Below, piece after piece: positions 1 to 64,000 of a stretch of DNA of 64,000 bases; the stretch's first letter is position 1; the number at the start of each line of letters is the position of its first letter. Where the stretch lies: contig CM119377.1 in NCBI GenBank assembly GCA_051294905.1, positions 9,672,001 through 9,736,000 of the forward strand, written 5' to 3'. A program made the position numbers and the translations under genes. The notes under the pieces were generated by a model, which had not been told where the DNA came from, ran no database searches, and saw only the letters and a program-made list of their open reading frames with translations. This stretch comes from Botryllus schlosseri (taxonomy: Eukaryota).

Positions 1-2276
1 AAACGACATAAACGTGTTTGCTGAATCTACATAGCTAGGAATAAATACTGCATCACGCAGACGTCGTGACGTTCATCTGAACAAATTGATCATACGCACT
101 TATACGCCATGTATACGCGCTTGAAAACAAAGGAAGCAAGCCTTAACGCACGCATATACGTCCGCACTGTTCATGTATTTCCACCACACTCGCTGCAGCC
201 TGCATTGCAAGCGGAAGCATCTTATTGTGGGTAACAGCTATACGATATTAGTTAACGCATAGAAGCGCGATGAATAGAAGCATTGCACTGGTGCATGCAC
301 TCCATACAGCGTGTATAAAAACCGCTAAACATCAAGTATCAACCTTCCTCACCCAGTTATTCATGCAGAAATACTGCTTGGTTATAGTTCGAATGTGCTC
401 GTTCTATTAAATTATTCAGGAATCCGTTCCTGATGGGATACAGAAAGATATGTTTGACATGATAATGATTAACGCAGATGAATGCAAACCTTCACTGTCA
501 GCGTGACGACCAAATGTCAGTCAATGCTCAGCAAATCCAAAAACACGCCAGACGAGGCAGCCAGTAACATTTTGAGGTGCAATATAGGCAGCTGAAAATC
601 ATCTAGCTAGGCCACACGGCCGATATCGTCTCAAGATCAGAAAAATCCCACTCCGTCTTTACTTCTGATCCTGATGCTGATTATTTCGCGAGAATATCTA
701 ATAAATTCCAAAATCGATTTGAATCCACGCACGGAAATATGGTTTATAAGATCCCGAATCGAGTACAGCTGAATCGTTTTATATTTATAACCACCAGCGA
801 CATTATCCAATTCAACAGCCACGCAAAAGTTAATTGACCCAATGTTTAATTTAAATTAAAAAATACTTGTCGCTCAAGTGGCAGAGCTGTAGAGCCAACA
901 GACTTCTAGATTGATCGATATAGGTTCGAACCCATTTCGTGCCCGACTTCAGACTTACTTGTACAATGTACAGTACATGTACGGTACAACTGTGAGTAAT
1001 GAGTGTCCACTGTCCATCCATGATCCATAGCTTCCTTGCCAAGAGTTGTATTTACTGTATTAAGGCACAGCACCTAGTAATGTTGCAATTACTCGCATTC
1101 GCCTATGTTTCACAACGGTGAGCATTGTATAACTGCTGGTCGGGAGGTTGCAAAACCAACCAATGTACATGTACATTGTACAACGCCTAGCATAAATTCC
1201 TACGAACATTTTCAGCAACGAATTTTGACACTTGGCTCTCATATAATACGGTACTATTCCAAGAAACAAAATTGTATATCAGTCAGGCCACTTGCACAGC
1301 ACGTTGTCAGGCCACTTCGGTATCCGGATATGTCAGGATCGAAGGATTTAACCAACATGCCGCGGTCCAACATCCAGCGGTGTAGCGGTTCGGGGTGCGG
1401 CGTAGTTCCGAGTTTATTCCACCAACTCTATACAGCTGGTTAAATTAAACTGCCTGTCCCAACAGTATTCGGATTCATGTGAATATGGAGTGGAAATTTA
1501 TATTTGTATCCACATATCGAGAGAAGAAGGCTCGACGCTTCCTAGTAAATTTTATATTTAATCGATATTCATTTTCCTATCGCGTTTTTGAGATATGTAA
1601 TAATTCATGTGAAATTTACTTTATATCGCGAAGCTCTCATAAGCCGTCGCCGTCCAATTACAATTCGCTACTTTCAAGTCATCGATAAACCGACTCAAAA
1701 CCCAATCACATTTCTCTCGCGGTTCCAAGTAAATCATTGAAAGTAGGCAAATCGATGGTCAAATAACAGATGAGGGAAATTTAATAGTGCAGATGGAGGT
1801 GTTCTGCATTCTTTCAGGCATATATGTCGGATAGAATGCATAGGAATCTTTGTAAGCTCCGAGCACTCTTATCCTACCACAGTCAAACATTCGGAAATTT
1901 TTAACTTCTGAGATATGAATGCATATCATGCCGGTACGTGTAAACCAGTAGTCACACACGGCGGCGAGTATAATAGTCGCGGCACGTTCCATCGCTGCAT
2001 CAGCAATGGGCTGCTGGTTCCATTTCGATCATACTACAGAATTCTGTGGTCTGTAGGTTTATCGATAGGTTTCTCATTGCCATGTCGCTCGCAGAATTCG
2101 TCTCTCACAAAAGCCTAACAAAAGTGGGTCGTGCTATGTCGGCAGTATAGGAATTATGAGTACGAATTATATTTGACCTTTTGTAAAATGATTACGATTT
2201 AGGAACACCACAACAGGAACAACAGCGCATTACAATATCCAGGACTCTTTGCTATATGCCTGTGTGGATAGGATAG

Positions 2277-2652
2277 TAGGGTTACCATATTTTGGAAATC
2301 TGAAAAGAGGACACTTTTTCAAAATTTTCAGACTTGCAATACCGAGGAAAATCCTGAAAAAATAACTAATTTTTTGCACTTTGTGGTCGGTTCACTAAAA
2401 AAACGCCAACTTTCTGGCTCAGGTACCAAAAATACAATTTTTCTTTCACATCATGGTTTGGTTGACTAAAAAAGGGTCAACTTTCAGGCTCATCTCTCGA
2501 AATAGCCACCGGAGCGTTACTTCAGTGCTGACTTACTGTATCTCAGTCGAATTTTGCCCTATATTTAACCAAAATTCTCAAAAAAGAGGACAAAATCTCA
2601 AAAAAGAGGACAAATCCTCTTGAAAGAGGACGTATGGTAAGTGGTAACCCTA
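2277..2652. mobile_element. Non-autonomous hAT-type MITE (TAGGGTTACCA termini)
   Basis: 11-bp TIR TAGGGTTACCA...TGGTAACCCTA; perfect 8-bp TSD TAGGATAG (2269-2276, 2653-2660); subterminal AAAGAGGAC repeats. Confidence 0.9.
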
Positions 2653-2784
2653 TAGGATAGGACGTTTGCACCTATGTCCTTTGATGTTTTTGCGGCATAT
2701 ACACCAAACCATGTAGCATAGCAACGCCATATTAGACTGACACACCAACGGTCCATAACTGCACATGCACATCCACATGCGTAC

Positions 2785-3781
2785 TAGGGATGGGGTGAGC
2801 GTGAGGTTCACGTTCGCGTTCTGTGTGTGAACCTCAGAAATTTAGAGGTTCACGTTCACAAACGAACCTTGGTAGGTTCTGCACTGTGAGCCTTTTTCAT
2901 ATATTACAATTTTCACTTCATTATAACATCTTTCGTTGAAATTTATTGCATTTCAACTGCGGGCCACTCTATGCATGGCGTTGGCAGCATAGAAAAATCA
3001 GCACTAAACAAGCCTGCACCTTGAAAATCTCAAAAATTTTACTTGTTTTGTTACAAAAGTTTGCTCGAAACTTTCCGTTTGTGAATATTTATTGACTTCC
3101 TGCTGTGAGATTGACCCGCAATCACCCAGCATCAAGAACAAAATACACTACATGTATAGGATTGTAGGTAGTCAGCGAATGATGCTTATTCAACCAATCA
3201 ATGAAATTGATATCGTTGTCTGATGTAAAAAATCTAGCAGGCGTACGGGGTCAATCTTGCTTGCATTATAACATAAAAACCAAATCCGTGCGATCGGAGT
3301 GTTGGGTACTGCTGTATAGCTTGTTAATGGGGTAATATCGGTAGCAAGAATAGAAACCCGTTTTACACTCTGCTCAATTAATCAACGTAGCAATACTCAG
3401 ACGCCGAATACAATGTCCGGTCTGGCCTATACCGTTAAGGCGTAAGCTTATATTCCCTTGTAAGTCCTCGTCGTAATTGTTTGCAGAGCGACGGAAGATA
3501 TTGATTTTATGGGATTAATATACCATTTGATTGCCCCAGTTGATACATTAGGCGACGTTAAAACGTCAATATGTACTTCAGCATTGTGGCATTATGTGAC
3601 CCGAGTCGTCGCTAGGTATTGTGTACACTGTACAGTAATATAGGCTGTCACTTCGCTGAAATGTAGGGTTGGAATTGCAATATGACGTCACGTGACGTCA
3701 TGAGGTTCACGTTCGCGTTCACACAGAACATTTCAAAAAGGTTCGCGTTCACACGAACCTGAACCTTTCAGAGGTTCCCTA
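2785..3781 (+). mobile_element. ~1-kb non-autonomous DNA element (TAGGGATGG...CCCTA), copy 1
   Basis: TAGGG/CCCTA termini and subterminal GGTTCAC/GTGAACC arrays; alignable along its length to an inverted copy at 6118-7310. No clean TSD. Confidence 0.8.
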
Positions 3782-5223
3782 GTACTACTGTACACTATGA
3801 ACTGATAGTATAAAGTGTGTAAGAAAAAGTACATCACATCAGAAGATGGGCCGGAAAACTATGGCTCGCGTGTCATATATGGCTTGTTTTTGAGATATAA
3901 TATGGCTCTCTCCGGTATATTTTGAATTTTGCACCTAATTCTCATCGTATTTTACGATAATGCTCCGACTTTTCATAACGGCCAGAATCTTATCCTTGTG
4001 ATATCTGATACAAGTCTATATGTTTGGTCAAGAGAGTGGGGTATCCAAAAGGGTTTCCTGGTCCGATGCACCTCACCCAAGTAGCTATGCTGGAGTGTCG
4101 CATGCTTAAATCTCGGCCAACCGTTTTAATTAGAGCGGTTAATATAGTATCACATAACGAATCCTACGTGGTCAACTTCGATTTTGTACCACCATAATGT
4201 CACGGATCTTTAATGGCGACGTAGCAGTTATGCGACATCGTTGTATGACTCCTTGGGAATTACCATTGAAAATATAGGACTTCTCACGAAAGAGGTATCC
4301 CACCCCTTAATTAGAAAATATAGAAAATACAGTCGCAACATAATGACAATAAAAGTATGATGTAGTGTCATTTTACAGATGCATCTGACACAAACAACGT
4401 ATGCCATTTCTTTTAGTAAGGAAATGTCATACGGAAAATTGTTAAGTTGAAAATATATTTGATATAACAATGCGTAATACAACATCCGTGCGCTTTAAAT
4501 TGTTCGTATCGTACGCAAATGTATGTTGATTTACAGATTCAAGTGCATAATTTCTTCGAGATTTCCACGAATTTTAGATAGCGTCTAATAGAATGGATGG
4601 TGAAATTTGTTAATATAATTTTCAAGCAATATGGTTATGTACGAAACCTATCGATTTTATCACAATAATATGTAAAAGTGTACAAGAACTCATCACCATC
4701 GCAGTCATTCACAAATCCTTGTATGTAGATCAACGCATGAAAGAATTCATGAAAAACAATATAGCGAATACTACTGGTAGATGTCTTACGCAACAGTCAT
4801 TATTATGGATTACGCTTATATATAAGATCAGCCGGTTTGAAAAGTGGTTGTACAACTCACGAAATGTTTCGCCTGCGGGTGAATAGGATTTCAGAAGCTG
4901 GTAAAGACGAACCAAGCAGTTTTCTCACTCCCGGTGCATAGCAGAGAGGTTTTTTCGGGAGAAGAGACTGTGACGGCAATTTGTCAAAATGTATTTAGGC
5001 ATAACCTATGAATCCCGTGGAAACTGATCAGGATTTAATTTAACACGGATTCAGACTGTGCCATGTATAGCAGCGGTGTGTTATCTACAAAATTTGAGTC
5101 GTTGATCACAGTTTACCATTGCAAAATATTGAAAACTACCGCTATTTGGTGATACATCCAATATCATGAATATTTTCGCAGATCTAGATCCTTATAGATT
5201 GCATATAGCCGGGTATTATCAAT

Positions 5224-8200
5224 ATGTCTATAAGAGAAAAATCGCCTATTCCGGATATGATTGAAGATGAGCAGGAAGACGACCCCGCAGAAGAGTAAGT
5301 TACTTAAAAATATAGCAATGAACCAGAAAACCGACAACCATTGTATATACGCAATTTGCTTGTTCGGATATCACCAAATACTTTGTTTCAATACTTTTTG
5401 AACAGTCGACGATCATGGCCGTTTGGCAGCTATTTGATCACGGCTCGGAGGAGATCAGTAATTAAGTTGGCGTCTTCAAACTTTTTATGTATAGTCTAGG
5501 TGCGAGGCTGAGTTTCCGATTGTGTAGCCAACAGCCTCTTCCGGGAGAGGGTCGGTTGTGGTATAGTTCTGTATCCCATGCGCCTACTTAGTGAATAGAC
5601 AAACACAAACTTTCTATGTAGTATAGCTACGCTCGCCTAGTAATATGGCATACGAGCGCGCAACTATGATCTTTACATTCATCCAGTTTCTTATGGTGGT
5701 TTCTCATTCCCAGAACTTTCAAAATGAGAATGGCAGCGTCCCCACATCACACCAACCCGAGGTCGAGAACTTTGCTAGCTTGGAAAGAGACGATGCCGAT
5801 CGAGGACTTCAGATATGTCCGTCAGCAAAAGAGGAAACAGAAAAACGTCCCCACAACGTACGTTGAAGCCTGGCTGTCATCAAATTTCTGGCACCGATAA
5901 TCCGCATTTTGTCATGTCTGAATTCTATTTAGGGTCGCGTGGAGCAGCGATTAAAATGATTTAGGAATCAAGTGTGACAGTCGGTAATATTTGATTCCTT
6001 CAAGTATCGAAAATTATTTCCTAAAAATGCTTTTAAACCAAAAATGCATAAAACATGGGCCATATTTTAATTTAACCACGTCCAGCTAGGGTTGAACCTA
6101 AAACAAAAGGTGTTTTATAGGGATGGTGTGAACTTCTGAAATGTTCAGGTTCTGTGTTACTCCGAACGTGAACCTCATGACGTCACGTGACGTAATATTG
6201 CTAATTCCAACCCTACATGTCAGTGAAGTGATAGCCTATATTAATGTACATTAGGGGTGTTTAAAGATGACTTTTTTTCTCAAATTGTACTGGCTACTTG
6301 ATAAAATTGTTTGGTTACCTAATTCAATTCACCCCATGAAAGAGTTAGGTTGTCTATAGAAACGATGTTCACCAAATTTGGTACGATTTCAACCAGCGGA
6401 AGCGGAGTTATTGCCGCCGAAAAAGTTTGATTATCAATAAAATAGTATTTTCGGTGACCAATTTTTTAATTATTTATTATGGGTGTGCCGACCGTAAATA
6501 CTATTTTATTCAAATCCAAATTTTTCGACGGTAATAACATGGCACAAGCACGGTGGCGGAGGGATCAGTGGCCGCAGACGCCCCCTCTAAAGCCTACTTG
6601 TGCCAGCCGTTTGCACCTAAACTTGTAAGAGAAACAGGAAGGAAAAATGTAAACGAAGAAGCAACCTAATGGGTGCTTTGTGTCCAATGACACAGTTGTA
6701 CACACTACACAGTGGCTAGCGATGACTCGGGCCTCATATTGACACAAGGCTGAAGAACATATTGACGTTTTAAACGTCGCCAAATGTATCAACTGGGACA
6801 ATCAAATATAATAATCCCATGAAATCAATATCATCCGTCGCTTTGCCAAGAATTTCGTAAATTACTTGCAAGTGAATATAAGCTTACGCCTTAACGGTCT
6901 AGGCCAGACCGGACAATGTATTCGGCGCGAGTATGACGCACGTCGCTCTTGATGTTGTGTGACTGCGGGTCAAGCTCACAGCAGACGAGTCACTAAATAT
7001 TCACCAACGGAAAGCTGGATATTTTGAGCAGACTTTTGCAACAAAGCAAGTAAATTTTTTGAGATTAGGTCAAGGTGCATGCTCGTTTAGTGTTGATTTT
7101 TTTACGCTATACCAGCGCCATGCAAAGAGTGGCCCGCTGTTGAAATGGAATAAAGTTCAGCCAAAGATGTTATTAGAAGTGGAAATTGTAATATATGAAA
7201 AAGGTTCATAGTACAGAACCTACCGAGGTTCGTTCGTGAACATGAACCTCTAAATTCCCGAGGTTCACACACAGAACACGAACGTGAACACCACGCTCAC
7301 ACCATCCCTAGTGCTTTAAAACATGTTTTAAACAGTGTTTAAATAAATGCCTTTTTATGAAAACAAAGTCGTGTCTTTTTCAAATGTTGTATAATTATGC
7401 CATAGGCAACCATAATTATGTTGATACTTTCATAAAACGCAGTATGAACCGTTTACGATTTCCATATAGTCGACTCATACGAGTGGAATGGTTGGTAGTC
7501 ACGAAATCATCGTCGGTTGAAACAGTTATAGCAATAGTAGTTATAGATGATTGGTACAAAATGGATGTTCTGATAATGATGACCGCCGACCGTAAAAATG
7601 CTGTATATCGATGTATTGCTATAGTCAGAAATATTTTTTGTCCGTTTAAGACGGGGGTACGGAGGCCTTTTTCATCAATCAGACATATTCACCCTGTATT
7701 TTCAATTGTCGATATCAATCCACTGTGACGTGACACTGAAATATTCTTGACTAAATTGCTAAAAAAACAATAAAAAACATGATTTAAACAACGACAATTT
7801 TTATACATGTTTGTTCTAATTAATTTTTGTTTTAAATGCAACGCTACGCCTCTCTTTATTTAAAAAATTACAATATTCGGCTCCTTCGTATGCATCTGCA
7901 TGACATAGAATGCCCGAAAGTTCATCTTGATTTTCAATGATACCGTTGATGTCTCCAAGGGGACGAAAATATGGCTTGTCCCCCCTAAACAAATAGACCA
8001 GTGACAGTTTTTCATCTGTATGTGCTCACTACGACGTAATAATTCCATAAAGTTCCATCACTATTGGTAAAATTATTTTCACCCATTGATTCTGGATTTA
8101 CTGATAGAAGCTACGTAAGGAACTGGTTATATCCAGGGTGTGTCGTAGTTTCATTTCGCATACTGCCGCTATTTCTAGTGCAAGATGACGTCACGAGCAT

Positions 8201-8850
8201 GTTACGCGGCCTTTCAAGAGTCATTTTTACCTAATCACGCGGTTTTGTAAAGAAGAACACTCTAAAAACACATTTGATTAAAATATATTTTAATCATGTG
8301 TGTTTTAAAACGCGGTTTGGGCATATGGATCACGGCTGCGAAGATTGATACCAAGCAAGTCGTTTTATTGATTACAATCTATTCAAACATATGAGTATGG
8401 ATACAAGGGTCGGCTCGGTATTGAATATTGATGCACTCGGTAGCGCAGGACCGTATAGCCTATGATTGAAGATGAATGGACTATATTACGAAAAAATTCT
8501 AAAAATAACCCAAGGGCATCTAAAGCGAGGATATCTCCTGATATAGACATCTAACGCGACAACGGAGTTACATAATGTTATCCTTAAGTTTGGCTGTATC
8601 CAACTTGCATATGTTAGGGATGGCGTACCTCGTGCAGCATATTAGAATGTCTTTTATCAAACCGCAATAGATCACAGTTACTATATATACCCACAGGATG
8701 TCGGACTACAAGGAACAACATTTGATCATTGCTAACCGTTTGGCCGAGATGGAAAAGCGTCGTGTTGGAACAAGATACCTTCCGAAAGACCACACTGGCA
8801 GCGGAAAGAAAAAGGGCGGAAAGAACGGCTCCGACTGCGTCATATGCTGA
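5224..8850 (+). CDS. Uncharacterised 122-aa protein with C-terminal polybasic tract and CaaX box; exons 5224-5294, 5714-5857, 8697-8850
   Basis: Phase-2 donors GTAAGT and GTACGT with pyrimidine-rich CAG acceptors join into one open frame: MSIREKSPIPDMIEDEQEDDPAEETFKMRMAASPHHTNPRSRTLLAWKETMPIEDFRYVRQQKRKQKNVPTTMSDYKEQHLIIANRLAEMEKRRVGTRYLPKDHTGSGKKKGGKNGSDCVIC*. Confidence 0.72.
6118..7310 (-). mobile_element. Inverted copy 2 of the ~1-kb element, carrying a ~445-bp nested insertion (~6251-6698)
   Basis: TAGGGATGG...CCATCCCTA termini; reverse-complement similarity to 2785-3781 is interrupted between two TGTACA words. The insert resembles the foldback family at 41800. Confidence 0.75.
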
Positions 8851-9805
8851 TTCTGACAGAATATCGTCGAACTATATATATGCACAGACCCAAGATTTTA
8901 TATAGTGACGATAAGTGCGGCCAGGGTGGCCACGATAAGTCGAAGCCGTGGGAAGTTCGTTACGAATTCAATCATCTTTCCTCGGCCTCCTGTCTGTTTG
9001 AAAAGGCAATAGGCATGTAGATCTCAGCCGTAGGCTACCCTGCTTTCCTTGTATAACTGGTCTCTAGCAAATCGTAATGACTGCGGTTAAAAGTGTCCTG
9101 TAAATTATATTGGTTGACGATATACTGCCCCGACGTGCCAATCTTGGTAAAGCAAGCAGTCTCACTACCGCACTATAGTGACTGCGATGTCGTGCACACG
9201 CATACGTTGTATCACATCAAAATTACCACTGAATATACCTCCCTCTATACTCCGTTATCCAATTTGCAAACCGGCTGCGATAGACAAAAAAGGGTTGCCA
9301 TCTCGGCACATCCGCCGCCTCATCTACGATAAGTTCCAAGAGTGCTAAGCAAAATATTTCAAGTGGACAAAGGTATTACTTTCTGTATTCAAACAATCCT
9401 GACATTGAAAATTTATCAGTGCGCAATACTCTTGATAGCCACAAAATGTGGAGCGGCTAGTAACTAGTAACAGAAATGTAAAAAAATGATACTTATATAT
9501 CTCTTCCCTGTTTCCTGCCCGATATCCAGTATAAAACAATAACATGCTGCAATTTTCGAATACGAAAACAGAACTATACAAAAATCATTTATGATTAGAC
9601 CAATCAGCTCAGTTTTTTTCACGTTGGGCGTGTTAAAAAATACATCTTCTGAAATTACAGCTGGATTCTTCGATATTAGGACAGTGGCAAAAGACAACTT
9701 GGTAAAAGTTCAATTATTCAGTTGAGGAGAGCATACAACAATGACATTCATGATCGAAAGCATATAATTCTCAAATATAGGCTTTTCGAAGTACAGAACT
9801 TCAAT

Positions 9806-10050
9806 ATTGCAGCAAACAATACGTTCATATTGTCATATTTATTCCACTGGAAGCTTTTCGACTGGCTCTCTTCAGCAGTGAACGCCGTTCACGACTTGTG
9901 TACTTGTCATTATTACGTCACAACGACAGAATTCTTTCTACATTTCGAACTTGGTTAACCTTATTTACTGGCGTTCACTGCTGAAGAGAGCCAGTCGAAA
10001 AGCTTCCAGTGGAATAAATACGACAATATGAACGTATTGTTTGCTGCAAT
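9806..10050. repeat. Inverted repeat with 81-bp arms and ~83-nt spacer
   Basis: 9806-9886 is the near-perfect reverse complement of 9970-10050. Confidence 0.9.
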
Positions 10051-11915
10051 TCTCATATACGAGACGAGATTTTATGTCTGCGCAGAACTTATATTTCCCC
10101 GCAGAAATCGAAAACCACTAGTCTAAACTTCCCCAAAAGCTTCAGAAAATAGGACAAGATGTTGGCTAAACCGACAGAAGAGATGTATTTCTGAACACCC
10201 CAATCGTACAAAGACCCAGTAACAGAGGTAGAGGAACAATTGCGAGCAAATATGGAGAATCAAGAAACAAAAGAATTTGCGGCCCGGATGTAGATTTCCT
10301 CAGTATTATACTGTCCAGCTTCAGGTAAACGTGACCCATATATTCCGAATTATTTTTCCGTGGGCAACGCACACGAGCTGTAACCGTTTTCTCTGTCTTG
10401 GCCCGTCATCGAAATATACCCGGGTACGCTCGCGACCTCAGTTTGGTACAATTTCAAGGGAATAATTCAGATCATTCGCGCACGTATACATCGGCGGAGG
10501 AGAATGCAAAAGCCCATCAACGGCTGCAAGATTTTTGAATTTATAACATTGTAGCATCGCACAACGCAACGAAATATAGCAATCTATTACCGGCGACTCT
10601 GATTATGCATATTGTTAGCCGGATCAAAGCAGCGAGCAATACAATGTTCAGAAATAATGCTTCAATGGTAGGTACATGGACAGTGAACACACGCGCAAGC
10701 GACACTTTAGGATGTGGGTTAACGTTAGGATTAGATTTAGATTTGGCGTTAGTTTGGGAGGTACAAACTTGCATGCTAAAGTGTCGCATGAATAACTGTC
10801 GTTATTATTGTGTTGCATGCTGAATTGTTGGGACACCCCTGGTAGGCTGGGTAACGTATTTTGTGTAGCGGAAACCTTTTCCAACACGGACTGATAGGAC
10901 TCGTGAAGAAACGTTCTGCTTTTGATTTCATTTCCAGCGGCACTAGACGCCACACAGACGCGTTGACAGATTGAAAACGAACGGAGCGTATAAACGCCGG
11001 CGACAAAGCATCGCAACCTTGTACAGAACGATGCAGAACCATACGGCCTGATGTGTTATGAGAATGTCTGCATTTGGGTGCGACAGTAGCAGAAGTGGGC
11101 AAAGTTGTCAGCATTGCTTCTCAAGCAGAAGTAGGCAATGAGTAATGACATGAATTTCTACTCGAGCACAAGTGGAATTAGCTCTTTCGAAGACACGCCA
11201 AAACTATCTCAAGTAGAGGTGGGAAACGGATGAATCGAAAAAGCACCAAGTCGGACGTGTCAGTAACTCTTACCAAAAATTGGAAGCGAGCTGCATTGCC
11301 AAGATGCATCTTCGAGCCAAGGCAATATCACTTTTGAGTGTTGACTCCATACAGACAGAGCATTTTTCGACACTAAAGTTTCATACTATCGTACAGGGGC
11401 TATTTATTATTCACTCACCGTAGCGACACAGTTCAATCCCGAAACCACTTTTTACTTTACAAAAGCCGAAGTACATGATCAGATTGGGAAAAAAGCCAAA
11501 GTGTATAAAGTAGTTTTGCATCAGTCAAAAACTCTTCAGTAGAGGTGCAAGTAGTTTAAAAACACATCCAATCGAGTAAGAAGCTGGAGTATAGACAAAA
11601 CCTACTCGAGTACTCCGTCACAGTAGCAATGCTCCATCACTAACCACCTCTGAATACTCGGATGTGACTACCCGACCTTTCGTCACAGACATACCCAGGA
11701 TGAAAATTCGGCCGATGTGATTGAACAATACGAAGTGCCAAAATTCAAAAACAACAACGATGGGCCACGGATCCATTGTGACGGGGTTGAACTTGATGGC
11801 GTCACGACGACAAAGCCGAAAATTGTGAGGAAAGACGCTTCACTTCCCCACAGTTGCGTCGCCTCTGGGAGTCGGCCGAACGCATCAAGCCTTTGATCAC
11901 GCCCGCTCTCAAAAA

Positions 11916-14900
11916 TCACGGGTTCGACTCATTGTCCAAGCTTAATATTATCTGATTATTGGACAGAGTGACTTGATAGGAGATGCTGCGCTGGTCTCTG
12001 CCGGAGCCTACCTCTTCCGAAGCGCCGATCGGCAGCGTCAAAATGTGTTTCCCGCTCTTGTCGGTCGAAAGCGGCAAAGTCACTACGGAGTCTGCAGGCG
12101 CCAACGCACCCGAGGTGACTACGTGACAGTTCTGCGAGAAAGCAAGGTTTTTCACGCGTTCCGAAGCTTTCGGCGCGATCGGCTGGCGGCGTGTTTTTTC
12201 CGGCGAGCCCGCCGATGAGTCCCCTCTAGAGGTCACGACCCTCGGCGATATTTTTATTTGTCGCTTGAGCGACGCGATAGTGGCACCGTTTCTGGCGTGT
12301 CTCTGTTCACATTTCGAGGCGTCGACGGGCTGCGGGCGTTGCGATTGGGCCTGGAAAGAGAATCGGTTGAGCGAAGGTGCGAAGAACTTCCATTAGAGTT
12401 TTTTGGGATTATTGGCAGAAGTAATGATTGATACATGTTAACTCCGGCTCGATATTACTTAGGGGTGGTCACTGGTCAGCAACGAAAACTTTTATAACTT
12501 GCTACTTTTCCGGAGAACTCAAGTAGGTTTTGTTAACTTGCACTACCTACTCGTTGTGATTTTAGATAACTAGGCCACACATATTTACTTTTTTACTCAC
12601 TCAGATATAGCTACATCTACTTGTATTTGACTGGAAATTCACGAAAACATTGTACTTCTACTGGAGTGCAAACAATGACTGCAGCGACTGCCTTCTCTGA
12701 ATTGTCACCGCTGGGGCTGAGCAAATCCGAGTACCAGAGTGATTCCGAATTTGAGTAACACGCTTCGAGTGGAGTATCCCTCATTATTTATCGACAAGAT
12801 AGCGTAATGATGGAGCGTTCGGCTTCTTGATCGGTAGGTCGTGGGTTCGATCCCCGGCCGGGTCACACCATAGACCTGATTAGTAAAACCGGCATCCATG
12901 ACTTTCCCGCATGGCGCTCAGCATCACCGGGATAGCATGGAGGGGTGGTGCAAGACTTAGAAAGCGTTACAGGGCTATATCTGCACCTTCCTCACATATG
13001 CACATCATGCACTGATGGTATACGTATGAAAAGATTGTGTGTATGTCTATCATGAGTCAGTGTATAAGCCGCAAAAACGCCAATGACAAAGATACGTAAA
13101 GTTCCTTTCTTCCCTATGACGTTGTAACAACACAGATGATACGGAAAGTTTAAATACGGAGCTTATATACGTTCCAAGGAATCATCGTACTGAACTCAAT
13201 TCGAGCACAAATTTGCAGAGAGCCGAATGACTTGCCCCTCGACAGGTTCCATACACTGATATTTTCAAATGCCATTGGTACTTTATTTCAGGTATGGCAT
13301 CATTATTTTAAAATAGTGAAAATCGATTTGGGCATGAATATTGGAAATCGAATCAAATCATTTGAGACACCATCTTTGTCTGTACCACTGCACCCATTTA
13401 GCTGATTGAGCCAAATAATAACCATGAAAGTGTCAAAGCTAAAGGCGGGAGCCCGGTTCAGTCACTTTATCCGGCTCGCAAGAGGTTACGCATGGCCCCC
13501 GTGAAAACACTTTGAATCAAGTTCGAACACATTGTATTCCGTACAGACCTGTTGCAATCTCTGCTCTTGCTCGACACGTTTGGAAGCTTGCAACAACAAG
13601 AACGACGCGACATTCCGTTCTTTCTCGGAGTCGGATATTTCGTCAGGGTTCGCTTTCGTTCCTGGCACCTAAAACCAAGTGGTTATGTATTTATACTACT
13701 TGTAACAAATTTTTGAGCAAACTATCACACTTTTGGTCTGTTTGCGTCCCTTTTCTGAGTAAAATTGTCATAACAACTGAGCAAAACGTCCCATGCGCAG
13801 CAGTGACCAAATTTATTTTCGAATATTGCACCTACTTGTGTTGTTAATAACTTTGCGTCGGTCGCGAAGATCCGCCCAGCACTTACAAAAGAAGTCACCT
13901 CCGGCTAATTGTTAAGATAGCTGACAAGATAGCGTAATGATGAGGCGTCTGGCTTCTTAATCAGTAGGTCGTGGGTTTGATCCCCGGCCGGGTCTGACTG
14001 AAGACCTGATTAGTAACACCTGTATCTATGACTTCCCCGCTTGGCGCTCAGCATTACCAGGATAGCATGGAGGGGTGGTGCAAGACTTAAAAAGCCTTAC
14101 AAGGCTATATCTGCACCTTCCTTGCCCAGCGGCATATGCACATCATGCACTCGTGGTATGCAGATGCACAGATCGTGTGTATGTATATCATGAGTCGGTG
14201 TATATGCCAGAAAACAACATCAAGGACAAATATACATAATGACCTTTGTTAAAAGTACGCGAGCCCTCACCTAAATCTACTTTTTGAATATACTGGAGCA
14301 CGTTTCACACCTTCTTTTTCTACTTCCCTTTGAAGTAGCTTTGATGTCTGAAAAACCGTTACTTCTAATTGTACTTAAGTGGAGACTTACGACGTTACTT
14401 CCACTTATACTTGTAACGGACGTTTTGGTCGTTGCCTAGCTCAAACGATAGTTCGTTATATTTACTTGATTAGAGTTTTGGCTGTAACACTTTTAGGCTT
14501 GTCGAGTAGCTTGCCAACTCGAATTGAGACTACCACCTCACTTTCTTTGCTTCCTACAATCCGAGCCTACCCCTGAGACCCGGTCAAATGTAACTCAAAC
14601 AGTTACAGAATAGGATAGCAATTTACTACATAGAAAGATCACGTCAACGTCGAGGCAATAGTCACAATAGCGGTTAACAACAGTTAACTCTCTAGGCTCT
14701 AAACTTACAATCTAAACAAAATACAATCACCTGAATGATGGCCTAAACTTAAACAATACTTACACAATACAAATAATGCCCTAAATGACACGTTGTATCA
14801 CTAAATTTAGCCTAACTTCAATCACTGATCCAATGATATTACAAGCAACAAAGCGACTAAACTTCAACAAGTGACTATCAAGACACGAGGGGAAAATCCA

Positions 14901-17900
14901 ACCAGAGAGGGCACTACTGAGCTGTGAGGCTCACAATCACTTGACCATTTCTCGTGTTACATTCCCCCCCACAGATGTAGGAATTACGAGAATACATCGA
15001 CTTAACCCAATAGCACGAGATATTATCAAGCCAAAGAAAAGTAATTCAAATTACCAATCAACTCATGCCACAATGTCACTATCAATGTAGGTCAAATGTT
15101 CTTCAAAAGGTTTGTGAGACTTCAGTAAATCTCTCAAATATATCAACAGTCTTCAAGTAACATTTTCGAACAACCATCTGTTTACTGGCTGTACAATCAA
15201 CCAAGTACGAACGAAAAACTGGAACTTCATGAAGAAAGGTTCCACTCTTCTTCTTTGGGAGACATCGGAGTTCGATCCACATCGCACAATGGCATTCACC
15301 AGACACTCAATCTTCTTCAAGGTCTCCAAAGCTGTTTCGGTTTGTACCTCCTTATAAAAGAAGGATAATGACAATATGTCAGTGCCAATCCAAATGGCAG
15401 CCAACTCCAACATTGATTTGTCCATGCTACCAAACCGAGCAAGCCCTTGAAAACAAGCCCCATTATAACGAGATGCTTCTTCATAAAATTCAGTGCCGTC
15501 AGAATACCCTTGTGGATCCTTCAACAATTGCGATTCGAAATTAGCACTCACATCGCGAATCCGATCGTCACCAGTTATGGAACGAGAGCATGCTTCAATC
15601 TTTGAATCCAATGCGCAATCCATTGACACCTGTGTCATCAACTTTTTAATATTGGCATCAAGAGAATATCGTTTCTCAAATGTGAATTGATCTCCTGTCA
15701 CTTCTCTATGCACAAATTGCACAGGCATCTTTGCTACCTGACCATTACCAGTTGGATCAGGATGACTTGACTTGAGAAGTATTGATACTTCATCATGCGC
15801 ATTAGGTGATTCGGTTTCATCTTCAAACTTTGCATCACGTGAACAGCCCGAGTGTTCACTCAACAATGTATCTTCCGGAATATGATTATCAACTCTGTTC
15901 ACATGGAGAACGTCTTCCGGAATACATTTCAGCGCCTTTCCAATATCAGGAAATTTACAAGACCTGGCACTGTCAAATTTAACCATTGTGGTTTGAGAAC
16001 ATTCTGTGTCACAGTCCTCAACGTTGTCATAGTTTCCTTTCAAAATACCAAGGTCCTGAACACAAGTATTTGCATTGATGCAATCTTCAATTGGGTGTGG
16101 CGCATTGACAGGATCGACGATAACATCGACTTCAGTGGAATTGAATACTGCAGCTTCAGAATTACTTGGACATTCCACATCCTGACCTTTCACATCACAT
16201 TTGTCTTTGCTTGTCCCATTGACAAATACTTGTGCAGTGTTGCCAAGGCCTTTCACAGCCAATCCAACGAGGGCAGGAGAAACTGGAGTCTCTGTATTTA
16301 CACTGCTTTGCTTCAGAGCAGTATTTTGACAAACAGTGATTTCTTCAGTATTCTTCTGCGAGTATGAATGTAACTTGTGCATGTTAGCTGAGTATTTCCA
16401 AATACTTGCTTCAACGCAAGCAAGTTCAAAGTCTTGCTTCAATCGTAATCGTGACGTTTTACGTTCAATCATTACTTTCTCATCTTCCAAAACTTCGCGA
16501 TTGAACTGATGAGCCAATTTCAAATGAGCCATTTTCTTTTGAATTATTGCTTCTTTTCTCTTCACGTTTACACTATCATATATGCTGGCAGAATATGCAT
16601 TTCTAAATCGCCGAGACACATGACGACTGCTTCCAATATAATTCGAACGTGTATGTTTCGATCTTTCTTGCATGCATCTCTCCAACTTAGTTTGGAATTC
16701 ATGATAAAATCTCACTTGTTCATCATGATCTTTATGACATGCAATCTTTTCTAGATCATTTTCGACTCCGAGGAGATATAAACTCCAGAGTGTAGAATAT
16801 TCTTGAAACATACACTGTAGATCACTTTGATGTCTCAGAAGATTGATATTTACGTCTTGGGTCGAGATTTCGTGTTCAATGCTTTCATATCTTCTATGCA
16901 GTCCGGCCAACTTCTGAATCAATTCTTCTTCAGACACACACTTAATTCTTGCCATGGTCATTGTTGTTTTTCATCAGTTACGAATTGGAGAGACGTTGGA
17001 AACCTCAGTTGCACATTACCGTTTTGACTGGCGTGAACTAACTATTTGCTTACCTAGGGCTGGGCCAATCACCAACTCCTGAACTTGCTTCTACTTTCAA
17101 TTACAACGAGGACAATTTCATGTATGGAGGACACTAGCCTCATATGAGAACCTATATCTCATTCAAATGCAAAATACTTCTGCTGAGAACCCTTGGCTTA
17201 GCAGTCAAATTTTCTATTGGGAACACCAGCCTCAATAGTCTTACGAATTTGTATCAACTGCTACTAAAGCTGATTCTAACAATCAATTCAATGTCAGCTC
17301 TTCCAATACAATACTTTTACTAGCAGTTGTCAACGGTACAATACCGGTACTCCACTTGCAGCAATTGATATTCAACAATGGCCAAGTCTATACAATAGAC
17401 TTGGATATATCAAACTGTGGACGACCGTTTCTATCAAAAGTTTCTGTTTTGATAGTCTTCAAATTACTTCCAAGATTGTTGTTAACTTAAATGTAACGGA
17501 CGTTTTGGTCGTTGCCTAGCTCAAACGATAGTTCGTTATATTTACTTGATTAGAGTTTTGGCTGTAACACTTTTAGGCTTGTCGAGTAGCTTGCCAACTC
17601 GAATTGAGACTACCACCTCACTTTCTTTGCTTCCTACAATCCGAGCCTACCCCTGAGACCCGGTCAAATGTAACTCAAACAGTTACAGAATAGGATAGCA
17701 ATTTACTACATAGAAAGATCACGTCAACGTCGAGGCAATAGTCACAATAGCGGTTAACAACAGTTAACTCTCTAGGCTCTAAACTTACAATCTAAACAAA
17801 ATACAATCACCTGAATGATGGCCTAAACTTAAACAATACTTACACAATACAAATAATGCCCTAAATGACACGTTGTATCACTAAATTTAGCCTAACTTCA

Positions 17901-20900
17901 ATCACTGATCCAATGATATTACAAGCAACAAAGCGACTAAACTTCAACAAGTGACTATCAAGACACGAGGGGAAAATCCAACCAGAGAGGGCACTACTGA
18001 GCTGTGAGGCTCACAATCACTTGACCATTTCTCGTGTTACAATACTTGAGTACCAACGATGACTACTTTAATCATCTCAGGTCACGACTCCAATACAATG
18101 ATCTTTCTATAAAACTTGGTCTACAGTCCGGAAATTTGTATCATGCAAGCCTGAACAATGACCCACCCATGTCGACTTTGACTGCACTTTTCTCCTCCCC
18201 GAATCGTCGATTGCCACATTAGACATGCCAGATTGCTTCTTCAAAGGCGGTGACGACCCGGGCTGATCCACGACAGCGACCTGGATGGAGTCGACGTTAT
18301 CGGTACGGGAACCTGCCAACATTTTAAAGCTGGTATTACAAAGATTCAGTCCGTAAGGCGATCGCACGATCAAACCTGTGGTTGTGGGCCTTGTAAACAC
18401 TTTCAGATTACAGAATTCCTTCCCGATATGTGTGAAGAACGACGTGGTCTGAACGGGCTTGTGATAGGGAGCTATCTGTGAACACCAAGAAAAAAAATAC
18501 AATTGAAAAACAAAAGGTCTACTGTACGCGCCAACAGTGGGTGCAGCACCCTGTGGGTCTTATCGGTGACCAAGTGATCACCCTACTTTGCACAGTCATA
18601 AACGTACAGCGTTGCAAACATCACGGCCAGATACGGTTTTTCGAAGCACATCTGTACATTATGGTGAACGCCTTCAGCACCCTTGCCCGATTTTGCAGCA
18701 TCATGACCTTGTTGTCACTACGTTTTTAGTGAAAATCCCTAACAAATCTTAAAGTTTTGGTTCTGTTCTCTAGTGGATTTATGAAAAATGCCACAAATCG
18801 AGTTTAGAATTTATCGCTGCAATTCTGACGGTAAAATACCGACACAATGTAAAGTTTCCGCAAGACACTGCAATATTCACCAACTTTATTCTCAGACACC
18901 TCGGATCACTTACATTAACGTGCGAGATTCGATTATCGACGACATGAGAAATCATACAGCATACTCATTGACTGAAAAATAATTAACACAGAAAATCATG
19001 CGAAGAAAATTACCGAATGGAAGAAATAAAACAAAAGAGGATGCTTGATTTCAAATTGATTTTAAAAGTACTTTCGATTCATCTCGAGCTTGAGCCCATA
19101 CAATCGAGGGTAGAGGGTGCTGCAGTTACGACCCGCGTAGCACACACAACCAATGTCACCCACGAGCATTCAGTCGACTCACGTTCTGATACCGTTTCAC
19201 TTTGGCCACACTCTGAATGTACTTCAAAAGCTCGGGTGCGCCCTCGGAAAAAGGCGGCACGGAGAAGTCCTGCAGAATGTGCCGCACGTAACTCTCCTCG
19301 TCCTCGGGCCAGGGTGACACCCCTGAAATCGAACGGATGTAGCTGCATGAAAAACTAATTCGACGAATACGACAACGACGAAATCCTCACGCGACAGGTC
19401 CACCGGTTCTGGATTTTTCGCGGCGTCGGACGGGATCAGAAGAAGCTTTTTTGGGAGAAATCGAAATTGATAGACGAGACGGCTGCCGTCAACTTTGCGC
19501 AGTATGCCTTTCTGATAGTAGTACCTGAAGGTAAGGTGGGAGATATCGGCATCGGGTAGTCATGGTTTAGGCTAGCTTTGTTAGGATTAGTGTTGAGGTC
19601 TGGTTGGCATGGGTTAGGTTTAGGTTGGCTGGCTGTACGACTAGTGCATTAGTTCAAACGGGGTTTCAAACAAACCGCAGGAGCTCGGCAGAGGTCAAGA
19701 TTCATATCAGACTCATACAGCTGAAGTCACATTAATTAGGAGTAAATATTCAATATAATCTTTATGTTTGCCTGGAAATCGTGATTGAATGGGTTTGTTC
19801 TTTTAACAGTGTTGTTGATGCACAATTGATTTTGCACACCACTATTCTGAAGTAATTTATCAAGTATTTAGTGTGGTAGATTTTTGCTTTTGTGACTCTG
19901 CGTAAATTTCTCGAAGGTACTTCCAAAAGTTCAAACTAAACCACAAGCAGCCTAGAAACGAGGGATACTGAGTAGAGATTGCTCAAAAAGAAGGGCTTCA
20001 TAACCAACCCCTTATCACTCACCTTAAAGCCCTGCCGACAGTCTCATAATTCATTTCCGGTTTGTTCTTCAATTTTCCCCATAAAAACGACACCGTTTTC
20101 GTGTCGACCAATTTGAAGACGCCCATCGATACGTTGATCCATCTGCGAATAACACAGTACAATTATCCAAACCTGAACATTGCATCTTTTATAGTGAAAC
20201 ACGACACCAGTATCGACATTTTAGCGATCTTAGCAATGGACTGTGTGAATGTGCCTTACTCACTTGATGTATTTCGGACAAGTGCAGGGATCTTGCAGAA
20301 GGGCCATCATAAACTGCCACAAGAAGTATGTAGAATCTGAAATAGCGGAAGGAATATGGATTGAGCGCGCATTATTTTGGCGACAGCGAGGCACGTTTCG
20401 GCGTACTCCTGGTGCGAATCGGTCTTTTGCCGTCGACGGATTTCCTGGGACGTATGTTATCTCGTTTTACGTTCGAATCTCCCCAAGACGACCTGGTGCT
20501 GGTCATCTGCTGCTGCATAATCTCATTCAAGGTTTGAAGCGCAAGCTGATCCTGAGAGAGCTTTTGGATTTTCGGCTCCGGCTCTGCAGTAAGAATGAGA
20601 TTTGAGGCTGTGATTTTGGAATCCGGTACCATGTTCCGAGGTAAAAAACTTGAAATATTTATTAATAAATGTACATTATATGTTTTGTTTCTGTACTAGA
20701 AATTGTTGTGTCCAGCTATAATTGAAAGTAAGATATCAGATGAGTATTGACACCATAGCACACTGGTTCTCAAACTTTTTTTCGACACGCCCCCTTGACA
20801 GTGAAAAATTTCGCGCCCCCCCCCCCCCTCTCGTCATATCAAAATATATGATAAAGAGCAATCAGAATGTTTGTAATCCCAATGTATTGCTTGGTGGCAT

Positions 20901-23900
20901 AGAAGGTATTATGGCTGTTGAGACACTTCTCAAACATGGAATTCGGACCACCCACAGAGCAACAAATACGAGCTGGAGCCCCTCCAGTTTGAAAACCATT
21001 GAACCAGAGACTAGACCAGTGGTTCTCAAACTTTTTTAGACACGCCCCCCCCCCCCCCCCCCTTTATGATAGTGAACAATTTTGCGCCCCCTTATCGTGA
21101 TATTACAAAATGCAACCTGAATGCTAGCAATCCCAACGGATAGTTTGATGGCATGGAAGGTTACGACTGTTGATGACAGAACTCTCAAATATGAAATTCG
21201 GACCATATACAGAGCAATAACTGTGAATTTGAGGTCCAATTTCTTCAATTGACCACAGCTTTGCTCCCCCATTCAGATGCTTTCACGCCCTCCAGTTAGA
21301 GAACCACTGCCATAGCGTATAATATGTGTCTCTTTCCGTAACGGAAGTTAACACGAAACGGCACCAAATGATTGAAGCGAAAAAATCCCAAATACCTGGA
21401 TCGATATCGCTGTCCAACGAGTTAACAGGATGCTGATCAGAAGTGCGCCTATTGCCGATTTCTCTCTCATTTTCTGTAACAACGCATGGCATTTTCTCGA
21501 CAAGACAGCACAAAAGCAAACCGTGACGACTATCATAAGCCAGTGAATTCTGTTTAATTCTTTCTTAACATAAAGATCTCAGAATTCGAGCCTGTCTGCT
21601 TGAATTAGTAAACAAATTTCTCATCCTTAATTAGCACTGCAGATGCTGTGCTGTGACTTCAAAATCACAAAGACACCTTCACATATAATCAGAGGTGATC
21701 AAAGTAGTCAGTTTCAGTACTGGAGTAGGAGTAGCAGAAATGCCATAAATTTCGACTCAATTGCAAGTAGAAGTTGGCCTCACGGTATTCAAGATATGTG
21801 AAAAGTACTTCAAGTTGATTTCTTTGAGTGGTCACAAGCTTTATCGGCCAATTTATGGTGTTTATTGCTTACATATGATTAGGGCTGGGCAAAATCGAGT
21901 ACCTGAGTGATTCGATTCTGAATCACGTATTACGCTTCGAGTCGAGTATCACTCATTATGGCGTCACACCAGAATATACTATGTCGAATTTCAAATATGC
22001 GTCTTTTATGCCACCACAAAGAATATGGTGAGAATAGTATCAAAACAATAATCTCGTTAGTAAATTAACTTTCAGTTGCGAGGAGCGAATAATTTCAGTA
22101 CTCGAAAAAATAGTATTTAAATACTCGACTCGAATCATTAAAATTAATACTCGATTCTGATTCGAATACTCGACTCATTGTGCCCAGCCCTACATGTGAT
22201 GAGATCAGAGTGGGGGGGGGGGCAAAGGACGTCATCTATTGTGCAGAAAGGGGCTACTGAAATTGCGAGGTTCAGAAGGACTGTTTTGGAAGAGACCACT
22301 CTGTTAACTCTACATTATGATAAGAGAGATCATAATTTCAGCGTTAATACCATGTTGTCGGTAAAGATACTGCAGGTGACTCCACAAGACATCGCCATGC
22401 GGCAAACGCTCTACAAATTCCTGCTTGCTCATGGTAGCGATTTCTCTTCCGTTGATGTGAAGATTTTTAACCTGAAATGAGCAAAAACAAAAATAAGGCA
22501 TAAGAAACATTAGGATCACACTTGAAGGCAAGGTAAAAACTGATTTTACAGTCCTCGCATGGCGTAGTTTTACAATTAAAACATGTATATTTCGCAGAGG
22601 TATTATAAAACCGAAAAGGTCAGTCACTTTCCACACCACATTTATAGCAGGCTTCATTAAAGGAAGTTGCGGCGAGAGAGAATTTATTTGGTTCCATCAA
22701 AATATATAAATAGCGAAATATAATTCAATGTAGTACCAGGCTGTAACGAAAGGATCGGGTGATTATCGAATCAGCTACAGACTGAATGGAGGCCTGTTAC
22801 ATTATGAAATTCGTGGATGGATATTGGGTGTATGCAAAGTATTTGGGATCTACGCAGTGCATTTGCTGAGATTCGTAATTTCAAGTGAAACCATAGAAAT
22901 TGAGTAGTAGAGCAGTCCCTATTCGATTCCGTCACATATATTGAAGCAAAAATATAGAAACATAGAATGATTTGCGTTAATACAACATCATTGCACTGAT
23001 GCTAAAGCAAACTGTGCATGTGCATAATTCCCTCACCTTGGATTTATCAAGATGGAAAAGTTGCGCCACCAGAAGCATCCAAACATACACGTGGTCATCC
23101 GACCACGACAAAGGATCTCGGTCGATGATCTCCTCAACAGAATCGCCCTCCAAAGAATTTTGGATGGTGCTCGTACTCTCACCGACCGCTACTTCCGTCA
23201 CTACGTCTTCATTCAAGCCGATACAGTTGAAGACATCTTTATCGTCGCTGAAGTTGTTCAAACCAATCTGAAAATATGGTCCATAGTATTCATTTACTTA
23301 TTGTAAACCATTTGGCTTTTAGCATAGGAGGGTTCCTCATAAGTATGGACTGGGCACAATGCTCCAAGTCCTTGAATTCGAATCGAGTATTAATTGAATG
23401 GTTTGAGATAAGGGCGGTCAGAGATGATGATACAAGTACTGAAACTGTATCTCAGTTGCCTGTTACGTAACAGACCCTGAAAGTGCATATCACAGGTCAT
23501 CGATAACGTTTGACTGTTTGGAGTGATTTCAAGCCTGCTTTATATCACACACCTGCTGGTGAGTGGTGACTATAGCTTTGGATCCTATCCTTTTAAAAAT
23601 AGGGCTAGGCTTAAAGGGTTAGGGTCTACGATTTGTGGACATATTCAAGAATGAATGCACATAAGGGTATATATAAATAGGGACTATGGAGGAGTGTTCT
23701 TTCCATAGTCAGAGTTAGTTAGGAATACATGACATGCCTTTTTTAAGTAAAGCGTTGCTAATCGTGCTACAAAATACATGTCAAATTGTCAATCCCCATA
23801 AAACAGAAGACAGACAGACAGAAGTCTATTTCCAAAAGGAAGAAAGTAATGTGGTGAAATGGTGGCCAGCGATACGACCATCGGGTCTTCAAGTCAGCTG

Positions 23901-24351
23901 GTCACCTTCTACATTATACAGACAGTCATATTATAGGCTCATATGCAAAACCAATTACATATAACCCAAATACGTACATCTATAATTAATGATTTGTCAT
24001 ATCACTGCTGTCAACGTGTTAAGGTTTGCAAACAGAGCCGCAAAATGCACTGACAATCCCCATCTTTGTATCTATTTGGTCAAGTAAGACTTGTTACCAC
24101 AAATTACGACTGAGTAAGTCAGAAATCTGATATTAACTTACTGTAACAGGCATGTGAGGATCTCGATCATCTAGAGTCGCACTTCCGTCATCTAGGGAAC
24201 ATGCATCTCTTTCCATCATTGAAACGGAGCTTGCTTCGGCTAAAATCAAAGATAAGCTCAACACATGAAATTTCAGGTAACAACTGAAACATTATAGCAT
24301 TTCAAGTATTTAAATATGTACCTGCTTGCAGAAGAAGATCGATACGTTCAT
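11916..24351 (-). CDS. ETS-family transcription factor (Pointed/SAM domain + ELF/E74-like ETS domain + long C-terminus), ~655 aa; first exon and 3' end uncertain
   Basis: Phase-consistent exons 24351-24322, 23267-23037, 22471-22351, 21473-21396, 20583-20407, 20336-20264, 20142-20023, 19524-19391, 19322-19183, 18475-18167, 13668-13549, 12350-11916. PNT: [13 protein letters not shown]...[33 protein letters not shown]: [23 protein letters not shown]...[54 protein letters not shown]. Confidence 0.85.
12793..13100 (+). mobile_element. tRNA-derived SINE (MetaSINE-like core), copy 1
   Basis: A-box-like TAGCGTAATGATG and B-box GGTTCGATCCC, then core GGTCACACCATAGAC...CCCGCATGGCGCTCAGCA; alignable to 13923-14240. 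Confidence 0.8.
13923..14240 (+). mobile_element. tRNA-derived SINE, copy 2
   Basis: Same head, core and tail as 12793-13100 with scattered substitutions. Confidence 0.8.
14412..18041 (-). mobile_element. Non-autonomous LTR retroelement (3630 bp), probably BEL/Pao-derived, in an intron of the ETS gene
   Basis: 550-bp LTRs at 14412-14961 and 17492-18041, identical by eye, with TGTAAC...GTTACA ends; 5-bp TSD ATACT (14407-14411, 18042-18046); minus-strand polypurine tract GGGGGGGGAA abutting the 3' LTR. Confidence 0.95.
15153..16961 (-). CDS. 602-aa ORF of the LTR element; gag-like coiled-coil N-terminus, no recognisable protease, RT, RNase H or integrase
   Basis: Intact ORF between the LTRs. 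The S/R-rich then E/K heptad stretch (SSRHVSRR...[35 protein letters not shown]) resembles BEL/Pao gag N-termini. No YXDD, DDE or CCHC motifs seen. Confidence 0.8.
   Translation of the reverse strand: MTMARIKCVSEEELIQKLAGLHRRYESIEHEISTQDVNINLLRHQSDLQCMFQEYSTLWSLYLLGVENDLEKIACHKDHDEQVRFYHEFQTKLERCMQERSKHTRSNYIGSSRHVSRRFRNAYSASIYDSVNVKRKEAIIQKKMAHLKLAHQFNREVLEDEKVMIERKTSRLRLKQDFELACVEASIWKYSANMHKLHSYSQKNTEEITVCQNTALKQSSVNTETPVSPALVGLAVKGLGNTAQVFVNGTSKDKCDVKGQDVECPSNSEAAVFNSTEVDVIVDPVNAPHPIEDCINANTCVQDLGILKGNYDNVEDCDTECSQTTMVKFDSARSCKFPDIGKALKCIPEDVLHVNRVDNHIPEDTLLSEHSGCSRDAKFEDETESPNAHDEVSILLKSSHPDPTGNGQVAKMPVQFVHREVTGDQFTFEKRYSLDANIKKLMTQVSMDCALDSKIEACSRSITGDDRIRDVSANFESQLLKDPQGYSDGTEFYEEASRYNGACFQGLARFGSMDKSMLELAAIWIGTDILSLSFFYKEVQTETALETLKKIECLVNAIVRCGSNSDVSQRRRVEPFFMKFQFFVRTWLIVQPVNRWLFENVT
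20761..21309. mobile_element. Tandem dimer of hAT/Charlie-type MITEs (CAGTGGTTCTC termini)
   Basis: Units 20761-21001 and 21017-21309 with a 15-bp spacer; outer flanks CCATAGCA / CCATAGCG match at 7 of 8 positions. Confidence 0.8.
21880..22192. mobile_element. hAT-type MITE (TAGGGCTGGGC termini)
   Basis: TIR TAGGGCTGGGCA...TGCCCAGCCCTA; TSD CATATGAT / CATGTGAT (7/8); subterminal CGAGT repeats. Confidence 0.85.
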
Positions 24352-25029
24352 TTTGTCGATTTTCCATCCTCTTATGCGCCCTTCGGTAACCGCTGACCTT
24401 CAGTCCATCGTAAAAATGCCTTAGCAAGAGTCATGTATATTACATCAATATCAGTGGGGCAGTGGGCAGAGCACAACAACAATCGCATCAGGTCAACGGG
24501 AAGAGGAAGGTGCGGAGTTCCGGGGTTAAACTCGGAATATATCCGAATCTCAAATAATGAAACCGGATTCAGTTTTACATGGATAATTTGCGATATTGAG
24601 GAATAATTGGAAACAATTAATTAGTAAACGCTTAAATTAGTGATATTTTTAAATTTAAATCCGGTCAGAGGAAACTCCAGCGACTCCTTTGTTTGTTCCA
24701 GATATGAATATATTCAACACTTCGAAACGCGAAAATATGACATTGCCTTGAAAGACTAAGAAGGAATGTAGCTTAGTTAGATTAGTCCTAATATTATGAT
24801 AACAAACTGTATCTACATTGTCTTTATTTTGATTTATTTTGATGTACGTCATTCTCGATGGTGCACATCGGACCGTGAGCTCCGTTCATTACGTTGTCTC
24901 GTCAACAAATTGGCACCACCGCTCATTAGATGTAAACAATTGCCGGGATTTTTATGTTGTCTGCTGTGCTAAATGCTGCATACGGTTCGGTTCTGTTTAT
25001 TAATTATTAGCAATCTTTGTCAGTTCAAT

Positions 25030-25270
25030 ACACCACAAAATTGCGATACAATGAAAAGATAGGTAAGTGTCGAAACGACTCGGAGTAGTCAGACACCCAC
25101 CTTGGCCTAGCTAGGCGATGTAAAGAGCCTAAAAGAGGAGACAGCATGCGATTGCACACTGAATGAAAAGTATAAGAAGATAGTATAGAAAAGCAAGCGA
25201 AAAAAGTGGGATGGCATGTCAGGGAAGGCGAGATCGATAGGTCAGGTCGTGGTCCGGTAATCCGGTAGAA
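25030..25270. repeat. Dispersed ~200-bp repeat (also ~31200-31400; shorter relic ~58530-58600)
   Basis: Shared blocks ACAATGAAA.GATAGG, GTGTCGAAAC, CAGACACCCACCTT, GCACACTGAATGAAAAGTA and AGGTCGTG.TCCGGTAATCC. Confidence 0.7.
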
Positions 25271-25727
25271 ATTGCATGTATTTCGACTTCAATGTGGACA
25301 TGCTGCATTTAGACTTATATCATGGAATCGTTGTCCTGTACACACACATTTTTTTATTAAATTACTTTAACTTGGAGAATCATCGCTTCTAACCTGTTAT
25401 ATTAGGCAAAGCTTACCGAGATTCCAGTAGGGCATTCAGATAAAACCATAGGCACATTAACATATTTACACTTGAATCAAATGTAATGTAAATGTAAATG
25501 ATTTGATAACACAACAGTAGTTATACAAACTTCAAGTTAAATGTTGAACAATGATATGACAGCATAAAATGACCGTGTCGTAAGACCAGACCCTAGTCAT
25601 GTTTAGTCGCCCTGGTAAACTTACAATTTTTTTCAGTTTTTGTGCCTCTAACAAAGTCTGTTTTTTTTTTCCATATATTGCCGATGATGTCTTTCTCTGA
25701 AATTATTTCCATCTTGACTTTACAGGC

Positions 25728-28700
25728 ATGCACTTCAGTACTCGCGCTTATATTGTTGCAAGTAGAATCAAGATGCAGCAAAACTGCGCTACTTCGCTCT
25801 CAAAGATACCAAGACTTCTTCTTTTTGACATTGACGGCACCTTGGTCACGTCACACTACAAGGATCCTGTGATGAGTCATCCGGTAGCGACGGCTCTCTC
25901 TGAAGCTTTTGAAAAAGACATAAGACGAAATAATATCAAGTTTGCTGGTATCGTGCTTTACATTTTATAAACTGCTGCATTTTCTTTTGTTCTGACTGTT
26001 TACGGCTATGGATGGCTCACGACTTGATGATATCTTATGATTATTGATAAAAAACCTGTCAACTGTTCAAAATTAACTATGTTTCAAGATCTTTTGCTTT
26101 CTAGGTGGAACTGATAGATCGATTATGAGAGAGCTTTTATCTGCTCATGGAATCACTGAAAGCAACACTCCTGACTACGAAAAATGTGTTCTTAAAGCTT
26201 TACAAATTTTACCAGCGCATATGAGAAGGGGTGTGAAGGAAGGCCAGTAAGTTTTTGGATTTATAAAATGGAGCAGCCCTTGATCGTGGGCCGGGTGTAT
26301 GCTCTCAATAATTTTTCTATGATGTTTGAAGGAGTAGTTAATAGCCCACCGGTACTACTCAATGGAAATATAGTTCTTTAGAAATTTGGTTAATAGTATA
26401 TGTAGTATATGACCGTAGTATATATATGTAGTATAGTATATGACGGCCATATACTCACTCGGACTCGCGGTTGTGACTTATTCATGTAAATCATATGAAT
26501 ATGTTCCCAATTATTGTACATTATGTGCATCTCTCTATGCGGCCAAGTTTCATGTAGGTAGGCCCTGGCGCTTCAGAGATGCGGATTGATTCGTGACTCG
26601 AAGCAATATTTACGAGTCAATTTCAAGTCATCAAGTGAGCAGTGTCAACTAATTTGCTGTATCTCGATGGTTGTTAACGGTACGCTTGTGTGGCCTGTAG
26701 GCGCACGCAATCACTCAATGATTTTCCGTTTAATCGAGCCTCCATTGTTATATCACGAATAAATTGACCGTAAACGCAGTGATTGGGGCGTACAGCTTAC
26801 GTAGTCATAAACTTGTAGTAAAGTTATCTATATTAGATTGATATTCAGTGCATCTCTTTTCTATAAACTGCTAATATAACTGACCCACTTGTATGATTTA
26901 AATCGAACAAATATGGTTTAAACTTTAGTATTACTCATCAACAATTGGAGCAGGCTTAAGTATGTGTAAGTGGGTAGTGTCTTTCGCAGAAGGCAATGAT
27001 GCTAATCTGACCAATCTGACAACCATTTTGGATGTTCATATCAATTTTTCATCTTTCTGAGGTACTGTATTTTGGCTGATAATTACAGATTAGGGCTACA
27101 TCGTTACTTGTGTAGTTTGGCAGTTCTGCGTGAGCGATACGACGCCTTTTTGCGTGTACATTCAACTCGATTTAGGATAAATCGGGACTAAATCTGTATT
27201 TCACACAGCTAGCAAAATTCAACAATGAATATGAATTAGGCCTCGTAGGCGTACTTTGAAAATTCAACTTGACTTGATTAGTGACTTAACTCGGGACACC
27301 CCCAAAAATCTAGTGACTTGACTTGACTCGAGTCACCTTCGAAAACCATGTGATTTGAATCGAGTCTAAATGTGGAATGACTCGAGATGACTTGTCACTC
27401 GAAGGCAGTGACTTGATCCCAACACCGGTAGTTTGTAGTAATGATATCTAAAAGGCGGTCTACGTAGCTATCGTTGGTCCTTGGCACCCTAGAAGTAGAA
27501 ATAACATAATTTCTATTCAAGTAAAACTAGATGTAGTGTTTTTCAAGTAAGTAAAAAGTGTTCTAGGCCTAGTAGTTCCTTCTAAAAAAAACTAAATCTG
27601 TTAAATAAAAGTGGAAGTAGCCTAAAATCATAACCACTTGAGCAATTAGTGTAAGCAGACAAAACGTACTGAGCACTACAATTATGTATAAGTACCTTAT
27701 TACTGAACGTATCTGCGGATACCTACAAGTGGTGAAACAAAAACTCAAGAGATTTACAGAAAATTCGGACTCTTAACTTCCTATATGCATAAGCTATTGT
27801 TAGATTGCATCTGTATCCAGTGGACAGCCAGGAATATTTTCAAGCTTGACTAGACAAGAATTGAAATCACAAGTATCCTGCTATTTTTTATTTGGAATTC
27901 ACGAAATTAGAACATCTCTGTTCCCTTCTCTTAGCAGATCCATGACTGCTAGATGTGTGCATTATGGACCTTTCATTTAGGAACTGGTGGTCTTCATTAC
28001 CCGGTGTGCATGAGCTTCTCCGAAGATTGTCGAAATTGCAAAATGTACGTTTGGCTCTACTCACAGGTACCGTACCGGTATATTAAGTTTTTGGTAATTC
28101 CTTTTCAGGTATGTAGACCGCTGTTGGGATGTCATGTCTTAGTTGGACTCAAGTTGCATTTGTTGAATAACTTGACTGAAACTCAATGTATGTGAAAAAT
28201 TGAAATGACTCGTGACTCAGAGAAAAATTTTCGAATCAATTACCAAGTCATTGAATGTTCTCCTTCCCAAATGCATTCTGAGCCTATCAGACACACTTAG
28301 AAGTTACCACGTGATCAATACTAATCTGTCTTGTATTGAATTCCATTCACGCTCTCAATGTGGTTAGTTGTTCAGCGGCAAGAAATATGTGTGTATATGT
28401 GATGTACGTATGAACAGCTGTATGCTTAAAAAAACTTTTTCGGGGCCTTTTCAAGGAAATTTGGTACCGTAATTAATTTCTCATATACCCTCAAACATTA
28501 TTTCTCCTCTATTCGCAATATGTAAGGTTGTCGACTGGCGTTTCCTATAGCCCACATACAGAATTTGAGTTGATGAATTGCATTACCTGGATTTATAGTC
28601 CCATTGTACATGGCAAGGATTATACCCTGTGAACATCATTCTCAGTATATAACCCATGATTCGTATGATCATGGTAGTTTTGAAACAGCATGACACCAAG

Positions 28701-30007
28701 TTGGAAGTGGTCTCACTTTACCTAATACACATTTCAACAAATGCATCTGCATCCACATATCAACTCGAGTGTCTTGAACTGGAAATATTTGGTGACTTCA
28801 ACTTGACTCAAAATTAGATAATTTAAGTTGACGTTTTGAATATCTGGGAGACTTGACTCAAAGTGAGTTGCATCTCAACAATAGTTTCAAATTTGTTTTG
28901 ACATGAGTTATTAGCACTATTTTCCAGTTTCAAAGTGTTGGTGTTCCTTCTTGACATTTCTAACACTCTTTGTCAACTATTTTACATGAACGATTGAACA
29001 TGCAACTAATGTACCAAGTAAGGGAGTTAACCGAGATATTGGCCGATGTTCAAGGAAGTTGATGTTTGAATAAGAGCTCTAGGTGATTTGCTCATCCATG
29101 TTCTCTGAAAATGGATAGCCAACGTATCACTTGTCACACTTGTATAACACTTATAACTTGTTACACACAGTGCTGGACATTGTACCAAACCAGTGGGATG
29201 TTCTCAAAATAATTGCAAAATCCTGCTACCACCAACTTCCGACCATTGTATATAAAATCACACCCTGCAGGCTGTCTATCTGGGATCGTGTATATTGTGA
29301 TATGATTACGGTCTAGACGCCAATATTGAAATGGCAGTTCACGTTAATGCTGGCAATAAATTCACCGCATTTTTCTAACCGCACTGCTTCTTGATTTGTT
29401 TTGCCTTGGATCCTCGTGCTGAAGTGATGTATTGCCACTTCACAATTTCTTTTGATCATATCATCCCACATTCCAGTAACACCAAACAGATTTAGATGTT
29501 ACATGTATGATGTCAATGACTCATATTAACCGGGATTAGTGTCGGGGAAAAGTTCCACCCATGCTTTTGTAAACTAATCATCAGTTTACAAGGTTAGATT
29601 CTACAAACCATATTAAACTTGCAGGGAACATCGTCGAAGACGCCAGAATAAAACTGGAATCAGCTTCAGTTGATATCTCGTTGTTTGAAATGATCGACCC
29701 GACTGGCTCCAAAGCACTGCTCGGTGCATTTGGAGACGACCATGAAATCCGAAGTCAGCTAGTGCCGTTTGCACAGCGGCGTTACGCCGACCTGTTGGGA
29801 CAACCAGTTTCGCCCGGAGACATGGTTATTATCGGCGATACTCCAAAGGATATAACGTGTGCGCATGACAATGACGTCGCATGTGTGGCAGTTGGTACCG
29901 GTCCGTGCTCAGTTGATTCATTGTCTGATGCAGACTTTCTGTTAAAAGATGGATTTGTTGATATTGACGAGAGCATCAAAGCTATTATAGAGACACAGAA
30001 AAAGTAG
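25728..30007 (+). CDS. HAD-superfamily hydrolase (phosphoglycolate-phosphatase-like), ~276 aa; exons 25728-25947, 26105-26246, 27981-28066, 29625-30007
   Basis: Motif I LLLFDIDGTL, cap GGTDRSI, LPGVHELL, motif II LLTGN, motif III ARIKL...GAFGDD, motif IV VIIGDTPKD; all splice phases consistent. An alternative ATG lies at 25773. Confidence 0.9.
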
Positions 30008-30611
30008 TGGTTGTGTTCCTGAATACTGCCGACGCCTGTATAAATTCCCTTGGATACAGGTGATTTAGGTTAGGAGCCAATTGTGAATCATGCACTGTTT
30101 CATATGATCCAAATTCGTTGAAACTCGTTTTTTCATCACAGTATTCCTGGTATGTTTCATCATGTCTGTTGTGTCTATTCTTTCGTGTCTTTTGCAGATT
30201 CGTTTCCTAAGCCTGTAAAATAGAACCGCAGTGAAGCAGTCTGTAAGTTTTTGGGTGCATGCAAGCAATCAATCAGTTTATTTTACACCAAGAAAAATAA
30301 ATTTATTCTTGTGAATTGGGAGACGGCGAGGAACCGAATGCAAGTGTCTCATGGTTTCTGCCGTGTAAGAGATCAAATTACAAGTACAGCCTATATGGTT
30401 TGAGGGATCTAAGTTGGTCTAATCACGATATAGGGAGCGGGGATGACACTACAGATGTGGCCAAGTTGAGACTGATTGCAAATATGATTTCTAGTCATTT
30501 TCATTTCGACGTCTTCCTATCTTAACATTAACATTGTATAACAATCTTGCGGTCTTTTGAAATGATTCCTGAACTGGGCACGTGAAGCAGAATCATATGG
30601 TATCCGATATC

Positions 30612-30940
30612 CAGAGATGGTCAGTAAACTAGAACGGCCAAGACAGACATTCCATGTAACTTCGAAGAATAGTAAAGTTGCCACATTATTTGCATTTCGT
30701 CTATCAACGAAGTACTTCTACTTTTGCAAGTAGGCCTACTTGAAGTAAATTTTTCCAACTAGCACTACTTCCTCAGGTAGTTATTACTTTAGCCTACTTC
30801 TACTTGACAGATTCAGTATTTTAGGCAAAACTAGAATACTTACTTTTTTCATTACTTGTAAATCGCAACTTCTACTTCAGTAGAAATTGACGGCGTTACT
30901 TCCTCTTCAGTACCGATGATAACTACTTTGACCACGTCTG
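30612..30940. mobile_element. hAT-type MITE of the high-copy CAGAG(G/A)TGG family
   Basis: TIR CAGAGATGGTCA...TGACCACGTCTG with perfect 8-bp TSD CCGATATC. Related AGTAG/CTACT-rich copies occur near 11150-11650, 21690-21840, 36306-36480, 38181-39197, 47900-48030, 50600-50770 and 62092-62637. Confidence 0.85.
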
Positions 30941-32057
30941 CCGATATCAAGAGTTCGGTATAATCGAAAACAATTCCATATGAGCTCGAGTGAGTATCGG
31001 TCGTTTCAAAGCATACATTTGGCTGGTGCTATGGACTTTCACTGTAATGATGGTTCGATTACGTCGCATCATACCTCGCATGCGATGATATATATGTATT
31101 CTACTGCTTGAATCAATTTGTTTGTCGCCATCGTTGATATTCTACGTAGGCTATAGGCTACCACGCGTCGTATCAGTATCAGTTTTTATTAATACTTTCA
31201 TCATTTCAAAACATCACAAGACTGCAATACAATGAAAGGATAGGATGGTGTCGAAACAACTTGGAGTAGCCTTTAAGATCAGACACCCACCTTAGTCTAG
31301 GCGAAGTAAAGAAGACGCATGCACACTGAATGAAAAGTAATGGAAGTAATGTGGCGGAAAGCGATCGAGGTCGATGTTAGGTCGTGCTCCGGTAATCCTG
31401 AGCTCAGCGTGCTTGGTTTGCCTGGCTAGGCGGATTCAGGCTGTGATTGATTTTATATTAGATAAAGAATGTATATTATGATCATTGATCACGTAAACTG
31501 GGTTCTGCAGAGTGAATACGATATAAATTGGTGATGTGGGCAATGCTGACAGTAGGTATCGCGACATCCCCGAAGCATGCTCTGATTTCGCGATGAGATA
31601 TTGCTCCATCGATGACCATAGTAAAAGAATATATGGATGACATTCTCAAATTATAAGGTTACATTATAGAGATTACCAATAATTTTTAGATCTGATCGGT
31701 AATCTCTGGAGTTACATCGATGCCATCGCCAATATATACGGATGACATCTGTTGACATCGTTGACGTCGCCGATTTGTAGGAACCCGATTCGGCTCGTCA
31801 GCGTCAGGTTATTTGGAATGAGCGATCGAGTTGCTGTATTGTCGACCGTCGTCCTGAAGAGTGAAGCCATTCGCAGTTGATTTTTGACGTAAAACTAAAT
31901 ACTGGGATCATTACGTGATTTCCAAACTGGCACCTTGGCATAAAAAGACTGCGATTCTATCGAGATATCTGTCGTTTGCGATTGGCGATTGCCAATTCTC
32001 GCTATTCCGCGGCGCCGGTGAAAGTTATCTTGGATAACGGTCAGCTAATGCACTGTT

Positions 32058-35000
32058 ATGGATCCACAAAAAAAATCAAGTTTGGTGGATAATCCGTTTG
32101 CTGCATTGTTCCCATCTGCTCAAGCTGCAGAACAGTACAGAGATGTTCTGAGGAAAGGCGAAGATACTACCTCATCAAGTGATGCATTTGAGACGATGTC
32201 ACAAGACGATACAAGTTCAAACGTGCCAATATTGAACGAAGAAGAACGTTTCAGCAAACAGAAAGATGAACTGGCTCAGCGAATTTTTCTAATCACCAGC
32301 ACAAATGCGTCTTGGAATATGAACTCAGATCTGCCTGGGCATAGTGTTTTCGTGGAAAATGATGAAACGGCCCCCCTGCATTCTATTATGGAACAGCTTC
32401 TATTCAATCGTTTACTTCTCAAGCATCCGGGACGTTATTTTCTCTCAGTCACGGGTGCTTCTGATGATGATAATACACGGGAACAGGCCAAAGAGGGGCG
32501 TCCGTTAGTTTATCTATTACAGTGTTTCAATAGGGTGTTGCATGAATCACGGCACTCGTCTGAAAATTTGCACGCAACCATATCGGAGTTGCGAAATTTG
32601 ATTGTAGTGAATATTTCCACTGCTCTGATCAGCCCAGAGATATTTACAGATTTGGGCCAAACAAGGTCTGACGTTCACAAACAGTTTTACGGTATTCTTT
32701 TTGAAAACGATTGTCTTGATCCTGAAAGTTCGTCACGTGTTTGTTTGTATGAAGTGGCCGACTACATAACCACGACTCAATCCGAGCTTATGCCCACCGC
32801 ATTTCATCCGATTCTGGATATTCTCGGCAAGGAACTACTATCGTGTGAATTAATCGAACCGGAACTTCCCTCGAATATGTGTGTGTTAGAAGCCTTCGTC
32901 ACTCATCCAATTCTGGCGTTACACTGTGTTGAATTTTCAATGCCAAATCCGAGTCTGTTTGTCACGGCGCAACATACCTTGTTGGAACTACTGCTAAACA
33001 TTTCATGCCTAACCCCAGACCCACAGACAAGGCTGCTACCTTTTTTTGAAGAAGCGCAACGAATGCGTCAAACTGATGTCGAGTCGGAAGACTTTCGGCT
33101 GCATACAAAAACAGCTGGCTTTCAATCTCAACTCTTCAGGATTTTTCATACTTTGATCAAACATCGTTCAACGCGAGCGAAGGTACTGTCTTGGATCGGT
33201 CAATATTTAGAGAGACACGAGTATTTGGCAAAGATGTGGACGCAAGAACAGACAGACGTGTTAATGAACGTGTACGGTCCTGATGCTGCGCTCTTGAATT
33301 TGAGCTCTGTGCTTCTGCGCTTGTGTCTACCGTTTTGTGTTGATAACGTGAACAAAACAGCGGCCAACACTCCAAAATTTCTAAAAATTGACGCTACGTA
33401 TACATTTGCTACAAGCGAGCAAAATGGTAGTGAAAAAGGCGTCCATTGTGTGAACTTGCATAAAGACACATGCCTGCAATCGGTCAATGAAGGCCCTCTT
33501 CCGCTGCCATCATCGCAATCCTACAGCTTCATATCGGAATGCTTCTTCATGGCCCATCGTTGCATTTACCTTGGAGCACGCGGATTGATAAAGAAGTTCT
33601 ATCGCTTGAACAGGAGTTTGAACCGTGAAGGGGAACTGTATCGACAAGTCCGTGAGAGCGGCAACACCGATGACATGGCGGACATCATAACTAAGCGCTT
33701 TGAAGCGGGAATGCGCACTTATTTGAGTATCAAAGCCTTCATGACGGAGCCCACATTCCTCGATGCTTGCATCCGACTATACGGCACCACCGCACAGTAT
33801 CTCAACCAAGTCGCAATGACTGACAGCATGGATCAACTTGCACCTGTTACTCTTCCATTGCCAAAGAACGAACCGTCGAAGTTTCTATACTACATACCGG
33901 AGTATGTAATTGAAAATATGACAGACATAATTTTGCTAATGTGGAGGTTCTCGCGTTCAAATATGATGCTTATCGAACCTTACATCCACGACTTCCTTCT
34001 AAATATCTCGGTATACATGGGGAACAAAACTTGTGTGTCAAACCCGCACTTGCGAGCATCGTTAGCCGAAGTCCTAGAAGTTCTAGTACCTCTACCCGGT
34101 AGGACAGGAACAATGCTTACTGATCACGAGGAGCTTTTCAGCACGTTTCCCTACACGGGCTTCATCGCTGTTTCCACGTTACAGCTTTTTGTTGATATTG
34201 AATTCACCGGTGACCCGCATCAGTTTGAACAGAAATTCCATTACCGACAACCGTTGTACAAAATCCTGAAGTATTTGTGGGAGAAAAAGCCCGCCCACGA
34301 CGCGATCATCAAGGAAGTCCGGTATGCGATCGAACGGATCGATGATCCGACCCATCCGCTGTTCCTGCAATTCACAAACCTGCTGCTTAACGATCTCATT
34401 TTCTTGCTCGACGAAGCAATGGGCTTTCTGGCTCAAATTAAAGGCATGGAGAAAGAAAGAGACAACGGAGACTGGGAGGAATTGGGTCAGAGAGAAAAAA
34501 TGGCGAAAGAAGCGGAATTGAAGCAGATCGGAACGATGGCTCGATACCACAACATATTATCTAATGATACCGTTGACACCCTCGTGTACACGACCACAGC
34601 GCCCGCGGTCAAAGATTTGTTCAGCAATCAATCTCTTGGAGACCGTGTTGCTGTAATGCTCGACGACTTTTTGCTAAAACTAGTTGGACCGCGGATGAGC
34701 GCGCTACGCGTAAAGGACCTGTCCGAGTATCAGTTCAAGCCGAAAAAGCTTGTTTTGGACCTGTGCCAGGTTTACATCAATCTCTGTGTCCGGGAAGAAT
34801 TCTGCCGTGCCATTTCCAGAGACGGTCGGTCGTACAGCGCGAAACTCTTTCCGATGGCGTGTCAGGTGTTGAGGCGTATCGGAGACGAGGGGGTGAGAGA
34901 ACAAATGTGGGAGGTGTCGGAAAAAATCAAACTCATCAGCGACCAGGATGCCGAGGACGAAGAGATGTTTAAAGACGTGCCAGACGAATTTTGCGACCCC

Positions 35001-35219
35001 CTTATGAACACCCTCATGCGGGACCCGGTGATATTGCCTACATCCAAGCAAGTGGTCGATCGTTCCACGATATCAAGGCATTTGATGAGCGATCCGACAG
35101 ATCCCTTCAACCGTAACCCCCTGACTATGATGGACGTGATTCCCAATACGGAATTGAAAGATAAAATACAGAAATGGATTGAAGGGAAACGCGAGAATCG
35201 AGATGGTACGAAAGGGTGA
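32058..35219 (+). CDS. UBE4A: Ubiquitin conjugation factor E4 A (Ufd2 core + U-box), 1053 aa, single coding exon
   Basis: N-terminal NPFAALF; core [13 protein letters not shown] and [17 protein letters not shown]; U-box [48 protein letters not shown]. Confidence 0.93.
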
Positions 35220-36002
35220 AAAGGCTTCTGCAATGTTCTACATGTTGATTCAGATAATTATTCACCGTTGTGTAATGTGTATGCATACTTGGTATTGAAG
35301 CTGGATTTACGTGGTTAAATTGTGCAATGTAGTTGTCAACAACCGGGTGTTGAAGTTTTAGTTGTTATTAAATCCACTTCGAGATATCAGCGTTTGGTCG
35401 ACATGTTTTACACAGACTTCGTGGAGATCGGTTCTTTTGTTTTTGTATAATAATTTATCCCACCATATAACTTACCAACTGCATGAGCGGTTGGTTGAGA
35501 TTTGACACTACATTAGCTAAATCATTGACATTTACGATGATGTCAGAGACAACACTGAGGTTCTCAACCTTTTTGACCGTGCAGCACCCACCGAAAATGA
35601 AATTAGCGCCAACCTAGTAGGCTACGTTGAGTAACCGAGTGCAAACTTTTGAAAGCTGATGACTAAAAGGAAAGGAAGGTCACTTCAGCCCTACATTCCC
35701 TTGGTGAAGAAGAGGTCATCATTTTCGCCTTTACCTAATTCTCTCGTGGCAACCCAGTTCAGAAACACTGGTGGTGTATGGAGTAAGGACATGCCTCTTT
35801 CAGATGTGAAAATGTCTCTCCATAACCAGGGTTATCCCTGCCATAACTAAACATTCTTTTTCCAAGTGTCGAAATCCGTATCAAAAGACACTGATATGCG
35901 TCAAATTCAAAGTATATTAGCATTATTGATAAAATAATTCACGGTATTAAAAAGCATTGCACATGATTAAAGTGTGGCTACATCAACAGAGTCATTGCCC
36001 TT

Positions 36003-39000
36003 CTACAATTTACTTCTAGTAAGCCACATGAAGTCCTGTTGTTTACGTTCGGACGTCAGGTCGATCATGACATTCACGAGGCTTGCGTATCCACGACTTG
36101 AGTTGTCGAACGAATTTTTCAAAGCCTTGTCCAATTCGTCGGGCTTCACGGCAAAGTATCCGTTTCCTCCAAATGCAGTCATCACTTGTTCGTAGCGTGA
36201 ATTTGGAGAGAGGAACATAGGAAGAGCGCTGAAAAAGTAAATCAACATCAAGGCTGCCGAGTCGTACAACTACGACTCATTGCTACAACCGTTACCTCCA
36301 TTTCAGCAGAGGTGGTATGTTACAAAGTACTACTTTTCCCAAAAAAGTAGATTTGCCAAATTACTTGAGTGGTTATGTTTTTATACTACTTCCACTTCTG
36401 CTTAATCAGTTTTTAGGCAATAATACTTTATACAATTTGTATTCTGTATAAAGTAGTGTTGTGATAAGTTTTCATCACAAATTGAAATGTGTTACTCCAA
36501 CACCCCAACCTCGATTAGCGCACCGCCTTCGGATTTGGTATACACCGTTGTTATCAGACTAATTCCAGGGATATCTGCTGATTCTATACTAGGGTTGCCA
36601 TACGTCCGGAATTTCACTGAAAAAACTGCGTCCGGAAAGAAACTCATATATATATGCCTAAATGTCCGGAATTTTGAAGGCTGGAAGTAGGCTCTAACGT
36701 TTTTCGTAAATCAACATAAACAATATTATTTTCAAGCAGATTTATGCTATTCAAAATTTTTCTTCGCGCCGCGCGGGAGGTAATGCCACGTATGTTGATA
36801 TTAGTATGGGCACCAGGCACCACCTTTGCAAAAATTGCAATCAAAAGTAAATATAAATAACCATCATTTACTGAAATAAGTCTAATTGTAATCGAAATTA
36901 TAAGATAACGGTATATTCCTAGAGTGGGTTAAGGCTGATTGGATGCTTCAGTCACAGACTGTGGTTTTACATCTTGGTGTCGTTTGCCTTTATCTGGGGA
37001 TTTTGAAGATGTTGGACGTAATCAGCTTCCAAAATAGGCCGTGAGTAGGTTTGCGCAAGCTGAATTTTTTTAGTAATAAGCTTATCAAGTTTTGAGCTGG
37101 ACCACGGAACATTTTCAAGTTGGAAATGAGGTCGCGACCATAAAAGGTTGGAAATCACCAGATGTGGAACCTGCTGGTGCATTTTATAGTAGCCTAATAA
37201 ATGGAAGAATCAATACTATTGACAGAATTCATTCATAACATTTACCAACCAGGTGCATATAGTAAGTGGCCAAGAAGTTACATCGATTACCCTAAGGTGG
37301 GCCCAAGATCAGCGCTTTTTTTGGGCGGAAGGGGGCTGAAAAAATGTTGTTTTGGACCTGGTTAAAACACACAACCAGATAGCCGAACCGACTCAACAGT
37401 ATAGCAGGGCTGTCAAACACAATCCCGACAGGACAGACACGGGCCCACCAGACCATTTCATCAGGCCCATGAAGAAATATATTGCAGATTCTAGCAAGTA
37501 GCAATCACCAGAGCTCACATTACATATGGCCCAATTCATGACCCATGTTCCACTCCATTCGTGTATACAGTCAATGGGCAATGCTTCGCTAGTGTGACGT
37601 GATATTGACAGACAATGCTTTATACCTCATTTTTAAATCCACTAGTGGGCGCAAAAGAGTGTCCGGAATTTGCTTCACAAAAAAAAATGGTAACCCTATT
37701 CTATACCAAACATTTCTGAGTATCAAAGAACTGTTTTTGACAATTAACTCCATACTTTCGTTTGAAGTGAGTTTTGTGTGGCCTGAGCAACATCTGCAAC
37801 CACCCACGATCCATAGCACCGAATCTTACTTGGTAGCGACGTCATCGGAAGTTTCCAAACTGTCCCAAAATTCTTTCGGTCCACCGCTGTATATTCCGCA
37901 GTTATTCACGACTACAAATACAATCGGTAAACGGTATCTTATCACAGTCTCAAGCTCCATTCCAGAGAAGCCAAAGGCGCTGTCTCCTTGCACGCAGACC
38001 TAATGCGGAAACAAACACACATAAGTCACATGTCGATTAACATGTTGCTCGATGAAGGCACAAGTGGCGGCTTGGCTTTTACCCTTCCTGAATACGAGGT
38101 CTGTGCATTGACAAGTCATGAATTTTCCCTACATCATAATAGAGTGGTGATGTCGCATTGTTTTTTCGTCAATCATCACCAGAGGTGTTCAAACTAGTCA
38201 TTAGTACTTTAGTGCAGGTCGATGTAAGGTTGTAAGTCTCCACGCCAGCATACGTAACAATTTCCAAGACATCAAAATAACTTTAAATAGAATGGTAAAA
38301 TGAAGATCTGGAAACTACTCAAGGAAGTAGTTACAAAGAGTAGTTTGGTCGATACGTCGCACGCTTCTAGCAGTTAATCAAATGTGAATACTTGTGAAAT
38401 CGCAGGGTACGTCTACGCGACTAACGAAAAATCAGTAATGACAGTACAGATAGGTGCACTTTTTAAAGATAAATTCAGTTGCCAGGGTACGGGAGATATT
38501 TTGCCGGGTTGGTGTGAAAATTTCAGTCACACACCCCAAAATAATTTTACTTCACAAAATCACAAGTCTAACAAATCCAGAGTTTGTCCTAACAAACTTT
38601 TAAGCGGAAGTGGTCTGCAAACACAATCCCTTGAGCAAGAACGCAAAATCTACCCGATAGCTTCGAAAAAGTAGAAGTACTTCATTACCGACCACCAGGG
38701 TTGTAACCAAGTCAAAGTCACTTTTATAGTTTTGACTCGATTCGAGTCATTTTCAAATCACCACCAAGTCCAAGTCAGCTAGTAGAGGGTCAAGTTCGAG
38801 TCATAGCGTTTCGACTCGAGTCCGAGTCAAAGTCATTATGGTCACTGTTCAGTTTTCAGACCAATCCGGTTCAACCCACTTTTTTCAACTCTGCTCGAGT
38901 GATATAGAATGGCTTGCATTCATAATATAGTAATTTTCCTGAGTCTTAACAGTTACTGGTCTTACTTTCAAAGTATCAGGCCTGATAGACGAAATACCAA

Positions 39001-42000
39001 CAATGTGGTGACTGTACTATTCTTTGAAATTACGATGAAATGTCTTGTCTTGGCTGTCCTAGTCTCGAGTCATGCACAATGACTCGAGTACAAGTTGAGT
39101 CAACACAGAAACTGACTCTCGAGTCGAGTCATTTTATGCATTTGAAAAAATGACTTGAGTCATCAAAAAATCGTGACTAGAGTGATGACCACCTCTGATA
39201 ATAATCACATACCACTTGTTTTGGCTTTTGTCCATCCTTAGCGATGCTTTGTGCGTACAGAGCAGCGGCAATGGCAAAACCCACTCCAACGCCCATCGTG
39301 CCAAAGGTACCTGCATCCAATCTGAAAATTTTGCAAATGTCCATCGGCATACTACTCAGTACTCATGTATGATATCGAAAATCTACCACCTATGTCTTGG
39401 ATGGGAATTTTTCATTAAAGTGCGGCCGATGTCCATGGTGTTAGCCCCTTCGCCGATTATGATACAGTCGTTTGACAGGTACTTGTTTAGTATTCCGTAG
39501 ACTGTGTAATAGCTCATTGGCACTGTCTGATCTGCGCACATCGCCTGAAGAGTAATGAAAATGACAGTAAAACAACTGCTTGCAACGTATTTATAGCATT
39601 AGTTGCAACATAACTCGATCCTGCTATTTACAGGAGCCTTATGGCGGTCAACATTTGAAATATTTCAGTTATGCTAGTGTCGCATTACTGATATTTTGGT
39701 GCAATATGAGCTCAAGCACTGAACATCTGCCGCCGCCTAGCGACTATAACAAGATTTATTGTCATCCATTTCATAGCATTTTATGAAGAGAATGGGTAAC
39801 TCCGCAAAAGGACACATATTAATCGACAAAGATTTAACAACATAAAATATGAGGTATCATGAACCCTGACTTAATATTTCGACAAACATGTCAGTCTTAT
39901 TTACCGGTTTTCTTTATTTACCTTCACTGCTCTGTCGTTCTGTGATATTTTTTCCTTCAATAACCCCCACCAGTCCGAGTCGGAAGGGTGTTTCCACATC
40001 ACACTTCTGTGTGTTGAGAAATAGTGTCTTTGCATCTGTAGAAGAAGAAAAATGTTTCTTTTTGTCTGTATCATTGAGGTGCTTGGATGAAAGGGGAAGC
40101 TGTGGCTACCAATTTTATAAGCAGTCTTTGGTCTGACCTGGCCGGGGAATGAACCCACGGCCTACTGATCGGCAAGTCGGACACCAGGGTTGTAACCAAG
40201 TCACAAGGTTCCGAGTCACAAGTCAATCTCACTTTTATAGTTTTGACTTGAGTCATTTTCAATTCACCACCGAGTCCAAGTCATTTTGTTCACTGTTCAG
40301 CTGTTAGTTCAATCCGGTTCAATCCACTTTTTCAACTCTGCTCGAGTGATAGAGAATGGCCCGCATTCATAATATAGTAATTTTCCTCAGCCTTAACAGT
40401 TTCTGGCCCTATTTTCCAAGTATGATAGACGAAATACCAATAATCTAGTACTTACTATTCTTCGAGGTTACAATGAAATGTCTATCTTGGCCTTCCTATT
40501 ATCGAGTCATGACTTGGTTCGAGTCGTTTTACGCATTTGAAAAAATGACTCGAGTCACTACAACCCTGTCGGGCACTCTTCCGCTACACTTTATCGTTGA
40601 TAACGGACACAGTGCGAAATAATGACAATTCCAGTAAAAAAAACTCCGAAATATGCCGAACCTGTCTCACAACATCCGATATGTTCCCGTGCAAAGCAGC
40701 AGCGGCAGGGACATTATTTCCAAACTCTTCCGGTTGTATTTCGACTTGAATAACTTTAACATTTGCATTGAAGCGTGGAGGTCTGGATATAAGATGTACC
40801 AGTACAGAAGTAGTGGAGAGCAAGGTATGTATTTATAATTCAGATGAAGACCGGCTTGAATAATGCCAGTTAATTAGCATTCTAATATTTATAATAAACA
40901 CCAATTGAATTTCACAATGCGGCCAATCTTTCACGCCAACTGCCTAATGTCGGTGTGTCACCATGTCCAAAGCATTGGCAGGTACTTGCAATGCTACAGA
41001 GACCAGTTTCATTATTAATCCATTAGAAAGAAGCAATCTCAGATTGTAACAGTTTCACATAATTTGGGAAATAATATATATATATACTTTAGCCATATTC
41101 AAACATTTCGTTGGGTAGCCTACCACGGATTGATATTCCTAATACTTGAACAATGATACTTGTCACCAGAATAAATACAGAGTACCGCAGTTCAATAGAA
41201 CAAACACATCATGTTTATTTGAGGTGATCAGTATTGAAGTATTACTACAGTACTATGTCTTTCTATTCAAGTAGATTTTGCCAACTTGCACTACTTACTG
41301 GAAAGACAACAACATGAACCAAATTCTATATAGAAAAAGTTCAAACCTTCCGAAATGCAATTGCCAATTCAGTCTTGCTCCTAGCAGTAACACACAATCA
41401 GTGTTTTGTAAAGCCCTAATGAAAGAAGCAATGTATTGCAATCCACAAACAAATACAATATATACATTTTACTTTGATCTCGCAGCCGATACACAGAGCG
41501 GATGGTCATCCCTGATGACACCTTTGCCCATGGGTGTTGGAAGAAATGGCAATGCATGCGTCTCTACGAATTCAGTGATAACCCGCTCTGCTCTGGAATA
41601 AGCGGCACCCTTTCCTATCACAACGAGCGGCCGTTTTGCTTTCAGGAGCAGCTGGCAAGCCTTGGCAACTGTTGCAGGGTCAGCCAGTGTAGCAGGCGGC
41701 GGTGGGCAACGAATGGATTCCCTGAAAAAGACGCGGGCGGAATTTATGAGTTTATTATTCAAGTGAAAAACTGTGACAGAGTCGCTTGTCCATGTCCATT
41801 AGGGCTGTTCAAAAATAACTTTTTTTCATGAATCTTGCGGGTTACGTGATTAAATCGTTAGGTTGCCTTAAAAAACGACGTACACCAAATTTGAATTCAT
41901 TCCAACCAATATTCGCGGATTTCGTAGAGTTTGAAAATTTCGAATTTGCCTATGAATGCAGAAAAATTTTTTTTTCAAATTTTTCTTCCAACCCCATAAA

Positions 42001-45000
42001 ATTGTTGCGCTGTCTTCAAAGATGATGCAAAACAAATTTGACTCAATTCCAAGCCGTAGAAGCGGAGTTATTTGACTTTTTCGATGATAATTATTGGATT
42101 ATCCTTGATTGGGGGATAATCCCAGTATTGTCATCGAAAAACTCAAATAACTCCGCTTCTACGGCTTGGAATTGAGTCAAATTTGTTTTGCATCATCTTT
42201 GAAGACAGCGCAACAATTTCATGGGGTTGGAAGAAAAATTTGAAAAATTTTTTTTTTGCATTCATAGGCAAATTCGAAATTTCCAAACTCTACGAAATCC
42301 GCGAATATTGGTTGGAATGAATTCAAATTTGGTGTGCGTCGTTTTTTAAGGCAACCTAACGATTTAATCACGTAACACGCAAGATTCAGGAAAAAAAGTT
42401 AATTTTGAACAGCCCTAATGTCCATATTAGTACGAGAGGTGGGGGCAGAAAGGTGCAGAACTAATGCTTCATTTCCACTAGAACTCTTCAGTGGATACAA
42501 ACATTATTACGATATGCTATAAAGCTTGGGTGTGCAACATTTTTGACAGGCGGGTTACGAGATATACATCACGCAGTGAAACTAGTAGTTGCAAAATATT
42601 TTTTTCACTGCATTAGCTTGAGGAATAATAGACTGGTCAAAAGTGTATGACAGCATCATTGGATAGATCAGTTCTATATAAAAAATCTATCATATCAAAA
42701 TTTTTGGAAAGTGCACGTCCCCAATCAGGTAGAGTAGAATTAATACTGTTATTCGCAACTGTGCATGGAACAAAAACCATTTGAGATGCAGTAGCCTACC
42801 CAGAATTCTTGAAAATGAAGAAGGCTATTATAACAGTGAAAAATCAGGTAAATACCTGTAGGAATTCCGTTTCACAGGAGCGTTCACAAAATTTCCTGGA
42901 ATATCAATGTATGCCGTACCAGGTCTCCCGTATATCGTGCTTCGAACTGCCTTCTCCACAATTTGCGGAATCACTGCGATACTTTGCGGTCTTGCCGAAA
43001 ACTTTGTGTACATCCTGCATGCTTCCACCTTGAGTAATGAAATGTTCTATCATACCAATACGACGTGATACGACATAATACCCTGATGTCATTGTCGCTC
43101 CAACGTAACAATGGGTGTCATACTTAACTGATTTTCTGCACTCAATACTATGGTGTTTATTTCCTTCGGCCTCGTGTTTTTAACAAGATATGTGTAGTGT
43201 AGTAATTTGTCAGGCTTAAATTAGTTGCATTGAGACCGTTATATAGTTATTAAATGATTGATTATTTGTTGTTTCTGCATTATGTTATAGTGTAGCGATA
43301 TTTGGTGTACCACTTACACTTGGTGCTTTTATATGTAAGGCTTTGGCCATCAACAATAAACGGTTACCCTGGAGGGATGCATAGTGCCGAGTGATTGATG
43401 CGTATACTACTATACCACCTCACCATTGCCAATACTCCACAGTCATAACGAAATCAAATGGTAATTCCATGTATTACAAAATTATACTTACGTTAGCCAA
43501 TCTTGTAAATGAACAGCAAAATAAGTTTATGCAGGTGATATCTAGTAATTTTCATTGCTTGCCTCTTCTATGTTATCTTCTGGTACTTATCATTCAGTTC
43601 TGGTACTTATCATTCAGTGTGCTTGCTTCATCTTTAAATGGACTTTTATCTGCATCATTTTATTGCGATTTTGTGGGGTCTTGCATCGAGAAAAATGGTA
43701 ATAAAATGATGGTTGTGTTACCGTTAGTAGATAGCTTGGATAATTTTAAATACTTTGCTATCATGACACTTGCTGTATTGACACTCACTATTTTCAATGC
43801 CACAACATTGTGATTTATATTGATGCTTGCTATTTTCAACATGAGCTATTGGTATGATAAACGTTGCCTTCTTAGTTCGATACAATCTGCCGCAGCATGC
43901 AAATCCACGTCCGACTTATTCCATATTTTCAAACGATGAATTTTCGACATCAAGGCCTACATATAAACACGGTACAATTGCATCCTTGCAGATGGCGTCA
44001 CCCGAAAACACACCTGTGGAAATTCTTGAAACGCCCCCATTTGTTCTTGATCTTGATCACTGGACCCACCGATGACAATCATAGGCCAACAGTTCTCTTG
44101 CGCATTGGCGAGACCGGCGAGTGCGTGAATTAGTCCGGGACCAGACACAACCAAACACACTCCTGTAAAAGTGGTTTACAGTAACTGATCACAATATACA
44201 TTTATTTACGTGAAATTGAATAATCTTAGCAAGAACTTGGAAAAATCTATGAATCGTGATTGCTAATCATATATATTCCAGAAAAAAATTCAAGGGCGGT
44301 ATGTAACAAAGTATGTTTTCAGAGTACGGCATATAATGAAGCAGGGTTGATATTAATTCAACAGTTTTAGAAGTGCTCTCTTTTTATTTAATAGTATTGA
44401 CATGTGGAAAATTGTGTCAAAATTGAACCTGTTGGTTGTATATCTGTTCTACAACGCGTCATCCCAATCTACTTTTTAGAACTATCGGCGCATGATATGA
44501 GCATTGTGCAAGACTTACAAAGCCATACAAGGCTACATCTGCACCTTCCTTGTTCAGCGGCATATGCATATTGTATATTGCATACAATGAGTGCAAGATC
44601 AAATCATATGTATAGATATCATGAGTCGGTGTATATGCCGCAAAAATATCAAGGACAAAAATTAATGACTACTTGATTGCCTCTGAATATAAGACCCACA
44701 ATCCCCGCATTATGTCGCGCTCCGCGAGGTACCACAATGTTTTGCAGGCTTACCTGGTCGTCCTGTCAGATAGCCTATAGCCCCTGCTGCATAAGACGCG
44801 GCTTGTTCATTTCTCATGCCAATGTATTTTATTCCAACACTTTGAGCTGCCACTGCAATCTCAATCACTGGAATGCCAACGATTCCAAACATGAATTCAA
44901 CGCCCTGGAAGGCAATGACAATTATCAATCTTAAACCAAATTAATTTAGTTATCATAGTAAATCGATCATAAAAAAGAGAAACAATGAAAAATAACATGG

Positions 45001-45986
45001 CTATCGGTGAATATATACTAAAGTCGAGACCCACTAATAAGTATATAAAACGTAAATTCAAATACTAGCCTACCAACACAAGTCTACAATGAGCACTATT
45101 TCGTAAGTTTATGAAGATCTATAGGCTACTCGTAAGAGCAAAGGAAAATACACATAGGCTAAATGAAATTATAATATATTAGTAAATAGACAAATAGAAT
45201 GAGTATAAGAAGAAAAAATAAAATACTTAAGATCCTATATTGATCTAATAGAAATTCACATTATCCTGATTTAAATTTTGAGGGGGGGGGGTGAGTTTTT
45301 GATACTAATCGCGATGGAGTTGCACAATGATGAGCAGTAGAAAGAACAGAGGTACTGATGCAGTATATGCAATAGAAAGAGAGAGAGAGAGAGTCTTTAT
45401 TCTCATCCAACCAAAATACATGAAAACAGACAGCAACGATGGTATGGTGGTACAGAAAATATGCATGCACAGTATTCGGTATCAGATAGGAATTATCGAT
45501 ACGACCATGAGGGTCAACTTGTCTGATCACACCAGTATCAAACAGGTATACTTGGCTCTTTACAGTCTCGCTGTAAAAAATGCTAGGTAAAAAAGGAAAA
45601 TAAAGAAGAAATTATACGATGGTAGCAAATGATTAATGAAGCTATGTATGGGGAAGGTAGGACAACAGTGTTAATATAACGACAAGAGGTGATCAAGTAG
45701 GTCTTTTTTGAATCTGTTATAAGGCAATTCACAGATATGCTGTGGCAATTCATTCCAGATGATAGGTCTTGAGTAGTCGATAGAGGTACATTATTAGGGG
45801 AATGTCTGGCCTTATGTGAATGTTTGGAGCTCATTTCTGCAAAAAAAAACCTATTTCAAGACGAAAATATACTATACCATAGCTAAAATTCGGTGACATG
45901 TTACTGGAATTTAGATATTCCGGTCTCCATACCTGTGACTTCAGACTTTCCACAAGGACCTGGGATCCCGTAACGTCCTCGCCCAT
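36003..45986 (-). CDS. HACL1: 2-hydroxyacyl-CoA lyase 1 (TPP-dependent, peroxisomal), 12 exons
   Basis: Exons 45986-45933, 44904-44754, 44162-44014, 43028-42856, 41721-41473, 41415-41347, 40782-40662, 40035-39922, 39544-39390, 39321-39213, 37999-37830, 36228-36003. Motifs [44 protein letters not shown] and TPP motif [12 protein letters not shown]...VVNN; C-terminal PTS1 SKL. Confidence 0.97.
40070..40590 (-). mobile_element. tRNA-derived SINE interrupted by a MITE
   Basis: Minus strand reads GTGTAGCGGAAGAGTGCCCGA [MITE] CTTGCCGATCAGTAGGCCGTGGGTTCATTCCCCGGCCAGGTCAGACCAAAGAC, the same head and core as the 12793 and 13923 copies. Confidence 0.7.
40185..40568. mobile_element. hAT-type MITE (CAGGGTTG termini) inserted into a SINE head; second copy ~38696-39170
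   Basis: CAGGGTTGTA...TACAACCCTG; TSD TCGGACAC / TCGGGCAC (7/8); GACTC/GAGTC subterminal arrays. Confidence 0.85.
41800..42417. mobile_element. 618-bp foldback (palindromic) hAT-type element in HACL1 intron 4
   Basis: Arms of ~305 bp are near-perfect reverse complements around a ~9-nt loop (~42105-42113); termini TAGGGCTGTTCAAAA; perfect 8-bp TSD ATGTCCAT. Confidence 0.95.
44490..44670 (+). mobile_element. 3' half of the same SINE family
   Basis: GTGCAAGACTTA...GGCTA.ATCTGCACCTTCC...ATCATGAGTCGGTGTATATGCC matches the tail of 13923-14240. Confidence 0.7.
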
Positions 45987-46594
45987 TCTATTAGTAGATT
46001 ATATCGATGTCCAGATTAAATATTCAAATTCTAGATGTCGTCCAATTCCTCCGCGATATCAGCTTTAACTGTCTGGCCAAGTTGACTACCGATATTCATT
46101 CTGACGCTGCCATGAATTAATATTTAACAAGTTTTAATACAAACAGATCGTGTGTAGTCATGCGTGCAATAAAAAATAAACTACGTAAGCCGTACATAGG
46201 CCTACAAAAGTCAATCAAAATCATGTGTGCAATTGATCATTGTTCTGAGCAATAAATTATAAATTTTAATCCCAGAAATCCCGGCAGTTATAGAAGAAAC
46301 TATAGTGATATTTCCAATACTAAATGACTATGATGAGCAAATTATGCATTGCCGCATTCACGCTTCGGTGATATCCGCAAAGCTGTGACATCGCTGTAGC
46401 TATTGCAATGGAGGTTTTTACGACTTGATAACAAAACACTGCTCCCAGAATAGCTCCCTGTTTTAAATTATTGTAAAATAGATAACAGATGAATTTAACT
46501 TGTGTCAATATGATACGGGATATTAGTTATACTACATAGTCGTTCCATACGGATGTGTGTTGTCAGGATCATCTGGTGAACGAATAGCAACACC
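45987..46594. promoter_or_regulatory. Putative bidirectional promoter between HACL1 and AOAH
   Basis: Only 608 bp separate the two divergent start codons; individual elements were not resolved. Confidence 0.55.
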
Positions 46595-49500
46595 ATGCTG
46601 AAAAGATCACTATTTTCATTGCTAGGACTAATTATTTCATTGTCGACGATCCATCCATCTTCTTCTTCGGCCAATGGAGGGACAGACTGTGCAGGTAATG
46701 CTGACTGTCGTAGGCATAGATTGGTCTTCAAGAATACATTTTACCATAGCCTTTATAAGCCCTTATAAAGGCTATGATTTTACCGATTCGCTTCAATACT
46801 TTTAAATCCTTTAAATATTTTGTTCGAAAATATCGCTATGATACGACTTTGAATCCTCAAGCAAGTAATCCGTCTTGAAATCAAGGTGAAATCGCAATAA
46901 TTCTCAGGTATAAAATAGATTCTTGGTTGATATACATTACAAAATTGCTGAAAAACCCTGAAAATCCATGGTGATAATGAGCGAAGACACGAGTCAGACA
47001 TCAGTTGCGATATACATAGAAATTCAGTGTAGTGTGCTTCTACTCTAAGCACTGGAAGCAAGAATATTGGTCAAGCGTCGATTTATTCACGTTGGCATGT
47101 AATATATATACTGATATAGCATGCTTCCGATATATTCATAGCTGTAGATTGGAGAACGCGAATTTTGATGCGGCATGATTATGGATATTGATACAACGCA
47201 AATCAACATGTTTCACCGGGATGTAAACAATCTACGTAGTATTCTATATCACCTGCATATTTCTCACCAGCGTATATATGGTGTTGTTGTACGTGTCACT
47301 GGTATATTGTTAGCATAACTGTCACTTCTATTTCAGCGTGTGTCCTTCTCGTAAGTCTCACAGAACAACTCGCACAAGTCCATGCAACTGATATCGTCAC
47401 AGCTGCTGATAAATTATGCTCTTATCTCCCGTCACCACTCAACGTAGCATGCCGAGCAGTGTTAAATGAATATGGACAAGCACTGATTGATTTGGTGGAG
47501 AAACATGAAACCGCTGACTTAATTTGTCACGATGTAAGAATCTCATGTAACCAACACTCCTTTTTACAAAACATGCAATCCATTTTCGCAGATTGGGATC
47601 TGTACCCAAGATCCTAACAAGGACTTTTGTCATCTTTATCCGTTGCCGTCCTCGTTCAATGAACGAGAATATCTGGCGAACAGGCCCGCCGCATACCGGC
47701 TGCATCCAACCAAGAAATTTAACGTCTGCGATTTACCAGGAGTGAAGGATCTCTGTGATGGAATCAACAGGTGGCTCTCAATTTCTATTTGCGTACCAAA
47801 CGTGATGATTTTGTTCACGTCCTAATATAGACCGCACTAAAATTTAGAACCATTGATCCTTCAGCAGTGTGGGACTTCTCTACAGGGGTAATCAGCGTTC
47901 GTTATGTAGCAGAAGTATAAGTAGCCCATATTTCTATTCATACTACTTTAAGTAGACGTACCAAATGAAAATCTGAAGAGTAGTCCTACCTCAGTAGTTT
48001 CAATAAGTAGATTTGGTCGAGGCGTCGCATAATTTTAGCAGTTATTCGGGGTTGGCTTATTCCAAAATTACACGGTGTATTTTCGTGAATGACACTAAAT
48101 GACTAAAACGGAAATACAATTAGGTGTAATTTTCGAAAATATGCCAAGTTGCCCATGGTGCATAGTAATATATATTAATAATTTCGCATGATGCTTTGGT
48201 GATACGACAATTTCATCACAAAAGTGATTCAGATTTACCCATAAACTACTTACTACTTTACAAAATCCACAGTGAAAAAAGTAAATGGCTTTCTCGGCAA
48301 AACTGTGAAGTAGGCTATAACTGAAACTCGTCTAATAACATAATATATTCACAAATCATTCTTCGACGGTCGACCGACCGTGTTGCTTCCAGCTAGCAAT
48401 GTGTTACCAACTGCAACTAATGCGTATGTTTTTGGCCATCGTTGAACCCCGAACCCCTGAGGCTGACTCACGGAACCCCTGGGGTCCGATAATACAGTCC
48501 AAGAAAATTATGACTGCCCTCGGCCAACGAGCCGTCGGGTATTGGAGATGAGTATATTTTACCAATTTTGCAGCACCACCTGAATCCGAGAGTATAGTTT
48601 CAAAATATGAAGGTTCGCGGGAAATAATACAGACGGGCTCGTCCGGGATTTGAACCCGGGACCTCTCGCACCCGAAGCGAGAATCATACCCCTAGACCAA
48701 CGAGCCGGCGGACATGGTGGCATTATAAATACCTCGAATTCATGAGTTTCGTTAAAAACAAAATACAATATTTACACGGTCACGTCATGGATTTAAACTC
48801 GGGTCCTCTCGCATCTTTAGGCCCATAAAACTTCTGACTAAGGTGCGCATTGGGGGTCAATGTAGTGATCGTTGATACTCAGGTAGATTTATGAAATAGT
48901 GCGCTCCAAGTCAGCAAAATAGCAAGTATTCGAAACTGAGTACCCTGAAAAAGTAGATATACTCTCCATGAGTAAGTAGTGCAAGTAGGCAAAACTACTT
49001 GTGCTCTGGTAACAAGTAAAATAAGTTTGTTGCTGACCACTTCTCTTCAGCAATTGTCCACATCGACTTTCATCTGAAAATCTGAAACTCTGCTTAACCG
49101 ATGTCTTTGTATTTAATGCGCAGGGTTTCCGATCACAAGCCGATACAAGATAGCGACGACGATGGTTTCAGTGGAGACGTGAACGTGCTGCGTGGAGCAT
49201 TTTGGAAAGGGCGAGACTGCGAAGACAAAAACCCGATCTACTACCCCGGAAGGGTGGCCATCGACAGCGATAAAATAGCTGATTCAAATTGCAACGGGAT
49301 ACACGTAAGCAAACGTCGCGTATGAACTTCACGCCACGAAACCCCACTTAACAATCTACATCTTACAGGGTGTTGATCCTACCTCGGGCGTACCGTATGA
49401 AGATTTGTATTGCAACAAGACTCAGCAGCGAGGAATTGTCATTCTGGGCGACTCGGCCGCGGCCCACTTTAGAATCCCTGAAAATTACCTGATGGCAGAA

Positions 49501-52500
49501 GTATTGGATGAGGTACGTACGTACACCTAACAATGACTTTGCTGGTTTTCGCCGTCCTAATCACACTACCGCCTGTCAAGCGGTGGAGTTCTTCAAGAAG
49601 TACTTTTTTCGGATTACATAAGCAGATTTGCCCACTTGCAATGATTTCTCGAGTGGTTTTAAGACTTTCACATAGTTATCAAGGCAAGTTTTTGCAACTT
49701 TTTTTTACAGCTTCCGGCAGCTTCCTATAAATACTCGGAAGTTATGTAGTATGGTGTCGGGGCCTACGATATTTATACGATATTTATATCGTAGGCCCCG
49801 ATGGTGTTTTAAGCTGTTTGGAGGAATCTTATATTGCAAACTTTTGCAACTTTTCTCCGTTTTTTCATGCAACTTTTTGTAACTTTTTTTTATGAGTTTT
49901 CATGCAATCTTTTGTAATTTTTCTCGATTTCTCATGCAATTAACTTTTCACTGGAAATATTTGACACTATATGTAAATAGCTATCTTGATTATTTCTCTG
50001 TCGTTTACATTTGAGGTCCTTTCTGATTTGACGTACATTCATGAGGCTAGACTGCCGAAAATAATATTTTCACTGGGTCAATTTTTTCAGGCTATTGATT
50101 TTGTTGAAGTCGCCAACACCGAGTTTTGCAACAGTGCCTTGGATATGGATCGATTCGAGTATCTAATACCCTAATAATTTCAAGGAACTTGTCCTCAAAT
50201 GTAACTTTCTAGTGCAACTTTTGTGAAAAATAAATGCAACTTTCCATGGATTTGACTGCAACAAAAACTTTCCCTAGGCATCAGTTTTCAGCCGCAAAGT
50301 CATCAAGAACAAAGATATAAAACGACCATTTCCTATCCCCATTTATTAGGTTTAATTGTTTTTTTGTATACTTTTCGTTTTTTAGAACAAGAAAGTAGTT
50401 TGGACAAGTTGGTATCACTCAATCAAGAAGTGCAAATGTCATAACGTCGGGGCTAAATAGCCATTGTAGCACGGTAGCTGAACATATATCCGAAACGAGT
50501 GCACCTATCTTTGTAGTTCCATTAGTCACTTTAGTTAGTCTCGAATATGCATCTTGCATTTCCAAAAGTATCGACCTCCGATTAACTGCAAAAATTATGC
50601 TATCCCTCGACCAACTCTACTTTCAGAGACTGCTTACTTGAGTAATTTCCACGCCTCTTATTTGCTACTTCAACTTGAAGTAGTTGTGACAGGGTTTGAA
50701 AATAACTACTTCTACTTATAATTGAGCAGAAACATACAACGTTACTTCTACTTCTTCTTCAATAGCAGCACTTAAACCACCACAGGCATCAGGCAGTGTT
50801 GAAATTAAATTTCGTGACACCCTTTAGTCAGTAGCGCTAAGTAAGATTAAATACGCAAATCGGAAAACATCGCCAAAATTTGATGCCGTCATAATCTGTG
50901 AACTTTGTAAGTTGCAGCTATGTGGGACAATACAATATCGACAATAACGATTTTCACCATGTATGGAAGAAAAAATTGACCGCGATGGAAGTGAATGAAT
51001 GAATTTCTCGTTTAGAATACTTTTGAAGATATATTGACACTGCTCACGAATGAAGGAGACTGGCCCATGTTATCAAGTACAACTGGTAAAAGTCCTTATG
51101 TTTATTATAGGTCCAATATACCCAATACCCATTTGTGATGTTTGTCAGGTCTTTATTATTATAATCGAGCCTAGAACCTCGAATGTACTGGTGAAAAATT
51201 GATGATTGAGACATACTCAGTGAGTTAACTTTTATAAGACGGCGCAAATATGTTTGTCACAATTGCCATAGAAACCTAATTATATATGCTTTGCGATAAA
51301 ATATGAACACAGGCCACATTGGTAAGTCTCGAAGTTACGTAACCGTTTTGTAAAGTGATATGTGTAATTAAAAGATATAGAATTTCCTCAGTACTTTCAG
51401 AATTTCAAGTTTAATTTGTCGGTTTTGGTTTCGGATACGAGATTAATTGAATTCAACCTTTAGATTCCGAGCAAAATCCAATAGCATATTTATATATTGA
51501 TTTTTCTTTCTTTCTTTCTGCTTCGAAATTGTTAGTGATCACATGCGGTATAGGCTGCATTATAATAATATTGTTGTTGCCGTTGGTAATGGCATTCACT
51601 GTACATTTGGAACGATACCTATATCGTAGGCCCGTCTTGAACATCGGCAGCTTTTTATTGCGATTTATTGCACTCGTGACCAGTAGTATCTAACTGTGAG
51701 TTGTTTAAATGTGGTCTGGAGCGATATTCCGGTAGAAAACACCACTGTTTTCCTATATGCCGAGACAGTGATATCGTTTGACGAAAGGCATTACGTCATA
51801 TGAGAGTGCAAATTGACGATTCTTCGCATTGTAGCAATCAGCAAAGAAAACAAATGGCCACATTCGATTCACGGACCGATCGATTCCTTGTACATCAGGC
51901 TTCGCGAACACAACTTATGCAACCATCGAGACTACCAAAACATCGGGGTAAACGGGGCGCGATCGTCCACCATGAATGACATCGTGAAAACTCTTGCCAG
52001 ACGAAGACCGTTCGACAAACCTCAGATTGTATTTTTGTCTCTTATTGGGAATGATGTGTGCAATGGGTAAGCAAGCATGCATCGTAGCATAGACAGGACC
52101 GTAGAGACCATGAAGGCTTTTGTCTTAAATCTGCGCTGCACAGTAAATGATTTTGGAGTATGGGCTGGATTGTTTTACAATTTACATGATGTGTAGCCGC
52201 CCTGCAATGTATCCTGGTCAGGATTTGCCGAATATATGCCTATCTCTTCAGTCACGTTGATGATACCATCGCTCACATGACCACACCGCCCGAATTCGGA
52301 AATAACACCATGGTAACGCTAAAATACCTGGATACTGTTCTGCCCAACGGAAGCTCAGTACTCATCTCCGGACTCGCAGACGGCCGGGTGTTGTGGGATC
52401 TTCTTTCCAAGAGGTCAGTCTGAACTGACACGGGTCAATGAACATTAATGAACCGCGTTTTGGTTTGTTTTGCACAGGTATCATCCTATCGGGCAATTGA

Positions 52501-64000: not shown

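Follow-up and report, generated by a model that had tools for sequence, protein, structure and literature searches.

Selection for an open reading frame, and hardly for its amino acids, in a putative self-priming BEL/Pao satellite of Botryllus schlosseri

A young LTR element in the genome of Botryllus schlosseri carries a single reading frame of about 600 codons, from which stop codons are purged and in which most amino acids drift. Almost certainly, selection in cis maintains the openness of the frame and takes little account of its amino acids. Intact ORFs are commonly taken as a sign of a useful protein. The 16 natural copies of the element separate the two, with the other reading frames as built-in controls. 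As an overall explanation we propose, with modest confidence, a non-autonomous, self-priming BEL/Pao satellite whose frame would be kept open because RNA that is translated through escapes decay and gets packaged. The window analysed comprises 64,000 nucleotides of contig CM119377.1 (assembly GCA_051294905.1, positions 9,672,001 to 9,736,000). All coordinates below refer to this window, and the element and its parts lie on the minus strand.

Structure and copies of the element

The element spans positions 14412-18041 (3630 bases) and has an interior of 2530 bases. Its 5' LTR (17492-18041, TGT...ACA) and its 3' LTR (14412-14961) share one sequence over exactly 550 bases, and the identity ends at both flanks. 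The target-site duplication ATACT occurs at 18042-18046 and at 14407-14411. A purine tract, GGGGGGGAA, adjoins the 3' LTR upstream and, together with the block preceding it (14962-14984), is common to the presumed helper family described below. These features bear out the young, true retroelement anatomy that an earlier note on this DNA had described. LTR length and the position of the polypurine tract agree with Belpaoviridae, in which LTRs measure 0.2-1.2 kb and a polypurine tract precedes the 3' LTR (PMC8742986). Being 3630 bases long and coding, the element is not a TRIM, a class defined by a size of <1000 bp and a short non-coding interior (PMC6934838).

A DNA search of the genome, in which 24 of 24 candidates were scored, yielded 16 full-length young copies including that of the window. 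Target-site duplications of 5 bp flank 15 of these and one of 4 bp flanks the remaining copy; they were also found at eight of nine single LTRs checked. The LTR pairs of the 16 copies differ by 0-4 mismatches, with none in eight copies. The family has thus inserted several times recently and independently, and the sibling search proposed in the earlier note revealed a multi-copy, recently mobile family. Since the full-length copies are only 95-97% alike despite their near-identical LTR pairs, the differences between them arose in the copying lineages. One locus, L031, had appeared from its LTR spacing to be a 7.9-kb helper and turned out to be a normal copy next to an inverted solo LTR.

Selection on the reading frame

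The ORF (15153-16961) comprises 602 codons from its first ATG and 600 from its second, which is preceded by seven ATGs in the predicted leader. Its stop lies 188 bases upstream of the 3' LTR. Counted from the second ATG, codons 1-190 (16386-16955) form a Gag-like head and codons 191-600 (15156-16385) a tail with homologues only within the family. The frame is open in 13 of 16 copies, and each of the three breaks is private to one copy.

Among the 16 copies the tail shows 59 synonymous and 158 replacement changes (dN/dS 0.99) and no stop-making change where 9.7 are expected (P 6e-5). The two other sense frames over the same DNA have each taken up 16 (11.5 and 13.0 expected), and an older dead copy, L053, contains five stops in 399 tail codons. 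In a further count, one of 281 substitutions created a stop, where 15 would be expected (P 5e-6). The frame is therefore kept rather than decaying, as the earlier note had supposed. Because stops are purged copy by copy, which a trans-acting product could not bring about, the requirement is in cis. A 174-codon antisense frame was also considered and rejected as a kept frame, as it is interrupted by a stop in most copies and has taken up two further stop-making changes (3.0 expected).

The head is the sole part for which the sequences suggest some amino acid constraint, and comparison of the 16 copies shows it to be slight (dN/dS 0.74, p 0.26; second estimate 0.49-0.68). The same method gave a dN/dS of 0.41 (p 0.002) for the related autonomous family and thus detects constraint where it is present. 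One full-length homologue of the ORF product, P0002, was found among 1.8 billion representatives, besides a 63-aa fragment. It has 596 residues, is 71% identical and keeps an open frame up to identical terminal residues, at a divergence at which about eight stops are expected in the tail. Differences between the two proteins are conservative in the head (z 3.0) and no more conservative than neutral in the tail (z 0.5).

Possible causes of the open frame

An RNA-level reason for the open frame is cautiously favoured, with escape from RNA decay as the best guess. Stops have been purged from the lineages that kept copying, and amino acid changes in the tail have not. The tail may be filler that places the stop 188 bases before the 3' LTR; with an early stop, the 3' UTR could reach 1.8 kb. 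The Gag head may join helper particles. We are slightly more doubtful than convinced of the further proposal that the 410-codon frame grew from non-pol DNA purely for translation-through and is maintained by RNA surveillance, not by protein function. However, two observations sit uneasily with the decay model. The last 170 codons are also free of stop-making changes (5.5 expected, P 0.004), although decay that depends on 3' UTR length should be weaker there, and the position at which the frame ends varies by hardly a codon. These two points would suit a protein whose C-terminus is required.

Alternatively, the full-length protein might act in cis, with the head docking on helper Gag, a disordered, length-tolerant tether and a hydrophobic C-terminal anchor. 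Besides the stop-free last 170 codons, this reading gains from the terminal residues and near-fixed length shared with P0002 and from a hydrophobic stretch of 19 residues (about 516-534) retained in that homologue (mean hydropathy 1.5 and 1.8). Residues 215-430 are predicted coil, and the mouse IAP element 1-delta-1 provides a precedent as outlined in PMC7411935. However, dN/dS is 1.01 over codons 431-600, the replacements relative to P0002 in residues 501-600 are not conservative (z -1.0), and the predicted structure carries no fold confidence (mean pLDDT 34). On balance such a cis-acting protein is unlikely, if still worth considering.

If decay of RNAs with early stops is indeed the cause, it would explain the long frames of successful enzyme-less LTR elements and would caution against naming such ORFs accessory genes. 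If the tail did grow purely for translation-through, long ORFs could arise anew in this way, here on an element that parasitises another parasite.

Priming and the presumed helper

Self-priming in the manner of Tf1 is very likely, with a piece of the element's RNA in place of a tRNA. Behind the 5' LTR, after a spacer of 5 bases, lies the primer-binding site GTTAACAACA (17477-17486), the exact complement of the predicted self-primer TGTTGTTAAC at LTR positions 280-289 (17753-17762). None of 100 shuffles reached this match of 10 bases with the middle of the LTR. The site agrees with the description of self-priming in PMC6317226, by which at least 10 bases complementary to the LTR begin no more than 5 bases behind the 5' LTR. 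The RNA would start near LTR position 280, its first ~10 bases would anneal to the primer-binding site, and cleavage, in Tf1-type elements by RNase H, would then release them as the primer. In RNA folded from the predicted start, the helix of primer and site has a mean pair probability of 0.98. Public 3'-tag reads place the poly(A) site beyond LTR position ~350, which is compatible with an R region from 280.

Among 29 BEL/Pao elements examined, the pairing between LTR and site co-varies in 22, and in the remaining seven it forms across a predicted splice junction. The ICTV profile of the family lists priming by tRNA-Arg or tRNA-Gly at an 18-nt site (PMC8742986), and Tf1-like self-priming is absent from it. 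Judged by TGG, the complement of the tRNA CCA end, such a tRNA site is present neither in the element nor in any of the 29 relatives, all of which lack TGG in the first 8 bases behind the LTR. The earlier note had already reported that TGG is missing behind the 5' LTR; this is explained by a site that complements the element's own LTR.

The listing of tRNA primers in the profile leaves some weight to a host tRNA or tRNA fragment, for example one of the anticodon loop, as primer, with the LTR match as a structural element or chance; a control window further downstream in the window's element also gives a match of 9 bases. However, the primer site is wholly different between families and its LTR partner changes with it, which together with the uniform lack of TGG renders a tRNA primer improbable. 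The sequence TGTTAACCG presumably resembles tRNA-Asn. With self-priming as the preferred reading, a group listed as tRNA-primed can bear a self-priming signature, and a self-primed BEL/Pao element would escape control by tRNA fragments.

The enzymes were most probably supplied by a related autonomous BEL/Pao family, as the shared sequences suggest. The candidate helper (L047-L049) measures 7.1 kb, encodes a gag-pol protein of 1912 aa and has LTR pairs that are 99.6-100% identical. Its LTR is 73-79% like that of the element, with identical termini, primer site and polypurine tract block; its U3 half is unalignable to the element's U3. Mobilisation by helper enzymes is inferred because these cis sequences are shared. 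Coding homology, LTR ends, primer site and polypurine tract are thus common to the element and an intact autonomous family, as in a non-autonomous BEL/Pao element. This family would provide Gag, protease, RT and integrase, in line with the satellite proposed in the earlier note. As 101 of 224 RT candidates were scored in the helper search, a closer helper may be among the others.

Coding content

The ORF does not encode a capsid: according to the alignments, it has retained a Gag head of ~190 residues and lost the capsid and zinc knuckles. Over residues 2-188 it shares 36% identity with the start of a BEL/Pao gag-pol, and the homology stops at residue 188-194, upstream of the DUF1759 region (292-437), a capsid-region family, and of the knuckles of the helper, both of which are absent from the ORF. 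The Gag-like nature of the first ~190 residues, claimed earlier, thus holds, but for a part that precedes the capsid region. No Pfam family was found in the ORF. Searches of all six frames (tblastn, blastn and a profile of the genome's own gag-pol proteins) yielded no RT, RNase H, integrase, protease or knuckle, consistent with the enzyme-less interior of the earlier note. When the interior was tiled, alignment to the helper was confined to two parts, the end of the leader with the Gag head and the final ~120 bases. The tail is therefore not plain degenerate pol, an outcome that would have spoken against the earlier reading. Two short C-terminal look-alikes of an integrase tail were rejected (E 6 and 18, wrong spacing), and an internal duplication of the head was unsupported.

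That the ORF supplies the element with a capsid-like or folded accessory protein of its own, as the earlier note had suggested, is very improbable and largely refuted. The frame is intact and retained, and the Gag-derived head is predicted to be helical (three helices and one long helix, pLDDT 76). However, the homology ends short of the capsid region, no fold match at E<=0.001 was found in PDB or BFVD, and the tail is neutral over 410 codons. Fold searches with the head returned generic helical bundles only, the ESM Atlas search for remote homologues gave no usable match, and the head profile matched only P0002 among longer proteins, which by the tool's own note is weak evidence. A decaying deletion derivative, open merely through youth as identical LTRs and a neutral tail might suggest, is refuted by the purged stops in 16 copies collected by DNA search, their accumulation in the control frames and the dead copy, and the open frame of P0002.

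Transcription and host gene

The element lies in a coding intron (13669-18166) of an ETS gene, downstream of the ETS domain exons (20336-19391). The intron was confirmed by a spliced contig from a public run that joins exon 18312-18167 to exon 13668-13548. Gene and element are both read from the minus strand, which places the element in sense orientation, as noted earlier; it might truncate the ETS transcript, as the earlier note proposed. Among the listed runs that contain the stretch, none is catalogued as RNA. With regard to the insertion in other animals, none of the contigs listed spans the site. Public reads show that the family is transcribed in sense and that 3'-tag reads end within the LTR. 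The poly(A) signal that the earlier note had assumed in the LTR has a best candidate in AGTAAA (14622-14627 in the 3' LTR), close to which the family's read pile-up ends; AATAAA and ATTAAA are absent from the LTR in sense. In run X14, positions 14698-14946 are bounded by a CT..AC joint that resembled an LTR intron; its ends coincide with the points where the helper LTR stops and starts resembling the element's, so that it is taken for a helper-type contig.

Comparison with known systems

The element shares LTR ends, 5-bp target-site duplications, polypurine tract block and Gag head with autonomous Belpaoviridae (Semotivirus) such as L047-L049. Unlike these it lacks capsid, nucleocapsid, protease, RT, RNase H and integrase, and measures 3.6 kb instead of 7.1 kb; a Gag with capsid and nucleocapsid domains and a complete Pol are features of autonomous members, the latter present in L047. 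As in the wheat pair RLG_Quinta/RLG_Cereba, for which PMC11302176 describes shared LTR motifs, primer site and polypurine tract, a non-autonomous partner can be recognised, and RLG_Quinta also retains a gag-derived ORF. However, these are Ty3/gypsy elements of a plant, and Quinta is said there to contribute Gag, whereas the present ORF is no complete Gag without pol and holds a pre-capsid head only. The L055 family of the same genome is a closer analogue of Quinta.

Mouse IAP 1-delta-1 (Saito et al. 2008, as cited in PMC7411935) is likewise internally deleted and, as summarised there, highly mobile; it depends on Gag and Pol supplied in trans and is aided in cis by its own single frame. Its product is described as a Gag-Pol fusion of recognisable parts, whereas two thirds of the present frame have neither homologue nor amino acid constraint and the capsid is absent.

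With the self-primed Tf1/Tj1, the Tf1/sushi group, Tcn1 and TAR copia elements (PMC6317226, PMC4600332) the element shares the lack of a tRNA site, at least 10 LTR-complementary bases that lie 0-5 bases from the 5' LTR, and the helix in the predicted RNA fold. Unlike these, the element belongs to BEL/Pao, and seven of its relatives would have to be spliced before the primer could form. If this is true, a BEL/Pao radiation would have replaced tRNA priming altogether, partly with primers made by splicing.

The satellite family and its candidate helper

The earlier note had described identical 550-bp LTRs, a 5-bp TSD and a purine tract (PPT), and all of these are present in the minus-strand element at 14412-18041. 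Searches of the 495-Mb genome revealed a multi-copy family. The LTR query gave 40 scored matches among 168 candidates, and the ORF DNA (24/24 candidates scored) recovered 16 full-length copies, one older 86% copy and fragments. A 5-bp TSD flanks 15 of the full-length copies and a 4-bp TSD the other; their LTR pairs differ at 0-4 bases, with no difference in 8/16. Of nine single LTRs checked, eight proved to be solo LTRs flanked by a TSD. Identity to the copy in the window is 95-97% for the full-length set, and end branches hold 0.195 of the total length of 0.243 in the copy tree. Insertions that are young yet several per cent apart suggest many copying lineages rather than decay in place. The older copy (L053, G000:C4:16950000-16958000) carries stops, frameshifts and a ~1 kb insertion and served as decayed control.

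A protein search detected a 1912-aa frame at three loci (L047-L049) and in one frameshifted sister, L050. Its Pfam domains (DUF1759, RT, Peptidase_A17, integrase, DUF5641) are those of BEL/Pao gag-pol, the protease, YVDD, RNase H and zinc-finger motifs are all in place, and the LTR pairs are 99.6-100% identical. This autonomous family shares with the element TGTAACACGAGAAATG at the LTR start, GTTACA at the LTR end, the primer site and the block preceding the PPT, with 73-79% identity in the 3' part of the LTR, and is thus a candidate for the helper that the earlier note had postulated. No other RT more than 50% identical to this type was found among 101 scored of 224 candidates; the best-matching named RTs belong to the ascidian Styela clava (52-54%). 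One autonomous copy, L049, lies within a tandem array of ~192-base units, ~70 kb from the contig end.

Two further RT-less families of the same clade were observed. L055, L080, L082 and L088 (3.0 kb) are pol-less, with a complete Gag of 704-753 aa and identical LTR pairs; their partner is L054. L051 and L052 (4.7 kb) combine Gag-protease with stitched pol remnants in a single frame, and their LTR combines a U3 resembling that of the window's element with a helper-like R-U5.

The encoded protein

The interior contains a single long frame (15153-16961) of 602 codons counted from the first ATG, for which Pfam gave no match. Residues 2-188 align with the first 184 residues of helper Gag (36%, E 2e-29; profile probability 98.5). 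In helper Gag the capsid-region family begins at 292 and the knuckles lie near 515; both are absent from the ORF. Thus the proposed Gag-like segment of ~190 aa was recovered, but not a capsid-like protein. The element is a real, young BEL/Pao satellite lacking capsid and enzymes. The predicted fold of the Gag-like head, three helices plus a long one (pLDDT 76), has no significant structural match. For the tail, prediction gave coil over 215-430 and then helix at low confidence (mean pLDDT 34). It matches the helper in no frame, which speaks against degenerate pol, and comparison did not bear out a duplicate of the head. The sole full-length homologue in large collections, P0002, is 71% identical and open over 596 residues.

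Selection on the reading frame

Frames are open in 13/16 copies; the three frameshifts in the frame region are each private to one copy, and leader and LTR hold many shared indels. The 281 distinct substitutions among all 16 copies, counted once per column and state and ignoring recombination between copies, include one nonsense change versus 15 expected (P 5e-6). The mutation spectrum for dN/dS and stop expectation was taken from non-coding parts of the element. In the tail (codons 191-600) dN/dS is 0.99, with 0 stops versus 9.7 expected (P 6e-5), divided into 0 versus 4.4 for codons 191-430 and 0 versus 5.5 for 431-600. The two other sense frames of the same DNA contain 16 stops each (expected 11.5 and 13.0), and the dead copy L053 has 5 within 399 tail codons. 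The head (codons 1-190) shows a dN/dS of 0.74 (p 0.26; a second way of counting gave 0.49-0.68), and replacements relative to P0002 are conservative in the head (z 3.0) but not in the tail (z 0.5). The same count yielded 0.41 (p 0.002) for the autonomous family, which indicates that the test has power. The ORF therefore stays in frame as claimed, in that stops are purged, but the tail amino acids evolve neutrally. This clean separation of frame selection from protein selection is one point of interest; no report of such a pattern in an LTR satellite was found in a narrow literature search. Deletions at the stop codon of four copies (L032, L034, L036, L037) still end the frame at an unchanged codon number, hinting that the end point is held.

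If the product acted in trans, stops would not be removed from individual copies; we infer a requirement in cis, which concerns either translation to the end or the C-terminus itself. Transcripts that combine an early stop with a long 3' UTR undergo decay. On an RNA-level reading, element RNAs of this kind would decay likewise, and stop-bearing lineages would be lost. The ORF stop sits 188 bases ahead of the 3' LTR, and in the two other RT-less families frames end 265-416 bases ahead of it in 6/7 measured copies; in the seventh, L083, the distance is 1964 bases and the copy carries insertion-sized extra length. The frame of one of these families passes through integrase-derived DNA without protein similarity, and the gag-only family has 0 stops versus 5.3 expected. 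On balance we lean towards an RNA-level reason for keeping the frame open. That a protein acting in cis does so is a less likely alternative, for which the mouse retroelement IAP 1-delta-1, as cited in PMC7411935, offers a precedent.

Transcription and the host gene

In 3'-tag libraries the second mate represents the sense strand. On this assignment, two single-cell runs of the species contain reads on the element's sense strand, which accumulate over LTR positions 1-350 (depth 141 and 63 in run X23) and fall to ~1 beyond. The family is transcribed, and its RNA ends within the LTR, close to the AGTAAA that lies at position 335. At position 17832, 245/246 reads differ from the window's copy and hence derive from other copies. 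The reported location in an ETS-gene intron was confirmed by a spliced contig joining the ETS exons between 20336 and 18167 and then 13668-13548, with the frame open across the 18167/13668 junction. The element begins 125 bases past the splice donor, in sense orientation and downstream of the ETS-domain exons. Early termination in the LTR, if it occurs, would spare the DNA-binding domain and remove the C-terminal exons.

A short repeat of very high abundance (contig depth >100,000) has copies at 12793-13099, 13923-14239 and 44506-44669, one of them within the same ETS intron; some of its single-cell reads carry template-switch adapter ends. An uninterrupted 1056-codon frame at 32049-35219 (+) with Ufd2P_core and U-box domains represents a UBE4-type ubiquitin ligase gene without introns, which may be a retrocopy. 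Over the 625-base stretch at 41797-42420 the sequence matches its own reverse complement at 94% identity, marking a long fold-back element.

Primer site and comparison with known elements

The canonical TGG primer site is missing behind the 5' LTR, as the sequence had suggested; five bases, TTTAA, are followed there by GTTAACAACA. It is perfectly complementary to LTR positions 280-289 (0/100 shuffles reach this match). The survey of BEL/Pao elements drew on 36 loci: 20 taken from high to low scores among the 101 RT matches, 9 from motif hits and 7 identified earlier. An LTR pair was obtained for 29 of them. Of these, 22 show pairing of 10-15 bases between the start of the sequence behind the LTR and the middle of the LTR. 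Primer sites are wholly different between families, with the LTR partner matching each; single compensating changes occur between sisters (GTAGATACAG/CTGTATCTAC versus GTAAATACAG/CTGTATTTAC), and in a cross table each site matches only the LTR of its own element and those of close relatives. The remaining seven pair directly over 6-8 bases only, but over 10-13 across a GTAAG...YAG junction within the LTR. None of 22 foreign primer sites does as well on any of these seven LTRs, and the split-primer search scored 0 on the 22 unsplit elements. The seven (L060-L065, L079), whose self-primer is interrupted by a putative GT-AG intron (~60-69 bases), fall into two groups in the RT tree; judged from sequence, removal of this intron would bring together the 10-13 bases complementary to the primer site. 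Folding from a predicted RNA start, which we chose and which favours the helix, gave a mean pair probability of 0.98 in the element and at least 0.88 in 9/11 folded.

No report of self-priming in BEL/Pao turned up in the literature searched, which did not extend to subscription journals, supplements or Repbase entries; PMC554778, PMC3118150, PMC6238403, PMC8556966, PMC8220671 and PMC3601003, queried by term, likewise gave none. PMC11302176, PMC4600332, PMC6934838 and PMC10924933 were also drawn on. The signature in a BEL/Pao satellite is the other point of interest. PMC6317226 gives a self-primer criterion with Tf1/sushi, Tcn1 and TAR elements as cases, and the primer site of our element has the pairing that this criterion describes. 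Its possible cis-acting protein would parallel mouse IAP 1-delta-1, which has one of its own according to PMC7411935. Belpaoviridae are tRNA-primed according to the ICTV profile (PMC8742986), whereas this element carries a predicted self-priming signature.
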